NCBI GenBank assembly: GCA_963783375.1
Contig: CAWANH010000017.1
Span: forward strand, 1 to 64,000
DNA length: 64,000 nt
Direction: 5' to 3'
DNA from: Candidatus Eiseniibacteriota bacterium
Lineage (GTDB): Bacteria > Eisenbacteria > RBG-16-71-46 > JABDJR01
Shown here: positions 1-64,000 of the stretch, piece after piece
Layout of the letters: each line of letters starts with the position of its first letter
Numbering within the stretch: position 1 is the first letter of the stretch
The notes under the pieces: model-generated
Told to the model about the DNA's origin: nothing
The model's database searches: none
The model's input: the letters and a program-made list of their open reading frames with translations, nothing else
Made by a program: the position numbers and the translations under genes

Positions 1-184
1 GTCAACGTTTCCTTCGTGCCCACCCGAAAACGCCCTAAAATCGAGGGACGTGCATGTACTCGCTCGAAATCCGGCGAAATCACGGCGCCGCTAACCCGTT
101 GCGCGGCAATGACTTGTAGACCGCCCCGAGCGGCGTGCAGCCTGACGGCTCCCACGGTCAACGTTTGTGCCCACTCGAAAACGC
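1..184. repeat. Imperfect direct repeat pair GTCAACGTTT(ccttc)GTGCCCAC(C/T)CGAAAACGC at 1-33 and 157-184
   Basis: Both copies read directly from the sequence; the first is cut by the window edge. Confidence 0.6.
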
Positions 185-217
185 TGGGGTCTGGGTCCGG
201 AATGGTAAAATCCCCGG

Positions 218-3200
218 ATGAGCCCCCAACGATGGAAATGGCCCGCCCTCTTTCTCGCCTCCCTCGCCCTCTTCCTGATCCTTGCCACCCCTCGGTTCCC
301 GGGCAGGCGGCCAGGAGCCCAGGCCGCCACCCGGGCGACCGTAACCGCCTGGCCTCGGCCGATCTACGCGGCGACCACGAAGAACTCGAGTCCGCTCAGC
401 AAACCCCACCACCGCCCCGGCCCCGACGACGACGACACCCCCGGCTTCGACGAGCCCCAGGAGTTCGTCCGCATCCTGACCGAGATGAAGACCGCCCCCG
501 GCCAAACCCAACCCGACTACCCGCCCGGCTACCGCCACCGGGAACTCGTGAAGGCCCGCCTGGCCGCCGAACAAATCCGACAGCAAAAGGGCGTCACGCG
601 AGCCGCCTCCGCCCTCCCCTGGGTGAGCCGCGGCCCCGGGAACGTGGCCGGACGCGCGCGGGGGGTCGTGGTCGACCCCGACGACGCCACCAACCAGACC
701 TGGTTCATCGGCACCGCCGGCGGCGGGGTGTGGAAGACGACCGACGGGGGCTCGACCTGGCAGTGGCTCACCCCGGACTTCCCCGTCCTCTCCGCCCAGG
801 CCATCACCATGGCGCCCTCGGACCACGACGTTCTCTACGTGGGGACCGGCGAGAGCTTCTACAACGTCGACACCATGAACGGCGACGGGATCCTCAAATC
901 CATCGACCGGGGCGCCACCTGGACCCAGCTCGCCTCCACCGCCGGGAACCCCGCCTTCAACAACGTGGCCCGCATCCTTGTGGACCCCAACGGCCCCGAC
1001 ACGGTCCTGGCCGCGGCCACCACCGGGGTCTACAAGCTCAGCCAGAACAACCGCTCCAGCATCTTCAAGTCCACCGACGGCGGGACGAGCTGGACCGAGG
1101 TCTACGCCAGCATCCCGCCCTCCGGGCAAGCCGTGAAGCGGGTCCAGCAGCTCGTGGCCGACCCCACCGACTTCAACGTGCTCTACGCCACCGTGAACCG
1201 GGGCGGGATCCTGAAATCCACCGACCGCGGCGACACGTGGGCCTTCAGCAACACCGGGATCTCGGACTTCACCGGGCGGTTCGAGCTGGCCGTCTCGCCG
1301 GTCGACCACAACCGCCTCTTCGCCGCCGCCGAGGGCGCCTCCAACACCTCGAAGCTCTGGATCTCCACCGACGCCGGCGCCACCTGGACCCAGGTCACCG
1401 GCAGCGCCCCGAACTGGCTGAACGGCCAGGGCTGGTACGACAACACCATCGTGTGCCATCCGACCGACCAGAACATCGTCTACGTCGGCGGCGTCGTTCT
1501 CTACAAGATCACCCTGAGCGGGACCATGGGCTCTTGGACCTACCTGAACGCGGGGGTGCACGTGGACCATCACCGTCTGGTGATCATCAACGCCTCGGGC
1601 GGCAACTGGCGGATCCTGGACACCAGCGACGGCGGGGTGGCCGTCTCCACCCTGGAGGACACCGGCTGGAGCCAGGTCACCGACGGCATGGTCACCACCC
1701 AGTTCTACGGCGTGGACAAGGCCCCCGGCGCCAGCGCGTACCTCGGGGGAACCCAGGACAACGGCACCTGGCAGAGCCCGGAGAACCCGGCCGCGGTCAC
1801 CGGCTGGACGGCCGTCATCGGCGGCGACGGGTACGAGGCCTCCTGGAGCTTCGACGACCCCCTGAAGCTGATCGGCGGGTACCAGTACAACGGCATCATG
1901 CGGTCGGTGGACGGGGGAGCGACCTGGAACGGCGCCGCCCCGGGCGACAACGGGTCCGGGAACGCTCCCTTCATCACCAAGATCGCCAAGAGCCAGCTCG
2001 CGCCCGATCTCCTGTTCGCGGTGGGGAAGAGCGGGGTGTGGCGCTCCGACGACTTCGGCGGGACCTGGACGCTGAGCGCGGTCCCCGCCGCATCCTGGGG
2101 AGGGATCAACTCCTTCCACGACGTCCGCATCTCCCGGGCCAATCCGAACGTGGTCTGGGCCGGGGCCTACATGGGATCCGGCGGGCACATCCAGCGCTCC
2201 GCCGACGGCGGGCTCACCTTCGATCCCGTCCCCGACTACACCACCGTGACCATGGGGCGGATCTCCGGTCTGGCCACCGACCCCGCCGATTCCAGCACCG
2301 CCTACGTGCTCTTCAGCTACGCGGGCGCGCCCAAGATCCTCCGCACCACCGACGGGGGAACGACCTGGAGCGACATCACCGGGTTCGAGTCCGGCTCCCC
2401 CAGCACCAATGGCTTCCCCGACGTGGCGGTCTACGACCTGGAGGTGTTCAGCGACGATCCCAACCACCTATGGGCGGCCACCGAGATCGGGCTGGTGGAA
2501 TCGACGGACGGGGGCGCGACCTGGGCCCTGGCCCAGAACGGGCTCCCCAACGTCGGGGTCTGGCGCCTGACCGAGGTGGAGGACCAGATCGTGGCCGCCA
2601 CCCACGGCCGCGGGATCTGGAGCGTCACCATCCCCGGTCTCATCGCCGGGAAGACGTTCAACCCGCTGATCGAGGCCCTCTACCAGACTCCCGACGGCAT
2701 GCTCGACGTGGACGTGAACCTCCGCTCGGCCTACGACTCCACCCGGGTGTACGTGGACTCCGTGCTCGTGACCACGCTGGGCGCGAGCACGCCGCTCCAG
2801 AAGGAGTCGGTCCAGGTCCCCGCGCTCGTGCCGGGGACGAAGCTGGTGCGCCTCGACGCGTACGCGAGCGGCCAGGTCCATCCCTCGGTGACCAAGAGCA
2901 TCGACATCTTCGCGACCACCGCGCCGGCCGACCACTACGCCAACGACTTCGAATCCCCGACCGGCGACTTCTTCGGGTTGCTCTTCCGCATCGGCAGCGA
3001 GCCCGGCTTCCCGGGGGAGGCGATCCACTCCCTGCACCCCTACAACGACGGGGAGACCGAGATCTACACCCTCACCGTTCCCATCCGGGTGGCGGTGGCC
3101 AACGCCGATCTCGAGTACGACGAGATCGCGCTGGTGGAGCCCGGTGATCCGGGCTCGGTCTACGGCGACTCCGATTTCTGGGACTACGTGGTCGCGGAGG

Positions 3201-3757
3201 GAACCAAGGACGGGAACACCTGGCTCCCGCTGGCCCCGGGCTACGACTGCCGGGCGTATCCCGAGTGGGAGATCGCGTTCTACGACACCACCGGCCCGGA
3301 TTCCACCCTGCTCCGCCACCGGCTGATCGATCTGCAGAACACGTTCGCCCCGAACGACACGATCCTGGTGCGGTTCCGCCTCTACGGCGACGGGGCGGTC
3401 CACGGCTGGGGCTGGATCATCGACAACCTGGCCATCCAGATGAACGCCCCGACGGGAGTGGCCGACGGCAGGCCCAGCTCCCGGCTGGCCCTGGCCCAGA
3501 ACGTTCCCAACCCGTTCCGCTCCTCCACGTCCATCCGGTTCGTGTTGCCCGAGGCGGCGAACGTGTCGCTCAGGGTCTTCGACGTCCAGGGGCGGCTGGT
3601 GCGAACGCTGGTCGCCGGTCCCCAGAGCCCGGGGGAGCACGGGGCGACCTGGGACGGGCGGAACACGTCCGGCGGGCACGTGGCCGCGGGGACCTACTTC
3701 TACCTGCTCCGCACGCCCACGAGCACGCTCCGCCGGAAGCTGGTGCTCATCCGTTGA
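218..3757 (+). CDS. Secreted BNR/Asp-box beta-propeller protein (VPS10/GH74-like) with C-terminal FlgD-Ig/T9SS-like tail
   Basis: Hydrophobic N-terminus; many S/T-x-D-G-G-x-T-W Asp-boxes; GPGNVAGRAR and HVDHH motifs; C-terminal LAQNVPNPF...WDGRN...AGTYFY. Confidence 0.85.
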   Translation: MSPQRWKWPALFLASLALFLILATPRFPGRRPGAQAATRATVTAWPRPIYAATTKNSSPLSKPHHRPGPDDDDTPGFDEPQEFVRILTEMKTAPGQTQPDYPPGYRHRELVKARLAAEQIRQQKGVTRAASALPWVSRGPGNVAGRARGVVVDPDDATNQTWFIGTAGGGVWKTTDGGSTWQWLTPDFPVLSAQAITMAPSDHDVLYVGTGESFYNVDTMNGDGILKSIDRGATWTQLASTAGNPAFNNVARILVDPNGPDTVLAAATTGVYKLSQNNRSSIFKSTDGGTSWTEVYASIPPSGQAVKRVQQLVADPTDFNVLYATVNRGGILKSTDRGDTWAFSNTGISDFTGRFELAVSPVDHNRLFAAAEGASNTSKLWISTDAGATWTQVTGSAPNWLNGQGWYDNTIVCHPTDQNIVYVGGVVLYKITLSGTMGSWTYLNAGVHVDHHRLVIINASGGNWRILDTSDGGVAVSTLEDTGWSQVTDGMVTTQFYGVDKAPGASAYLGGTQDNGTWQSPENPAAVTGWTAVIGGDGYEASWSFDDPLKLIGGYQYNGIMRSVDGGATWNGAAPGDNGSGNAPFITKIAKSQLAPDLLFAVGKSGVWRSDDFGGTWTLSAVPAASWGGINSFHDVRISRANPNVVWAGAYMGSGGHIQRSADGGLTFDPVPDYTTVTMGRISGLATDPADSSTAYVLFSYAGAPKILRTTDGGTTWSDITGFESGSPSTNGFPDVAVYDLEVFSDDPNHLWAATEIGLVESTDGGATWALAQNGLPNVGVWRLTEVEDQIVAATHGRGIWSVTIPGLIAGKTFNPLIEALYQTPDGMLDVDVNLRSAYDSTRVYVDSVLVTTLGASTPLQKESVQVPALVPGTKLVRLDAYASGQVHPSVTKSIDIFATTAPADHYANDFESPTGDFFGLLFRIGSEPGFPGEAIHSLHPYNDGETEIYTLTVPIRVAVANADLEYDEIALVEPGDPGSVYGDSDFWDYVVAEGTKDGNTWLPLAPGYDCRAYPEWEIAFYDTTGPDSTLLRHRLIDLQNTFAPNDTILVRFRLYGDGAVHGWGWIIDNLAIQMNAPTGVADGRPSSRLALAQNVPNPFRSSTSIRFVLPEAANVSLRVFDVQGRLVRTLVAGPQSPGEHGATWDGRNTSGGHVAAGTYFYLLRTPTSTLRRKLVLIR

Positions 3758-3857
3758 TCCGGCCCGCCACGAGCACGCTCCGCCGGAAGCTGGTGCTCAT
3801 CCGGTGATCCGGGCCGCCACGAGCACCCTCCGCCGGAAGCTCGTGCTCATCCGGTAG
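3717..3857 (+). repeat. Three tandem 50-bp copies of the 3' end of the upstream gene
   Basis: Units start at 3717, 3767 and 3817; each encodes TSTLRRKLVLIR plus a stop (TGA, TGA, TAG). Confidence 0.95.
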
Positions 3858-3912
3858 GGCCCGCGTTCGTCCGGAGAACCTCCGGCGAACCCCGTGCTAA
3901 ACTCACCCCCCT

Positions 3913-5229
3913 ATGTTTGAAGAACTCAGCTCCAAATTCGACGACGTCTTCAAGAAGCTCCGCGGCCAGGGGGCGCTGACCCCCGAGAACGTGAAGGAGG
4001 GGCTCCGCGAGGTCCGGCGCGCCCTCCTCGAGGCGGACGTCAACTTCAAGGTGGCCAAGGACTTCGTCAAGCAGGTGGAGGCCAAGGCCACCGGCCAGGA
4101 CACGCTCAAGGGGATCCACCCCGCCCAGCAGGTGGTGAAGATCGTCTACGACGAGATGGTCCGCCTCCTCGGCCAGAGCCACACCCCCCTGACCCAGAAC
4201 CCCCAGGGCCCGACCATCGTCATGGTCTGCGGCCTCCAGGGTTCGGGGAAGACCACCTTCTGCGGGAAGCTCGCCCACCGGTTCCTGAAGCGCCAGAAGC
4301 GGGTGCTCCTCGTCGCCGCGGACACCCAGCGCCCGGCGGCCATGGATCAGCTGGAGGTCGTGGGCAAGGCCGTCGGCGCCGAGACCTTCGTCCGCCGGAA
4401 GCAGGATCCGGTCACCATCTGCCGGGACGGCGTGGCCGAGGCGATCCGGCGCGACTTCGACCTCGTGGTCCTCGACACCGCCGGCCGCCTCCACGTGGAC
4501 GACGCCCTCATGGCCGAGCTGGAGACGATCAAGAGCACCGTCCAGCCGCACGAGACGCTCCTGGTCCTGGACGGTCTCACCGGCCAGGACGCGGTGAACG
4601 TGGCCGAGACCTTCTCCCAGCGGATCGCGTTCACCGGCGTGGTCCTCACCAAGATGGACGGCGACGCCCGGGGCGGGGCCGCGCTCTCGGTCACCCACGT
4701 GACCGGCGTCCCGATCAAGTTCGTCGGGGTGGGGGAGAAGTCCGAGGCCCTGGAGGACTTCCATCCCGAACGGATGGCCTCGCGAATCCTCGGCATGGGG
4801 GACGTGCTCACCCTGGTCGAGCGCGCCCAGGAAACCGTGGACGAGAAGGAGGCGCTCAAGCTCGCCGAGAAGCTCCGGAAGGAGGACTTCACCCTCGAGG
4901 ACTTCCTCACCCAGCTCGAGCAGCTGAAGAAGATGGGTCCCCTGGAAGACCTGCTCAAGATGATCCCCGGGGTGGGGAAGCAGCTCAAGAACGTGAGCGT
5001 GGACGATCAGGCCCTGGTCCGGATCCAGGCCATGATCCAGTCCATGACCCTCCAGGAGCGGAACCACCCGCACCTCATCAACGGCAGCCGGCGGAAGCGG
5101 ATCGCCCGCGGCTCGGGCACCAGCGTCCAGGACATCAACCATCTCCTGAAGCAGTTCCGCGACATGCAGAAGATGGTGAAGAGCATGAAGGGCCGGAAGG
5201 GAATGCCAAGAATTCCTTTGCCGTTCTGA
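3913..5229 (+). CDS. ffh: Signal recognition particle protein Ffh
   Basis: GLQGSGKTT, DTAGR, TKMDGDARGG and M-domain SRRKRIARGSG motifs. Confidence 0.98.
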   Translation: MFEELSSKFDDVFKKLRGQGALTPENVKEGLREVRRALLEADVNFKVAKDFVKQVEAKATGQDTLKGIHPAQQVVKIVYDEMVRLLGQSHTPLTQNPQGPTIVMVCGLQGSGKTTFCGKLAHRFLKRQKRVLLVAADTQRPAAMDQLEVVGKAVGAETFVRRKQDPVTICRDGVAEAIRRDFDLVVLDTAGRLHVDDALMAELETIKSTVQPHETLLVLDGLTGQDAVNVAETFSQRIAFTGVVLTKMDGDARGGAALSVTHVTGVPIKFVGVGEKSEALEDFHPERMASRILGMGDVLTLVERAQETVDEKEALKLAEKLRKEDFTLEDFLTQLEQLKKMGPLEDLLKMIPGVGKQLKNVSVDDQALVRIQAMIQSMTLQERNHPHLINGSRRKRIARGSGTSVQDINHLLKQFRDMQKMVKSMKGRKGMPRIPLPF

Positions 5230-5396
5230 CCGTCGTCGCCCGACGCCCGCCGCGCGAACGCGCCATCCCGCCGCCTTTCCGCGACACCGCACCAACCCGA
5301 CCAAATCACTCGTAAATCCGCCCCGACTCCGATATAATTCCCTCGTTCTCGAATCTCCTCGTTGCCGCATCCCATTCCCGACACCCCGGAGACACC

Positions 5397-8120
5397 ATGA
5401 GACCGAGAGCCTGGGCCGCCGTACTCCCCCTCGTCGCGTTCGTCCTCGCCGCCGCGATCACCCCCGCCCAGGCCGCGCCCCCGGTCGTCCAGAGCATCGA
5501 GCCGGCGTCGAGCCGGCTTCCCGGCGGCACCCTCATCACGATCCACGGCGCCAACTTCGGCACCGCCGCGGTCGCCCTGGTCGGCGGCGAAACGGTGAAG
5601 CCCCTCATCCAGGACGACGCCACCCTGATCCTGAACGCGCCGCCGGTCGACGCCGCCACCACGCTCCCGGTCCAGGTGCAAAACGCGGACGGCACCAGCG
5701 GAACCCTCACCCTCGACTACGCCGGTCCCCGGATCAGCTCCCTGTCCGCGACGACGAGCCCCGGGAAGGGCGGGATCCACATCACCATCGTGGGCAGCGG
5801 CTTCGGCCTCGCCCCGAGCGTCCTCTTCGGCGACGGTGAGGCCCCGATCGTGACCGGCACCTCGACCCAGATCGTCTGCACGATTCCGCCCGGCTCCCCG
5901 GGGACGAGCCCGGGCGTCCGGGTGCTGGACGGCGACGTGTCCTCCGCCACCGAAGCTTTCAGCTACGACGCCGGGCCCTCGATCATCGCGATCACCCCGA
6001 GCGCGGGAAAGCAGAAGGGCGGCACGCTCATCACCATCGTCGGCCGCGACTTCGGCGTGGGCGCGGAGGTTTCCATGGGCGGCGTGCCGGCGTCCGTGAG
6101 CTCGCAGACCGACACCCGGATCGTCTGCACGAGCCCGCCCTCCGCCGCCGCCGGCACGTTGGGAGTCACGGTCACCGGAACGGCAGGCATTCCGTCCCAG
6201 CCCGCCGACTTCATCTACCTCGCCCCGCCGACCATCAGCTCGATCAGCCCCGCCGGGGGTCCCGCCGCCGGCGGCACGATCGTCACGGTTCAGGGCGGGA
6301 ACTTCGGGCCGAACGACCGGGCGCTTCACCGAAGCGCCCAGGCCGACACGTCCAACGTCGGTCCCATCCGCTGGATGGCCCCCGAGACGATCCGCCTCAC
6401 CATGCCCCCGAGCCCGGACCCGACCACCACGACCCCCGTGCCGGTCTCGGTCACCATCGACGGCGAGACCGTGGCCCTCCCCGCCACCTTCACCTACGAT
6501 CCCTCGCCGCCGGCCGTCCCCGCTCCGGAGATCGTGAGCGCCACCACCGGCGGCCCGGTCCGGGGCGGCGTGCTCCTCACCATCAACGGCAGCAACTTCA
6601 AGCCGGGCCCCGGAAGCTCCACCACCACCTTCGTGGACGGCGAAACCGTGACCCCGAGCTTCGTCTCCAACACCACGGTCATCGTCCCCCTCCCCGAACG
6701 CGGCGCCGGGACGGCGAGCCGGGTCGGGGTCGAAACCGACGGCCAGGCCTCGCCTCCCACGAACGTCCTCTACACCGGGTCGAGCATGAGCGGCGTGAAC
6801 CCCCTCTACTCGAGCCGCTCCGGCGGAACGGTGATCACGATCACCGGCTTCATCCCCGACTTCCCCCGGGTGCTGGTGGACGGCGACGTCCTGGAGCCGA
6901 TCAGCGCCACCCCCGAAGAGATCGTCTTCAGCTCGCCGCCCTCCGGCAGCTCCAGCAAGCCGGTCCAGGTCCTGGGCGACGGGAGCGTCACCAACGCCCT
7001 CTCCCTGGAGTACCCCGGCCCGGGCTTCACCGACGTCACCCCCACCCAGGGCTCCTCGCGCGGAGGCTTCCCGATCACCATCAAAGGAACCAACTTCGGG
7101 GGCTCGATGCGCGTCTGGGCGGGGGAGAACGAAGCCCCGATCCTGAGCCAGACCCCCGACACCACGGTGTGCCTCCTTCCCGCGGACCGCGGATGCTGCG
7201 GCGGCGGCGGAGGCGGTGGCGGGGGAGGCGGCGCGATCCTCCTCCAGGGCGTGGCGGCGGGCGCGTCCCGCACCAACCAGCTATGGATCACCTACCTTCC
7301 CGTCCCGGTGATCTCCGGCGTGACCCCGGTCGCGGGCCGGAAGAGCGGCGGCACCCGCCTCACCATCAACGGCCAGAACTTCGGGAACGGCATCGCGGTC
7401 TCGGTGGGCGGCGGCAGCGCCACCGTGATCGACTCCAGCGCCACCTTCATCGTCTGCGACACCCCGGCCGGCCCCGCCGGTCCCGCCGACCTCGTGGTCG
7501 GCTCCGGCGGCGAGGTGTCCGACCCGGCGAGCTTCGAGTTCCTGGACCCGCCCTCGGTGGGTTCCATCACCCCCGACACCGGGCCGCTGGCCGGCGGCAC
7601 CCTCATCACCATCGTGGGCTCGAACTTCGGTCCCGCCTCGGGTTCGCCCCCGCGCTCGGTCCGCTTCGGCGACCTGGACGGCTCGAACGCCACCTGGTCC
7701 CCGAGCCTTCTCGTCTGCACCCTTCCCCCCTCGCCGGGCGGCGGCCCGGTGGACGTCGTCCTCACCGTGGACGGCGTGGCCGACACCGTGACCGGCGGGT
7801 TCACCTACTCGAACTCCACCGGGATCGGCGACGCGGGGCTGCCGATGCGGTTCCGGCTCGCCCAGAACCGTCCCAACCCGTTCGCGGGTTCCACGCGCAT
7901 CGAGTTTGCCCTCCCCGAGGCCTCGGCGTACGAACTCAGCGTGTACGACCTCACCGGCCGTCTGGTCCGGCGCTACGCCGGCCAGGCCGAACCGGGAACG
8001 ACCGGGATCACCTGGGACGGGCGGACCCGGACCGGGGAGGCCGCGGCGCCCGGCGTCTACTTCTACCGGGTCCGCGCGGGATCCCACGAGCAAACCCTTC
8101 GCATGTTGAGGCTCAGGTAG
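5397..8120 (+). CDS. Secreted IPT/TIG-repeat surface protein (about 9 repeats) with FlgD-Ig/T9SS-like tail
   Basis: Signal peptide ending AQA; repeated P.I.SI.P..G...GGT.ITI.G.NFG; C-terminal LAQNRPNPF...WDGR...PGVYFY. Confidence 0.88.
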   Translation: MRPRAWAAVLPLVAFVLAAAITPAQAAPPVVQSIEPASSRLPGGTLITIHGANFGTAAVALVGGETVKPLIQDDATLILNAPPVDAATTLPVQVQNADGTSGTLTLDYAGPRISSLSATTSPGKGGIHITIVGSGFGLAPSVLFGDGEAPIVTGTSTQIVCTIPPGSPGTSPGVRVLDGDVSSATEAFSYDAGPSIIAITPSAGKQKGGTLITIVGRDFGVGAEVSMGGVPASVSSQTDTRIVCTSPPSAAAGTLGVTVTGTAGIPSQPADFIYLAPPTISSISPAGGPAAGGTIVTVQGGNFGPNDRALHRSAQADTSNVGPIRWMAPETIRLTMPPSPDPTTTTPVPVSVTIDGETVALPATFTYDPSPPAVPAPEIVSATTGGPVRGGVLLTINGSNFKPGPGSSTTTFVDGETVTPSFVSNTTVIVPLPERGAGTASRVGVETDGQASPPTNVLYTGSSMSGVNPLYSSRSGGTVITITGFIPDFPRVLVDGDVLEPISATPEEIVFSSPPSGSSSKPVQVLGDGSVTNALSLEYPGPGFTDVTPTQGSSRGGFPITIKGTNFGGSMRVWAGENEAPILSQTPDTTVCLLPADRGCCGGGGGGGGGGGAILLQGVAAGASRTNQLWITYLPVPVISGVTPVAGRKSGGTRLTINGQNFGNGIAVSVGGGSATVIDSSATFIVCDTPAGPAGPADLVVGSGGEVSDPASFEFLDPPSVGSITPDTGPLAGGTLITIVGSNFGPASGSPPRSVRFGDLDGSNATWSPSLLVCTLPPSPGGGPVDVVLTVDGVADTVTGGFTYSNSTGIGDAGLPMRFRLAQNRPNPFAGSTRIEFALPEASAYELSVYDLTGRLVRRYAGQAEPGTTGITWDGRTRTGEAAAPGVYFYRVRAGSHEQTLRMLRLR

Positions 8121-8179
8121 GGGGTCGATTCCCGGCTTTTCCCCGGCTTTCCCCGGGCCAGCCCCCGGCGGACCAGGTA

Positions 8180-8399
8180 TTCCCGTTCGGGAAGATTCCG
8201 GTCGCCCAGACCCCCTCGGTGCGCCCAAACCCGCGCTCAGGCAGCCCTCCACGCTTGAATATTCCCGATCGGTAAAAGTCAAGCCCGAAACACCCTCCCC
8301 GGCCCGGTTCTCCTTGACCTGGCCACCCCACCCGCCGATAATTGTCCCGATCGGGTTCACGACCCTCTCAGCCAGCGACCTGGTTTTCCCGATCGGTAC
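8180..8399. promoter_or_regulatory. Four palindromic operator-like sites (consensus TTCCCGATCGGGAA)
   Basis: TTCCCGTTCGGGAA 8180-8193, TTCCCGATCGGTAA 8262-8275, GTCCCGATCGGGTT 8344-8357, TTCCCGATCGGTAC 8386-8399, all upstream of a HipB-like gene. Confidence 0.75.
8314..8342 (+). promoter_or_regulatory. Sigma70-type promoter of the hip module
   Basis: TTGACC (8314-8319), 17 bp spacer, GATAAT (8337-8342); the third operator covers the predicted start site. Confidence 0.7.
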
Positions 8400-8432
8400 A
8401 TCTTGCGCGGGCAACCACCGGGAGCCACAACC

Positions 8433-8714
8433 GTGACCGAAAGCCCCACCGGCGCCATCGGCGCGTTCGTCCGCCGGCGGCGGAAGGCGAACCACCTGAC
8501 CCAGGCCCAGCTCGCCGCTCTGGCCGGGGTCGGCGTGCGCTTTCTCTCCGAGCTGGAACGGGGGAAGCCGACCGCCCGGGTGGACGCGGTGGACGCCGTG
8601 CTTCGGGTGTTCGGGAAGCGCGTCGGCATCGTGGACGCGGCGGCCGGTGACGCCGACCGTGAGCCGGTAGGGAACGGCACCGCCGGGACACTCGGAGGTA
8701 TCGACCGTGGCTAG
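8433..8714 (+). CDS. HipB-like XRE/HTH regulator (y4mF-type)
   Basis: VRRRRKANHLTQAQLAALAGVGVRFLSELERGKPT HTH_3 pattern; GTG start after GGAG at 8421. Confidence 0.85.
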   Translation: MTESPTGAIGAFVRRRRKANHLTQAQLAALAGVGVRFLSELERGKPTARVDAVDAVLRVFGKRVGIVDAAAGDADREPVGNGTAGTLGGIDRG

Positions 8715-9048
8715 AGCCGGCATCGTTCACCTCGACGGCGCCCGGGTGGGAACCCTCCGGGAAACCGAAGCCGGGGTGGCGTTCCAGTACGACGAGGCCT
8801 GGCTGGAGCGGACCGGCGCCGTTCCGGTTTCCCTGACCCTCCCGCTTCGCCGGGAACCCTACCTCTCCCGAAGCCTCCACCCGTTCTTCGAGAACCTTCT
8901 CCCGGAGGGGTGGCTTCTGGAGCTCAGCACCCGGAAGCTCAAGATCGCCAAGGACGATGCCTTCGGGCTGCTGCTGGCCACCTGCGCCGATTGCATCGGC
9001 GCGGTCGAGATCCTCCCGTCACCCGCCGGAGCCGAGGATGCCGGGTAG
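8707..9048 (+). CDS. Stand-alone HipA N-terminal domain protein (couple_hipA / HipS-like)
   Basis: FQYDEAWL...PVSLTLPL...LHPFFENLLPEG...DCIGAV signature; overlaps both neighbours. Confidence 0.9.
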   Translation: MARAGIVHLDGARVGTLRETEAGVAFQYDEAWLERTGAVPVSLTLPLRREPYLSRSLHPFFENLLPEGWLLELSTRKLKIAKDDAFGLLLATCADCIGAVEILPSPAGAEDAG

Positions 9049-9961
9049 CTGCCGGATCTGTCTCGGCGCCCTGGAGTCCGGCGAGGATTATCATCGCCGT
9101 TGCCTTCGCTCCCTGTTCGGCGTCGATCGCGCGCCCGAGGTGGACCTGGATCTGGCCAAGTTCCAGACCTTCGCCCTGGCCATGGTCGGGCATACCGCTC
9201 TATCCGGGGCGCAGCGGAAGATCTCGATGGGGCTCACCCCCGACCGCGTGAGCCTTCGGGCGGAGATCGAGGGCGGGCACTACATCCTGAAGCCGCGAAA
9301 CGAAACCTATCCGCGCCTCCCCGAGCTGGAGCTCCTCAGCATGCGCGCGGCCGAGCGGGCCGGGGTGGCGATCCCTCCCTGCGGGCTGTTGACCCTGCGG
9401 GACGGAAGCGCCGCCTACGTGATCCGGCGATTCGACCGGGCCGCGAGCGGGCGCAAGATCCGGATGGAGGAGTTCTGCCAGCTTGCGGAGCTTCCGCCCA
9501 AGGACAAGTACGCCGGTTCCGCGGAACTCTGCGTTCGGCTCCTTCGTCGCCATGCCGGCGAGGCGCTGATCGAGCTGGCCAAGCTCTATCGGCAGCTTCT
9601 CGTGTCCTGGTGGCTCGGTAACGGCGATCTCCACCTGAAGAACCTAGCCGTGCTCTGCGAAGACGACGGTCTCGTCCACCTCTCTCCGGCCTACGACGTG
9701 CTCGCCACCCGCGTCGTCATCCCCGCGGATCAGCTTGCGCTCACCGTCGGGGGCAAGCGGGAGCGCCTCACCCGGAAGACCTGGCTGGAGCTCGCCGCCT
9801 ACGCAACGATTCCCGGGAAGGCGGCGGCGGGGATCATCGACGAGGTTCTGGCCTCACGGGTCGGAGCGATGGAGATGGCCGCCCGCGTTCCGCTCACCGA
9901 TGCGGAGCGGGAGGCGTTCGGAGAGACCCTCGCCACCCGGTCCCAGGCCCTGGCCGGGTGA
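9038..9961 (+). CDS. hipA: HipA-family kinase toxin (HipT-like, C-terminal domain only)
   Basis: LSGAQRK P-loop, YILKP, RRFDR, GNGDLHLKN catalytic loop and LSPAYD; N-terminal CxxC...HxxC. Start moved to ATG 9038. Confidence 0.9.
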   Translation: MPGSCRICLGALESGEDYHRRCLRSLFGVDRAPEVDLDLAKFQTFALAMVGHTALSGAQRKISMGLTPDRVSLRAEIEGGHYILKPRNETYPRLPELELLSMRAAERAGVAIPPCGLLTLRDGSAAYVIRRFDRAASGRKIRMEEFCQLAELPPKDKYAGSAELCVRLLRRHAGEALIELAKLYRQLLVSWWLGNGDLHLKNLAVLCEDDGLVHLSPAYDVLATRVVIPADQLALTVGGKRERLTRKTWLELAAYATIPGKAAAGIIDEVLASRVGAMEMAARVPLTDAEREAFGETLATRSQALAG

Positions 9962-10132
9962 GCGCCCCGGGGGCCGGCGCACACCGCGGCCGGGGACGCT
10001 CGTGGACGCTGCCAAGTAGCCCTCTTCGAAGGCGGCCGGCCTTCCCCCCTGAACACTTCGCCCCCTCCCCCCGTCCTACCCCATGGACGCAGAAACCTCG
10101 GTCCAACCGACCCGTGACAGTGGGGGTAAGCC

Positions 10133-10759
10133 ATGATTTCGCATCGAGTTCTCCGCCTCGCCCGCGCCCTGGGGCTCTTCGTCGTGGGCGCCGCTCTCCT
10201 CGCCCCTCTCGCCCAGGCCTCGCCGCGGGGGGACCGCGTCGACCGCCAGATCGAGATGTTCGAAGGGCTCATCAACCAGGTCCTGGTGGAGAGCCCCAAC
10301 TTCCTCGTCCGGGACCGGGACGTCACCCACGGCTGGTACCGGGACGACCGGGGCGCGGTCTTCACCTTCCGCACCTCCCTGGTGGACGGACGGGACTCCG
10401 GGGGCTGGGGGTTTCTCCGGTGGTTCGACCACCACGGGATCGAGGTGCGGGACCGTGACGGCGACCGGATCTCCCGGAAGGAGTGGAAGAAGGACCGCAT
10501 CGAGGATCAGGCCGACGAGTACAAGGACGGGAAGGACGAGCTGATCCAGGCCCTCACCGACTTCGGCCCCGCCCTCACCGCCCTGGCCGACGACGACATG
10601 GTCGAGATCCGGGCCGATCTGCGGGACGCGGAGTACTTCCGCGAGAACGACCTCCGCCGGCTGGTGCTGACGGTGAAGATGGCGGACATCCGGGCCTTCG
10701 ACGCGGGGCGGCTCTCCGAGGACGAGTTCCAGCGCCGGGTCGAGGTCGAGGAGTCCTGA
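10133..10759 (+). CDS. Hypothetical exported protein
   Basis: Signal peptide ending AQA; host-like codon usage; no family recognised. Confidence 0.7.
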   Translation: MISHRVLRLARALGLFVVGAALLAPLAQASPRGDRVDRQIEMFEGLINQVLVESPNFLVRDRDVTHGWYRDDRGAVFTFRTSLVDGRDSGGWGFLRWFDHHGIEVRDRDGDRISRKEWKKDRIEDQADEYKDGKDELIQALTDFGPALTALADDDMVEIRADLRDAEYFRENDLRRLVLTVKMADIRAFDAGRLSEDEFQRRVEVEES

Positions 10760-10838
10760 CCGGGGGCTGGACCGAGTCCGGGCGCTTCAGGGGAGAGGGA
10801 TCCCCCTGAAGCGCCTGAACTTTATACCCCAAAACGAC

Positions 10839-10867
10839 TTGCAGTCCCCTGGCCGTTTCCGTATACT
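10839..10867 (+). promoter_or_regulatory. Sigma70-type promoter upstream of the rpsP operon
   Basis: TTGCAG (10839-10844), 17 bp spacer, TATACT (10862-10867). Confidence 0.55.
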
Positions 10868-11162
10868 CCCTCCCTCGCGCCCGGAGGCCCCTCCCGGGCC
10901 GGTCCACGGCCCCCCGGGGAAGCCCCCCGGCCGGCTCCCGACCCGCCGGATCCACCACCGAGGCGCTTTCGGCGGCATTGCCTCCTGTGGTAAGCTTCCT
11001 CGCCGTTTTCCCTGACGGCAGGCGCGAAGGCGATCGCCTTCGAATAGCGGCCGAATCGCCCGGCCGGCGAATCATCTCGACCACTCCGCGAAGTGTTTAC
11101 GCTCCGGGGCCGACGAGCGTTCCGGGGCTGCCCGGTCAATGACAGAGGAGGAGAATCACAAC

Positions 11163-11753
11163 GTGCTAGCAATCCGACTGAAGCGCGCGGGAGGGAGAAA
11201 CCATCCCTTCTACCGCGTCGTGGTCATCGACTCCCGTCGCGCGCGCGACAGCCGGGCGGTGGAGGAGATCGGCTACTACAACCCGCTGGAAAACCCGGTG
11301 GTGGTGAACATCGACCGGGAGAAGGTCCAGGCGTGGACGGCCAAGGGCGCCCAGCTCTCGGACACGGTTCGCACGCTCCTGAAGCATGACAACAGCACGC
11401 ATGTTTCGCGGCGTCAGACGGACACCTTCGAGCCGGCCACCGCCGAGGACATGAAGCGCCGCCCGGCCAAGAAGGAGCGCGAGGCCGCCGAGACCGCGGC
11501 GCCTGAAGCCGCGGTGGCCGTCGCCGAGGCCCCCGAGACCGGGACCGCGGTCGAGGAGTCGGCGGGCGCTGCCGAGCCGGAAGCTTCCCCGGCGGGCGAG
11601 GCGACGGCGGCCGAGCCCGAGGTGGCTGCGGAGCCCGAGAAGGTCGAAGCGGCTGCGGAGCCCGAAGCGGCTGCGGAGCCCGAGAAGGCCGAGGCGGCTG
11701 CGGAGCCCGAGAAGCCCGCGGCGGACGCCGAACCGGAAAAGCCCGAGGCCTAG
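11163..11753 (+). CDS. rpsP: 30S ribosomal protein S16 with long acidic Ala/Glu/Pro tail
   Basis: [28 protein letters not shown]...IGYYNP; GTG start after GAGGAG; tail has repeated AAEPE. Confidence 0.96.
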
Positions 11754-11757
11754 TTCC

Positions 11758-11988
11758 ATGAAGGACCTCATCGCCTACATGGTGCGGAACCTGGTGGATG
11801 ACCCCGATTCGGTGGTGATCCGCGAGGTTGCGGGCGACAAGGCCCAGGTATACGAGGTCAAGGTCCGTTCCGAGGACCTCGGCAAGGTCATCGGAAAGCA
11901 CGGGCGGACGATCCGCTCGGTCCGCACCCTGGTCGCCGCCGCCGCCAACCGCTCCGGAAAGCGGGTGATGGTGGAGGTGGTCGAGTAG
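11758..11988 (+). CDS. khpA: KH-domain RNA-binding protein KhpA
   Basis: DLGKVIGKHGRT motif; canonical position between rpsP and rimM. Confidence 0.92.
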   Translation: MKDLIAYMVRNLVDDPDSVVIREVAGDKAQVYEVKVRSEDLGKVIGKHGRTIRSVRTLVAAAANRSGKRVMVEVVE

Positions 11989-11993
11989 CGACG

Positions 11994-12515
11994 ATGCCCC
12001 GGCAGATATCCGTGGGCCGGATCCTCGGTGCGCACGGGATCCGCGGGGAGGTGGTGGTCCGGCGCTACGGGGATGATCCCAGGATCATGGACCGCGGCTC
12101 GGAGCTCCGCGCCGAGCGGGGCGGCCACGACATGATTTTGACCGTGGATCGGGCGCGGCCCCACAAGGGAGGCTGGATCGTGGCCTTCGAGGGGGTGGCG
12201 ACCCGGGACGAGGCCGAGGTGCTCCGGGGGTTGACCCTCCGGGTCGGCGAGGAGCGGCTTCCGCCCCTGGCCGAGGGCACCTACTACCAGTTTCAACTCA
12301 TCGGCCTCGAGGTGCGGACGACGGACGACGAGCCCCTGGGACGGGTGGACGAGGTGGTGGAGACCGGGGCCAACGATGTGCTGGTGGTCAAGGGACCGCG
12401 CGGGGAGATCCTGATCCCCGCGGTGGAGCCCTTCGTCACCGGGGTGGATCTGGAAGCGGGGAGCATCCGGGTGGATGTGCCCCCGGGGCTGATCCCGGAA
12501 GGGGACGGCCGGTGA
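11994..12515 (+). CDS. rimM: Ribosome maturation factor RimM
   Basis: GRILGAHGIRGEV, YYQFQLIGL, TGANDVLVV and LIPAV motifs. Confidence 0.95.
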   Translation: MPRQISVGRILGAHGIRGEVVVRRYGDDPRIMDRGSELRAERGGHDMILTVDRARPHKGGWIVAFEGVATRDEAEVLRGLTLRVGEERLPPLAEGTYYQFQLIGLEVRTTDDEPLGRVDEVVETGANDVLVVKGPRGEILIPAVEPFVTGVDLEAGSIRVDVPPGLIPEGDGR

Positions 12516-13255
12516 GCCTCAGGATCAATGTGCTCACCGTGTTTCCCCGGCTGGTGGAAGCCTCCCTCTCCGAGGGCATGGTGCGGATCGCCCGCGAGCA
12601 GGGGGCGCTGGACCTTCGATCGATCGACATACGGGACTTCACCGAGGACGTCCATCGCACCACCGACGATGCCCCCTACGGGGGAGGCGCGGGGATGGTG
12701 ATGAAGACGGAGCCGGTGGTCCGCGCTTGGCGGAGCCTCGGGCCCGCCGAGCGGGGGCGCGCGGTGATCATGAGCGCGAAGGGAAGGCTCTTCGACCAGG
12801 CCACCGCCCGCGAGTGGAGCCGCGCCGGGGCGCTGACCCTGGTCTGCGGCAGGTACAAGGGGGTCGACGAGCGCGTCGTCGATCTCCTGGAAGCGGACGA
12901 GGTCTCCCTGGGGGACTTCGTCCTGGCCGGGGGCGAGCTGGCGGCGGCGGTCATGATCGAGGCTGCGGCCCGGTTGCTCCCCGGGGTGCTGGGAGACGCG
13001 CAGTCGGGGGTGGAGGATTCGCACGAGGACGGGCTCCTCGGCTATCCGGACTACACCCGGCCCGAGGATTTCGAGGGACTGAAGGTGCCCGAGGTGCTGC
13101 TCTCGGGACATCACGCGAACATCGCCCGGTGGCGGCGGGAGCGGCGCCTTCAGGCCACCGCGGAGCGGAGGCCGGACTTGCTGGCCACGGCGGAACTGAC
13201 CGAGAGAGACCGGAAGTTCCTGGCGGGTCGCCGCCGGGAGACCGGAAAGGACTAG
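12512..13255 (+). CDS. trmD: tRNA (guanine-N1)-methyltransferase TrmD
   Basis: DDAPYGGGAGMV, CGRYKGVDER, SLGDFVLAGGE and VPEVLLSGHH motifs. Confidence 0.97.
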   Translation: MSLRINVLTVFPRLVEASLSEGMVRIAREQGALDLRSIDIRDFTEDVHRTTDDAPYGGGAGMVMKTEPVVRAWRSLGPAERGRAVIMSAKGRLFDQATAREWSRAGALTLVCGRYKGVDERVVDLLEADEVSLGDFVLAGGELAAAVMIEAAARLLPGVLGDAQSGVEDSHEDGLLGYPDYTRPEDFEGLKVPEVLLSGHHANIARWRRERRLQATAERRPDLLATAELTERDRKFLAGRRRETGKD

Positions 13256-13306
13256 ACGGGACCGGATCTCGACCACCGGGGTCTCGGATAAACAGAGGGT
13301 ACGATC

Positions 13307-13765
13307 ATGAAAGCACTTCTCAGAGTCGAGCGCGAGAACACCAAGACCGAGATTCCCCAGTTCAACGTCGGCGACACCGTTCGCGTGCACGTGAAGGTGG
13401 TGGAAGGGGAGAAGGTGCGCACCCAGGTCTTCCAGGGCACGGTGATCGGGCGCCGAGGCGGCGGCATCCGCGAGACCTTCTCCGTGCGGAAGATCTCCGG
13501 CGGGGTCGCGGTGGAGCGTCTCTTTCCGCTTCACTCCCCGAACGTCCTCCTGATCGAGCGCATCCGCGAGGGCCGGGTCCGCCGCGCCCAGCTCACCTAC
13601 ATGAAGGACCGGAAGGGGAAGCGCGCCCGGATCGCCGGCCGCCGCCTGCCCACCGCCGGGCAGATCTCGCCGAGCGAGGTCCTGGAGGCCGCCAAGGCCG
13701 CCGAGGCGGGAAAGACCGAGGAAGCCGAGGCGCTCCAGAAGAAGGTCGAGAAGGCCAAGAAGTAG
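13307..13765 (+). CDS. rplS: 50S ribosomal protein L19
   Basis: GDTVRVHVKVVEGEK.R.Q.FQG, GVAVERLFPLHSP and GRVRRA motifs. Confidence 0.97.
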   Translation: MKALLRVERENTKTEIPQFNVGDTVRVHVKVVEGEKVRTQVFQGTVIGRRGGGIRETFSVRKISGGVAVERLFPLHSPNVLLIERIREGRVRRAQLTYMKDRKGKRARIAGRRLPTAGQISPSEVLEAAKAAEAGKTEEAEALQKKVEKAKK

Positions 13766-13837
13766 CCGCCCGGCCACGGTCCCGCCCGGACCCGGCCCGG
13801 TCCGGCGGCCTGAGCGCGTGAAAATGCCTGAAAGATA

Positions 13838-13866
13838 GGGCGCCCGGCCTTGAAACCGGGCGCCCT
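13838..13866. terminator. GC-rich hairpin between convergent rplS and the DUF1328 gene
   Basis: GGGCGCCCGG...CCGGGCGCCC inverted repeat; no strong U-tract. Confidence 0.45.
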
Positions 13867-13882
13867 TCCTCATGCCATCGCC

Positions 13883-14053
13883 CTAGGCGCGCGGGCGGCG
13901 GGCGATCCCCGCGATCAGGCTGATCACGAAGACCACCAGGAAGACGAAGAAGAGGATCTTGGCGATGGCCGCGGCCCCCACCGCGATTCCGGTGAAGCCG
14001 AACAGCGCGGCGATCAGGGCGACGACGAAGAAGACCAGGGCCCAGTAGAGCAT
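13883..14053 (-). CDS. DUF1328 / UPF0391 small membrane protein (YtjA-like)
   Basis: [24 protein letters not shown]...AKILF, 56 aa; AAGGAG RBS. Confidence 0.9.
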
Positions 14054-14106
14054 GGGCGACTCCTTTCGTGATTGACTCAGCGATGGGAAACCGGTCCGGG
14101 GGAAGC

Positions 14107-14337
14107 TCAGGCCGGCTTTCCGCGTCTCATCCCCACCGCCACCAAGGCGATGCCCCCGACCAGCACCACGGCGCCGATCGCGGGATGGATGGGGAGGGTC
14201 TCCTTCCGGCTCACGTTCACGTGAACCGGACCCAGGTCCGCGCTGTCGCGGTCCTTGGTGTAGGTGATGCCGCCCCAGACGATCCCCACCACGCCGAGCA
14301 GGATGAGGACAATTCCCAGGATCACGATCGCTTTCAT
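14107..14337 (-). CDS. DUF3185-like small membrane protein
   Basis: Two TM segments around GGITYTK...DLGP...PIHP; 76 aa; AAGGA RBS; similar to 50477-50698. Confidence 0.8.
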
Positions 14338-14488
14338 GAGGCTGATTCCTTTCCAGGGGGCGGGGGGCCGTCCCCGGAGTCGGGGCCGTCCCGGCTGGAG
14401 GCGAAGGCCCTCCGCGGAGTCCGGATCCGAGTCTCGCCGGCGCCCAAAGATGATCGGCGCCCGCCAGCTGGAACGAACTCTGTAACAA

Positions 14489-14517
14489 ATCATGACACAT
14501 GCTGTCCGCACCGTCAA
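14489..14517 (-). promoter_or_regulatory. Sigma70-type promoter for the two small membrane-protein genes
   Basis: Minus strand TTGACG, 17 bp spacer, CATGAT with TG extension. Confidence 0.5.
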
Positions 14518-14895
14518 ACCGGGGCGGCCGCGCGCGGGCCGGGATGGGGACCGGAGCCGCGGCCTCGAACTGATAAATCTATTTATAACAATGGTTTATA
14601 GGGAGCGACCCGCGTGGGGAAAAGCGGGGAATTTGCCCCACCCCGGCCGGGGTATGGGGGGTTCATGCGATCCGGGGGTGTAGGCGGACGCGCACCGGGG
14701 TCCGGGGGAGGCCGGTGCCCGGAGCTTTTCCTGAAGCCGCCCCCCGAATCGTCTATACTCCTCGGCTTCCTCGCCTCGGCGGGGATGCCCGCGGGGCCCG
14801 GCCGATCCGGGCCTGCCGCGACAAGACTTCTTCCTCCGGGCGAGGGCGGCGAGTCGCCGCCCCCCGGCAGATCCTCCGGAAAGGAGCGGTTCGGC

Positions 14896-15117
14896 ATGGC
14901 GGTGAGGGAATATCACGTGGGGTTGGGGGCCAACGGAACCTGGCACATTCAGCGCGAAGAGGCGGAGCGCCCGTTCGCCTACTATGGGGCCAAGGATGCC
15001 GCGGAGAGCGCGGCGCGGGTTCTGGCTCACCTGAACGAGGGCATCGTGGTGGTCCACGAAAAGGGCGGCCTCGTCCGTCGCACCGACTACAAGGGGCACG
15101 CCCTGGCTGCAAGCTGA
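14896..15117 (+). CDS. DUF2188-like small protein
   Basis: YHV...GTWHIQREEAERP...A...AR..A......VVVH..GG pattern; AAGGAG RBS at 14881. Confidence 0.7.
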   Translation: MAVREYHVGLGANGTWHIQREEAERPFAYYGAKDAAESAARVLAHLNEGIVVVHEKGGLVRRTDYKGHALAAS

Positions 15118-15198
15118 CCCGGCCTGGCCGGCTCCCGGCCCGCGGAAGCTACCCTTCGAACACTCGTCTCTTCGTGCCCGGCATCAGCCGTCGATCCG

Positions 15199-15277
15199 GC
15201 CCGGGCGGCCTCCGGCCGCCACCACGCCGATCGGGCGGAAGCCCCCGCGAACGTAGCGCTACCCGGTTCCGGCCGGC
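15199..15277 (+). repeat. 79-bp direct repeat, copy 1
   Basis: Identical to 17962-18040; contains the palindrome GTAGCGCTAC. Confidence 0.92.
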
Positions 15278-15540
15278 TCCCGCCGGCCTGGCTCGACTCC
15301 CCACGCCCCCAGCCCCAAGGCCCAAACTCGTTCGGATCCGATCCGGGCGGTTTCCTAGCCACCCGGGGACCGGGTACCCGGGCCGGTGCCCCCGTACCCG
15401 GCGGTGCGGTCCCCAGGGTATCCGGCGCCGCCGCTCGCCGTCTGTATCCCGTTATTCCGACGGGTGTTGACCGATCGATTCCTCCCCCGACCCCGATGGC
15501 ACCCGGGTTGCTTCCATCCGTGGGTGAGGAGGAACACTCC

Positions 15541-17907
15541 GTGAAGCGATGGGCTCTCGTCGTGGTGGGCTGCTCGCTCCTGGCCGGCGGACCGGCCGAG
15601 GGGATCGGCCTGGCGGTGAACGCCGGCCAACCGGTCCTGATTCAGGAGGACGCCCGGCGCGCCGTCATCTTCTACGACCACGGCCACGAGGAGCTTCTGG
15701 TTCAGGCCGTGTTCGAAGGAAGCGATGGGCCCGTCTGCTGGGTGATGGCCTTCCCCGGGCGGCCGACCGTCTCCGTGGCCGCGGTCGAAGCCCTGAACAA
15801 CGTGAGCCGGATCATGGCGGAGCGGGGCCGGTTGGATGGGCCGCCCCCGGTTCCCGGGGGATGTGCGGGCGTTCTCAGCTACATCTCCTTCAGCCCCGGG
15901 GACTCCCTCTCCCAGCTCACCGTGGTCGGACCGGCGGATACCGCCGGCCTGGACGCCTGGTTCGAACGGAACCGGTTCGCCTCCACCGGTGGCGGCTACG
16001 CCTCGTGCAAGGGAGAGATGGACCGGGGCCGATGGCTGGTCCTGGTTCGAACCACGCCCTACGCCTGGAGGCGTCAGGCCGGGGTGGTGCGCGGTGTCAT
16101 CGCCGGGCCGCTCCGGATCCGCTTCGACGTGCCGGACCCCGTCCTACCCATGGGCCCGAGCCCCGATCCATCGGGCCCAACGTCCTTGACGCTCTTCACC
16201 CTGGCCGGTCAACCCCTGGTGGCCGCGAACGCCGCGCCCGATTCCTGGGGTCACCGTTTTGCCCCGCCGGGCCCGCTCCCGCCCTCCCTCGCCGATGACC
16301 TTCCCGGAACCGCAACGGGCGATTTCTGGATCTCCCGCCTCGAGGCCGAACTGGACTCCGCGCCGGCGGAAGGGATCCGGTTCGCCCCCTACGATCCGAT
16401 GACCGACTTCTCACGGGGAGACCGTCGGGATCAGTTGGACGCGATCGCCTGTCTGGGGCTCCTCGGACGGAGAGACGCGGTCAAGCCGCTCATGGCGCGA
16501 CTCGACGCCGGCGATCCCAGGCAAGCCGAAGCCGCGGCGGCGATCTGCGCCCTGGGCCGGATCGGCGACCGGGCCGCGCTCCCGCTCCTTCTGGCCCGGG
16601 CGAAGAGCGAGAGCTGGAGGGTCCGGCGAGACGCGCTCTGGGCCCTGGGGCTCATGGGGGCCCGGGAGGCCTACCCGCTCTTCATCCGGGGACTCACCCG
16701 CAGGCAGGAGAACCTCGTGCAGCGGACGGCGAACGGCATGGTCCGCTACGTCAATCACCCGGGATCCGACCTGGCGGAGGGGGAGCGGCTCCTCTGTGTC
16801 CGGCTACTCCAGGAGCACGGCGACTCCACCTGCCTCGGACCCCTGCGGGGGATGCTCCGCGACTCGGTGAGCCAGGGCGACCGGTGGCGGCCCGCGGACC
16901 ATCGGCCGTACACACTGGCCGCCCTGGCCGGGCTTGGGGACCGCGACGCCTACCGCTCGGTGCTGGACGAGCTGGTCCGGGGTTCCCCGGTGACCCGGCC
17001 CGATGCGCTCGCCGGCGCCGGCGGCCCGTTCCGCTTCGCCGGGGAGATCCGGGGGCCGATCCTGAACGGATCTCCGCCCTCGCGCTGGCCGGCGGTGACC
17101 CGGGTCGAGGAACGATTCGCCGGAGCGCCCGCGGTGCGGGAGCGGCTGATCCGCGAGGCGTCCCGTGATGCCGCGGTTCCCGATCCGGGACGCGCGCTTC
17201 TCGTTGCCCGGCTTGACCGGCCCACGTCGGCGGACCGGGATGTCCTGGAGGCGATCCTCGACCGGGCGCTGTCCCACGACGACGGCTCCGTCGTGATCGG
17301 TGAGCGACGGGGGGCCGAAGAGGCCGGCGTGCTCCTCGACGTGGGCGCCTGCGCCGCGGTCTACGCGCTGGCCCGGCTGGGGGAGACCGATCGTCTGCTC
17401 GCGCTCTGGCGGAGCGAGGCGGGAGAACGGCCGGGGCTCCGGGGAGAGCTGGCCTACGCCCTGGCCGAGACCGGCTCGCCCGAGGCCCTGCCCGCGCTCC
17501 TCGAGTACGTGACCCGGGATTGGGACGCGGCATTCAGCGATCCGAATTTCGCGATCGCGCTGGACCGGCATCGGAACCGGAAACCCTACGATTGGATCGT
17601 CGCTCTTCGCGCGGTGGATTTCGACCACCGCAGCCGAGAGATCCGGGAGTTCGTGCGGGAGGCCGGCGGCCCCGAAGTCCTCCGCCGCTTGGCCGGGGAT
17701 CCGGCGCTCGACCCGTACTCGAGGCTCCTCTGGCTGCTCGAACTCACCACCGCCTATGCCCGCACCTACCGGGTTCCCGATCTCAATGGGACCGGGTTGG
17801 CGCTCCTCGATCGAATCGCCGGTCCGGCCTCGGGGCTCCCCGGGGGGCGGGAGCTGACCGAGGCGGTTCGCGCCGTGCTTCGGGGTGATCTGGGCGGAGG
17901 GGGGTAG
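15541..17907 (+). CDS. Exported DUF2330-like N-terminal domain + HEAT/PBS-repeat protein
   Basis: Signal peptide; RAVIFYD.G.EELLVQAVFEG....WV.AFP..P; HEAT repeats ALGRIGD / VRRDALWALG; GTG start after GAGGAGGA. Confidence 0.7.
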   Translation: MKRWALVVVGCSLLAGGPAEGIGLAVNAGQPVLIQEDARRAVIFYDHGHEELLVQAVFEGSDGPVCWVMAFPGRPTVSVAAVEALNNVSRIMAERGRLDGPPPVPGGCAGVLSYISFSPGDSLSQLTVVGPADTAGLDAWFERNRFASTGGGYASCKGEMDRGRWLVLVRTTPYAWRRQAGVVRGVIAGPLRIRFDVPDPVLPMGPSPDPSGPTSLTLFTLAGQPLVAANAAPDSWGHRFAPPGPLPPSLADDLPGTATGDFWISRLEAELDSAPAEGIRFAPYDPMTDFSRGDRRDQLDAIACLGLLGRRDAVKPLMARLDAGDPRQAEAAAAICALGRIGDRAALPLLLARAKSESWRVRRDALWALGLMGAREAYPLFIRGLTRRQENLVQRTANGMVRYVNHPGSDLAEGERLLCVRLLQEHGDSTCLGPLRGMLRDSVSQGDRWRPADHRPYTLAALAGLGDRDAYRSVLDELVRGSPVTRPDALAGAGGPFRFAGEIRGPILNGSPPSRWPAVTRVEERFAGAPAVRERLIREASRDAAVPDPGRALLVARLDRPTSADRDVLEAILDRALSHDDGSVVIGERRGAEEAGVLLDVGACAAVYALARLGETDRLLALWRSEAGERPGLRGELAYALAETGSPEALPALLEYVTRDWDAAFSDPNFAIALDRHRNRKPYDWIVALRAVDFDHRSREIREFVREAGGPEVLRRLAGDPALDPYSRLLWLLELTTAYARTYRVPDLNGTGLALLDRIAGPASGLPGGRELTEAVRAVLRGDLGGGG

Positions 17908-17961
17908 GACACCCGAAATTCCTCCCGGCGGGAGCTACCGTTCGGACGCTCGTCCCTTCTT

Positions 17962-18040
17962 GCCCGGGCGGCCTCCGGCCGCCACCACGCCGATCGGGCG
18001 GAAGCCCCCGCGAACGTAGCGCTACCCGGTTCCGGCCGGC
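17962..18040 (+). repeat. 79-bp direct repeat, copy 2
   Basis: Identical to 15199-15277. Confidence 0.92.
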
Positions 18041-18049
18041 CCCGTCCCC

Positions 18050-20110
18050 TCAGCCCAGCGCCCGCGCGATCCGCACCAGCTCCGCCACCGTCCAGGCCTG
18101 GGCGGGGCAGCCCTTGGGGGCGAACGGCGAGTCGCCGTCGAAGACCTCCGACGCCTGGCCGAGGCACGCCTCGCCCAGGTGCTCCACCCACCCGGCGAGC
18201 ACCCGTCGCGCCTCCGCGCGCCCCGCCTCGCCCTCGAACCGGAGCACCGCGTCCAGGTACGGTCCATGCAGCCACCCCCACACCGTTCCCTGGTGGTAGG
18301 CGCCGTCCCGGGTCCGCCGGTCGCCGCCGTAGTGCCCCCGGTACGCCGGGTCAGCCGGATCGAGGGACCGAAGCCCCCGCGGGGTGAGGAGCTTCTCCCG
18401 GGTGAGGGCGAGGATGCTCTGCGCCTGCTCGGGGGTGGCCAGGGGGTGGGGGAGCGACAGGGCCAGGAGCTGGTTGGGGCGGAAGCTCCAGTCGAGGCTC
18501 CCGTCGCCGCGGAGCACGTCGGCCAGGTACCCGCGCTCGGCGCCCCAGAACACCGGGAACGCCGCCTCCACCCGATCCGCCCCCTTCCGCCAGGGCTCGG
18601 GGTTCTTCCCGAGAGCGGCCTCGATCTCCTCCCCGATCCGGAGGAAGTTGAACCACAGGGCCTGGATCTCCACCGGCCGGCCGTGACGGGGGGTCACCAC
18701 CCAGTCGTCCACCTTGGCGTCCATCCAGGTGAGCTGCACTCCGGGTTCGCCGGCGGCGAGAAGGCCGTCCTCGGTGACGTGGATCCCGTGGCGGGTGCCG
18801 GTCCGGTGGCGGCGGAGGGCTTCACGGAGGGCGGGGAGCACCCCGGCCACGAACTCCAGGTCCCCGGTGGCGCGCCAGGTGTGCCGGACGGCGACCGCCA
18901 GCCACAGGGTGGCATCCACGGTGTTGTACTCGGGTTCCTCACCCTCGTCGGGGAACCGGTTGGGGATGAGGCCGTCCCGCATGTTCTCGACGAAGGTGAG
19001 GATCAGCTCCCGGGCCAGGTCCGCCCGTCCGGTGGCCAGGGTGAGGCCGGGGAGCGAGATCATGGTGTCCCGGCCCCAGTCGGTGAACCAGGGATAGCCC
19101 GCGATCACCGTGTTCTTCCCGCCCCGGCGGACCAGGAACTGGTCGGCGGCGAGGGCCAGGGATTGAAGCCCCGGAACGTCTTCGAGGAAGTCCAGCCGGA
19201 GGGCTTCGCGGCGCGCGAGTTCCTTCGCTCGGAGCGCGTCGTACGCCCCCGGTGATTCGGCGGTGGCGCTGGGATCGGGGGTGGGGCCGGCGCCGGGGGT
19301 GAGGCCCGCATTGGAGGTGAGGCCGGGATCGGGGGTGGCGCCGGCGCGGATCCAGGCCGGGCGGCCGGGCGTGAGCCGTAGTGCGAACTCCCCGGGGACC
19401 CAGAGATCCTCGCGGTCGGGAAGCCCGCGGGAGGTCTCTACCGGGAGCGCTTCGTCCAGCACCCAGATCGAGTCCGGGGTGAACCGCGCGCCCGGGGCGT
19501 GGATGTGGAGCACCGGGTCCTCGCCGCGAAAGCGGATGGCCACCCGGTCCTCGCCGCGCTGCTCCAACCGGCCGTCGTCGGCGCGTCGGACCACCGCGTG
19601 GTGATCCCGGAAGGCGAGCAGGGGGCGAACCCCCAGCTCCAACGGCTCGGGCCCCTGCCAGGTGTAGGAGAGGATCACGTCCCCCACGCCGTGGACCAGA
19701 AAGAGCTCGCGCACCAGCCGGCCGCCGGGGATCTCGTAGGTCCACCGGGGGAAGGGACGCGCCTCGAAGCGCGCCAGGTGGCGGTAGCCCTCGGGTTGTA
19801 TCACGTCGGGATAGCGGTGGGTGCTCAACCAGAGGTCTCCGTCCGGCCGGACCACCCGCTCGTCGATCGAGGCCCAGAGGACCATCCGCCCCAGGGGCGG
19901 GTGGACCGCCGGGTTCAGGATGGCGTGGTAGCAGCGCGTGTTGGCCAGGGCCACGGTGGAGGAGGAGAACCCGCCGAGGCCGTCGGCCTCCAGCCACTCC
20001 AGCTCGAGCGCCTTCTCTCCGGTGTCCGGGCCGGGGATGAACACGGTGGGGTCGGGGCGGCCCAGGCCGATGGCGCGGTCCTCGGGGTGCCCGATAGGGG
20101 ATGGGGTCAT
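18050..20110 (-). CDS. Glycogen debranching enzyme (amylo-alpha-1,6-glucosidase, GDE_N + GDE_C)
   Basis: EWLEADGLGGFSS, IAGYPWFTDWGRDTMISLPGL, LTWMDAK, YHQGTVW and QAWTVAE; start moved to ATG 20110. Confidence 0.93.
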   Translation of the reverse strand: MTPSPIGHPEDRAIGLGRPDPTVFIPGPDTGEKALELEWLEADGLGGFSSSTVALANTRCYHAILNPAVHPPLGRMVLWASIDERVVRPDGDLWLSTHRYPDVIQPEGYRHLARFEARPFPRWTYEIPGGRLVRELFLVHGVGDVILSYTWQGPEPLELGVRPLLAFRDHHAVVRRADDGRLEQRGEDRVAIRFRGEDPVLHIHAPGARFTPDSIWVLDEALPVETSRGLPDREDLWVPGEFALRLTPGRPAWIRAGATPDPGLTSNAGLTPGAGPTPDPSATAESPGAYDALRAKELARREALRLDFLEDVPGLQSLALAADQFLVRRGGKNTVIAGYPWFTDWGRDTMISLPGLTLATGRADLARELILTFVENMRDGLIPNRFPDEGEEPEYNTVDATLWLAVAVRHTWRATGDLEFVAGVLPALREALRRHRTGTRHGIHVTEDGLLAAGEPGVQLTWMDAKVDDWVVTPRHGRPVEIQALWFNFLRIGEEIEAALGKNPEPWRKGADRVEAAFPVFWGAERGYLADVLRGDGSLDWSFRPNQLLALSLPHPLATPEQAQSILALTREKLLTPRGLRSLDPADPAYRGHYGGDRRTRDGAYHQGTVWGWLHGPYLDAVLRFEGEAGRAEARRVLAGWVEHLGEACLGQASEVFDGDSPFAPKGCPAQAWTVAELVRIARALG
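19254..19343. repeat. In-frame 5 x 18-bp tandem repeat in the GDE linker
   Basis: Units at 19254, 19272, 19290, 19308 and 19326; encode GATPDP/GLTSNA/GLTPGA/GPTPDP/SATAES. Confidence 0.8.
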
Positions 20111-20206
20111 GGCGGCGTCCTCGATTCGGTTGCGGTTCCGGCCGGTGCGCGGCCCTCGGGTGGAGTGTACCCGGGCGTCCGCCCGCGGTCGCGGTCGGGT
20201 TGGCCA

Positions 20207-20469
20207 GGGCGGGGACACGGATGCTTCCCCGGGGAAGCAATGTTCGCAATAAAGGACGTTCCCCCGGGGACACACCAGAGCCGGTCCCGGTGCGCCCCCC
20301 GCGGATGCGCACCCGGGTACACCATGTTCGCACGATGTGCACCCGGGGAAGGCGTGGCGCGAAACGGCCCCGCGGACGCTCAGCCGTCGGGCGCTCGAGC
20401 GGCCCGGGTTCCAGCGGAGCCGCGGGCGGGGACACGGATGCTTCCCCGGGGAAGCAATGTTCGCAATAA
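20207..20469. repeat. Two identical 46-bp repeats with a perfect 18-bp palindrome, plus degenerate copies between them
   Basis: 20207-20252 equals 20424-20469; core TGCTTCCCCGGGGAAGCA. Confidence 0.9.
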
Positions 20470-20604
20470 GGGTAGCGCCAACGGTCCCGCGCCCCCCCCC
20501 CCCGGCCGCCGAGCGGCGGCGCTTCCAATCCTCCCGGAAGCCAGTATCATCCTTCGGGTGGAAGCCCGAGCCGATCCCGACTCCAACCCCGATGGAGGTG
20601 ACCC

Positions 20605-20964
20605 ATGCCGGCATCGATACCGAACGCAATTCGCGACCGGATTCGTAGTAGCTACCGCGGAGGCGATCTGGGCTGCGAGCGACTCCTCGCCCTTCTCGAC
20701 CACCGGGTGAGCCCCGGGGCGATGCGGGCGCGGAACGCGCTCGCCCGCCGGCTGGCCGAATCGGGTGGACACCGGAACCTGGCCGCCCACACCGAGGGGA
20801 GCCGGGACGGCACCCAGCACTTCACGATCTTCATCGACAACCGGGGCTACCACCTGCGCCTGGACGGCGGCGGGAACGTCTTCCAGATCACCGATCCCCA
20901 GGGGCGGGATCTGGGCATCGTCGAACCGTGGGTGGCCCCGGGAAGCGCACCCCCCAAGCGGTAG
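20605..20964 (+). CDS. Hypothetical protein (119 aa)
   Basis: Strong GGAGGTGA RBS; host-like codons; no family recognised. Confidence 0.7.
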   Translation: MPASIPNAIRDRIRSSYRGGDLGCERLLALLDHRVSPGAMRARNALARRLAESGGHRNLAAHTEGSRDGTQHFTIFIDNRGYHLRLDGGGNVFQITDPQGRDLGIVEPWVAPGSAPPKR

Positions 20965-20984
20965 GCCATCGCGAAGAATGCGGG

Positions 20985-21157
20985 GTGTAGCGTCCGGCGG
21001 TCCCCGCCGGCCCATCGCGCGCCCCCGAATCAGCGAGCCGCGGAATTCCGGCGCTCCGCGCCCTACTTCGCTCGAACGCTCCCCGCCGCGTCTGACCGCG
21101 CCCTACTTCGCGCGAACGCCCCCCGTCGCGCGCGACCGCGCCCGATCGCGCTACACT
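20985..21157. repeat. REP-like intergenic element with inverted ends GTGTAGCG/CGCTACAC and internal 40-bp tandem units
   Basis: CCCTACTTCGC.CGAACGC.CCCCG at 21061 and 21101. Confidence 0.55.
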
Positions 21158-21197
21158 GATCGTCCCGTCCCGGCCTCTCCCGTCCGGGAGCATCGAC

Positions 21198-21590
21198 ATG
21201 CACGGCACCACCCACGTGGAGCGCGGCCACCACGCCGAGACCCTCGCCGCCGCCTACCTCGCCCTCATGGGCTACGGGATCCTGGAGCGGAACTTTCGCT
21301 ACAGCCGACTCGAAGTCGACGTCATCGCCCGCCGCGACAACCTCCTGGTCTTCGTGGAGGTCAAGTTCCGCGAGCGCCCGCGAAAGGGGGGCGCGGTCGG
21401 TGCGGTGAACCGCGCCAAGCAGCTCGACGTGGAGACCGCGGCGGTGGGCTACGTCCGGTTGAAGCAGCTGTCGGGAGTGCGCATCCGCTTCGACGTGATC
21501 GCGGTGGAACCGGTCCGAGGCTCCGGCGCCTCGATCCTCATCCGCCACATTCCCGGCGCCTTTCCGGCCAGCGGACGGTACCGGATGTAG
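21198..21590 (+). CDS. yraN: YraN / UPF0102 family endonuclease-like protein
   Basis: GY.ILERNFR, EVDVIA, LVFVEVK.R and RFDVIAV motifs. Confidence 0.93.
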   Translation: MHGTTHVERGHHAETLAAAYLALMGYGILERNFRYSRLEVDVIARRDNLLVFVEVKFRERPRKGGAVGAVNRAKQLDVETAAVGYVRLKQLSGVRIRFDVIAVEPVRGSGASILIRHIPGAFPASGRYRM

Positions 21591-21599
21591 GCGCGGCGG

Positions 21600-21737
21600 C
21601 CGGGGGGGGCGGGCGAATGCGGGATCCCAGCGTACGACTCCGCGGGAGGCGGGCAAGAGTACGATCCCGGCGCTTGTCTCCGCGGGGGGGCGGGCGAAGG
21701 CGCGATCCCGGCGTTTGCCTCCGGGCGGCGGGCGGGT
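21600..21737. repeat. About three degenerate ~40-bp tandem units (G-tract GCGGGC.A....GATCCC.GCG....CTCCG)
   Basis: Read directly; no unique spacers. Confidence 0.65.
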
Positions 21738-21798
21738 ACCCCGGGGCAAGATGAGCGAACGGCGTCACGCCTCCGTGGGCGGCCGGCCACTCCAAGTC

Positions 21799-21992
21799 AA
21801 AAAAAAGCGACCGGCGCCAGTCTCCCCGCGTGCGGCCGTGGGAGCCGGCCGTTCGAATCCGATTCAAAGGTGGGTCCGGGTGGGACTTCCCGACATGCGG
21901 GAGAGGCAACCAGGTCCCAAAATCGGTGTGTTGACTCGAACGACTGGATTCCTCACGGTCCGGGCAGGGAGACTGCCGACGGCCGCGAACAC
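21799..21992 (-). ncRNA. ssrS: 6S RNA-like rod-shaped ncRNA
   Basis: About 190 nt; 5' GCGGCCGTCGGCAGTCTCCCTGC pairs with 3' GCGGGGAGACTGGCGCCGGTCGC; inner stem GTCGTTCGAGTC/GATTCGAACGGC; central bubble; apical stems; ends in U8. Confidence 0.7.
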
Positions 21993-22002
21993 CATGCCCT
22001 AC

Positions 22003-22019
22003 TGCAGGCTCAGTGCCAA
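22003..22019 (-). promoter_or_regulatory. Sigma54 (-24/-12) promoter for the 6S-like RNA
   Basis: Minus strand TTGGCACTGAGCCTGCA = GG-N10-GC; predicted +1 near 21992, just before the terminal stem. Confidence 0.65.
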
Positions 22020-22166
22020 AACCCTCAACGGATTATCTGTCATCTTCTAGCGCCTTGTGGCATCCTGATATAGCAATTCGAGATCCTGAATCCGTTCACG
22101 TCCGGACGGCCCGTTCCCCTTCCCCCTCCCGCTCCGGGTGATCACTTTGCAACCGGACACTGCACA

Positions 22167-22658
22167 ATGCTCGACCGCCTGCTCGAACATCCGGTGGTGG
22201 CCCTCGGGTTCATCGTCATCGTGGTCTTCATGGCCGGGTTCTATCTCATGAACCGGGAGCGGGCCAAGGTGGCCAGGATGCGGGGGCCGACACGCTTCCA
22301 GCCGGACTGGGGCCGCACCTCCCCCACGGGCCGGAGGCGGCGCCGTCGCCGCGCCGGGAGCTTCAGCCCGGAGTGGAACCGGAAATCCCGGACCGCCCCC
22401 GGGGCGTCCGCCCGCGACTCCGCCTCCGAACCGGGCTCCGACCCAACCCCTGGCCCGGCCTCCACCCCGACGCCTGACCTCACCCCCCCCGCCGAGCCGG
22501 CAGGGGTCACGCCGCACGGTCCCGTTTCCGCATCCCGGGTGGAATCGGCCGGGGGAGAAAAGGCGGATCCCCCGGAGTCGGGCGGAGAGGCCTCGGAGGG
22601 CCGGACACCGGGATCCGGGGAGCGGAAAGCGCCAAACGGCGGCACATCCGGCAGCTAG
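22167..22658 (+). CDS. Hypothetical single-TM protein with disordered Arg/Pro/Ser-rich tail
   Basis: One hydrophobic segment (VVALGFIVIVVFMAGFYLM) followed by a low-complexity tail. Confidence 0.6.
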   Translation: MLDRLLEHPVVALGFIVIVVFMAGFYLMNRERAKVARMRGPTRFQPDWGRTSPTGRRRRRRRAGSFSPEWNRKSRTAPGASARDSASEPGSDPTPGPASTPTPDLTPPAEPAGVTPHGPVSASRVESAGGEKADPPESGGEASEGRTPGSGERKAPNGGTSGS

Positions 22659-22947
22659 CTCCCCTCCGGCGACCCGGGGGACCCTCCCCGAAGTGGTTCC
22701 GGCGGCCCCGCCACCGGGTAGGTGCTTTCCACTTTGGCGTATCCGTTTCCACATTCCTAACCCATCCCTTTACAACGACTTAACAACTACAATGCCGAGG
22801 GCTGCGGAATCACCGGCCCGAGGCTTCCCAGTTCGCCCGGCGCCGGCGGGGAAATCCCCGGGAACCGGTTCCCGCCCCGAGGGCACAACCCATTGTCAAC
22901 AAGCAGGTTGAAGCGGTCCATCGGGCGTAGGTTCTGAGGCGGAATAA

Positions 22948-22963
22948 TGGCCCCGAACTTGCT
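22948..22963 (+). promoter_or_regulatory. Sigma54 (-24/-12) promoter for a putative sRNA
   Basis: TGGCCCCGAACTTGCT = GG-N10-GC with TTGC; predicted +1 near 22974. Confidence 0.7.
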
Positions 22964-22972
22964 GTATTAGTT

Positions 22973-23164
22973 ACTGAACGTGGTTGCGAGACCCACGTTG
23001 CGAGAGACAAGCAAGGCACTGGGGTTGAGCGAGACCCAAGCGCGCTTCTCTGAGTCAACTTTGCACCTCCATCGTTCAGGGAAGACAAGCAGCAGCCATC
23101 CATCTCGTTCAGCCTTGGTAGGCGGACCCGGCGGTCGGACACACGCCGGGTCCGCCGTTTCTTT
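22973..23164 (+). ncRNA. Putative unrecognised structured sRNA (~190 nt)
   Basis: Bounded by a sigma54 motif and a terminator; lower GC than flanks; 5' CTGAACG is complementary to CGTTCAG at 23073 and 23106; repeated GCGAGA and AGACAAGCA; no credible ORF. Confidence 0.6.
23121..23164 (+). terminator. Intrinsic terminator
   Basis: 13-bp perfect stem GGCGGACCCGGCG/CGCCGGGTCCGCC followed by GTTTCTTT. Confidence 0.8.
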
Positions 23165-23455
23165 GTCCCAGTCCCTCGCCCCGGATTCCCTCCCTTTCCG
23201 ACCCTCTCATCCAGAAACTCGAAATCGGTATTTCGGCCTTCCCCGCCCCATCCCTCCATTGACCTCAAACCTAAGTCCTGTTAGCGTTTACCTCCGAAGT
23301 CCGCCGGGTTTGCCCGGTTTTCCCCCCGGCGCCTCGGGGACGGCGATCACCGGCTTCCCAGAGCATCTGCCTACGCATTCCGGGTCGCGATCGCGGCGGT
23401 TTCGCCGCCGACGTGGCCGAGTTCCGTCTGCCCGACCGTCCCCGCGTGAGGTGTC

Positions 23456-24433
23456 GTGAACAGGAACAACGTCGAGTCCCTGGTGACCGGCCTGGCCGCG
23501 CGCGACACCCTGGCCCTGGCCCGGGTCATCAGCTGGGCGGAAAACCGGGACCCGCGGATCGGCGAGGTTCTGCGGCGCGTCTACCCGGATACCGGGCGGG
23601 CGCACCGGGTCGGGGTGACCGGGCCGCCGGGAGGAGGGAAGAGCACCCTCATCGCCCGGCTCGCTCTGGTTCTGAAGGCTCATGGGGAGCGGGTGGCGGT
23701 GGTGGCGGTGGACCCGACCTCGCCGTTCAGCGGCGGGGCGCTCCTCGGCGATCGGTTCCGCATGACCGAGCTGTCCGAGGATCCCGAGATCTTCATTCGC
23801 AGCATGGCCACCCGGGGGAGCCTGGGCGGGCTGGCCGCGGCCACCGAGGAGGCGCTGGACCTCCTGGACGCCGCCGGGTTCACCTGGATCCTGGTGGAGA
23901 CGGTGGGGGTGGGGCAGATCGAGCTGGACATCGCCAACGCCACCGATACCGTGGCGGTGGTGCTGGTTCCGGAGTCCGGCGATGCCATCCAGGCCATGAA
24001 GGCCGGGCTGATGGAGATCGGCGATCTCTTCGTGGTGAACAAGGCGGACCGGGACGGGGCGGAGCGGCTGAGCGTGGATCTCGAATCCATGCTCGACCTG
24101 CGCCCCGGGCGGGACGACTGGCGGCCGCGGGTGCTGAAGACGGTGGCCATGCGGGGCGAGGGGACGGCCGAGGTGGCCGAGGCGATGGAAACCCACCGCC
24201 GCCAGGTCGCCGGAACCGGTATTCTGGAGGAACGACGGCGGCGCACCCTGAAGCATCGGCTTCTGGGCGAGGCGCGCCAGGCGCTCCTCCGGCGGGTGGA
24301 GCGGGAGAACGAGGAAGGTCTGGAACGGCTCCTGGACCGGGTGATGCGGCGGGAGATCACCCCGCACGACGCGGCCCGGGAGCTGGTGGATCTTCTGGGG
24401 AGGGGCCCGGCCGAAGCGCCGGCATCGAACTAG
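23456..24433 (+). CDS. meaB: B12-mutase-associated GTPase MeaB
   Basis: [32 protein letters not shown] and NKAD motifs. Confidence 0.95.
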
Positions 24434-24566
24434 CGGGTCCGGCGAAGGCGCCGGCCCCCACATTGCGGACCCGGCCACGGCGCCGGCGTCCGAACGACCG
24501 CCGCGACTCGCGCGGCCGGCCCCGAAAGAGAAGACCGGCGACGCCCGCGCGTCATTGGAGACCTTC

Positions 24567-26228
24567 ATGGACCTCGGACATCTTCGCCAACAGCAGGAGC
24601 GCTGGAAGGCCCGGGCCGCGGAACGCAGCCAGGACCGGGACGCCCTCTTCGAAACCATCTCCGGGAACCCGATCGAACCCCTCTACACCCCGGCCGATCT
24701 TCCCGACTTCGACTACGAGCGCGACCTCGGTTTTCCCGGTGAGTTCCCCTATACCCGCGGCGTCCACTACAACATGTACCGGGGACGGCCCTGGACCATG
24801 CGCCAGTTCTCGGGCTACGGGTCGGCCCGGGAGACCAACGCCCGCTACCACTACCTCCTGAAGCACGGCCAGACCGGGCTTTCGGTGGCCTTCGACTTTC
24901 CGACCCTGATGGGCTACGACTCCGACAGCCCCCGCTCCCTCGGCGAGGTGGGGAAGTGCGGGGTGGCCATCGACAGCGTCCACGACATGGAGACGCTCTT
25001 CAACGGGATCCCCCTGGACCGGATCTCCACCTCCATGACCATCAACGGCCCCGCCGCGGTGCTGTTCGCGTTCTACGTGGCGGCGGCGGAGCGCCAGGGG
25101 GTGAAGCCGGCCCAGCTCCGCGGCACCCTCCAGAACGACATCCTGAAGGAATACATCGCCCAGCACGCGTGGTGTTTCCCCCCCGAGCCGGCGCTCCGGC
25201 TCATCACCGACCTCATGTCCTACACCGCCGAGCACGTTCCCCATTGGAACTCGATCTCGATCTCCGGCTACCACATCCGCGAGGCGGGCTCGACCGCGGC
25301 CCAGGAGCTGGCCTTCACCCTGGCCGACGGGTTCGAGTACGTGGAGCGGGGGATCGCGGCGGGGATGGACGTGGACGCCTTCGCCCCGCGGCTCTCCTTC
25401 TTCTGGGACTGCCACCAGGACTTCTTCGAGGAGATCGCCAAGATGCGGGCGGCCCGGCGGATCTGGGCCCGGGAGATGCGCGACCGCTATCACGCCAAGG
25501 ACCCGCGCTCCTGGCTGGTGCGCTTCCACACCCAGACCGCGGGGGTGTCCCTGACCGCGCAACAGCCCGAGAACAACATCGTGAGGACCGCGTTCGAGGC
25601 CCTGGCCGCCGTCCTGGGGGGCACCCAGTCGCTGCACACCAACGCCATGGACGAGACCCTGGCGCTCCCCACCGAGAAGTCGGCCAAGATCGCGCTACGC
25701 ACCCAGCAGATCATCGCCCACGAGCTGGGGGTGACCCACACCATCGACCCTCTCGGCGGCTCCTACTACGTGGAGGCGCTCACCAACCGGCTGGAGGCCG
25801 AGGCCTACGCCACCTTCGACAAGATCAAGACCATCGGCGGGGTGGTGCCGGGAATCGAGAAGGGCTGGTTCCAGAACGAGATCGCCCGTTCCGCCCGGCG
25901 GTACCAGGACGAGCTGGAGAAGCGGAAGCGGACCATCGTGGGGGTGAACGACTTCGTTGAGGACGGGGAAACCCTGGAGATCCCGATCCTGTACATCGAT
26001 GAGTCGAGCGAGCGGGGCCAGACCGAGGGACTGGCCCGCTTGCGGGCCGAGCGGGACGGAGCGGCGGCGGAGAAGGCCCTGGCCGATCTCCGCCGGGCCG
26101 CCGAAGGGACGGAGAACCTGATTCCCCTCATCGTCCGGTGCGCTCACGCCGAGTGCACCGAGGGGGAGATCATCGGAATGCTCAGGGGCGTGTTCGGGGA
26201 GTACCACGAGCCCGCCTACAGCTTCTAG
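24567..26228 (+). CDS. icmA: Acyl-CoA mutase large subunit, isobutyryl-CoA mutase type
   Basis: MCM-family TIM barrel without B12 domain; RQF (not RQY) and EYIAQ (not EYIAR) at the specificity positions. Start at 24555 or 24567. Confidence 0.8.
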
Positions 26229-26256
26229 CCCGGGTCCGCCGGGCGAAGGACAGGCT

Positions 26257-26682
26257 ATGGAACGCAAGATACGTGTGCTGGTGGGAAAGCCCGGCCTGGA
26301 CGGACACGACCGGGGGGCCAAGGTGGTGGCGGCCGCGCTTCGCGACGCGGGGATGGAGGTGATCTACTCCGGCCTTCACCAGACCCCCGAGGCCCTGGTG
26401 AACATGGCCCTCCAGGAGGACGTGGACGTGGTTGCCCTGAGCGTGCTCTCCGGCGCCCACGTGACCCTGTTCAAGCGGGTCATGGATCTCCTGAAGGAGA
26501 AGGGGGTGGAGGACGTTCTGGTCACCGGGGGGGGCATCATCCCCGAGCAGGACATGAAGGCGCTGGCCGAGGTCGGGGTGGGGCGCCTGTTCGGTCCCGG
26601 CACCCCCACCCCGGACATCGTGGCCTACATCAAGGACTGGTTCAGTAAGTCGAAGGGCGCGGGCCAGGAGGCCGGCGCCTGA
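26257..26682 (+). CDS. Cobalamin-binding small subunit of acyl-CoA mutase
   Basis: [13 protein letters not shown] (DxHxxG), SVLSGAH and GGGIIP motifs. Confidence 0.95.
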
Positions 26683-26772
26683 CCCCTCGCGACGATCGGG
26701 TGGAGCGCGGGCCGGCGCCGCGCGCGAAACCGGCGGGCGCGAAGGGGGTACGGGCTTGAGAAGGGACGTTCG

Positions 26773-27549
26773 ATGACGACCGCGCTCCTCCGGGTTCGGG
26801 GGGTGGGGATCCTGGGGCTGGCCCTGGCCCTGGGTTGCGGCACGGAGACGACCGGCCCCGAGATTCCCCAGGGCGCCGGGTTGGCCGTGGTGCTCCCGGA
26901 GGGCCTGGGGGACTCGACCGAGGTCCGGGTGGAGTTGTGGGCGGAGAACGTGGTGATGCCGACGACGTGCCCGGACTGGCAACCGGTGGTGACGGGGCGG
27001 GCTTCGAGGCCCCTCGATGACTTCTGCACCCTGGGGCGGCTCTGGATCCGGGATCTCCTGGGGAACGAAGTCCGATTGCGGGAGGGAGTGCGGTGGAGCG
27101 GCCGGATACCCGGGTGGGACGGCCTCTCCGATTCGGGCGCCGAGGCCCCGGCGGGGGTCTACCCGGTGCACTGGGAGTGTGAAGATTCACAGAATCCCTT
27201 CGTCTTCGACGGACACTACTACGTGCCCAGCCCGGAGGAGCCCGACGCCTGCGACTGGATCCTCTGGAGCGCCACGGTCGGGAGCGCGGCGGGAAGGCGG
27301 CTCGAGTTCAAGCCCTTCCCGGTTCGTTTCGGGGTCCTGAGCGTGGTGCCCGATCTGGGCATCCCGGTGTCGGCGTTCTTCGAGAACCCCTACCGGCTCC
27401 GGGTCCGGTTTCCCGGGGGAAGGGTCTTCGAACGGGAAGTGACGTTGATCGAGAAGCAGTTCACCGAGGTGCGCGTGGACGGGATTCCGCCGCCGGCCGG
27501 TGGGGCCCGGAACGCGGCCTCCAACGAGACGAGGACGGGAGTGAGATGA
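26773..27549 (+). CDS. Hypothetical lipoprotein with internal FlgD-Ig-like segment
   Basis: Lipobox LALGC; [10 protein letters not shown]...[16 protein letters not shown]. Confidence 0.65.
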
Positions 27550-28307
27550 ACAAAGTCGTTGCCGACGCGCGCGAAGCGCTGCAAAAGGCGGGCCTCAAGG
27601 ACGGAGCGACCATCCTCCTGGGCGGCTTCGGGCTCTGCGGGATCCCCGAGAACCTGATCAACGCCACCCGGGAGATGGGGGTCAAGAACCTCACCGCGAT
27701 CAGCAACAATGCGGGGGTGGACGACTTCGGCCTGGGCCTCCTTCTGCAGACCCGCCAGATCAAGAAGATGATCTCGACCTACGTGGGGGAGAACAAGCTC
27801 TTCGAGAAGCAGTTCCTGGAAGGGGACCTCGAGGTCGAGCTCACCCCCCAGGGGACCTTCGCGGAGAAGATCCGGGCCGGCGGGGCGGGGATTCCCGCCT
27901 TCTACACCCCCACCGGGTTCGGGACCCAGATCTCCGAGGGAGGTCTTCCCATGCGGTACGCGAAGGACGGGAGCGTGGTCAAGGCCTCCGCCCCGAAGGA
28001 GACCCGGGAGTTCGGCGGGCGCAGCTACGTGCTGGAAGAGGCGATCACCGCCGACTTCGCCTTCGTGAAGGCCTACCGGGGGGACAAGGCGGGGAACCTC
28101 GTCTACCGGAAGACCGCGCGGAACTTCAACCCCATGATGGCCACCGCGGGCCGCGTCACCATCGCCGAGGTCGAGGAGCTGGTCGAGGTCGGTGAGATCG
28201 ATCCCGACGTGGTGGCGACCCCCGGTATCTACGTGAACTTCATCTTCCAGGGAAAGAACCATGAAAAGCGCATTGAGCAAAGAACAACTCGTCCAAAGGG
28301 CCGCTGA
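27546..28307 (+). CDS. scoA: 3-oxoacid CoA-transferase subunit A
   Basis: [43 protein letters not shown] and EKRIE motifs. Confidence 0.95.
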
Positions 28308-28941
28308 GGAACTGGAGGACGGCTTCTACGTCAACCTGGGGATCGGGATGCCCACCCTGGTGGCCAACTACATCCCCTCCGGCATGACCATCACCCTCCA
28401 CTCGGAGAACGGGCTCCTGGGGATCGGCCCTTTCCCGTTCGAGGGGGACGAGGACGCCGACCTCATCAACGCGGGGAAGCAGACGGTGACCGAGATGCCC
28501 GGCGCCTCCTATTTCCACTCCAGCGATTCCTTCGCCATGATCCGGGGCGGGCACGTGGACCTGAGCATCCTCGGCGCCCTCCAGGTGGACAAGGACGGGA
28601 ACCTGGCCAACTGGATGATCCCGGGGAAGATGGTGAAGGGGATGGGGGGGGCCATGGATCTGGTGGCCGGGGCCCGGCGGGTGGTGGTGACCATGACCCA
28701 CGCCTCGAAGAAGGGCGATCCCAAGATCCTGAACGCCTGCGCCCTGCCGCTCACCGGGGTGGGGGTGGTGGACCGCATCATCACCGATCTCGCGGTGATC
28801 GACGTGACCCCCAAGGGGCTGGTGCTGCGTGAGCGCGCCCCCGGGGTGACGGTGGAGGAGATCCGGGAGGTGACCGAACCCGAACTCATCGTCGAGGGAG
28901 AGGTCCCCGAGATGCGGTTCGCCGAGGAGGGGAAGCAGTGA
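28261..28941 (+). CDS. scoB: 3-oxoacid CoA-transferase subunit B
   Basis: [23 protein letters not shown] and GMGGAMDL motifs; start ATG 28261 or TTG 28273, both inside scoA. Confidence 0.95.
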
Positions 28942-30101
28942 GCCGGTACGCGGAGCTATCCGACGACCACGTGATGTTCCAGAAGATGGTGCGCGAGTTC
29001 GCGGACCAGGAGATCGCCCCGCGGGCGGCGGAGATCGACCACGAGGACAAGTTCCCCCACTGGGCGGTGGACAAGCTGGCCGGGCTGGGGCTCCTGGGAA
29101 TCATCTATCCCGAGGAGTACGGCGGCGCGGGAGGCGACAGCCTCATGTACTCGATCGCCATGGAGGAGATCGCCCGGGCCTCGGGGAGCGTGGCCCTCAT
29201 CATGGCCGCGCACATCTCCCTCGGCACCTATCCCATCTTCGCCTTCGGGAGCGACGCCCAGAAGAAGAAGTACCTCCCCGACCTGGTCCAGGGGAAGAAG
29301 CTCGGCGCCTTCGGGCTCACCGAGCCGGGGGCCGGGTCCGACGCCGCCGGCACCAAGACCCGGGCCGAGCTCCAGGGTGACCAGTGGGTGCTGAACGGCA
29401 GCAAGCACTGGATCACCAACGCCGGGGTCGCCGGCACCCTGGTCATGACCGCCCGCACCTCCCCGGGGAAAGACGTGCACGGCATCAGCTCGTTCATCGT
29501 GGAGGCGGGGACCCCGGGGCTCAAGATCGCCAAGAAGGAGGACAAGGTGGGGCTCCGCGGCTCGGAGACCAACCCGCTCTTCTTCGAGGACATGAAGATC
29601 CCCAAGGAGAACATCCTCGGGGAGGAGGGCCAGGGCTTTCCCCAGTTCATGAAGACCCTGGACGGCGGCCGCATCTCCATCGGGGCCATGGCCCTGGGAA
29701 TCGCCCAGGCCGCCTTCGACGCCGCGGTGGACTACGCCTCCCAGCGGGAGCAGTTCGGCCGCCCCATCTCGGCGTTCCAGGGCATCCAGTTCAAGATCGC
29801 CGACATGGCCACCGAGATCGAGGCCGCCCGGCACCTGATCTACAGCGCATCCCGGCTCAAGGATCGGGGGGAGCGGACCACGGAGTACTCCGCGATGGCC
29901 AAGCTCTACGCCTCCGAGGTCTCGATGCGGGCCACCAACCACGCCATCCAGATCTTCGGGGGGAACGGCTACAGCCGGGAGTATCCGGTGGAGCGGTTCT
30001 GGCGGGACGCCAAGCTCACCGAGATCGGGGAGGGGACGAGCGAGATCCAGCGGCTGGTGATCGCCCGCGAGGCATTGAAGAAGGCCGCGGCGGCGGGCTG
30101 A
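28938..30101 (+). CDS. Acyl-CoA dehydrogenase (short/branched chain)
   Basis: [22 protein letters not shown] and IGEGTSEIQ motifs. Confidence 0.95.
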
Positions 30102-30193
30102 ACCGCCCGCCCGCGGTTGGGAGACAGGGAGCCGGCCCGCGGGGCCGGCCGGGTAACGGAAGCGGATGGGTTGAGCAGGAAGGAGAAACGATC

Positions 30194-31372
30194 ATGAACA
30201 GCGCAGTCATCGTCAGCGCATGTCGGACGCCGGTGGGGAAGTTCCTGGGAGGGCTCTCCTCGCTTCCCGCCGGACGGCTCGGGGCCCTCGTGGTGGCCGA
30301 GGCGATCAGGCGGGCGGGGATCGAGCCGGCGGCGATCGAGGAATGCATCATGGGGAACGTGCTCCAGGCCGGGGTGGGCCAGAACCCGGCCCGCCAGGCC
30401 GCCCACTGGGGCGGGGTCCCCGACGAGGTGGGCTCGTTCACCGTGAACAAGGTGTGCGGCTCGGGGCTGAAGGCGGTCATGCTGGCCGCCCAGGCCATCA
30501 AGGCCGGCGACCACGAGGTGTTGATGGCCGGCGGGATGGAGAGCATGTCCAACGCGCCCTATCTCCTCCCCGGCGCCCGCACCGGGTACCGGCTGGGGAA
30601 CGGGGTGCTGGTGGACGCCATGGTCCACGACGGCCTCACCGACGTCTACAACGAGTACCACATGGGCGTGGCCGCGGAGTTGATCGCGGACAAGTTCAAG
30701 GTCACCCGCGAGGACCAGGACAAGTTCGCGGTGGGGAGCCAGGAGAAGGCGGTGGCGGCGATCGAGGCCGGCCGGTTCAAGGCGGAGATCCTCCCGGTCA
30801 CCATTCCCCAGCGGAAGGGTGATCCCCTGGTGGTGGATACCGACGAGGGACCCCGGAAGGGCACGACCCTGGAAGCTCTCGCCAAGCTCAAGCCCGCGTT
30901 CAAGAAGGACGGCTCGGTCACCGCCGGGAACGCTCCCAGCGTGAACGACGGCGCCAGCGCCCTGGTGGTGATGAGCGAGAAGAAGGCCAAGGAGATGGGG
31001 CTCACCCCCATGGCCCGGATCGTCGATTACTCCACCGGAGGGACCGCTCCCGAGATGCTCTTCTACGCCCCGGTGGTGGCGGTGCGGAAGCTGATGGACA
31101 AGATGAAGGTCGACATCAACCACTGGGACCTGATCGAGGCCAACGAGGCCTTCAGCGCCCAGGCCCTGGTGGACGGCCGCGAGCTGGAGTGGGACTGGGA
31201 CCGGGTGAACGTGAACGGCGGCGCGGTGGCCCTGGGCCATCCCATCGGGGCGAGCGGCGCCCGCGTGCTCACCACCCTCCTCTACGCCATGAAGGACCGC
31301 AAGGCCAAGACCGGCATGGCCACCCTCTGTCTCGGCGGCGGGAACGCGGTGGCGCTGGCGGTGGAGATGTAG
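30194..31372 (+). CDS. atoB: Acetyl-CoA C-acetyltransferase (thiolase)
   Basis: [19 protein letters not shown] and CLGGG; AAGGAG RBS; start moved to ATG 30194. Confidence 0.93.
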
Positions 31373-31508
31373 GGATCGGGATCCCGGCCCGGGGCCTCGC
31401 CGTCCCGGGCCGGACGCCTCTCCGATCCAGGATTCCCGAAGCGGAATTGGTTTCGACCCGGCGGGCGCCACGGCGCCCGCCCGTCGTCAAGCGAACAAGG
31501 GGGCTCAA

Positions 31509-32372
31509 ATGCGCGCGGAGGATGTGAAGAAGGTCGCGGTGGTCGGCGCGGGGACGATGGGGAACGGGATCGCCCACGTCTTCGCCCAGAACGGGTACGA
31601 GGTCACGCTGATCGATCTGGAGCCGGCGCTCCTGCACCGGGCGCTCACCACCATCGAGAAGAACCTGGGCCGCCTGGTGGCCAAGGAAAAGATCACCGAG
31701 GACGTGATGCGGGCCACCCTGGGCCGGCTGGCCACCGCCACCGAGCTGGAGACCGCGGCCGAGGCCAACCTGGTGATCGAAGCCATCACCGAGAACCCCA
31801 AGGTGAAATTCGAGCTTTTCCGGAAGCTGGACGAGATCTGCCCGCCGGAGGTTCCGTTCGGAAGCAACACCTCATCCATCTCCATCACCGAGATCGCCGC
31901 CCAGACCGAGCGGCCGGACCGGGTGGCGGGGGTCCACTTCATGAACCCGGTCCCGGTCATGCAGCTGGTGGAGATCATCCGGGGGCTGGCCACCTCGGAC
32001 GAGACCCGGGACCTGGCGGTGGAGACGGCCAAGCGGCTGGGAAAGACCCCGGTGGAGGTGAACGACTATCCGGGCTTCGTCTCCAACCGGGTGCTCATGC
32101 CGATGATCAACGAGGCGGTGTTCTGCGTGATGGAAGGGGTGGCCGAGCCCGAGGCGGTGGACACGGTCATGAAGCTGGGCATGAACCATCCCATGGGCCC
32201 CCTGGCCCTGGCCGACCTCATCGGCCTCGATACGTGTCTGGCCATCATGAACGTGCTCCACGAGGGCCTGGGGGACGACAAGTACCGTCCGTGCCCCCTG
32301 CTCCGGAAGATGGTGCGCGCGGGCTATCTGGGCCGGAAGACCGGCCGCGGTTTCTATACCTACCAGTCCTGA
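31509..32372 (+). CDS. hbd: 3-hydroxybutyryl-CoA dehydrogenase
   Basis: [29 protein letters not shown] and HPMGP motifs. Confidence 0.95.
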
Positions 32373-32397
32373 CCGGGGGGGGAGAGAGGGGAGATCG

Positions 32398-33537
32398 ATG
32401 GAGTTCGCGCTGAACGAAGAGGAACGCCTGATCCGGGACACCGCCCGGGAGCTGGCCGAGAAGGAGTTCGCCCCCCGGGCCGGGGAGTACGACGAGTCGC
32501 AGAAGTTCCCCCACGACAACGTCGGGAAGCTGGCCGAGCTGGGGTTCATGGGGATGGGGGTGGATGAGAAATGGGGCGGGGCGGGGCTCTCCAGCCTGGC
32601 CTACGTCCTGGCCATGGAGGAGATCTCCAAGGCCTGCGCCTCCACCGGGGTCATCATGTCGGTGAACAATTCCCTGGTCTGCGATCCGCTCCAGAAGTTC
32701 GGCAACGACGCCCAGCGGGAGAAGTTCCTGAAGCCCCTGGCCGCGGGGGAGAAGCTCGGGGCCTACTGTCTCACCGAGCCCGAGGCCGGCTCCGACGCCC
32801 AGAACCAGCGGACCGCCGCGGTCCGGGACGGCGACCACTACGTCCTGAACGGCACCAAGAACTTCATCACCAACGGCCAGGTGGCCGATCTCTACATCGT
32901 CTACTGCAAGACCGATCCCGAGGCCGGTCACCGGGGGATCAGCGCGCTGGTGGTGGAGGCGGGCTCGGAGGGTCTCACCCGGGGCGCCAAGGAGAACACC
33001 ATGGGCATCCGGGCGTCCTCCACCTGCAGCCTCTTCTTCAACAACGTGCGGGTGCCGGCGGATCACCTCCTGGGGAAGGAAGGCGAGGGCTTCAAGATCG
33101 CCCTGGCCACCCTGGACGGAGGGCGGATCGGGATCGCCGCCCAGGCGCTGGGGATCGGGCAGGCCGCCCTCGACGAGGCGACCCGGTATTCCCAGGAGCG
33201 CACCACCTTCGGGAGCCCGATCTCCGAGCTCCAGGCCATCCAGTGGATGCTGGCCGATTCCGCCACCGAACTCGACGCCGCCCGGCTCCTTACCTATCGC
33301 GCCGCGGTCAAGAAGGACACCGGAGAGCGGTATTCGGTGGAGGCGGCGATGGCCAAGCTCGCCGCCTCGCGGGCCGCGGTGGTGGTGTCGGATCGCGCGG
33401 TCCAGGTCCACGGGGGCTACGGCTACGTGAAGGAATACGCGGTGGAGCGGCATTATCGCGACGCCAAGATCACCGAGCTTTACGAGGGGACGAGCGAGAT
33501 CCAGCGTCTCGTCATCTCCCGCAACCTGCTGAAATAG
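32398..33537 (+). CDS. Acyl-CoA dehydrogenase (butyryl-CoA DH-like)
   Basis: CLTEPEAGSD, LDGGRIGIAAQ and YEGTSEIQ motifs. Confidence 0.95.
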   Translation: MEFALNEEERLIRDTARELAEKEFAPRAGEYDESQKFPHDNVGKLAELGFMGMGVDEKWGGAGLSSLAYVLAMEEISKACASTGVIMSVNNSLVCDPLQKFGNDAQREKFLKPLAAGEKLGAYCLTEPEAGSDAQNQRTAAVRDGDHYVLNGTKNFITNGQVADLYIVYCKTDPEAGHRGISALVVEAGSEGLTRGAKENTMGIRASSTCSLFFNNVRVPADHLLGKEGEGFKIALATLDGGRIGIAAQALGIGQAALDEATRYSQERTTFGSPISELQAIQWMLADSATELDAARLLTYRAAVKKDTGERYSVEAAMAKLAASRAAVVVSDRAVQVHGGYGYVKEYAVERHYRDAKITELYEGTSEIQRLVISRNLLK

Positions 33538-33552
33538 GAGACTCCCCCCTCC

Positions 33553-34710
33553 ATGGACTTCCGCCTGACCGAAGAACAGAAGATGCTCCAGGACACCGTC
33601 CGGGGGTTCGCGGACAGCGAGCTGGCCCCGGTGGTGCTGGAGTACGAGCGCGAAGGCCGGTTCCCCCGGGAGTTCATCGCCCGGCTCTGGAAGGAGCTCG
33701 GGTTGGGAGGCATGCTCTGTCCCGAGGCCTACGGGGGGATTGCGCTGGACCCGATCTCCTACACCCTGGTGGTGGAGGAGCTGGCCCGGGTCTGGCCCGC
33801 GCTCTCGATCATCGTGGCCGTACACAACTCGGTGGGGGTCCAGCTCATCGCCGAGCACGGGTCCGAGGACCAGAAGCGCCAGTACCTGCCGCGCCTCACC
33901 AGCGAGTGGCTGGCCGCCTTCAGCCTGTCCGAGCCGGGCGCCGGGAGCGACGTGAGCGCGATCCGGGCCACCGCGACCCGGGACGGGGATCACTACGTCC
34001 TGAACGGGGAGAAGAACTGGGTCTCGAACGGGAAGAACGCCGACCTTTACATCATCTTCGTCAAGACCGACCCCGCGGCCGGGAACCGGGGCATCAGCGC
34101 CTTCATCGTGGAGAAGGGGACCCCGGGGCTGAACCCGGGCCGGCCGGAGCGTAAGATGGGGATCAAGGCCAGCGATACCGTGGTGCTGAGCCTGGAGAAC
34201 TGCCGGGTCCCGGCCTCGGCCATGCTCGGTGTTCCCGGGCAGGGGTTCAAGATCGCCATGATGGAACTGGACGGGGGACGGGTGGGGGTGGCCGCCCAGG
34301 CCCTGGGGATCGGGCGGGCCGCCCTCGAGAAGTCGATCCGCTACGCCCGGGAGCGCGAGGCCTTCGGGAAGCCCATCGCCGAGCTCCAGGCCATCCAGTG
34401 GATGATCGCGGACATGGCCACCCGGATCGAGGCGGCCGGCCTGATGGTCTACCAGGCGGCGTGGATGCGGGCGCAGGGGATGAAGTACACCCGGCAGGCC
34501 TCGGAAGCCAAGCTGTATGCGTCCGAGGCCGCCACCTTCGTCACCCACCGGGCCATCCAGATTCACGGCGGCTACGGCTACACCGAGGACTACGAGGTCG
34601 AGCGGTTCTACCGGGACGCCCGGGTCACCGAGATCTACGAGGGGACGAGCGAGATCCAGCGGCTGGTGATCGCCCGGACCTGGCTCAAGGAGCACGCGCT
34701 GGCCGGGTAG
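33553..34710 (+). CDS. Acyl-CoA dehydrogenase
   Basis: SLSEPGAGSD, GGYGY and YEGTSEIQ motifs. Confidence 0.95.
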   Translation: MDFRLTEEQKMLQDTVRGFADSELAPVVLEYEREGRFPREFIARLWKELGLGGMLCPEAYGGIALDPISYTLVVEELARVWPALSIIVAVHNSVGVQLIAEHGSEDQKRQYLPRLTSEWLAAFSLSEPGAGSDVSAIRATATRDGDHYVLNGEKNWVSNGKNADLYIIFVKTDPAAGNRGISAFIVEKGTPGLNPGRPERKMGIKASDTVVLSLENCRVPASAMLGVPGQGFKIAMMELDGGRVGVAAQALGIGRAALEKSIRYAREREAFGKPIAELQAIQWMIADMATRIEAAGLMVYQAAWMRAQGMKYTRQASEAKLYASEAATFVTHRAIQIHGGYGYTEDYEVERFYRDARVTEIYEGTSEIQRLVIARTWLKEHALAG

Positions 34711-34874
34711 CCGACCGCCCGGGGATCGGGCCCGATCGCCCTGGCGACTTCGCCTGCGTGCCGTCTCCCCAGACGTTATAATGGCCGGCTTGAACGTGGG
34801 GGGAACCCCGCGGGCCTCGGACCGGTCATCCGGAGGGGCATCCCCCGGCTCGGACTCAGGAAAGGGTGCGTTTC

Positions 34875-36021
34875 ATGGCCAAGAGCGTCGTCAGCGTCAT
34901 CAAGTCGGATCCCGAAGACCGTCCTCGAGGACATCGGCAAGGCGATGCGGGAGGCGGGGTATCGGGACCTCCTCAAGCCCTCCGTCGACACCTGCCTCAA
35001 GATCAACGTCACCTGGCACCTCTACATGCCGGGGACCTCCACCACCCCCTGGCAGCTCGAAGGCGTGGTGCGGACGCTGCTCGAGGACGGGTTCCGCCCC
35101 GAATCCCTGTGGGGGGTTCACAACGACACCGTGGTGGTGAACTCCCGGGTGGGGGAGATCAACAACAAGCAGAAGCCGGTGTGCGACAAGTACGGGGTGC
35201 GCCGCACCTTCCTGAACGACCCGGACCAGGAGTGGATCGAGTACAAGCCCAAGGGGAAGATGCTGGTGCTTCCCGAGGTGTACAAGAAGGACGGGATCTG
35301 GATCCCCAAGTTCCTGGTGGGGAAGAACATCATCCATCTCCCCACCGTGAAGACCCACGTCTTCACCACCATCACCGGGGCGATGAAGAACGCCTTCGGG
35401 GGGCTCCTCCACTTCCGCCGCCACTGGACCCACGGGGTGATCCACGAGACCCTGGTGGACCTACTGCGCATCCAGAAGGACATCCATCCCGGGGTGTTCG
35501 CGGTGACCGACGGCTCGTTCTGCGGGGACGGTCCCGGGCCCCGGGCGATCCGGCCCCACGTGAAGGGCTACATGCTGGCCTCGGCGGACCAGGTGGCCAT
35601 CGACGCGGTGAGCGCCAAGATGATGGGGTTCGATCCGATGTCCATCAAGTTCATCCGCCTGGCCCACGAGGAAGGGCTCGGGGTGGGCGACGTCCGGGAC
35701 ATCGAGGTCAAGGGCGCCGACATCTCGAACATCAACTTCGGGTTCCACGGGGACGAGGACACCTTCGCCTCGCGCGGACAGAAGGCCATCTACCACGGGC
35801 CGTTGAAGCCCTTCGAGAAGCTCCTCCTCCAGAGCCCCATCGTCCCCTGGTCCTACGCGGCGTCCAAGCTCTACCACGACGTCTACTGGTACCCGGCCCA
35901 CGGGAAGAAGCGGGTGGAGGAGGTCCTGAACGAGACCGGCTGGGGACGGCTCTTCCGCGACTACGAGAAGGGGCTGGTGGGGCGGAACGTGCCGGGGGGA
36001 GCGGGGAAAGAAGAGGAGTAG
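34875..36021 (+). CDS. DUF362 family protein with apparent +1 frameshift near 34912
   Basis: MAKSVVSVIKSDP continues as KTVLEDIGKAMREAGY if one base is removed; motifs LPTVKTH, TGAMKN and DQVAIDAV. Confidence 0.8.
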
Positions 36022-36690
36022 GTCAGCAGACAGGCGTTTGGGGCGGCGCTGCCTTCGGCATGAATGCAGATTACTCGTGCAAACCGGAAGCTCTGTCGTC
36101 CCGCCTTTGAAGCTCCGCCCTGCCCCGCCCCGCCCCGCCCCGCCCGGTCCACCCCTCCCAAGGCCGCCGCCGACCCGCTCAGGGGCGCGGCAATGATCAC
36201 ATCTCCTCCACCGTTGCCGATAACGATAGGGTCGGGAACCTGGGCGAAAAGATCCGCTTGGCTCCTGTCCTCGGCACGCCGAATGCCGAGATCATCCAGA
36301 GGCGATTCCGGGCCCGGCCCGGACGCCGGGTGGACATGAATCGGAGCGGGGGGCACCAAGCGGCGGTTGCACCGGCGCAAGAGCAATACCGGCGCCTCTT
36401 GGCAGAAGATAAGTAGCATGCCCATCAACAACTAGCAGATCCCGGCAGCAGGCGACCGCTCCCGGAGTAGGATGGGATCTTGACAGGGCGCTGGTCGTCG
36501 CGGGCGCGACCAACCGGCAACGCATCAGGCAGACGTTACCCCCGCATTGTTAGCGATATCTTTGGCCAGCCACGGATCGTCAGGAACCATCACGGCGAAC
36601 TGAGCTTGGAAGGTGCGCCGGGACGGTGAGCACGGTTTCATCCGAATTGTCCGATCGTGGATCCCGGATAGGGGGTTGAGCAACGTGTTG

Positions 36691-39600
36691 ATGTCCAATG
36701 AGCCTACAACCGCAAGCCGGAGGCCGGCGAGAAATCGGGCCGGGTTCCGGGCCCGCGTGGCCGTGGGGCTGGTGCTCCTGACCGGTCTGGCCATAACCCT
36801 GTTCGTCTACCGGGACCTGAACCGACGGGAGCAGGGCCTCCTGCACAGAGAACTCGACCGTCGCACCCAGGCGTATGCGTCGGTGCTGCAGGGCATGATC
36901 GATGTGCAATGCGAGATCGTTCAAGGGGTCGGAAGCTATTTCACCGGCTCGGAGAACGTGACCCGAGCGGAGTTCCACAGCTACTGTACCATGCCGCTCA
37001 AACGGCATGCCGAGCTCCACTCCATCGAATGGATTCCCCGGGTGCCCGAAGCCCATCGCGAGGCCTTCGAGACCGGCGCGCGGGAAGATGGCCTGCCGGG
37101 ATTCATGATCACCGAGCGAGGAGAAGACGGCACACCGGCCCCGGCGGCGAGGCGGGACGAGTACTTCCCCGTGTACTACATTGAACCGCCGAAGGGGCAT
37201 GGGGCCGTCCTGGGACTCGACCTTGGGTCAGCCCCAGCGTTCATGGCCGCTCTCGAAAGCGCGCGGGACGCGGGGACGTTGGCGGCTACGATTGCTCTGG
37301 CCCCGCAGCACGACCTGGAGGGCGGGCTGGAACTCCTGCTCGTGCTTCCTGTATACGAGCATGGCGCGGCTCCGGCGAGCATGGCGGAACGCCGCCAGGC
37401 CCTGGTCGGATTCGCGGTTGGCGCAACCCGTATTGCCGACATGGCCGAGGTGGCGCTCAGCGGCCTGAAGACCGCCGGCCTGGACCTGTCCCTGGTCGAC
37501 GACGACCTGCCGGCCGGCGAGCGATTGCTCCACTTCCACCCATCCCGGTCCCGGACTCAGCCGACCGACGCCCCGGCCCCGGCCCCCGAGAACACCCTGG
37601 GCATCGAGGATCGGGTGTCCCTGGCGGTGGCCGGCCGGCGGTGGACGTTGGTTGCCCGTCCCGCCCCGGCGTTCGGGGCGGCATTCCCTGGTTGGCAGGA
37701 CGAAGCCCTGGCCGGAGCCCTGCTGGCCTTTACGGTCCTAGTCGCGGTCTCTTTGGGCGGCATGTTACGCGCGGCGGAGCGCCAGCGGGACCTGGCTCTT
37801 CAACGCGCCGAGGCGTTCGACGAGCTCGCTGCCTTGGACGTCAGCCTGCGTGATTCGGAGCAGCGATTCCGTGTTCTGTTCGAGGGCGCGGCGGAAGGCA
37901 TCGCGGTCGCCGATGAGGAGTCGCACAGGTTCCAGTACGCCAACCCGACCTTATGCAACATGCTCGGCTTTACAGAGGAAGAGCTGACGGGAATGCCGAT
38001 TCAAGGCATCCATCCCGTCGAGAGTCTGCCCGCCGTGATGGAGACGTTCAATTCCCATGCGGCATCCGCGGAGAGCCGGCAGGTGGCGGCGCTCCCGTGC
38101 ATCCGCAAGGACGGATCCATTCTGTTCGTGGACATCAACGCGGCGCCGGTGGAGATTGGAGGCCGGCCCTGTGTCGTGGGATTCTACAGCGACGCGACCG
38201 AGCGGACGAAGGCCGCGGCGGCCCTCGCCGAATCGAGGGACATGCTCCGTTCCATCCTGGAAACCGTGCCGGCGCGCGTGTTCTGGAAGGACAAGGAAGG
38301 CCGCTATCTCGGCTGCAACAGCGCCTTTGCGCGGGATGCTGGCGTGTCGAGTCCCGAGGACCTGCTCGGCAAGGACGACTTTCAGATGAGCTGGAGGGAA
38401 CAGGCCGAGCTGTACCGCGCCGACGATAGACGGGTGATGGATTCCGATACACCGAAACTCGACTTCGAGGAACCTCAGACCACGACCGACGGGAGCACGA
38501 TCTGGCTGCGAACCTCCAAGGTCCCGCTGCGCGACGGGGAGGGGAGAATCTCCGGCCTCTTGGGCATCTACAGCGACGTGACCGACCGGAAACGGGCGGA
38601 GCGGGAGTTGCGCCGGAGCGAGGAGCGTTTCCGGGCACTGACCGAGAGCACGAGCGACTGGATCTGGGAAGTCGATTCAGATGCTCGCTTCACGTACAGC
38701 AACCCCAAGGTCGAGGATTCCCTTGGCTTCGCTCCGGAGGAGATCGTGGGCAGGAGACTGTTTGAGCTGTTGCCGGAAGCCGAAGCGGACAGAGCGGAAA
38801 GGTTCTTCGGCGAGAAGGCTCAGAAAGGGGAACCGTTCGACAATTTCGAGGTCGCCGTTCTGCACCGCGATGGACATGAGGTGGCGTTTCAGGTCAGCGG
38901 GGTTCCGGTTCTGGACGCAGACGGCGTGTTGAGCGGCTACAGGGGCATCAACCGCGACATCACGGAGCACAAGCAGATCCGGGAGAAGCTGTTGGCGGCA
39001 ATGGCCGAAGCCGATGCGGCCAATCGGGCCAAGAGCGAGTTCCTGGCCAACATGAGTCACGAGATCCGCACGCCGATGAATGGCGTCATGGGCATGACGG
39101 ATCTGCTCATGGACACGGTGTTGACGCGTGAACAGAGGGAGTTCGCCCAGACCATCAAGTCGTCGTCCGAATCGCTGCTGGCCGTCATCAACGACATCCT
39201 CGACTTCTCCAAGATCGAGGCGCACATGCTCGAGCTGGACCCGGTCGGCTTCAACCTGCGCGACTGTCTGGCTGACATACTCCAGACCCTTGCCCTGCGG
39301 GCCGCGGGGAAGTCGTTGGAGCTCGCCTACGACGTGGGCCAGGATGTCCAGGATGCCGTCGTGGGCGACCCCGGCCGGCTGCGCCAGGTGATTGTCAACC
39401 TGGTAGGGAACGCTCTCAAGTTCACGGACCGGGGCGAGATCGTGCTGCGCGTGGAGAGCGTGGAGGAACCGTCATCGGTGACCGGTGATCGGTCATCCGT
39501 CATGTTGCAGTTCTCCGTGGCGGATACCGGCGTCGGCATGTCGGCCGATACGCAGGCCAGGATCTTCAACGCGTTCGCGCAGGCCGATGCCAGCACGACC

Positions 39601-41028
39601 CGCAAGTACGGTGGGACCGGGCTGGGTCTGAGCATTTCGGCCAGTCTGGTTGAATTGATGGGCGGTCGGATCTGGATGGACAGTGAGGTGGGCCGGGGCA
39701 CCACGTGTCATTTCACGGTACGGATGGGAATCCAACCGGCGTCGGTGGCGCGCCCGTCCATCCTGAAACCGCTTCCGGATGCGCTGCAGGTGCTGGTGGT
39801 CGATGACAACGAAACCAACCAGCGCATCCTGACCGACATGTTGACCAATTGGCGCATGCAGGCGGTCGCCGTCGGCGGGGGGGAGCCGGCCCTGAAGATG
39901 CTCGCCGAGGCAACGCGGGCCGGAGACCCCTTCCTCCTGTTGTTGCTGGACGCCGGCATGCCGGGCATGGACGGCTACGAAGTGGCCGAGCGCGTTCGGG
40001 AGACTCCCGACATCGCTCCGGCCATCATCATGCTGACATCCGCGGGCCGGCGCGGCGACGCCGCTCGCTGCAAGGCGCTGGGCGTGGCCGCCTACCTGAC
40101 CAAGCCGATCAAACCGTCGACCCTCCTCGACGCGATCATGACCGTCCTCGGGGGAGGGGAGCCGGACGACGCCGCGGCGCCCCTGGTAACCCGGCACACG
40201 TTGCGGGAAGCCATCCGTCCGCTCCGGCTGCTTCTGGCCGAGGACAATCCTGTCAACCAGAAGATCGCGGTCAACATGCTTGAGAAGCGCGGTCATGCGG
40301 TGACGCTCGCTACGAACGGCGCCGAGGTGCTGGACCATCTCGATGCCAACGGAGCGCATTCGTTCGACATCATTCTGATGGACGTGCAAATGCCCGTGAT
40401 GGACGGGTTCCAGGCCACCGCACGCATCCGGGAACGTGAGAAGACGGGCGGCGGGCACATCCCGATCATTGCCCTGACCGCCCGCGCCATGAAGGGTGAC
40501 CGGGAAGAGTGCCTGGCGGGGGGCATGGACGCCTACGTCTCCAAGCCCCTTCGTACCGAAGCGCTGCTCGACGCCATGGCGGCGCTGCGCCGCGAGCCGC
40601 CGGCCGCCTCCCCGGCCTCCGGGGACCGTCCCGCGGACGAGAGTGAGCGGGTTCACGGCGCACCGGCTCCGGACGATCCGCCCGCCAGCTTCGACCCCGA
40701 TGTGGCCATGACCAGCGTGGATGGCGATATGGGGCTCCTGAGGGAAGTTGCCTCCATATTCAAGAGGGACAGCCTGCGCACGTTGTCGGGGCTTCAAGCC
40801 GCCATCCGGAACGGGGATGCCATGGATCTCAACCGAAAGGCCCATGCGCTCAAGGGATCGGCCGGAGCTTTCGGAGGGCATGCCGCCGCTGCACTCGCCC
40901 TCGCGCTGGAGGAGATGGGGGGACGCCGGGACCTGGCCGGGGCCGAGGAGTTGGCGGGTGCCCTGGCCCTGGAACTCCGAAAGCTCACCCAGGAGCTGGA
41001 CGCATACGTGGGGGGGATCCCATCATGA
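36691..41028 (+). CDS. Hybrid sensor histidine kinase (CHASE - 3xPAS - HisKA - HATPase - 2xREC - HPt)
   Basis: EYFPVYYIEP...LGLDL (CHASE); FLANMSHEIRTPMNG; GGTGLGL; two receivers; AHALKGSA (HPt). Start uncertain. Confidence 0.93.
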   Translation: MSNEPTTASRRPARNRAGFRARVAVGLVLLTGLAITLFVYRDLNRREQGLLHRELDRRTQAYASVLQGMIDVQCEIVQGVGSYFTGSENVTRAEFHSYCTMPLKRHAELHSIEWIPRVPEAHREAFETGAREDGLPGFMITERGEDGTPAPAARRDEYFPVYYIEPPKGHGAVLGLDLGSAPAFMAALESARDAGTLAATIALAPQHDLEGGLELLLVLPVYEHGAAPASMAERRQALVGFAVGATRIADMAEVALSGLKTAGLDLSLVDDDLPAGERLLHFHPSRSRTQPTDAPAPAPENTLGIEDRVSLAVAGRRWTLVARPAPAFGAAFPGWQDEALAGALLAFTVLVAVSLGGMLRAAERQRDLALQRAEAFDELAALDVSLRDSEQRFRVLFEGAAEGIAVADEESHRFQYANPTLCNMLGFTEEELTGMPIQGIHPVESLPAVMETFNSHAASAESRQVAALPCIRKDGSILFVDINAAPVEIGGRPCVVGFYSDATERTKAAAALAESRDMLRSILETVPARVFWKDKEGRYLGCNSAFARDAGVSSPEDLLGKDDFQMSWREQAELYRADDRRVMDSDTPKLDFEEPQTTTDGSTIWLRTSKVPLRDGEGRISGLLGIYSDVTDRKRAERELRRSEERFRALTESTSDWIWEVDSDARFTYSNPKVEDSLGFAPEEIVGRRLFELLPEAEADRAERFFGEKAQKGEPFDNFEVAVLHRDGHEVAFQVSGVPVLDADGVLSGYRGINRDITEHKQIREKLLAAMAEADAANRAKSEFLANMSHEIRTPMNGVMGMTDLLMDTVLTREQREFAQTIKSSSESLLAVINDILDFSKIEAHMLELDPVGFNLRDCLADILQTLALRAAGKSLELAYDVGQDVQDAVVGDPGRLRQVIVNLVGNALKFTDRGEIVLRVESVEEPSSVTGDRSSVMLQFSVADTGVGMSADTQARIFNAFAQADASTTRKYGGTGLGLSISASLVELMGGRIWMDSEVGRGTTCHFTVRMGIQPASVARPSILKPLPDALQVLVVDDNETNQRILTDMLTNWRMQAVAVGGGEPALKMLAEATRAGDPFLLLLLDAGMPGMDGYEVAERVRETPDIAPAIIMLTSAGRRGDAARCKALGVAAYLTKPIKPSTLLDAIMTVLGGGEPDDAAAPLVTRHTLREAIRPLRLLLAEDNPVNQKIAVNMLEKRGHAVTLATNGAEVLDHLDANGAHSFDIILMDVQMPVMDGFQATARIREREKTGGGHIPIIALTARAMKGDREECLAGGMDAYVSKPLRTEALLDAMAALRREPPAASPASGDRPADESERVHGAPAPDDPPASFDPDVAMTSVDGDMGLLREVASIFKRDSLRTLSGLQAAIRNGDAMDLNRKAHALKGSAGAFGGHAAAALALALEEMGGRRDLAGAEELAGALALELRKLTQELDAYVGGIPS

Positions 41029-41933
41029 GGATTGTGATCGCCGAGGATGACGCCGTTACCCGTCGCTTGCTGGAAGCCAAGCTCGGCAAGTGGGGCTACG
41101 AGGTGATCGCCACCTCGGACGGCCTGGGAGCGCTGCAGGCGCTCTCGGCGAACGACGCCCCGCAGCTCGCCATCCTCGACTGGATGATGCCGGGAATGGA
41201 CGGTGTGGACGTGTGCCGCGCTCTGCGGAGGGAAGCGGAAGATTCCTACACGTACGTCATTCTCCTCACGGCCAAGATCGGGGAGCAGGATCTCGTCGCG
41301 GGGATGGAGGCGGGCGCCGACGACTACATCTCCAAGCCGTTCAACTCGAGCGAACTGAAGGTGCGTCTGCGCGCGGGGCGTCGGATCATCGAGCTCCAGA
41401 CCGAGCTGATTGCGGCGCTCGACGTCCAGCGGGTGAAGGCCAGTCACGACCCGCTCACCGGTCTCTGGAACCATGAAGAGATACTTCAGATCCTGGGACG
41501 GGAACTGGTCAGAGACTCGCGGGATGATCTCGATCCGACGGGTGCGATCATGGTCGACCTGGATCACTTCAAGCAGGTCAACGACACCTTCGGCCACATG
41601 GCCGGTGACGCCGTGCTTCGCGCGGCGGCGCAACGTATGGTCGCGCTCCTTCGTCCGTACGATGCGGTGGGCCGCTATGGCGGCGAGGAATTCCTCGTCG
41701 TCGCGCCGGGGTGCGGCAGGGAGGGTGGCGCCGCCCTGGCGGAGCGGCTCCGGGCCGGCATCGCGGCCGCCGGTGTGGACACGTCGGAGGGAGTGATCCC
41801 GGTCCAGGTCAGCCTGGGGGTCGCCGTGAACGACGGGACGAGTGAGTGCGATGTGAGCGCGCTGGTGCAGCGGGCCGACCAGGCCCTCTACCGCGCGAAG
41901 GAAAACGGACGCAACCGGGTGGAGGTTGGGTAG
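41025..41933 (+). CDS. Response-regulator diguanylate cyclase (REC-GGDEF)
   Basis: LDWMMPGMDG receiver; DLDHFKQVND; RPYD I-site; GGEEF active site. Confidence 0.95.
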   Translation: MRIVIAEDDAVTRRLLEAKLGKWGYEVIATSDGLGALQALSANDAPQLAILDWMMPGMDGVDVCRALRREAEDSYTYVILLTAKIGEQDLVAGMEAGADDYISKPFNSSELKVRLRAGRRIIELQTELIAALDVQRVKASHDPLTGLWNHEEILQILGRELVRDSRDDLDPTGAIMVDLDHFKQVNDTFGHMAGDAVLRAAAQRMVALLRPYDAVGRYGGEEFLVVAPGCGREGGAALAERLRAGIAAAGVDTSEGVIPVQVSLGVAVNDGTSECDVSALVQRADQALYRAKENGRNRVEVG

Positions 41934-42123
41934 CCGTGACGGACGACTCCGTCAAGACCACAACCCGTGAAGGCACCCCGGTCCAGGGTTCCGTAACCGA
42001 AGTCATGCATACAATCTGGCGGCGATTCGCGGTGCCGGCGGAATTGCGACTCCTCCGCGATGCGCATCGGCATCGCGTCGTCGGCGCGCCCCGGCGCCCG
42101 TCCGGTCCCGGACCCGCCGGCGA

Positions 42124-42678
42124 CTACTTCACGATGAACGTCTTCACCGTCTTGGCCATGAACTCCTCGTTCATGTACCGGGGATCGGACGCGTAGAACT
42201 CCACCGTGTAGGTCCGGTCGGTCTTCTCATACGAGACCACCGCGGTGTACTCCAGGCTCGAGGTCTTTCCCCGGTAGCTCTGGGTGACCACGTAGCTCCA
42301 CGCGGGTTGCTTGTCGATCACCGTGGCGTCGATCGGCCCGTACTCCGAGTTTGCCCCGTAGCGCGCGGCGGCGGCCTCCCGGGCGGACTGGACTTCCTCG
42401 TAGGAAGTCGGCCCCGCGTACTCGGTGATCATGATGCTGCAGTGGTTTTCCTCGCCGGCAGTGAAGTAGCCCCGCTGGTCCAGCACCTGCCGGTCCGGAA
42501 ACACCTTCCGCGCCGCCGAGGCGTTGGCGTCGAGCATGAATCCGGCGGGACGCACGGGAACCTGGGCCCCCTCCATCAGGGGCTTCGAGCAACCGGTCGA
42601 CGCCCAGGCCACCATGGCGGCCAGGCCCAGGGTCCGAAGCGTCGGGCGGGCGGCGGGTTTCCCGGCGGTGCCTTGCAT
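42124..42678 (-). CDS. Hypothetical lipoprotein
   Basis: Signal peptide with ASTGC lipobox-like site; AGGAGGA RBS. Confidence 0.7.
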   Translation of the reverse strand: MQGTAGKPAARPTLRTLGLAAMVAWASTGCSKPLMEGAQVPVRPAGFMLDANASAARKVFPDRQVLDQRGYFTAGEENHCSIMITEYAGPTSYEEVQSAREAAAARYGANSEYGPIDATVIDKQPAWSYVVTQSYRGKTSSLEYTAVVSYEKTDRTYTVEFYASDPRYMNEEFMAKTVKTFIVK

Positions 42679-42819
42679 GTGGAATCCTCCTCCTTAACCC
42701 CCATGTCTCAAGAAAATCGCTACAGGCGATAATCGGCCGGCCGATACCGAACTTGAGACTGCAATCTCAGCCCCGGGCCGGCCGGATCCCCCCCGGTGGG
42801 CCTGGGCGGAGGTAACACC

Positions 42820-43209
42820 ATGTTCCTCAACATCTTCAAGGTCAGGGTGGCCCTGGCGGTCGCCGGGCTCGTGGTCCTGGTGGGCTACATGGCGGCAGGG
42901 GGAGGCTTCGGCCCCAAGTCCACCATCTCCATCGAGTACGGGATGTACCCCCGCGAGTTCGCCGGTCTCCGGGTGGAGATCGATGGCCGGGTGGTCGGGA
43001 CCCTGAAGGGGTTCGGAAGCGCCACCCGCACCGCGTTCGAGGTCAAGGACGGCAGGCACACGGTTCGGGTGCTCCATCCCGAACTCGACAGCATGTCGCG
43101 AACCGTGACCTCGGGGACGGGGGGGCGAAACGTCATGCTGATCCTGGACTACCAGGATCGCTCGGCGCCGGACGGCTCGCTCGAAACCGTGCTCGCCTTC
43201 CAGGACTGA
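42820..43209 (+). CDS. Hypothetical membrane-anchored protein with PEGA-like fold
   Basis: GGAGGT RBS; N-terminal TM; VEIDG.VVG...G.HTVRV pattern. Confidence 0.65.
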   Translation: MFLNIFKVRVALAVAGLVVLVGYMAAGGGFGPKSTISIEYGMYPREFAGLRVEIDGRVVGTLKGFGSATRTAFEVKDGRHTVRVLHPELDSMSRTVTSGTGGRNVMLILDYQDRSAPDGSLETVLAFQD

Positions 43210-43227
43210 TCGCCGACGGGCGGCGGC

Positions 43228-43668
43228 TCAATCCGCGGGGTCGATCGCCCGACCGTTCAGGATGATCCGATATCCCAGTCGCACGGTGGGCCGGAGCATG
43301 GCGGAAACCGAGCAGTACTTCTCCTCGGAGAGCGCCACCGCCCGCCGGACCGAGGCCTCGTCCAATTCCGGCCCGTCCACGTGATAGACCAGGGTGAGAT
43401 CGGTGTAGATTCGCGGCTCCTCCTCCCGGCGGACCGCCTCCACCTCCACCCGGAGCGCGCTCAGGGTCTTCCGCATCTTCCCCAGGATCATCACGATGTC
43501 GATCCCGGTGCAGACCGCCACCGCGGCCTGCACGGTCTCGGTGGGGGGTGGTCCGGGACCGGGGCGGTCCGCCCCCGGCACGCTGGCCAGGGTGAGGGTC
43601 TCGCCGCCGGGAAACGCGACCTGGAACTCGGATTCCCGCTTCCAACTCGCGGTCACTTTTCGGGTCAT
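43228..43668 (-). CDS. OsmC/YhfA family protein
   Basis: CTGIDIVMILGKMR and LSEEKYCSV Cys motifs; start moved to ATG 43668. Confidence 0.9.
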   Translation of the reverse strand: MTRKVTASWKRESEFQVAFPGGETLTLASVPGADRPGPGPPPTETVQAAVAVCTGIDIVMILGKMRKTLSALRVEVEAVRREEEPRIYTDLTLVYHVDGPELDEASVRRAVALSEEKYCSVSAMLRPTVRLGYRIILNGRAIDPAD

Positions 43669-43679
43669 GGGCCCTCCAG

Positions 43680-44498
43680 TTACCGTGCCCCCACGCCGCC
43701 GTCCACCACCAGCTCGTGGCCGGTGATCCACGAGGCCTCGTCGCTGGCCAGAAAGAGCGCGGCGGCGGCCACGTCCTCGGGGAGGCCGCACCGGCCCAGG
43801 GGATACCGCTCCCCCAGCTCCCGCGCCCGCGCCATGAGGTCCGCGTGCCCTTCCCAGAGTTCCCGGTTGAGCCCGGTCAGGACCAGGGCGGGACAGATGG
43901 CGTTGACCCGGATGCCTTCGGGACCGTGGCGAACGGCCAGGGATCGGGTGAGCGCGCTCACCGCCCCCTTGGACGCGGTATAGACCGGGACGGTCGCGGT
44001 GGCTCCGGCGTGCCGGGAGAGGTACGAGGAGACGTTGAGGATCACCCCGCCGCGCTCCTGCATCCGGGCCAGGGCGGCCCGGCAGCCGTGGATCACCCCC
44101 TTCACGTTCACCGCGAGGATCCGATCCACGTGCTCGGGGTCGGCCTCGGGGAGCAGCCGGCGCTCGGAGACCCCGGCCGCGTTGATCCACACGTCGAGGC
44201 CGCCCCAGAGGCGGACCGCCTCGTCGCCCAACGCCTCCATGTCCCCGGGGAGGGTCACGTCGGCCCGGAATCCGCGGACCTCACCCGCCTCGCCGGGAGA
44301 GGTGACGGAGGCCTCCGCCGCGGCCTCGGAAGCGATTTCGGAGACGGCCGCGGCCAGCTTCGCGTCGTTGCGCCCGCAGATGAGGACCCGGCCCCCCGCC
44401 CGCCGGAAGCCGTTCGCCATGGCCCGACCGATCCCGCTACCGCCCCCGGTGATCACGACCCGCCGGCCGCGGTGGGAGAAGAGTTCGCCCGCCGTCAC
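43680..44498 (-). CDS. Short-chain dehydrogenase/reductase
   Basis: TGGGSGIG, NAAG, YTASKG and VDGG motifs. Confidence 0.93.
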   Translation of the reverse strand: MTAGELFSHRGRRVVITGGGSGIGRAMANGFRRAGGRVLICGRNDAKLAAAVSEIASEAAAEASVTSPGEAGEVRGFRADVTLPGDMEALGDEAVRLWGGLDVWINAAGVSERRLLPEADPEHVDRILAVNVKGVIHGCRAALARMQERGGVILNVSSYLSRHAGATATVPVYTASKGAVSALTRSLAVRHGPEGIRVNAICPALVLTGLNRELWEGHADLMARARELGERYPLGRCGLPEDVAAAALFLASDEASWITGHELVVDGGVGAR

Positions 44499-45028
44499 CC
44501 GGAGGTCCCGGTGGGCTGGGTGGCCGGGGCTTCCGGCCGGGTCTCGCGCCCCGCCTTCAAGTGGACCCAGGAGAAGAAGAGCGGGACGATCACGGTCAGG
44601 ACCAGGACGAAGATGAGGGCGAACCCGACGAGCATGCGGAGCCGCGGCACAACCTCGCGGAGGGGGAGCGACCGGTCCACCCGGGGGGGGCGACCCTGGC
44701 GGGTGGACAGGGTCTCGATGGTGTTTACCCAGCTCTCCGGCCGCGCCACCGCCACCGCGAAGAGCAGGTTCCCCCGGTAGGTGATCTTGAGGAGGTGCTC
44801 CGACTTGTGTTTCCGGCGCCGGACCCCGATGCTGATGCTCTCCACCTCGACGATCGGGATCTCGATCCGGGTTCCGGTGAGAACGTGCTCGAAGAGGACG
44901 TGGTCCTCGAACAGCGTGAGAACGCCGTGGCTTCGCACCCGGAAGCGTTCCTCCTCGGTGCCGAAGGTGTAGGCGGTGCGGTCGACCAGGATCGGCTCGG
45001 ATCGGAGGACTTCGGCGCTGCTCTTCAT
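44495..45028 (-). CDS. Hypothetical protein with C-terminal TM segment
   Basis: Sits in the operon between mce and the SDR; hydrophobic C-terminal helix. Confidence 0.65.
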   Translation of the reverse strand: MKSSAEVLRSEPILVDRTAYTFGTEEERFRVRSHGVLTLFEDHVLFEHVLTGTRIEIPIVEVESISIGVRRRKHKSEHLLKITYRGNLLFAVAVARPESWVNTIETLSTRQGRPPRVDRSLPLREVVPRLRMLVGFALIFVLVLTVIVPLFFSWVHLKAGRETRPEAPATQPTGTSG

Positions 45029-45071
45029 GGTGCGTTCCTCGGGGTGACGGTCTCCTGCCCGCCCGCTGGAT

Positions 45072-45476
45072 CTATTCCTTGCTCTGGCTCAATTCCAGGA
45101 GCACGCCGTGGGCGCTCCTGGGATGGACGAAGGCCACCCACTTGTCGTGGGCCCCGGACCGGGGTTCCCGGTCGATGAGGACCATGCCCGCCGCCTCGCA
45201 GGCGGCCAGGGCCTTGCGGATATCCGCCACCTCGAAGCAGAGATGGTGGATCCCCTCCCCGCGCTTCTCCACGAATTTGCCGATGGGGCCGTCCGGGGCG
45301 GTGGACTCCAGGAATTCCAGGTGGGTTTCCCCCACCGGGAGGAAGGCGGTCCGCGCCTGCTGCTCGGCCACCGTCTCCCGGTGGGTGCACGTGAGGCCCA
45401 GGCCCTCGGTGTAGGTCCGGACCGCGGATTCCAGGTCCCGGACCGCGATGCCGATGTGATCGAGACGGCGGATCAT
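45072..45476 (-). CDS. mce: Methylmalonyl-CoA epimerase
   Basis: LDHIGIAV, GEGIHHLCFEV and FVHP....GVLLEL motifs; AAGGAG RBS. Confidence 0.93.
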   Translation of the reverse strand: MIRRLDHIGIAVRDLESAVRTYTEGLGLTCTHRETVAEQQARTAFLPVGETHLEFLESTAPDGPIGKFVEKRGEGIHHLCFEVADIRKALAACEAAGMVLIDREPRSGAHDKWVAFVHPRSAHGVLLELSQSKE

Positions 45477-45537
45477 GCCAGCTCCTTCGGGTGCAAGGCG
45501 TTGTCCGCGCCGGGGGGCCGTTCGGTCGGGGCGGCGC

Positions 45538-45578
45538 GGCCTCGGGTCAAGGATAGCATGGCCGTCGGGCGGTTCCCG
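45538..45578 (+). repeat. 41-bp direct repeat, left boundary of island
   Basis: GGCCTCGGGTCAAGGATAGCATGGCCGTCGGGCGGTTCCCG, identical to 53230-53270; weaker similarity over ~95 bp. Confidence 0.92.
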
Positions 45579-45687
45579 CTCCACCGGGGGGGCTCCCCGC
45601 TCGCCCAGCCGCCCATGGGCTCGGCGTCGCCGGCAGGTTTGCGGGGCAGTGGGTGGGACGGTGAGGGATCCCCCGGGCCGGGAGATG

Positions 45688-47355
45688 TCAAGGCGAGGCG
45701 GAATCCTTGCCCCCAGGGGCGCTCTCTCCCCGCAGGACACCGTAGCTCTTGAGCTTCCTGGAGAGCGTCGCCGATCCGATGTTGAGCTGCTCGGAGGTGC
45801 GGGTCCGGTTTCCGCCGTTCCGATCGAGCACGGCCAGGATGTAATCCTTCTCGATCTCGTCCAGGGCTCTCACCGGCCCGGAAAGGGACGGCGTCGGTAT
45901 CGCCTGGCGGACTTCCATCGGCAAATCCTCGAGCTCGATGAGGCTGGCATGCCCGAGAGCGACCGCGCGCTCCATGGCGTTCTCCAGTTCGCGCACGTTA
46001 CCCGGCCAGTCGTATCGCAGCAGCTGGTCCGCCGCGCGCGGGGACAGCCCGGTGACCGGGCGCTTGATCCGCTCGGCGGAGTCGCTCAGCAGCACCCGTG
46101 CCAGGGGCAGAATGTCCTCCCGCCGGTCCCGCAGCGCCGGCATGTGAACCTGAACCACGTTCAGCCGGTAGTACAGATCCTTGCGGAAGCGACCCGCCGC
46201 AATGTCCGAGGCCAGTTCACGGTTCGTGGCGGCCATCACCCGCACGTTCACCGGCCGGCTCTTGTTCTCGCCGACCCGGCGGATCTCCCGTTCCTGGAGA
46301 ACCCGCAGCAGCTTGACCTGCATGCCGGGCGAGACCTCGCCGATCTCGTCGAGCAGCAGCGTTCCGCCGTTGGCCGCCTCGAACAGGCCGGCTCGGTCGT
46401 GCGCTGCGCCGGTAAACGCGCCCCGCGCATGGCCGAAGAGCTCGCTCTCGAGGAGGGATTCAGTGATGGCGCCGCAGTTGACGGCGATGAAAGGCCCCGA
46501 TGCGCGGGCGGATTCGTCGTGGATCATGTGCGCGATGAGTTCCTTGCCCGTACCGCTCTCCCCGGTGATGAGGGCGGTCGAGTCCACCTTGGCGATCCGC
46601 CGCGCGAGGTCGATCACCCGCCGCATGGCGGGGCTCCTTACGATCATCCCGAGGGGATCCTCGACGTCGGGGACCATGCGGGTGAGCGCGCGCCTCCTCT
46701 CGTGGAGCTTCCTCTCGGTCTCCTTGAGACTCTCGGTGATCTGGTGGAGCGAGGGCTCGAGCCATTCCTTGAGGTTTTCGGCGCGATAGAAGCGGAGCTC
46801 GTCGGCTCGATCGTCGCCCCACTCCTCGATGGTGCGAGCGAGAAGGTGACACGAGGAATTGCCCCGTCCGATACAACGTTCTTCGAGAACGTACATCTTC
46901 ATGCCCAGGGCCCGGCTCAGGTAGCCGCTGGTGAGACCGCAGATCGTCCAGCACACCGAGGTGTCGCTGCGCCCGAGATGGGCGATGTGCTGCTCCGCCT
47001 CATAGGATCCGACCAGGGTCAACCCCTCCTTGATCAGCGAGCCGGGGGTGCCCGGCGCCAGACGGTACATCCCCTCGAGCATGTGGATGCGGCCGCCGGC
47101 AAGCTGCCAGTCCTCCTTGCTCTCCCACTGGAACAGGTCCTGCATCGCTTCGGCCATGCGCCAGCCCTGTACGAAGCCGAACCGGGTGAGGACGGCGCGC
47201 GCGGCACTGAGGCCGAAGTGATTGATCAACTCCTTGCGCAGGGTCCCCTTCGCCGTGGCGTCAATTATGAGTGCGCGCTCGCCCGCGAAGCGGACCGTGC
47301 CTCCATCAGAGTCAAACTCGACCAGCTCGCCGATATTCAGGTCCTCGACGCGCAT
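45688..47355 (-). CDS. Sigma54-dependent activator, XylR_N/V4R type
   Basis: SYEAEQH..CW..G..SGY V4R sensor; GESGTGKE; GAFTGA; LLDEIGE; WPGNVREL; C-terminal HTH. Confidence 0.93.
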   Translation of the reverse strand: MRVEDLNIGELVEFDSDGGTVRFAGERALIIDATAKGTLRKELINHFGLSAARAVLTRFGFVQGWRMAEAMQDLFQWESKEDWQLAGGRIHMLEGMYRLAPGTPGSLIKEGLTLVGSYEAEQHIAHLGRSDTSVCWTICGLTSGYLSRALGMKMYVLEERCIGRGNSSCHLLARTIEEWGDDRADELRFYRAENLKEWLEPSLHQITESLKETERKLHERRRALTRMVPDVEDPLGMIVRSPAMRRVIDLARRIAKVDSTALITGESGTGKELIAHMIHDESARASGPFIAVNCGAITESLLESELFGHARGAFTGAAHDRAGLFEAANGGTLLLDEIGEVSPGMQVKLLRVLQEREIRRVGENKSRPVNVRVMAATNRELASDIAAGRFRKDLYYRLNVVQVHMPALRDRREDILPLARVLLSDSAERIKRPVTGLSPRAADQLLRYDWPGNVRELENAMERAVALGHASLIELEDLPMEVRQAIPTPSLSGPVRALDEIEKDYILAVLDRNGGNRTRTSEQLNIGSATLSRKLKSYGVLRGESAPGGKDSASP

Positions 47356-47883
47356 GGCGTCCTCCGATCATTTAGGCAATTCTGGCCCGCACCGGCAGAA
47401 ACGGCGACCGTGCCCGGGCGCACCGCCGGACCCATGACGCCCGCTCAGGTGCGTGCCGTGGGTACGAAACCAAATTGAGGCCGAATCACAACGTTACCAA
47501 ATCGACGGTACTTACGCCATCGCGGGGCCGCGGAGGCGGACCGGTGAAGCGCCTCCCACCGCCAGGCAGGGCAAGGTGACACCCGGCCGACGGCCACGGG
47601 GGCTCCGGCGGTGAATGCGCGGTCGCGTCTACCGGCGGGCGAACTCCCTGAGTCGGGCGAGTCTCGGAGAGGTGGCGGCGTCACCGAGAAAGGCCCCTTC
47701 CATCTTTCTGATCGATTCCGCCTCGTTCTGATGGAGTCGTTGGGCGTCCGCTACATGGAACTGCCCACGCAACAAGCACTTACACCCAGGCACGAATGAT
47801 GCACTTCTCAAGCCGCGGGTCCCGGGAGACCTCGGTTCGTTGCCGGTTCGTCGCCGTGAGGAGATTCGCCGGACTACTCATTC

Positions 47884-48177
47884 ATGAGTAACGCAAGAGG
47901 GGACGCCGTGGAACCGGCCATGGAAGTGATGGAAGCACAGCTCAAGCGTTGGAGCCTGAAGATAGACGACCTGGCAGCCAAGACCCAGGTGGCCGGCATG
48001 CACCCGGGGTTCAACGCCCTCATATACGTCGACGAGCTCAAGGTCCTGCACGCGATAGCGTTGGCGAAGTTCAACCAGTTCAAGGCAGAGGAAGATTCGC
48101 GGCGGGCACGGCTCGAGGCGGAGATGAAGTGCGCCTGGGACGAGCTTGCCGCCGCATTCGATAGGCAAATGCCCTAA
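47884..48177 (+). CDS. Small coiled-coil protein (stress-protein-like)
   Basis: MEAQLKRW..KIDDL.AK...AW.EL..AF pattern; start could be 47920 or 47929. Confidence 0.6.
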   Translation: MSNARGDAVEPAMEVMEAQLKRWSLKIDDLAAKTQVAGMHPGFNALIYVDELKVLHAIALAKFNQFKAEEDSRRARLEAEMKCAWDELAAAFDRQMP

Positions 48178-48304
48178 GGGTTGGCGGTGAATTTCCTAGT
48201 CGAAGCGAAGCGGTGACTCCGCTGAACCCGGAGTAGGATAAGAATCACGAGCCTGGACCGAGGGTGACATACCTCGACCGGTTCGACGAAAAGAGGTTAC
48301 CTCG

Positions 48305-48979
48305 ATGAAACGATTTCCAGCCAATGTTGGCGCTCTCATTCTGATAGCCGCGGCGGTCACGGTGGGCTGTGGGGAGGATCAGGAAGGCGCCCAGGACGCC
48401 GCGGCGGCCCAAGCGGCGGCGGCGCAACCTGCGACGGCGCAGCAGGCGCGCTTCGAGACGCTGGTCATTCCCGACGGGACCAGCATCGTCGCGTCGCTCA
48501 ACACCGGCCTCTCGACGGAGACCAACCACACCGGCGACCCGTTCAGCGCGACCACGACCGAACCCGTCAGCGTAAACGGAACCACGGTTGTCCCGACCGG
48601 AGCCCGGATCAACGGGGTGCTGCGCGACGTCGAGGCATCCGGCCGGATCGAGGGCCGTGCGCGGATGACCCTGGCGTACGAGACGATCGTCGACTCGCAG
48701 GGGAAGGTCCATCCGATCTCCGCCCTGCCGCTGTCGCTGCAGGCGGCTTCCTCCACGCGTGGGGACGTCGAGAAGATCGCGGCCGGGGGCGTCCTCGGCG
48801 GGATCATCGGCGGGATCGCCGGCGGCGGGAAGGGTGCGGCGATCGGGGCGGGCGCCGGCGCGGGCGCCGGGACCATCCTCATGCTCGCGACCAAGGGCGA
48901 CGATCTGGAACTGAATCCCGGCCAGAAGTTGGCGGTGCACATGACCGGGTCCATGAGCGTTCAGGTCCCGACCCGATGA
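48305..48979 (+). CDS. Lipoprotein with glycine-zipper (TrbI-like beta domain)
   Basis: TVGC lipobox; IPDGT..., GGVLGGIIGGIAGGGKGAAIGAGAGAGAG. Confidence 0.75.
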   Translation: MKRFPANVGALILIAAAVTVGCGEDQEGAQDAAAAQAAAAQPATAQQARFETLVIPDGTSIVASLNTGLSTETNHTGDPFSATTTEPVSVNGTTVVPTGARINGVLRDVEASGRIEGRARMTLAYETIVDSQGKVHPISALPLSLQAASSTRGDVEKIAAGGVLGGIIGGIAGGGKGAAIGAGAGAGAGTILMLATKGDDLELNPGQKLAVHMTGSMSVQVPTR

Positions 48980-49025
48980 TGGTACCCGACCGATCGTGGG
49001 CCGGCATCATCGACAGGAGAAGAGC

Positions 49026-49526
49026 ATGAACAGACCCCGGATGATTCTGATGGCCGCCGTGATGGGCGCCGCCCTGATTCCAGCCCTGGCTTCGGCCGAC
49101 GCCTACACCGACGTCGGTTTCCGCGGCTGGGGACCCCGGGTCGGGCTGTCCGTCAATCCCGACCAGGTCCACTTCGGGGCCCACCTCGACTTCGGACAGT
49201 TCGCGAAGCACATCCGCTTTCAGCCGAATGTGGAACTGGGTTTCGGCGACGACATCGACCTGTTCACCGTGAACGCCGAAGCGGCCTATCGCTTCAGCCA
49301 GCAGTGGGACGTCTGGAGTCCCTACCTTGGTGGGGGGCTCGGCGCCAACATCAAGAGGTATGACAAGAGCATCGACAAGGACACGGAGACCGATCTCGGG
49401 GTCAACGTGCTGGGCGGGATCGAGAAGGGGCTGTCCAGCGGCGACCGGTTCTTCGTCGAGGGGAAGTTCAGCCTGAACGACGTGCCCGACGTCAAGGTCA
49501 CGGTCGGATGGACGTTCTATCACTAG
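49026..49526 (+). CDS. Small outer-membrane beta-barrel protein
   Basis: Signal peptide ending ASA; PYLGGGLG; alternating C-terminal strand VGWTFYH; start ATG 49026. Confidence 0.75.
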   Translation: MNRPRMILMAAVMGAALIPALASADAYTDVGFRGWGPRVGLSVNPDQVHFGAHLDFGQFAKHIRFQPNVELGFGDDIDLFTVNAEAAYRFSQQWDVWSPYLGGGLGANIKRYDKSIDKDTETDLGVNVLGGIEKGLSSGDRFFVEGKFSLNDVPDVKVTVGWTFYH

Positions 49527-49598
49527 CCGCGTGGCGATGAGGGGCGGGCGGTCGGCGCCGCCCCCTCACGCTTCCGGTGGCAGAGGAAGGGGATCTTC

Positions 49599-49748
49599 AT
49601 GTTGTGGACCCTCGTGGTCATACTCGTCATTCTCTGGCTACTAGGCCTTCTCACCTCCTTCACCATGCACGGCTTGATCCATGTGTTGCTGGTCGTTGCG
49701 ATCATCGTCGTGCTGCTCCGCGTCATTCAGGGGAGGCGGGCGCTGTAG
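49599..49748 (+). CDS. lmo0937 / DUF5670 family small membrane protein (49 aa, not in ORF track)
   Basis: MLWTLVVILVILWLLGLLTSFTMHGLIHVLLVVAIIVVLLRVIQGRRAL. Confidence 0.88.
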   Translation: MLWTLVVILVILWLLGLLTSFTMHGLIHVLLVVAIIVVLLRVIQGRRAL

Positions 49749-49831
49749 ACCGCGCTTGAACCATGAGGAGCGTGGGACGGTGAAATCACCGGCTCCTCCG
49801 TTTCCTCGATCTCTATCCAGGAGGATGTGAC

Positions 49832-50464
49832 TTGAAAGTCTCTCTCAGCGTGATTGCGGCGGGAGTGGCCCTATGCGTAGGACTTCCGGCCGCAGCTCAA
49901 AACTTCGGGGTTCTGCAGTCGGCGGAGACGATGGACCAGGGAGCGTACAAGCTCATGTTTGCCCCGGTGGTGACGCTGGACAAGAACGGATCGGGCGGAG
50001 AGTTCGGGGTCGCGGTCCGCGGGGGGTACGGATTCACCGATCGCTTCGACGTGGAGGCCAAGCTGGGCTTCTTCGAGAACTCCACGTACGTCGGCGCGGA
50101 CGGCGAGTTCTGGATCCTCAAGAGCAAGGAGAGGGATGCCGGCCTGGACTTCTCGCTGACGGGAGGCCTGCACTGGGCATTCGGGAAGAAGCACAACCTG
50201 GACACCATGGGGCTCGACGTCACGCCGCTCCTGAGCGGGCATGTGACGAAGAACCTCGAGCTGTGCGGGGCGCTTGACGCCTCATTCGAGAAAGTCCGGG
50301 ACGCGCCGGCGGGGGCGGACGACACGTTTACGAAAGTCCATGTCGTGCCGGGACTCGAGTACCACCTGAGCGACGCCGCCGACCTGATCGGCGAGATCGG
50401 ACTCGGGCTCAACGACAACTCATATACGTATGTCGGCGCCGGCATCGCCTTCTACTTCCGGTAA
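49832..50464 (+). CDS. Outer-membrane beta-barrel protein
   Basis: AGGAGG RBS; signal peptide; amphipathic strands ending GIAFYFR. Confidence 0.75.
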   Translation: MKVSLSVIAAGVALCVGLPAAAQNFGVLQSAETMDQGAYKLMFAPVVTLDKNGSGGEFGVAVRGGYGFTDRFDVEAKLGFFENSTYVGADGEFWILKSKERDAGLDFSLTGGLHWAFGKKHNLDTMGLDVTPLLSGHVTKNLELCGALDASFEKVRDAPAGADDTFTKVHVVPGLEYHLSDAADLIGEIGLGLNDNSYTYVGAGIAFYFR

Positions 50465-50476
50465 GGAGGGAGTGAG

Positions 50477-50698
50477 ATGAAGACCCTGGGAATCGTGCTG
50501 GTGGTGCTCGGTGTCCTCGCCCTGATCTACGGTGGGTTCGACTACAACCGGAACCGGACGGTGCTCGAAATGGGCTCGATGAGCGTCACCGCCACGGAGC
50601 ACAAGAGGTTTCCGATCCCGGTGGTCGTCGGTGTGGTCGTGTTGATCGGCGGAGTGGCCGTTCTCCTGGGAGGAAAGCGCCGGAGTCTGCCCGGGTGA
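50477..50698 (+). CDS. DUF3185-like small membrane protein
   Basis: MKTLGIVLVVLGVLALIYGGFDY...PIP; AAGGAGG RBS. Confidence 0.8.
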   Translation: MKTLGIVLVVLGVLALIYGGFDYNRNRTVLEMGSMSVTATEHKRFPIPVVVGVVVLIGGVAVLLGGKRRSLPG

Positions 50699-50740
50699 TT
50701 CGTGGCTATCAAAAATCAGGGTCAGTGACAGGAGGCAATT

Positions 50741-51319
50741 ATGCGTGCAGCCTTGGTGCTGTTTGTGATCGCCCAGATCGGCTGGGGGGCCGAAGCGAGC
50801 GCCCAGACGCCGTCGACGCCGGTGGAGCGGCCCTTGGTCCTCATCCCCACCGCGATCCAGGAGTTGAACGAGCTTCGACTCAACACCGGCGACAAGGCGG
50901 TGCTCAGCGACAACACGATGAGCGCGGTCTATGACAAGAACGTCCCCGCCGAAGGGAACACGTACCTGAACTTCCACATCGACGTCGCTTCGGAGACCGG
51001 CCCGTTCGTGCTGTGCGCGAAGGACATCCGTCTGGTGAAGGGCGGGAAGGCGGGAGAGACGGCATCCGACGGCGTGAAGGGGAGGCCTGACGCAAGAACC
51101 GTGGATGTTGTCGCCTATACTCCTTTGGATTGGTTCATGGACACCGGGGTCGAGGTGCGCGGAGATTCGTTGAGGATCGACAACAAGGCTCTCGTGCAGT
51201 TCACGATCGAGGTGCCTCGAGCCGGGTGCGACGATCTGACCCTTTTCATCTTGTCCCAGCGCATGGGAACCGTCGGTGAAATGCGAGAGCTGATCGCGAA
51301 AGAGCAGGGAGTCAAGTAG
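50741..51319 (+). CDS. Hypothetical exported protein
   Basis: AGGAGG RBS; signal peptide ending ASA. Confidence 0.65.
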   Translation: MRAALVLFVIAQIGWGAEASAQTPSTPVERPLVLIPTAIQELNELRLNTGDKAVLSDNTMSAVYDKNVPAEGNTYLNFHIDVASETGPFVLCAKDIRLVKGGKAGETASDGVKGRPDARTVDVVAYTPLDWFMDTGVEVRGDSLRIDNKALVQFTIEVPRAGCDDLTLFILSQRMGTVGEMRELIAKEQGVK

Positions 51320-51496
51320 CGGCCGTGGGTGACCGAATCGCGGAGATCAAGCAGGAGAATCCCGGGGGGCATGCAGCTACTATCGGAGCGCGTGAAGAGT
51401 ACGCGAGTCCCGCACGCAAGATGCGGGGTAGGGCGTAGAGGTAGGACCCACGGCGCGGATGGGCGATGGATGTCCACTCAGTCGAAGGGGGACGTG

Positions 51497-53068
51497 ATGC
51501 CGAGAAAGACGCGGACCCAAGTCACCGAGGAGACCAACGCGGCGCACGCACCGGCGAGGGAGCCAACGGGGCAAGCGGACAAGCCTTTCGGCTCGAAGAA
51601 GGCCGGATTCGTGCGCGATGAGAAGGCACGGAAGGGGGGTGATACCGCCCTGGCGGATTCGGAGCGCCGCTACCGTCGGCTCTTCGAGGCGGCGAAGGAC
51701 GGGATTCTCATCCTGAGCGCCTCCACCGGGGAAATAGTGGACGCCAACCCGTACCTGGAGATCCTGCTCGGGTATTCCCACGCGAGCTCCTGGGCAAGAC
51801 GCTCTGGGAGATCGGGCCCTTCAAGGACGTGTGCGCAAGCCGGGAAGCCTTTCGAGTATTGCTCGAGCGGGAGTATGTCCGTTACGACAACTTGCCGCTG
51901 GAGACCAAGGAGCACGAACGCAAGCACGTGGAGTTCGTCAGCAACGTGTATCTTGTCGAGGGTCGGAAGGTCATCCAGTGCAATATCCGGGACATCACGG
52001 AGCGCAAACTTGCCGAGGATCGCGCCCGAAAGGTCAACGATGATCTGTTGGCGTTGGTGGCCGAACTGCAAAGGCGGGATCGAGAAACGAAGCGGCACAG
52101 CGAGATGAATGAACTGCTTCAGTCCTGCACCACGCAGGAGGAGGCGTTCGAAATCGTGGGCTTGAAGGCGGGGGACCTGTTCGTCGGGCAGAGCGGATGC
52201 CTGGCGGTCATGAGGGCGGGCGAGCATCTGCTGGAGCCGGTCGCGCAGTGGGGTGCGGAGCGCTTGGTCGTCGCCGATTTCACATTGGATGATTGCTGGG
52301 CCCTTCGGCGGGGGCAAGTGCATGAGGTGACGGACCCGTCTCAGGCGATCGCCTGCCATCACTTCGCCAAGCCGCCCACCAGCAGCTATTTGTGCGTACC
52401 GCTCACCGTTCAGGGCGACACCCTGGGGGTCCTCAGCGTCGTCGACGCCCCGCCGGCGAGAGACGGAACAGCGGCAGGTCAGGCGCAGGTTGCGGTGTCG
52501 GTCGGTGAAACGATCAAGTTGGTGCTGTCGAACCTGAGACTGCGAGAGAAGTTGGGTGAGCAGGCCAACCGTGATGCCCTGACCGGACTGTTCAATCGGC
52601 GCTACCTGGACGACAGCCTGTCGCGAGAGTTGAGCCTGTCTCTGCGCCGAAAGGCGCCCCTGTCCATCGCGGTTCTGGACGTCGACCACTTCAAGGAGTT
52701 CAACGACACCTTCGGTCACGATGCCGGGGACATGGCCATACGCACGCTGGCGGAGTTGCTAGTCGGAGAACGTGCGCGCGAGCGACATCGCGTGTCGCCT
52801 CGGCGGCGACGAGTTCGCGCTCATCCTTCCGGATTCATCCCTCGCCGACGCACGAGTGCGCGTGAAGGAACTCTGCGCCCTCACGAAGCAACTGGATTTG
52901 CGGTACGATGGACGCGCGGTCGGTGAGATGACGCTGTCGGCCGGCATCGCGGTATCACCCGACCACGCCGGCACCGCCCGGGAACTGCTGCGCGCCGGGG
53001 ACGCGGCCCTTTACGCTGCGAAGGAGGCCGGGCGGGATCGGGTGGTGTTGTATGCGCCGGGAAGGTGA
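51497..53068 (+). pseudogene. PAS-GAF-GGDEF diguanylate cyclase with two apparent frameshifts (~51783, ~52765)
   Basis: Three frames join: RYRRLFEAAKDGIL...YSH / ELLGKTLWEIG...DALTGLFNRRY..DVDHFK / NVRASDIACRLGGDEF. May be intact if the indels are errors. Confidence 0.75.
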
Positions 53069-53229
53069 CGATGATCTCGGAAACGGCCCTGGAACTCCGC
53101 CGCTACAGCGGTTCGGGGTTCGACGCCGAGCGATCGGGAGCGGTCCATCGACGCCCGGCGGACGGTTTCACGGCAAGGCATCGGTGAAGGCGGTTTCCGC
53201 ACCGGGGGGCCGGCCGGCCGGGGGGGCGG

Positions 53230-53270
53230 GGCCTCGGGTCAAGGATAGCATGGCCGTCGGGCGGTTCCCG
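53230..53270 (+). repeat. 41-bp direct repeat, right boundary of island
   Basis: Identical to 45538-45578. Confidence 0.92.
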
Positions 53271-53327
53271 TTCTACCATGGGGTCGCCCCCGTCGCGCCG
53301 AACTCCAGCCGATCGGAGACCCGAGCC

Positions 53328-53973
53328 ATGCACGCCCATCGCCCCGGATCGCGGATCGTCCCCGCGCTTCTCGTCCTGGCCGCCGTCGATCGCCTCGATC
53401 GCCGCCGCCGGGTGCGGGAACTCCCATTTCGTCAGCACCTGGAAGGACCCGACCTTCACCGCCGGCCCCCTCCTGCGCGTCATGGTCATCGCGCCGAGAC
53501 GGAGCGAGATCCAGCGCCGGGTGTGGGAGGACGCCTTCGTGACCGAACTGGCCAAACGGGGGGTGGCCGCCACGCCCTCCTACCGGCTCTTTCCGGACCG
53601 CGTTCCGAGCGACGCGGAGCTTCGGTCCGGCCTCCCCGAGGACGCGTTCGACGGGCTGCTCCTGGTGGCCCGGACCGGGCATCGCGTCGAGAAGACGGTG
53701 ATGCCGCCCACCGTGACCCAGGCGTACCAGGAAGAGCGCTGGGATCCCTTCACCCGGGTCTACGAGCCGGCCTATCACGAGGTCGTCTCCCCGGGCTACG
53801 TGGAGAAAACCCGGGTGGTGAGCTTCGAAACCTCGCTCTGGGATCTTCGCGGCCCGGCCCGGATGATCTGGTCGGGGGCCACCGAGTCGACGAACCCCGA
53901 GCCGGGGAACGAGTTCGCGAAGAACCTCGCGTCCTACGTGGTGGAGCGCGTGGGGAACGGCAAGTTCATCTGA
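53328..53973 (+). CDS. Hypothetical lipoprotein with apparent +1 frameshift near 53388
   Basis: MHAHRPGSRIVPALLVLAA joins IASIAAAGC lipobox on removing one base; body STWKDP...RRVWEDAFV...WSG.T. Confidence 0.65.
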
Positions 53974-54486
53974 GTCGGTTCGGGGAGCGGCGACCCGGCG
54001 ATCGCCCGGCCGGGCCCGCCCGCGCCGCGCGTCCGCACCGCCTGACGAGGCCCCGTCGCCCGGGTTCCCCGGGTTCGTCACCGTCGCCGGGGCCTCGGCC
54101 GGGGCACAGGACCTTACGAGGGTGAATTCGCGGCGGGATTGGCCCCGGCCTTGCAAAACGGGAGCCCCGCCACGCGAGCCCGGTCGCCAAGACACCAGCG
54201 CGACGGAGTGGCCGCGCCGATCGGGTCTCGTGGTTGCGGCTCGGCCGCCCCGGCGCCCTTTCGCCCTCCTTCGGGCCCGGGCCGCCCGCGCCGCACATCG
54301 GCACGCAGGTGTCCGCTCCGCTTCCCGGCCGCTTCGGAAAGGCGGCCTCCTCGCCGGACGGCCGGGGGCGGAGGGGGCATTTCCGGATCGCGCCCGGCGT
54401 CGGCCGGTTCGTGGGGAGGGGAGTCGGCGACCCGGCGGGAATCGCGGCGGCCGGACCGCCCGGGACGGAACGAGGGACCGTCGCGA

Positions 54487-56080
54487 TCAAGCCTGGTCGA
54501 AGGTCCCGTACACCGTCCGCAGGGCGTCGGAAATCTCGCCCAGGCTGGCCCGCGCCCGAACCGCGTCGACGATGGGAACGACCAGGTTCCCGTCGCCGCG
54601 AGCGGTCTCCTCGACCGCGGCCAGCGCCCGTCGCGCGGCACCGGCGTCCCGCTCCGCCTTGACCGCGGCCAGGCGCGTTCCCTGGGCGGCTTCCAGCGCC
54701 GCGTCCATCTGGAAGATCTCGGGCGGGGGCTCCTCCACCACGTACCTGTTCACCCCCACCACGATCCGCTCCCCGCTCTCCACCTCGCGCTGGAACCGGT
54801 AGGCCGAGGTATGGATCTCCTCCTGGACCCACCCGGTCTCGATGCAGCGGACCATGCCGCCGCGGCGGTCGATCTCGGCGAAGGTGTCGCGGGCCGCGGC
54901 CTCGAGCCGGTCGGTCAGCCACTCCAGGTACCACCCCCCGCCCAGGGGATCGGCGGTGTCCGCCACCCCGGCTTCCTCGGCCAGGATCTGCTGGGTGCGA
55001 ATCGCGGTCCGCACCGCCTTCTCGGTGGGGAGCCCCAGGGCCTCGTCCATGCTGTTGGTGTGGATGGACTGGGCCCCTCCCAGGACCGCGGCCAGGGCCT
55101 CGATCGCGGTCCGGACGATGTTGTTCTCCGGCTGCTGGGCGGTCAGCGACGAGCCCGCGGTCTGGGCGTGGAAGCGGAGCAGCATGCTCTTGGGATCCCG
55201 GGCCCCGAACTCCTCCTTCATGATCCGGTACCAGATCCGCCGCGCGGCCCGGAACTTGGCCACCTCCTCCAGCAGGTTCGAGTGGGCGTTGAAGAAGAAC
55301 GAGAGCCTCGGCGCGAAGTCGTCCACCGCCAGCCCCCGGTCGATGGCCGCCTGCACGTAGACCCGGGCGTTGGCCAGGGTGAAGGCGAGTTCCTGGGCCG
55401 CGGTCGAGCCCGCCTCGCGGATGTGGTAGCCGGAGATCGAGATGGTGTTCCAGCCGGGGACGTGGTCCCGGCAGAAGGCGAAGATGTCGGTGGTGACGCG
55501 AAGCGACGCCCGGACCGGGTAGATGTAGGTGCCTCGGGCGATGTACTCCTTGAGCAGGTCGTTCTGCACCGTCCCCGAGACCTTCTCCCAGGGGACCCCC
55601 TGCTCCTCCGCCACCACCAGGTACATGGCCAGGAGGATCGCCGCGGTGGCGTTGATGGTCATCGAGGTGGAGACGCGGTCGAGGGGGATCCCCGCCAGCA
55701 GCGTCCGCATGTCCTCGATGGTGTCGATGGCCACCCCGACCCTCCCGACCTCGCCCCGGGACATGGGATGGTCGGAGTCGTAGCCCATCTGGGTGGGGAG
55801 GTCGAAGGCGGTGGAGAGCCCGGTCTGACCGGCCTCCAGGAGGTACTTGAACCGCCGGTTGGTCTCGGCGGCGTCCCCGAAGCCCGCGTACTGGCGCATG
55901 GTCCAGAGCCGGCCCCGGTACATGGTGGGGTAGACGCCCCGGGTGTAGGGGGGCGCCCCCGGCTCGCCCAGGTCCCGGGCCGGGTCCAGGTCCGCGACGT
56001 CCGACGGGCCGTAGGACCCCCTGGACCTCGAACCCCGACGATGTCTCGAACTTCGGCCTGCGTTCCCGCGACCTTCCCAT
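54487..56080 (-). CDS. Methylmalonyl-CoA mutase large subunit (no B12 domain) with apparent +1 frameshift near 56018
   Basis: RQYAGF and EYIARGT (Tyr/Arg of MCM); FETSSGFEV joins YGPSD...[11 protein letters not shown] on removing one base. Confidence 0.88.
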
Positions 56081-56616
56081 CACTTCTCCTCCTCCGGCGG
56101 AACCGCGTCCGCCGCCCCCAGCACCACCAGCACCGTCCCCTGATCCACCACGTCGCCGGTCCGGACCCGGATCTCGCGGACGGTTCCCCCGCGCACCGCG
56201 GCGAGGTCGTTCTGCATCTTCATGGCCTCGACCACCGCCACCGTCGCCCCCGGGTCCACGGTGTCGCCCACCGCCACCAGCACCTTCACCACCGAGCCGG
56301 GCATGGGGGAGACCACCTCCTCCCCGTCGCCGCCGGCGTGGGCCGCGCTTTCCGCCCGGGCCCAGAGTTCGTTGGACACCCGCACGTGGAAGACGTCGCC
56401 CGAGAGGTAGACGTCGGTTCCGTCCCGGGTGGCCACGGTGGCCGCCTCGTGGGACCGTCCGTCGATCAGGAGCGAGCGGGTGGGGCTTCCCGGGGTGGAG
56501 CGGGCGTCCACGTGGACCGCCTCCCCGTCGATCTCGATCCGGTACCCCTCGCCCTCTTCGGCGATGGTGACCAGGAACTCGGCGGATCCGTTGTGGACGA
56601 CGTAGCGGGTGGGCAC
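56080..56616 (-). CDS. Biotin carboxyl carrier subunit of acyl-CoA carboxylase
   Basis: SPMPG and EAMKMQN biotinylation motif. Confidence 0.92.
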   Translation of the reverse strand: MPTRYVVHNGSAEFLVTIAEEGEGYRIEIDGEAVHVDARSTPGSPTRSLLIDGRSHEAATVATRDGTDVYLSGDVFHVRVSNELWARAESAAHAGGDGEEVVSPMPGSVVKVLVAVGDTVDPGATVAVVEAMKMQNDLAAVRGGTVREIRVRTGDVVDQGTVLVVLGAADAVPPEEEK

Positions 56617-56619
56617 GGG

Positions 56620-58206
56620 TCAGCGGGTCCTCTCCGCCGCGGCCGGGCGCGGGTGCGCGCCCCTCCGAGGCTCCGTCGCTCTGCGCGGCCTCATCGCCCC
56701 CGCCTCGTCGCCCCCGGCCGCCCCAACAGCCGCCAGGGGTTGATGCCGCTCCCGCCCTCCGGGAGCCGGGCGCATCCGCTGCTCCTCCTCGTGGGCGGCG
56801 ATCACCGCGGCGATCACCGCCGCCCGGCCGCGGTCGGAATCCGTCTCGCTCTCCATCCCTTTGAACACGGTTTCGATGAACCGGGTGTCGTAGTCCCCCC
56901 GGATGAACTCGTCCCGTCCCAGCACCCAGCGATGGAAGGGGATGTTGGTACGCACCCCCTCCACCAGGGCCTCGGCCAGGGACCGGAGCATCCGGCGGCG
57001 CGCCTCCTCGCGGTCGGCGCCGTGCACGATGAGCTTTCCCAGCATGGGGTCGTAGAAGCGGGTCACCTCGGTCCCGGCCAGGATGCCGATGTCGTTCCGG
57101 ATCCCCGGGCCCGCCGCCGGTCGAAGCCGGCTGATCCGGCCCAGGGAGGGAAGGAAGTTGTTGTAGGGGTCCTCGGCGTAGATGCGGCACTCGATGGCCC
57201 ACCCCTTGGGAACCAGGTCCTCCTGCTTCCAGGACAGGGTCTCGCCCGCGGCCACGCGCACCTGCTCCCGCACCAGGTCCACGCCGTAGACCAGCTCGGT
57301 CACCGGGTGCTCGACCTGGAGCCGGGTGTTCATCTCCAGGAAGTAGTGCTCGCCTCCCGCCCCGTAGATGAACTCCACCGTGCCCGCGTTCCGGTAGTTC
57401 ACCGCGCGGGCCAGGCGCACCGCGGCCTCGCCCATGGCGGCGCGAAGCTCGGGGGTCACCACCGTCGAGGGAGACTCCTCCACCACCTTCTGGTGGCGGC
57501 GCTGGAGGGAACACTCCCGCTCTCCGAGGTGGACCACGTTCCCCGCCCGGTCGCCCATGATCTGGATCTCGATGTGCCTCGGCTTGTCGATGAACTTCTC
57601 CAGGTACAGGGTGCCGTCCCCGAAGGCGTTCTCCGCTTCGCCGCGGGTGAGGTCGAAGGCCCGCTCCAGCTCCTTGGGGCCGGGGACCACCCGCATCCCC
57701 TTTCCGCCCCCGCCCGCCGAGGCCTTGAGCATGACCGGGTAGCCGATGGCCGCGGCCTGTTCCTTCGCCTCCTTCACGTCGGTCACCGGCCCCGGGCTTC
57801 CCGGAACCACGGGGACCCCGGCCCGGCGCGCCGCCTCGCGGGCCTGGAGCTTGTCCCCCATGGCGGCGATCGTCTCCGGCGAGGGCCCGATGAAGGTGAG
57901 TCCCGCCGTTTCCACCGCCCGGGCGAAGGCGGCGTTCTCCGAGAGGAAGCCGTATCCGGGATGGACGGCCTCCGCTCCCGAGCGGCGGGCCGCGTCCAGG
58001 AGCGCCTCCTGGTCGAGGTAGGACTCCGCCGAGGGCGGGGGGCCGATCGGGTAGGCGAGGTCGGCGAACCGGACGTGCAGGGAGTCCCGGTCGGCCTCGC
58101 TGAACACGGCGACCGACTCGATATCGAGCTCCCGGAGGGCCCGGATCACCCGGACCGCGATCTCCCCGCGGTTGGCCACCAGGACCCGGTTGAACGGAGG
58201 TTTCAT
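56620..58206 (-). CDS. accC: Biotin carboxylase subunit (acetyl/propionyl-CoA carboxylase)
   Basis: ANRGEIA, HPGYGFLSEN, GGGGKGMR and EMNTRLQVEH; true stop may be 56691 if there is a +1 error near 56760. Confidence 0.93.
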   Translation of the reverse strand: MKPPFNRVLVANRGEIAVRVIRALRELDIESVAVFSEADRDSLHVRFADLAYPIGPPPSAESYLDQEALLDAARRSGAEAVHPGYGFLSENAAFARAVETAGLTFIGPSPETIAAMGDKLQAREAARRAGVPVVPGSPGPVTDVKEAKEQAAAIGYPVMLKASAGGGGKGMRVVPGPKELERAFDLTRGEAENAFGDGTLYLEKFIDKPRHIEIQIMGDRAGNVVHLGERECSLQRRHQKVVEESPSTVVTPELRAAMGEAAVRLARAVNYRNAGTVEFIYGAGGEHYFLEMNTRLQVEHPVTELVYGVDLVREQVRVAAGETLSWKQEDLVPKGWAIECRIYAEDPYNNFLPSLGRISRLRPAAGPGIRNDIGILAGTEVTRFYDPMLGKLIVHGADREEARRRMLRSLAEALVEGVRTNIPFHRWVLGRDEFIRGDYDTRFIETVFKGMESETDSDRGRAAVIAAVIAAHEEEQRMRPAPGGRERHQPLAAVGAAGGDEAGAMRPRRATEPRRGAHPRPAAAERTR

Positions 58207-58328
58207 GGCCAAGGAAGCCTACCCTTCGCGGGAGGCGGAAACAAGGCCGGGGAAGGGTCCGCGCCCACTTTCCCCGTCCTTCCCGAGGCCGTAAAGTAGG
58301 GGCCGTCCCAACCAGGAAAGGAAACGAC

Positions 58329-58835
58329 ATGGCATCCAAGGAATCCTTCGACGTCACCACCGGGGTGGACCTCCAGGAGGTGGACAACGCGGTGAACCAG
58401 GCTTTGAAGGAGCTCATCAACCGCTACGACTTCAAGGGGGTCAAGTTCTCGATCGATCTCGACCGCAAGGAGGGCGCCCTCACCATCCCCGCCCCCGACG
58501 CCTACAAGCTGGAGGCGATCTGGGACGTGCTCCAGACCAAGCTCCTCCGCCGGAACGTCCCCCTCAAGAACCTGAGCCGCGGCAAGATCGAGGACGCGGC
58601 GTCGGGCACCGTCCGCCAGAAGATCGAGCTGGTCCAGGGGCTGAGCTCGGAGATCGCCCGGGAGGTGGTGAAGGCCATCAAGGACGCGAAGCTCAAGCGG
58701 GTCCAGGCGGCCATCCAGGAGAACCAGGTGCGGGTGACCGGTCCCAAGCGGGACGATCTCCAGGAGGTCATCCATCTCCTGAAGGAGAGCGATTTCGGGG
58801 TGGAGCTCCAGTTCGGAAATTTCCGCTCGGGTTAG
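58329..58835 (+). CDS. yajQ: YajQ family nucleotide/c-di-GMP-binding protein
   Basis: SFDV...DLQEVDNAVNQ, RYDFKG, VRVTG.KRDDLQ and QFGNFR motifs. Confidence 0.95.
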   Translation: MASKESFDVTTGVDLQEVDNAVNQALKELINRYDFKGVKFSIDLDRKEGALTIPAPDAYKLEAIWDVLQTKLLRRNVPLKNLSRGKIEDAASGTVRQKIELVQGLSSEIAREVVKAIKDAKLKRVQAAIQENQVRVTGPKRDDLQEVIHLLKESDFGVELQFGNFRSG

Positions 58836-59279
58836 GCTCCGGCGCCCCTTCGGGGACGGCTTTCGATGGCTCCACGGGTTCGCTCCATGCCCGGTGGCTG
58901 GCCGGATAAGTGTTTGTCATAAAACGGAATACAGGCTCGTGGCCGCGGCCTCGGTGGTGGACCCCTCCGCTCCAAACTGCTAGAATCAAGGGGTTCAGAC
59001 GGCCCTTCCCCGGATCCGGCGGACTCCCCGCCGGTCCTGGTGGACGGGCTTCTTCGATTCCACGGTGACCATGACTCCGATTCTGACGTTCTCCATCCTC
59101 CGTCCCGAAACCTCGTTTCGGTACTCCCCCTTCCGGGGTTGGGGCTAGGCCGAGGGCCCAGGACCCACCCCGGCGGCCCCGCGCATGCGGTGCGGCCGCC
59201 CGAGCCGTTCATGGGCAGAGCGGGACCCTTCCCGCCGCCACCTCGGAACCGATCGACGTTCCGTTTGGGAGATTCCGAA

Positions 59280-60629
59280 ATGTCTACGCCGCTTGACGAA
59301 CGCCAGCACGTCGCCCCGGGGGAGGTGTTCGCCACCCTCCGGAAATCGATCCTCGTGGACGGATTCCACGTGGTGGTGGACCTCGAGAAGAGCCACGGCT
59401 CCAAGCTCGTGGACGCCCGCGACGGCAAGGAGTACCTCGACTTCTACACCTACTTCGCGAGCCTTCCCGTGGGCCACAACCACCCGAAGATGAAGGAGCC
59501 CGACTTCCGGAAGAAGCTCCTCCGGGCGGCGACGGCAAATCCGGCCAACAGCGACGTCTACACCGTCGAGTACGCCGAGTTCGTGGAGACCTTCCGCCGC
59601 GTCGCCCAGCGGGACTACCTGCCCCACGCCTTCTTCGTGGCCGGGGGGGCGCTGGCGGTGGAGAACGCCCTCAAGGCCGCCTTCGACTGGAAGGTGCGGA
59701 AGAACCAGGCCAAGGGAATCCGGGGGGAGTACGGGAGCAAGGTGATCCACCTCCGCCAGGCCTTCCACGGCCGGACCGGCTACACCATGAGCCTCACCAA
59801 CACCGCCGATCCGCGGAAGACCATGTTCTACCCGAAGTTCAACTGGCCCCGGATCGAGAACCCCAAGTGCATCTACCCGCTCACGGGGATGAACCTGGAG
59901 CGGGTGATCGAGGCGGAACGGCGGGCGGTGCACGAGATCTACGAGGCCGCCTCGGCGTACGGCGACGACATCGCCGCCCTGATCCTGGAACCCATCCAGG
60001 GAGAGGGCGGGGACAATCACTTCCGCGGAGACTTCCTCCGCGAGCTGCGGCGGCTGGCCGACGAGCTGGACTTCCTGCTCATCTACGACGAGGTGCAGAC
60101 CGGGGTCGGCCTCACCGGTAAGTTCTGGTGCTACGAGCACTTCGAGGGCGCCGAGCCCGATGCGGTGGCCTTCGGAAAGAAGATGCAGATCTGCGGGTTC
60201 CTGGGGGGGAAGCGCTTCGACGATGTGGAGAAGAACGTGTTCGTGGAGTCGAGCCGCATCAACTCCACCTGGGGAGGGAACCTCGCCGACATGGTGCGCG
60301 GCCAGCGCTACCTGGAGATCATCGAGGAGGAGAACCTGGTGGAGAACGCCCGGCTCCGCGGTGACGTCCTGTTGACCGGGCTCCGCGAGCTGCAGGAGCG
60401 TCATCCGGTGGTGACCCAGGCCCGGGGCCGGGGGCTCATGGCCGCCTTCGACCTTCCCGACACCGATTCGCGAAACAAGGTGCTGGCCCAGGCCCGGGAG
60501 GACGGGGTGCTGGGCCTTCCCAGCGGGCCGCGGAGCATCCGTTTCCGCCCGGCCCTGAACGTGACCGATGCCGATCTCCATCGGGGAATCGACATTCTCG
60601 ACCGGGCGATCAAGACCGTCCTGGCGTAA
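59280..60629 (+). CDS. lat: L-lysine 6-transaminase (class III PLP aminotransferase)
   Basis: PANSDVYT, GGALAVENALKAAFDWK, DEVQTG, FGKK and SRINSTWGG; start moved to ATG 59280. Confidence 0.92.
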   Translation: MSTPLDERQHVAPGEVFATLRKSILVDGFHVVVDLEKSHGSKLVDARDGKEYLDFYTYFASLPVGHNHPKMKEPDFRKKLLRAATANPANSDVYTVEYAEFVETFRRVAQRDYLPHAFFVAGGALAVENALKAAFDWKVRKNQAKGIRGEYGSKVIHLRQAFHGRTGYTMSLTNTADPRKTMFYPKFNWPRIENPKCIYPLTGMNLERVIEAERRAVHEIYEAASAYGDDIAALILEPIQGEGGDNHFRGDFLRELRRLADELDFLLIYDEVQTGVGLTGKFWCYEHFEGAEPDAVAFGKKMQICGFLGGKRFDDVEKNVFVESSRINSTWGGNLADMVRGQRYLEIIEEENLVENARLRGDVLLTGLRELQERHPVVTQARGRGLMAAFDLPDTDSRNKVLAQAREDGVLGLPSGPRSIRFRPALNVTDADLHRGIDILDRAIKTVLA

Positions 60630-60641
60630 TCGACCCGCCGG

Positions 60642-60680
60642 CCGGACCCGGACGCCCGCATGAGGGACGCCCGGGTCCGG
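60642..60680 (+). terminator. Hairpin downstream of lat
   Basis: CCGGACCCGG...CCGGGTCCGG inverted repeat; no U-tract. Confidence 0.4.
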
Positions 60681-60862
60681 TGCGGTCAGGGTGCATGTTG
60701 GACCGGTCCAAAGCGAGGGCTCGCCTCGCCGCCCGCTCCTTTCCCCGCCGATCCACTCAGATTCCATCGTATACTTGAGCCACTCGCCTCGATGCAATCA
60801 TCCACCGCGTCCCGGTAGGGCCCCGGGCCCGGGCGCAAGATCCCCGCAGGAGGCTTCCCCCC

Positions 60863-61885
60863 ATGCCCGTTTCGTCTCACCTCGACGGCAAGATCGTCAC
60901 CGTCTCCCGCTTCATCATGGAGCAGGAGCGCAACTACCCCGAGGCCACCGGCGAGTTCTCCGATCTTCTGTCCGAGATCATGCTGGCCGGAAAGATCATC
61001 CACCGGGAGGTGAGCAAGGCCGGCCTGCTCGACCTCCTGGGGAAGACCGGCGACACCAACGTCCAGGGTGAGGAGGTGCAGAAGCTCGACGCGTTCGCGC
61101 AGCGCGTGATGTACCAGACCCTCGATCACACCGGGCACCTCTGCGCCATGGCCTCCGAGGAGGAGGAGGGAGTCCTCACCATCCCGCCCGAGTATCCGTG
61201 CGGGAAGTACGTCCTGAACTTCGATCCTCTCGACGGCTCCTCCAACATCGACGCCAACGTCTCCATCGGCACCATCTTCTCCATCCACCGGCGGGTGACC
61301 CCCGGGGACGGCCCGGGGACCGAAGAGGACCTCATGCAGGCCGGCCACCGGCAGGTCTGCGGGGGATACCTGGTGTACGGTTCGAGCACCATGCTGGTCT
61401 ACACCACCGGCCAGGGGGTGCACGGGTTCACCTACGATCCCTCGGTGGGCGAGTTCCTCATGAGCCACGAGAACATCCGCATCCCCAAGAAGGGGAACAT
61501 CTACAGCGTGAACGAGGGAAACGCCATCCGCTGGGACGAGGCCACCCGGCGCTACATCGAGTTCCTCAAGAACGGCGACCGCGAGGACCATCCCTACAAG
61601 GGCCGCTACATCGGAAGCCTGGTCGCCGACGCCCACCGCACCCTGCTCTACGGCGGCATCTTCCTCTATCCCGCGGACTCCGGGCATCCCCGGGGAAAGC
61701 TCCGCCTCCTCTACGAGGCATCCCCCATGGCCTTCATCGTGGAACAGGCCGGGGGGATGGCGGTGGACGGAAAGCGCCGCATCCTCGACATCGAGCCCAC
61801 CAAGCTCCACCAGCGCACCCCGCTCATCATCGGGAGCGACGAGGACGTGAAGGAGTACATGCGGTTCCAGAACGGCGAGATGTAG
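60863..61885 (+). CDS. fbp: Fructose-1,6-bisphosphatase class 1
   Basis: NVQGEEVQKLD, DPLDGSSN, RYIGSLVAD and GKLRLLYE motifs. Confidence 0.97.
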   Translation: MPVSSHLDGKIVTVSRFIMEQERNYPEATGEFSDLLSEIMLAGKIIHREVSKAGLLDLLGKTGDTNVQGEEVQKLDAFAQRVMYQTLDHTGHLCAMASEEEEGVLTIPPEYPCGKYVLNFDPLDGSSNIDANVSIGTIFSIHRRVTPGDGPGTEEDLMQAGHRQVCGGYLVYGSSTMLVYTTGQGVHGFTYDPSVGEFLMSHENIRIPKKGNIYSVNEGNAIRWDEATRRYIEFLKNGDREDHPYKGRYIGSLVADAHRTLLYGGIFLYPADSGHPRGKLRLLYEASPMAFIVEQAGGMAVDGKRRILDIEPTKLHQRTPLIIGSDEDVKEYMRFQNGEM

Positions 61886-61915
61886 ATCTCCCGCGGGCCG
61901 GTTCCCGGCCGGGGG

Positions 61916-63358
61916 TCAGAGCCCGGCGATGGGAAGGTTGAAGACCAGCAGGATCTCGCCCTTCCCCCCGGGGTTGGCGCTCAGGGCCAGCGCCGGTTGC
62001 GCGGGGCTCCAGGCCATGAAGGCCGGGGCCCGGGGGGGATCGAACACCGAAACCGTGACCGGCGATCCCGTGACCGTCAGGCGCAGGTCGTTCGGTGGTT
62101 CCCCCGCCGGCCCCCACAAGGTGGCCACCGGCTGGTTCCCCCAGCCTCCCCAGGCCGGAGCGGTGTAGGCGCCGTCGTCGTCGGCCAGGGTGTCGGCGAG
62201 GGCGGTTCCCTCGGTGAAGATGGGGATGGTGAGGAGCGCCCCGTCCTTGACGAAGGCGATCGCGGAGCCGTCGGGCCGGAAGGCGGGAAGCTTTCCCCGG
62301 AAGGTGGTGGCGAATCGCGGCCCATCGGTGATGCCGTCCGCGAACTCGCTCCAGAAGATCTGGATGGCCGAGGGTTCCTCGGACGGGGTCGACGCATAGG
62401 CCAGGCGGGGAAGGGCGACGGCGGTCGCCGGCCCGTAGCCGGAGAACACCTGCTCGGAAGGCGTCCCCACGCTGTCGATCCGGCCGTCGTTGTCCCGGTC
62501 GGCCACCGCCACGCTGTAGATGTTCCCGGCGTCGGTCACGTAGAAGAGCCACTTTCCGTCCCCGGAGAGGGCGACCGGTTCGTTCACCTTGACCCCGGTG
62601 AGGAGCCGAAGCCCGTTCGGGGTGCCGGTCCGCGGGTTCAGGGCCGAGGTGAAGATCCCGGATCCCTCGGCGGTGCGGGCGCTGTACACCATTCCGAAGC
62701 CGGTCGGGAGCCAGGCCACCCCGCCGATCTCCAGGAAATCGTCCCGCCCCAGGTTCAGGATTTCGAAGTCGCTCTTCCGGGTGGAGAAGGTCACCGTATC
62801 CACCCGGCCGTGGACCAGGGTGACGGAGGTGGGGTTCTGCTCGTAGATGAACGCGTTCTCGGACACGCGCACCGGGTGGCCTCCGGGAGGCAGGGGATCG
62901 AAGGTATGCGGGGTGACGAAGGAGGTGGGTTGCAGGTCCAGGGTGATGTTGGCCCCGGGAGGGTCGGAGTCCACGACGAGGACCGCGTTTCCCACCCGAA
63001 CGGTGACCGACCCGTCCACCGTGAACTCCCCGTCACTGATCTCGACCGTCAACGTGTAGGTGCCCGGAGTCATGGGCGCGGTCCAGATCGTCCCGTCCGT
63101 GGTCGAGTCCGCATAGCTCCCGGCGTCCGCCCGCCAGCGGATCTGCACCGGGTCGCCGTCGGGATCGCCGCCCAGGAGGGTGACCCGAAGGGACCCGCCC
63201 AGGATCACCGCGCTCGGGCGGGCCACCACCTCCTGCAGACGGGGGGGGTGGTTCTGGGGAGCGGTCACGTCGTTTCCGCCGCATCCCGGGCCGGCGAGGC
63301 ACAGGGCGGCGACGAGCGCGAGCGGGGCGAGGCCGGATCGGTCGATGCGCGCGTTCAT
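61916..63358 (-). CDS. Lipoprotein with Ig-like, PEGA and TolB-like propeller regions
   Basis: GPGC lipobox-like site; DPDGDP; SDPPGANITLD (PEGA); PAFRPDG / PAW repeats. Confidence 0.75.
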   Translation of the reverse strand: MNARIDRSGLAPLALVAALCLAGPGCGGNDVTAPQNHPPRLQEVVARPSAVILGGSLRVTLLGGDPDGDPVQIRWRADAGSYADSTTDGTIWTAPMTPGTYTLTVEISDGEFTVDGSVTVRVGNAVLVVDSDPPGANITLDLQPTSFVTPHTFDPLPPGGHPVRVSENAFIYEQNPTSVTLVHGRVDTVTFSTRKSDFEILNLGRDDFLEIGGVAWLPTGFGMVYSARTAEGSGIFTSALNPRTGTPNGLRLLTGVKVNEPVALSGDGKWLFYVTDAGNIYSVAVADRDNDGRIDSVGTPSEQVFSGYGPATAVALPRLAYASTPSEEPSAIQIFWSEFADGITDGPRFATTFRGKLPAFRPDGSAIAFVKDGALLTIPIFTEGTALADTLADDDGAYTAPAWGGWGNQPVATLWGPAGEPPNDLRLTVTGSPVTVSVFDPPRAPAFMAWSPAQPALALSANPGGKGEILLVFNLPIAGL

Positions 63359-64000
63359 GAGCGGCTCCGCTTGTCAGGGTCGCTGGGCGACACCATCACC
63401 GTTTTGTGTTGTCCCACGGTGACCGTTCCCACCGGGGCCTTTCGCGGGCGGCGGACGTGCCGCTTCTCGGTCACCACCACCGGCACCTTTCCCGACCCCC
63501 GCGCCTTGGAGAAGAAGGCGGCGATGGAGGCCGCGGCCAGGACCAGCTCGCGTGGAGCCTCCCGTCCCTTCTCGTGGTGGCGAAGCACGACGTGGGAGCC
63601 CGGGGCCTGGTCGGCGTGCATCCAGATGTCCCCGGGGCGAGCCAGCTCCAGGGTCAGCACCTCGTTCCCGCGGTTGCTCTTTCCCACCAGGACCTCCCAT
63701 CCGTTCCCCAGATCATAACGCCGGGGGCGAAGAGCGGAGGTGAGCCGGTCTTCGGGTCCGCCGTCGGGTTCCGGGGGGAGTTCCTCGCGGGGGAGGTTGA
63801 CCCCGAGCTTCTGCGCCTGGTCGATCCAGGCCCGGCCGGGGCCCTCGGGGCCGGCCTCGGCGAGGCGGGCGGCGAGGTCGCGGAGGGCGTCGAGCCGCCT
63901 GGCCAGCTCCCGCCGCCTCCGTCCCGCCTTCCCCGCGCTCCGTTCCGCCTTCTTGGCCCGGTTGAAGTAGTGCTCGGCGTTCTCGCCGGGATTCCGGGTG
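63355..64000 (-). CDS. rqcH: NFACT/RqcH family protein, C-terminal part (5' end outside the window)
   Basis: ENAEHYFNRAKK, VGKSNRGNE.LT, WMHA...PGSHVVL and AAFFSKAR motifs. Confidence 0.88.
   Translation of the reverse strand, partial: TRNPGENAEHYFNRAKKAERSAGKAGRRRRELARRLDALRDLAARLAEAGPEGPGRAWIDQAQKLGVNLPREELPPEPDGGPEDRLTSALRPRRYDLGNGWEVLVGKSNRGNEVLTLELARPGDIWMHADQAPGSHVVLRHHEKGREAPRELVLAAASIAAFFSKARGSGKVPVVVTEKRHVRRPRKAPVGTVTVGQHKTVMVSPSDPDKRSRS

Follow-up and report, generated by a model that had tools for sequence, protein, structure and literature searches.

Two back-to-back small RNA genes, a second 6S RNA and a candidate base-pairing sRNA, preceded by sigma54-type promoter motifs in Eisenbacteria

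Why some bacteria carry two 6S RNAs, and whether any 6S RNA is wired to alternative sigma factors, are long-standing questions, and both are raised by a locus in the genome of a Candidatus Eiseniibacteriota bacterium (GenBank assembly GCA_963783375.1). The window analysed here is a stretch of 64,000 nucleotides from contig CAWANH010000017.1. Between yraN and meaB, a first-pass annotation of this window had placed a divergent pair of sigma54-driven RNAs at the head of an acyl-CoA catabolic operon, and had suggested that one activator co-induces a 6S-like polymerase decoy and a protein-binding sRNA. Both RNAs and both promoter motifs are found at the positions given there, and we conclude from comparison with related genomes that the two are distinct non-coding RNA genes, and that sigma54 polymerase probably transcribes each of them. 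Below, G000 is the genome of the window, f1 is its family (eight genomes) and C-numbers denote contigs.

The order of the cassette is 6S-2 (RNA1), a small gene for a predicted membrane protein (TM gene) and RNA2, with the two RNAs back to back on opposite strands (Table 1). The cassette was found in seven of the eight f1 genomes; the assembly of the eighth, G002, is in 440 contigs and a yraN match is missing from it too. The whole cassette, with the divergent layout retained, is also present on two metagenome contigs, recovered by a pattern search with 12 matches, four of which are RNA2 (two identical) and two of which extend as far as the 6S gene. The gap between the two promoters ranges from ~560 to 940 nt among the family loci. 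As annotated, a single TM gene lies between the RNAs, and its product has a hydrophobic N-terminus, basic F-x-P-x-W repeats and a variable tail. A Pfam search with this protein gave no match and an Atlas search gave nothing at 0.9 or above; 19 homologues were found overall, one of them labelled Ca. Eisenbacteria at source.

Table 1. Features of the yraN-meaB interval, with positions numbered from the first nucleotide of the window
Feature	Position	Strand	Remarks
yraN (UPF0102)	21198..21590	+	Pfam PF02021; synteny
6S-2 (RNA1)	21799..21992, core 21819-21973	-	Rfam RF00013
Sigma54 -24/-12 motif of 6S-2, TGGCAC-N5-CTGCA	22018-22003	-	2 mismatches to consensus
GCCAC element (minus strand), candidate activator half-site	22055..22074		38 nt before 6S-2 promoter, 6/7 f1 genomes
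TGCA-N9-TGCA dyad	22148..22164		just 5' of TM gene start; 6/7 in alignment
TM gene, small predicted single-pass membrane protein	22167..22658	+	conserved 7/7
AT-rich IHF-like stretch, putative role	22894..22910		upstream of RNA2 promoter
Sigma54 -24/-12 motif of RNA2, TGGCCC-N5-TTGCT	22948-22963	+	2 mismatches to consensus
RNA2 sRNA	22974..23164	+	model R2; no Rfam family; 5' end predicted
RNA2 5' arm	23011..23031	+	21-bp contiguous complement (3 G-U) of target -39 to -19
RNA2 apical loop with GCACCUCC (anti-SD)	23063..23076	+	12-bp complement of target -18 to -7
RNA2 intrinsic terminator	23121..23164	+	7/12 pairs changed on both sides
meaB-operon promoter TTGACC-N17-TAGCGT, sigma70-type	23259..23287	+	8/10 loci
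meaB, first gene of operon	23456..24433	+	Pfam

The minus-strand RNA is a 6S RNA and the second copy in its genome. It matches RF00013 at 49.6 bits (cut-off 46.4, E 2e-8) under permissive filters; Rfam at gathering filters and an RF00013 search of the genome itself missed both 6S copies, which permissive filters and profile searches recovered. The 6S likeness had been recognised in the first-pass annotation, which missed that this is a second copy. The canonical copy lies at C29:533224-533404, in the order pheT-zapB-zapA-6S-ymdB (from the ORF list). The 6S-2 fold beats all 200 shuffles (z -6.46) and ends in a U8 tail. Its outer stem is lengthened by pairing of the 5' leader with the 3' part, an end pairing that had been proposed and that forms helix 1 of the alignment structure. 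In an alignment of nine sequences, 92 % of cells are paired and 12 of 46 pairs show compensatory change, a count inflated by the relatedness of the sequences. The core is 157 nt long, against 181 nt in the canonical copy, and in the L283 and L285 copies of 6S-2 the apical arm is cut to a short loop. The copy in the window retains the closing stem, the bubble-flanking helix and CCCACC. Its central bubble is predicted to be partly closed, likewise in the canonical G000 copy; a cross-bubble helix, considered as a hallmark of 6S-2, is also predicted in the canonical copy and was dropped.

Each RNA is preceded by a sigma54-type -24/-12 motif. The bare GG-N10-GC arrangement on which these motifs were first noticed is uninformative by itself, because it occurs 23.6 times per kb across the genome. 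Sites were scored against TGGCACG-N4-TTGCW, which we take to be the sigma54 consensus. Sites as good as the two motifs (2 mismatches) number 165 in 4.7 Mb, both strands included, and 76 intergenic sites have no more than 2 mismatches. The class with 0-1 mismatch has a spacing peak of 31 sites, compared with 2-4 when the spacer is longer by one or two or shorter by one; with a spacer shorter by two there are 23. Both motifs are at identical positions in all seven f1 genomes that hold the locus. The 6S-2 motif is also kept in both metagenome cassettes, and the spacing of the RNA2 motif is exact in 10/10 loci, with at most 3 mismatches in eight of them and 4 in two. G000 encodes rpoN and has 25 sigma54-activator domain matches above 170 bits, and an rpoN match was found in 100 of 101 genomes of the class. 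The assignment of both motifs to sigma54 is thus supported by consensus fit, by conservation in relatives and by the presence of rpoN, lack of which had been named as counting against it, and of activators. We infer that both RNAs are transcribed and that sigma54 is required; the predicted 5' ends are 21992 (minus) and 22974 (plus), ~12 nt past the GC.

RNA2 did not match any family in Rfam, including under permissive filters. It consists of a 5' hairpin, an outer stem, an internal loop, an inner stem, an apical loop and a terminator with a U-tract end, and the fold beats all 200 shuffles (z -3.9). The U-tract ends ascribed to both RNAs are borne out, and compensatory change, of the kind suggested as a check, was seen in both. 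The 5'/3' end pairing proposed for RNA2 is not; a local 5' hairpin and a separate terminator hairpin are predicted instead. Compensatory change is seen in 9 of 24 pairs and the terminator covaries; the inner stem is conserved in sequence and does not covary. The only invariant part is GCACCUCC (10/10 sequences), and the CACCUC core of this loop is predicted to be mostly unpaired in eight of the ten. The loop word overlaps the 16S 3' end of G000. A model (R2) built from six sequences was used to scan 150 genomes. It recovered an unseen copy in G007 at 87.7 bits, and RNA2 is present in seven of the eight f1 genomes; matches outside f1 are weak (six genomes, at most 26.7 bits).

The acyl-CoA operon (meaB, mutase, CoA-transferase, acyl-CoA dehydrogenase and thiolase) is a neighbour only and is outside the system. 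Its promoter, of a sigma70-type motif class with a genome-wide spacing peak of 87 versus 2-20, is positioned past the RNA2 terminator, making the operon a separate transcription unit, and the link implied by placing the RNAs at its head is positional only. RNA2 as a 5' leader or attenuator of this operon was rejected, given the separate sigma70 promoter, the presence of the cassette without an adjoining meaB in G005, and the 0 matches of R2 at 80 foreign meaB loci. The meaB SD as a target of RNA2 was also rejected by inspection (~7 bp, with GGAGGT in 220 genes).

From its complementarity to one mRNA, RNA2 looks like a trans-acting base-pairing sRNA. The predicted target gene is G000:C3:231128-234466(-). 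Its 1,112-aa product begins with what looks by eye like a signal peptide and carries a FlgD_ig/Por_Secre_tail domain at the C-terminus, features that suggest a surface location. Clusters of look-alike proteins are mostly from Krumholzibacteriota and Eisenbacteria, and a PDB comparison found no solved relative. A sigma70-type promoter, TTGACA-N17-TATACT, is located 375 nt upstream. Among 3,771 gene starts, from simple gene predictions of our own on G000, a screen with the loop only ranked this gene second; its SD is covered by a perfect 12-nt match. The 5' arm of RNA2, which was absent from the loop screen, adds a 21-bp contiguous helix on the adjoining bases, and the two abutting helices (21 bp and 12 bp) span target positions -39 to -7, SD included. 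Using a contiguous-helix score, picked after the pairing had been noticed and hence post hoc, the target is first of 3,771 (31.5, next 21.5). Its longest 5' helix is 21 bp versus 15-16 bp elsewhere, and 28 shuffles of the RNA2 5' part gave best scores of 19.5-24.0. Raw duplex energy ranks the target 13, 14 and 326.

The 5' UTR of the target is near-invariant in five genomes. Cognate pairing is 21+12 bp in G000, 20+12 in G001, 11+10 in G003, 11+7 in G004 and loop only (10 bp) in G006; two-site pairing is thus found in four of the five, and pairing with the SD in all five. Matching changes in sRNA and target are seen in G001 and G003, yet cognate pairs are not the best in the cross matrix. The 5' arm is internally paired and would need displacement, and the net interaction energy reaches just ~-6 to -8 kcal/mol in three of the five genomes. 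When other RNA2 homologues were compared with the G000 gene set, six of nine placed the target in the top 10: first for G001, G003, G004 and L290, second (tied) for L283 and fifth to ninth for L285. It was only ~132nd for G006, 188th for G007 and 425th for G005. Neither G005 nor G007 yielded a target orthologue, and in a held-out test of own targets in G005 neither of two paralogues had the predicted match. In the sister family f2, G008 and G009 both retain the target SD context. Exact matches to a loop 10-mer in these two genomes number 22, two of which are the targets themselves. One intergenic match, in G008:C13, has the full 12-nt word, 66 nt behind a 1-mismatch sigma54 motif, which occurs in 0.04 % of random 180-nt windows; a G009 match extends to the 12-nt loop word too, but is without a sigma54 motif. 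Class-wide, a promoter plus loop pattern, itself unable to match known cases, gave no more matches than a reversed control.

The reading that we favour, and regard as reasonably probable on this comparative evidence, is that 6S-2 is a decoy for sigma70 polymerase and RNA2 a repressor of its target mRNA, both made by sigma54 polymerase. When an enhancer-binding activator fires, sigma54 polymerase would transcribe 6S-2 and RNA2. 6S-2 would bind and hold the sigma70 holoenzyme like other 6S RNAs, perhaps more weakly, and lower sigma70 output, with the canonical zapA-linked 6S as an unregulated baseline. The loop of RNA2 would nucleate on the target SD, extend via the 5' arm and block 30S loading, leading to a translation block of a sigma70-transcribed, likely cell-surface protein. 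In this scheme, the binding of polymerase, base pairing inside the cell and whether the effect is repression are what we infer from identity, structure and complementarity.

It is unlikely, in our judgement, that RNA2 is instead a broad anti-SD sRNA with many targets, or an activator of the surface-protein mRNA via leader refolding. Such roles would suit the invariance of GCACCUCC alone, the presence of GGAGGTG at 66 gene starts, the alternative folds of the target leader and the missing long 5' helix in G005 and G006. However, the loop pairs straight on the SD in 5/5 cognate pairs, and the SD is still paired after binding of the 5' arm in the G000 and G001 cofolds.

A single switch, with both RNAs induced together by the same enhancer-binding protein and RNA2 serving as a protein sponge, was the suggestion of the first-pass annotation. 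The divergent layout retained in seven family genomes and two metagenome contigs is in keeping with it, as is the sequence-conserved inner stem of RNA2, which would be expected of a protein site. The sequences before the two promoters do not bear it out. Before 6S-2 there is the GCCAC element, and nine of 14 copies in family f9 have a palindrome resembling TGGCTC/GAGCCAC, with its end 35-36 or 44-45 nt upstream of the promoter; 0/10 loci have the GCCAC element 30-50 nt before the RNA2 promoter. There, seven of ten loci have CAA-N4-TTR with its end 37-54 nt upstream of the promoter, and the AT-rich stretch is called IHF-like from what we take to be the IHF consensus. The spacing of the TGCA dyad resembles, as we understand it, that of NtrC sites; at the other 75 of the 76 intergenic sigma54 sites, neither the dyad nor the GCCAC element recurs. 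Because what lies upstream differs between the two promoters, with no common proximal element and a variable promoter distance, co-induction by one activator is unsupported; a distal enhancer common to both promoters would still be compatible with these findings. As to a Csr- or Crc-type sponge, CsrA and Hfq gave 0 matches in the 4.73 Mb, 97 % complete G000 genome, the purine-rich GGA/GGGA strand forms base pairs in the RNA2 inner stem, and the long complement of RNA2 is in the ribosome-binding region of one mRNA. The R2 model found no match beside 6S-2 copies of other families. A co-induced switch with a sponge is, on balance, rather improbable.

The sigma54 link of 6S is wider than had been seen from the window, and extends across the phylum, as represented by genomes that all fall in one class. 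The canonical 6S is downstream of zapA in 49/49 copies examined. The set of second copies comprises 33 with usable upstream sequence, from six families and with 18 from one family (f9); these are non-independent relatives. Two rows were left out: G059:C46, which lies at a contig edge, and G133:C31, a full-length copy with a sigma70-type promoter that could not be placed by its context. Single weak matches to the R1 model outside the 33 were left unclassified. A sigma54 motif, with at most 3 mismatches and at most 130 nt upstream, precedes 24 of 28 second copies and then four of five held-out ones (28/33), compared with 0/49 canonical copies and 1.7 % of 20,000 random windows. By family, the counts are f1 7/7, f9 18/18, f5 1/1, f18 2/3, f2 0/2 and f12 0/2, and second copies linked to sigma54 are spread over four families and two unrelated loci (yraN and gpmI-sppA). 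Sigma54 is not universal for second copies, because those of f12 are sigma70-type and those of f2 sigma28-type. A sigma28-type motif (2 mismatches of 13) is on all five f18 and f2 copies, among them three of the five second copies without a sigma54 motif, on 0/49 canonical copies and in 3/5,000 random windows; this motif was spotted after inspecting the misses and its count is post hoc. All three f18 and f2 genomes tested encode a FliA/WhiG-type sigma factor. The two f12 copies have TTGACA-N18-TAGCGT (by eye). Overall, an alternative-sigma motif precedes 31 of the 33 second copies.

The second copies are downstream of and convergent to yraN in f1, f5 and f18, ~1 kb beyond yraN in f2, and between gpmI-like and sppA-like genes (names from translations) in f9. 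Second 6S genes near yraN were seen at 4/30 and 1/36 yraN loci, with two weak matches (E 0.03 and 0.1), and none was found beside yraN in most other families in these lossy searches. The R1 model had no match in five foreign genomes. A tree of 47 6S cores needs four label changes and is compatible with a single or several origins. Canonical cores are 173-195 nt long, and second-copy cores are 179-183 nt in f5 and f18, 155-169 nt in f1, 125 nt in f2, 114 nt in f12 and 104-106 nt in f9. The length loss falls in the apical arm, which is largely gone in f9, f12 and f2.

These promoters and lengths bear on a further possibility, that 6S-2 is a decoy for a non-sigma70 polymerase (sigma54 or sigma28 holoenzyme, or core) and exerts negative feedback on its own programme. 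Such a decoy might carry the alternative-sigma motif of 31/33 second copies and might dispense with the apical arm, shortened in f1 and largely lost in f9, f12 and f2 (104-125 nt), as this arm bears a '-35'-like region in 6S RNA (PMC8876501). We consider this quite improbable, since the f5 and f18 copies are full length, the window copy keeps the conserved elements described above, and the 6S RNAs covered in the portions of the literature cited here all bind the primary-sigma holoenzyme. Moreover, B. subtilis 6S-1 reduced to the bubble and two short arms still binds the sigmaA holoenzyme and still cycles, with ~10-fold lower affinity, as reported in the relevant part of PMC8876501. Because truncated 6S-1 keeps cycling, arm-shortened copies can work. 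That RNA2 is a third, heavily truncated 6S derivative, for which a UGAG/UUCA helix end and a CACCU word resembling 6S (by eye) might speak, is very improbable, as profiles of 47 6S cores, whole or armless, miss eight of nine RNA2 sequences and give the ninth 1.6 bits, and the 6S closing stem is missing from RNA2.

The phylum-wide split between canonical 6S genes after zapA and second copies with sigma54 or sigma28 motifs is clean and bears on both of the opening questions, and the apical arm lengths (cores of 183 to 104 nt) form a natural deletion series. A sigma70 decoy made by sigma54 polymerase, if real, would be a direct way for enhancer-binding activators to bias sigma competition, and RNA2 would represent a new sRNA family, one whose target is sharply predicted and whose host lineage has no detectable Hfq. 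As a more tentative and less probable reading, the phylum may repeatedly have put arm-trimmed 6S RNAs under sigma54 or sigma28, creating a signal-gated RNA sigma switch in which trimmed copies trap non-sigma70 polymerase or bind more weakly, and to which f1 couples an Hfq-independent sRNA that silences a surface protein. If so, sigma54 would remodel transcription and the envelope together.

A 6S paralogue and a predicted base-pairing sRNA, as assigned here on comparative evidence, are both of known kinds. CrcZ and GlmY are sigma54-driven, and CrcZ, CsrB/RsmY and GlmY are protein-binding RNAs. RNA2 differs from them in having no repeated single-stranded GGA or CA motifs, in a genome where CsrA and Hfq were not found. 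MicA and RybB are porin-repressing sRNAs, sigmaE- and Hfq-dependent, with short seeds; RNA2 is like them in that an alternative-sigma sRNA is predicted to shut off an envelope protein, and unlike them in the protein concerned, a large FlgD_ig/Por_Secre_tail protein. Further sigma54-dependent sRNAs reportedly include Campylobacter flagellar sRNAs and S. meliloti NfeR1 (PMC11187230, PMC10746234). Closer in kind are the sigma54-dependent base-pairing sRNAs Qrr of Vibrio, which targets the hapR/luxR ribosome-binding site, and GlnZ of E. coli (PMC13501541). They resemble RNA2 as sRNAs under sigma54 and an activator that pair with target mRNAs, as is predicted for RNA2. RNA2 is set apart by having no Rfam match, no Hfq found, 33-nt two-site pairing on one target, and a gene back to back with a 6S gene.

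Sigma54 is mentioned without a tie to 6S transcription in the relevant portions of PMC4549902, PMC1874619 and PMC5982834. A sigma54- or sigma28-driven 6S, or an RNA2-like sRNA, was not reported in the portion of the literature searched, and an earlier mention in the main 6S surveys or their supplements is possible. Paired 6S genes, at distant loci and with different expression, have been described in B. subtilis (6S-1/6S-2), in Legionella pneumophila (6S1/6S2) and in some other Firmicutes (PMC4211561, PMC3048289, PMC11077062 and PMC8414754), and the sections of these papers that were seen assign no alternative-sigma promoter to a second 6S. As in those paired systems, the two 6S genes described here are far apart; in contrast to them, the second copy is preceded by a sigma54 (or sigma28) motif of its own, and its apical arm is often shortened or deleted.

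A second 6S copy was also found in family f9, where it takes the form of a strongly conserved mini-6S of about 105 nt from which the apical arm is absent (L173-L187, L138 and L241-L244). A sigma54 motif precedes this RNA in all 18 cases (18/18), the flanking genes are gpmI-like and sppA-like, and two f9 genera carry palindromes resembling TGGCTC/GAGCCAC in tandem upstream of it. The second 6S copies of families f18 (L190, L156 and L159) and f2 (L192 and L245) carry a motif of the sigma28 type, and sigma54 and sigma28 motifs stand in tandem at the second 6S of genomes G063 and G132. Two further 6S copies, L189 and L137, are full-length, and these may be third copies or binning errors.

Most genomes of families f15 and f16 contain two near full-length rpoN-like genes. 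In the window's own genome, a second FliA/WhiG-type sigma factor is encoded at L295 (G000:C28:1755000-1760000), in a cluster with an NtrC-type activator and an FlhG/MinD-like ATPase; a sigma54 motif directly follows this cluster.

Features located in the window and at other loci
Feature	Location	Strand	Remarks
Predicted leader, RNA2 target gene	L293, G000:C3:234467-234840	-	5' leader, ~370 nt
Mini-6S, example	L174:1961-2066	+	family f9
XylR/V4R-type sigma54 activator	window 45688-47355	-	23 kb from cassette
Candidate RNA2 analogue	L328, G008:C13, about 57450-57670	-	sister family f2
Further 6S copy	L189, G133:C31:364-548		sigma70-type promoter
Further 6S copy	L137, G059:C46:6-201		at contig edge

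The TM protein encoded between the two RNAs (window 22167-22658) has an Arg-rich run flanked by two F-x-P-x-W motifs and, speculatively, might be a nucleic-acid binder; a clear SD sequence was not seen for its gene. Between rplS and yraN, window positions 13850-21000 hold accessory genes for small membrane proteins, a glycogen debranching enzyme and an 800-aa secreted protein, the last preceded by a sigma54 motif at 15497. An rnhB-like gene occupies this position in G012 and G066.

The predicted leader of the RNA2 target gene includes a conserved block immediately 3' of the promoter and a second, near-invariant block of ~90 nt at the start codon, and may be subject to additional regulation. 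The candidate RNA2 analogue is a rod of ~165 nt with a near-perfect sigma54 motif; it carries the 12-nt anti-SD word of RNA2, at a different locus.

Follow-up and report, generated by a model that had tools for sequence, protein, structure and literature searches.

The window analysed here, a stretch of 64,000 nucleotides at the start of a Candidatus Eiseniibacteriota contig, holds a small RNA (sRNA) gene of about 190 nt on its plus strand, with meaB downstream of it and a 6S-like RNA paralogue on the other strand (Table 1). The motif in front of the sRNA has the form YGGY-N7-TTGC, reading TGGC-N7-TTGC in the genome to which the window belongs (G000), and we take it, by its geometry, to be a sigma-54-type -24/-12 promoter. 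An earlier sequence-only reading had assigned the whole of 22948..23164 to the RNA, whereas the first 25 bases are this putative promoter. The same reading had closed the RNA with a 13-bp terminator hairpin, and both that stem and its T-rich tail were confirmed. Among nine compared homologues, two-sided changes fall at 7 of the 12 consensus pairs of the terminator, and the plus-strand T-run after the stem is found in all homologues. A simple consensus scan of the region left the sRNA promoter and the terminator both unflagged. RpoN is encoded in the genome according to a genome search, and a GAFTGA-type motif occurs in 20 of its called proteins. Genome-wide, nine intergenic sigma-54-type promoter matches were observed, several of them before genes for signal-peptide-bearing proteins, under a strict filter that excludes the promoters of both the sRNA and the 6S paralogue. 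Several homologues also carry an A+T-rich patch 30-60 bases 5' of the putative sigma-54 promoter (about 22890-22912 in the window). An IHF site is expected at such a distance upstream of a sigma-54 promoter.

Table 1. Features of the sRNA locus and of its surroundings in the window.
Feature	Position	Strand	Basis or remark
KhpA-like KH-domain gene, between rpsP and rimM	11758-11988	+	profile match
6S-like RNA paralogue	21819..21973	-	RF00013, 49.6 bits (gathering 46.4)
Putative sigma-54-type promoter of the 6S-like paralogue, TTGGCA-N6-YTGCA	22003..22019	-	conserved motif
Putative sigma-54-type promoter of the sRNA, YGGY-N7-TTGC (-24/-12)	22948..22962	+	same position in 10/10 homologues
sRNA gene, ~190 nt	22973..23164	+	start inferred from -12 spacing, end from T-run
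5' hairpin and next strand with two GUUGCGAGA copies, predicted seed 1	22977..23008	+	complementary to YCGCAAC/TTGCAAC leader motifs
21-nt segment: single-stranded toehold and 5' strand of the outer stem	23011..23031	+	complementary to FlgD-Ig leader
Long hairpin: outer stem 23019-23034/23103-23118, internal loop, inner stem 23045-23053/23076-23084	23019..23118	+	covariation
Invariant open loop UGCACCUCCA, anti-Shine-Dalgarno-like seed 2	23062..23071	+	conservation, ensemble openness
Intrinsic terminator: 13-bp G+C-rich stem 23121-23133/23144-23156, then T-rich tail	23121..23164	+	covariation, T-run
meaB sigma-70-type promoter, TTGACC-N17-TAG[C/G]GT	23259..23287	+	past sRNA terminator; 9/10 loci tested

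Folding of 22973-23164 on the plus strand gave z = -4.04, with 0 of 200 shuffles as good, compared with z = -2.96 for the opposite strand, and the homologues folded with z values of -2.8 to -5.7 in 10/10 cases (30 shuffles each). A conserved small ORF fails to explain the region, since none with a Shine-Dalgarno (SD)-like site was common to the ten homologues on either strand; a minus-strand frame beginning LTQ is common to G000, G001 and locus L113 only. A gathering-level Rfam scan of the window returned 0 matches, with fast filters that also missed the 6S-like paralogue, and comparison of the sRNA with 4227 Rfam families at E <= 10 produced only four weak chance matches of 12-14 bits. The description as an unrecognised sRNA therefore holds, given the lack of an Rfam match, the ten homologues, and a promoter and terminator of its own; a literature search conducted mostly without subscription journals found no description of it in the sources covered. 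Judged by sequence comparison, the sRNA is a real, new and conserved family without an Rfam counterpart.

BLAST, pattern and covariance-model searches yielded ten distinct copies, located in seven of the eight genomes of the host's family (G000, G001, G003, G004, G006 and G007, with a divergent copy at the syntenic place in G005) and on three metagenome contigs; a fourth contig, identical to one of the three, was left out. The locus in the eighth family genome, G002, stops 359 bases upstream of meaB, short of the sRNA. The lineage hosting the ten homologues is likely Eisenbacteria. When a covariance model (R1) was run over 151 class genomes at E <= 0.05, matches appeared in 11, of which 6 were credible, and none of the credible matches lay outside the host's family; three of six weak matches examined were one gene-end terminator and two coding stretches. 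This range is a lower bound and may exceed the family, because R1 missed the true G005 homologue in the genome-wide search. Beyond the family, a loose promoter-plus-loop pattern applied to 206 phylum genomes did not outperform its control, and the sRNA was not found in G008 or G009. A meaB-anchored contig scan contributed 80 distant loci, which were left out of the analysis.

Within the sRNA, the long hairpin is well supported: 89.8% of 176 cells were paired in its stems, and 17 two-sided changes were counted against 7.6 in shuffles (0/500). Controls slid along the alignment were 43-52% paired, a generous comparison because the stem structure was derived from the same alignment. Stems and terminator both covary among homologues. 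The most conserved part is the anti-SD-like apical loop, absent from the earlier reading: UGCACCUCCA is identical in 9/10 homologues and GCACCUCC is present in 10/10. The loop is unpaired with a probability of 0.63-0.86 in nine homologues and 0.44 in G005, and opening it costs about 0.5 kcal/mol. As the 16S tail of G000 is GAUCACCUCCUUU, the flanks of the loop differ from the rRNA on both sides, while the anti-SD core is common to the two. The 5' domain is variable, usually carrying a GUUGC(G/A)AG hairpin, with GTTGC kept in 7/10 homologues and GCGAGA present in 6/10. In some homologues, inspection by eye suggested that the apical loop might form a kissing interaction with the 5' loop.

The sequence-only reading had built on repeated motifs and on alternative folds. 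All of its motif positions were correct (GCGAGA at 22986, 23000 and 23029; AGACAAGCA at 23005 and 23083; CGTTCAG at 23073 and 23106), and one of the repeated elements does matter, the GUUGCGAGA loop motif being kept across homologues, but most of the repeats are unconserved. Their recurrence lies near chance, with a triple 6-mer in 201 and a double 9-mer in 129 of 2000 dinucleotide shuffles; the AGACAAGCA duplication is found in 1/10 homologues and that of CGTTCAG likewise in one, G000 only. The placement of GCGAGA in hairpin loops held for the first copy (mean unpaired probability 0.74) but not for the second (0.31) or the third (0.01), which lies inside the long outer stem, and the proposed TGGG/CCCA hairpin had a probability of 0 in the ensemble. 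Similarly, the 5' CTGAACG does form a local hairpin (0.5-1.0), but its suggested pairing with either CGTTCAG box reached 0.000 at all seven pairs. The idea of mutually exclusive folds had to be abandoned, given that the alternative pairings have a probability of about 0 in the full-RNA ensemble and are not conserved.

Pairing of the sRNA was scored against the leaders of 3752 G000 genes, with starts taken from a heuristic caller that missed some genes, and seed boundaries were set after the pairing matches were known. The leader with the best score belongs to C3:231128-234466, whose product is a secreted protein of 1112 aa that carries a FlgD-Ig domain at its C-terminus. Segment 23011-23031 and this leader form a predicted ungapped 21-bp helix with three G-U pairs at -41.1 kcal/mol, the next of the 3752 leaders reaching -31.6; on its own this helix score is modest, being attained by 1/56 whole-RNA shuffles and 3/734 shuffles of the 5' domain. 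At an adjacent site spanning the SD sequence of this leader, the apical loop forms 12 more predicted base pairs, bringing the joint two-site score to -65.5 kcal/mol, with the next of the 3752 leaders at -47.9; when the 5' domain was shuffled and the true loop retained, none of 734 runs reached that value. All departures from perfect complementarity in the long helix are G-U-compatible (three in G000, one in G001), which is expected of RNA-RNA pairing and not of a DNA site. Orthologues in G000, G001, G003, G004 and G006 conserve the leader, and its core is also present in G008 and G009; this core was found in 7 of 30 family members examined out of 45 matches, one per genome. Own-genome joint ranks on the G000 background were 1 in G000, 1 in G001, 1 (tie) in G003, 37 in G004 and 271 in G006. 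The 21-bp helix is confined to the closest copies (G000, G001 and L113), and on this leader the own-genome sRNA pairs no better than foreign ones. Cofolding gave a net -7.2 kcal/mol, with 68/600 random leaders as good; loop docking lies beyond what cofolding covers. No Rfam match was obtained in the target leaders apart from a single tRNA, and for the reading of a leader motif as an ANTAR-type hairpin, PF03861 gave no match in a search whose control matched nowhere. The whole 70-base FlgD-Ig leader is nearly invariant across genera (L208, L209, L210, L218, L227), and an element GGGATGGCA..CCATC, about 60 bases before the start, is common to FlgD-Ig leaders and an ANIPD leader (L178).

The second group of matches involves YCGCAAC/TTGCAAC motifs, which are complementary to seed 1 and sit just upstream of ribosome-binding sites. 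Ahead of the SD, the GUUGCGAGA repeats pair with the leaders of a multiheme cytochrome gene and of the MKRV secreted family, which rank 2 and 3, respectively, of 3752 G000 leaders for seed 1; seed 1 also forms a perfect 13-bp helix with the leader of C29:1348430-1349176. For the cytochrome leader, the G000 sRNA ranks 2 on its own leader versus 622 on that of G004, the G004 sRNA ranks 1 on its own versus 19 on that of G000, and the G007 sRNA, from the genus of G004, ranks 2 on the G004 leader; an orthologue of the cytochrome was present in one of five genomes searched. For MKRV, own-genome ranks were 3 (G000), 162 (G001), 3 (G003) and 184 (G004), and seven genomes retain its GCAAC motif in the syntenic gene (28 of 144 matches examined). 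Cofolding singled out the MKRV leader (-18.9 kcal/mol, 1/600 random leaders as good), the sole standout, with the ANIPD leader at -5.5 kcal/mol (145/600). The best ANIPD-family match carries GGAGGTGCAT in six of the seven family genomes with a match, and GGAGGTGCA stands at the ANIPD start in 12/32 members (of 40 matches), namely 11/25 in the family and 1/7 in the sister family; among control orthologue pairs, 5/88 kept at least five bases after GGAG. Overall, the complementarity to leaders is strong in G000, G001, G003 and G004 and the 5' seeds are weak or absent in G005 and G006, where the 5' domains match none of these leaders (ranks 536-3714) and the MKRV leaders keep TCTCGCAAC. Once opening costs were included, the FlgD-Ig, ANIPD and cytochrome leaders ranked 10, 12 and 15, and MKRV 91, of 2836 leaders scanned. 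Genes with signal-peptide-like starts were mildly enriched in a crude test, making up 11 of the 30 top matches compared with 734/2836; the anti-SD loop matches many leaders by construction. A BcrA-like gene at C28:8915, which has a perfect 10-mer site, was set aside after no orthologue was found in the five genomes searched.

Some of these leader motifs also occur beyond the sRNA. The FlgD-Ig leader core and GGAGGTGCA are present in G008 and G009, where the sRNA was not detected, and GCAACGATGGAGG was found in 29/151 class genomes, in other families and partly before unrelated genes (30 loci examined). The motifs may thus be kept for another reason, and they may predate the sRNA. In a protein atlas, look-alikes of two of the target proteins were commonest in Krumholzibacteriota and Eisenbacteria. 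One G000 region (C29:1338000-1353000) holds a cluster of paralogous secreted proteins of the ANIPD and MKRV families, which belong to no Pfam family and were matched 15 times in G000 and as many as 29 times in a relative; the cluster proteins are candidate surface-layer components.

As far as comparative analysis can establish, the sRNA combines a promoter motif, stems, a terminator, an invariant open loop, the absence of a common ORF and complementarity to conserved leaders. We consider it probable, at roughly 70%, that it acts in trans without Hfq, pairing with the mRNAs of secreted surface proteins at their ribosome-binding regions and so blocking translation. In such a scheme, an enhancer-binding activator would turn on sigma-54 transcription from about 22973, and the open loop UGCACCUCCAUCG would dock on SD sequences with matching flanks, as in the FlgD-Ig leader and at the GGAGGUGCA site of ANIPD. 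The 5' GUUGCGAGA repeats and the toehold would pair just upstream of the SD in the FlgD-Ig, cytochrome and MKRV leaders, adding specificity, and in the closest homologues this seed-1/toehold pairing could displace the outer stem of the sRNA itself. Ribosome loading would be blocked as a result, and the envelope proteome would be remodelled under a signal that may also induce the neighbouring 6S-like RNA. Hfq (PF17209) had no match in G000, which is 97% complete, in a search whose control matched 5/14 genomes, and neither did CsrA (PF02599), whose control matched 3/14. A Jag_N (KhpB) gene is located at G000:C28:774849, and with the KhpA-like gene in the window this makes KhpA/KhpB candidate chaperones of the sRNA. 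The sRNA offers specific target predictions, namely that a single leader is paired at two sites and that sRNA and leader change together between genera, as well as a test case for Hfq-independent multi-seed repression with KhpA/B as possible chaperones. The finding also points to the FlgD-Ig protein and to unnamed secreted families as tightly controlled envelope components.

It is unlikely, in our estimation, that the RNA base-pairs but has its real targets among other mRNAs, at broad strong SD sites or on another RNA, with the leader matches partly relics, for instance of an origin of the sRNA as an inverted copy of a secreted-protein leader. The loop alone is invariant, the 5' seeds being absent in G005 and G006; nine leaders outrank FlgD-Ig once accessibility counts; and the target motifs persist in genomes without a detected sRNA, all of which would fit this reading. 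Against it, the joint two-site score on the FlgD-Ig leader lies far beyond shuffles, the cytochrome leader shows an own-genome advantage in two genera, and the long helix departs from a perfect complement only by G-U pairs.

Sigma-54-transcribed sRNAs include Qrr1-5, Pxr and CrcZ, of which Qrr needs Hfq and CrcZ sequesters it. Like these, the present sRNA is a stand-alone gene behind a (putative) -24/-12 promoter; unlike Qrr and CrcZ, it resides in a host without detected Hfq, and it has no Rfam match to any of them.

The closest functional parallels lie among anti-SD sRNAs. NfeR1 (alpha-r14) of Sinorhizobium meliloti is an Hfq-independent trans-acting sRNA whose ultraconserved anti-SD motif, displayed in unpaired loops while the supporting stems vary in sequence, obstructs ribosome-binding sites, those of periplasmic proteins among them; it consists of three hairpins with CCUCCUCCC in each, and its promoter is reported to lack a sigma-54 signature (PMC10746234). 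The present sRNA resembles NfeR1 in its anti-SD open loop and predicted Hfq-independent blocking of ribosome-binding sites, whereas it has a single UGCACCUCCA (CACCUCC) loop in place of three CCUCCUCCC hairpins, and it also has a sigma-54-type promoter and a second seed that is not directed at the SD. RoxS/RsaE and FsrA of Firmicutes use C-rich regions to pair with the SD, in bacteria where Hfq has no global role (PMC8216469). A C-rich region for SD pairing is predicted in the present sRNA too; unlike these RNAs, which are described with several C-rich regions and metabolic targets, it has one C-rich loop and predicted secreted-protein targets, and it differs from them in structure and lineage, with no match to the RoxS/RsaE family model. 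By analogy, the sRNA likely works in the way of NfeR1 and RoxS while standing outside both families. In the literature accessible to us, riboregulation in this uncultured lineage appears undescribed, a search for Eisenbacteria and sRNAs having turned up only CsrA work.

The sequence-only reading had proposed, as one of two options, a protein sponge of the CsrB or CrcZ type, a function that could be carried by GUUGCGAG hairpin loops and the C-rich loop binding KhpA/B or another RNA-binding protein. CrcZ binds Hfq through A-rich repeats, and CsrB and RsmZ carry many GGA motifs in hairpin loops. The recurrence of a GU-UGCGAG-AC hairpin with differing flanking stems in several homologues, the presence of KhpA/B genes and the sigma-54 control in common with CrcZ all speak for titration, but the motif occurs in only one or two copies and is missing from 2-3 of the 10 homologues, and neither CsrA nor Hfq was found. 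The repeats are moreover the reverse complements of conserved leader motifs and not same-sense decoys. Unlike CrcZ, the sRNA does not conserve its AGACAAGCA duplication, and unlike CsrB/RsmZ it has only 1-4 GGA per homologue, and these do not sit in repeated loops. On this evidence the sponge seems to us quite improbable.

A further proposal is that the sRNA arose by duplication of the neighbouring sigma-54-driven 6S paralogue and, as a degenerate 6S RNA without arms, binds RNA polymerase. The two lie back to back, the paralogue being 1 kb upstream and transcribed away from the sRNA, and the paralogue was detected by a lineage 6S model at 8/10 loci, three of which belonged to the training set of that model, the other two loci being too short. 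The 6S copies of the lineage measure about 180, 155, 123 and 93 nt, and the sRNA has a stem-loop-stem layout, short look-alike words (GAGUCAAC and CACCU) and a weak Ms1 match (13.5 bits, gathering 162). Unlike 6S/SsrS, however, the sRNA scores with neither RF00013 nor the lineage model, which was built from 13 6S copies of the host's order: the model gives the neighbour 56-136 bits and the sRNA body no score at all ten loci, so that descent from 6S is unsupported, and its matches at the sRNA are terminator hairpins only, at no more than 6.5 bits. The closing-stem consensus of all 13 aligned 6S copies is missing from the sRNA, and CACCU, fixed in the sRNA, is variable in 6S; we consider this origin highly improbable. 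An RF00013 search over G000 returned nothing, and the notion that the sRNA is the missing 6S was rejected, as the canonical 6S lies elsewhere in G000 by synteny and sequence. Shorter 6S-like RNAs of 93 nt, without an internal stem and followed by a terminator, were seen at L137:762-854 (+) in G007 and L138:677-769 (+) in G004, along with one of 123 nt near meaB in G009 (L136:1293-1415, +); from their sequences, the 6S paralogues appear to form a size series in the host's order.

Control of meaB and the mutase operon by the sRNA as an attenuator, or as the switchable leader that the sequence-only reading also raised, deserves hardly any credence: in every family genome where both were found, the sRNA does precede meaB in the same orientation, but its alternative folds have probabilities near 0 and are unconserved, Rfam gave no cobalamin or other riboswitch match, meaB has its own sigma-70-type promoter past the terminator at 9/10 loci, and among 2836 possible pairing targets the meaB start comes only 225th. 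The promoter motif is absent at the G005 locus, and meaB was not found in the G005 genome. About 40 bases before the meaB promoter, a palindrome-like motif TCCAG-N5-(C/G)GAA (23209-23223 in the window) occurs in G000, G001, G002, G003 and L113, and inverted in G006; it is a possible operator for the mutase operon.

The putative sigma-54-type promoter of the 6S-like paralogue recurs in the copies of G000, G001, G003, G004, G005, G006 and G007, linking sigma-54 to the RNA that adjoins the sRNA. Extending the pairing model, we tentatively raise the idea, which we doubt more than we believe, of a two-RNA sigma-54 module in which one signal fires both the 6S paralogue and the multi-seed sRNA as an RNA-only switch for envelope remodelling. 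If so, the shortened 6S would dampen transcription while the sRNA would silence the multiheme cytochrome and the main secreted surface proteins in an Hfq-less uncultured lineage, its loop docking first and its own stem then being opened by strand displacement. Between the two RNAs lies an ORF of 163 aa (22167-22658, +) that has no Pfam family; its place is conserved across the family, with four homologues, and its product has a run of arginines and, at the N-terminus, a hydrophobic segment.
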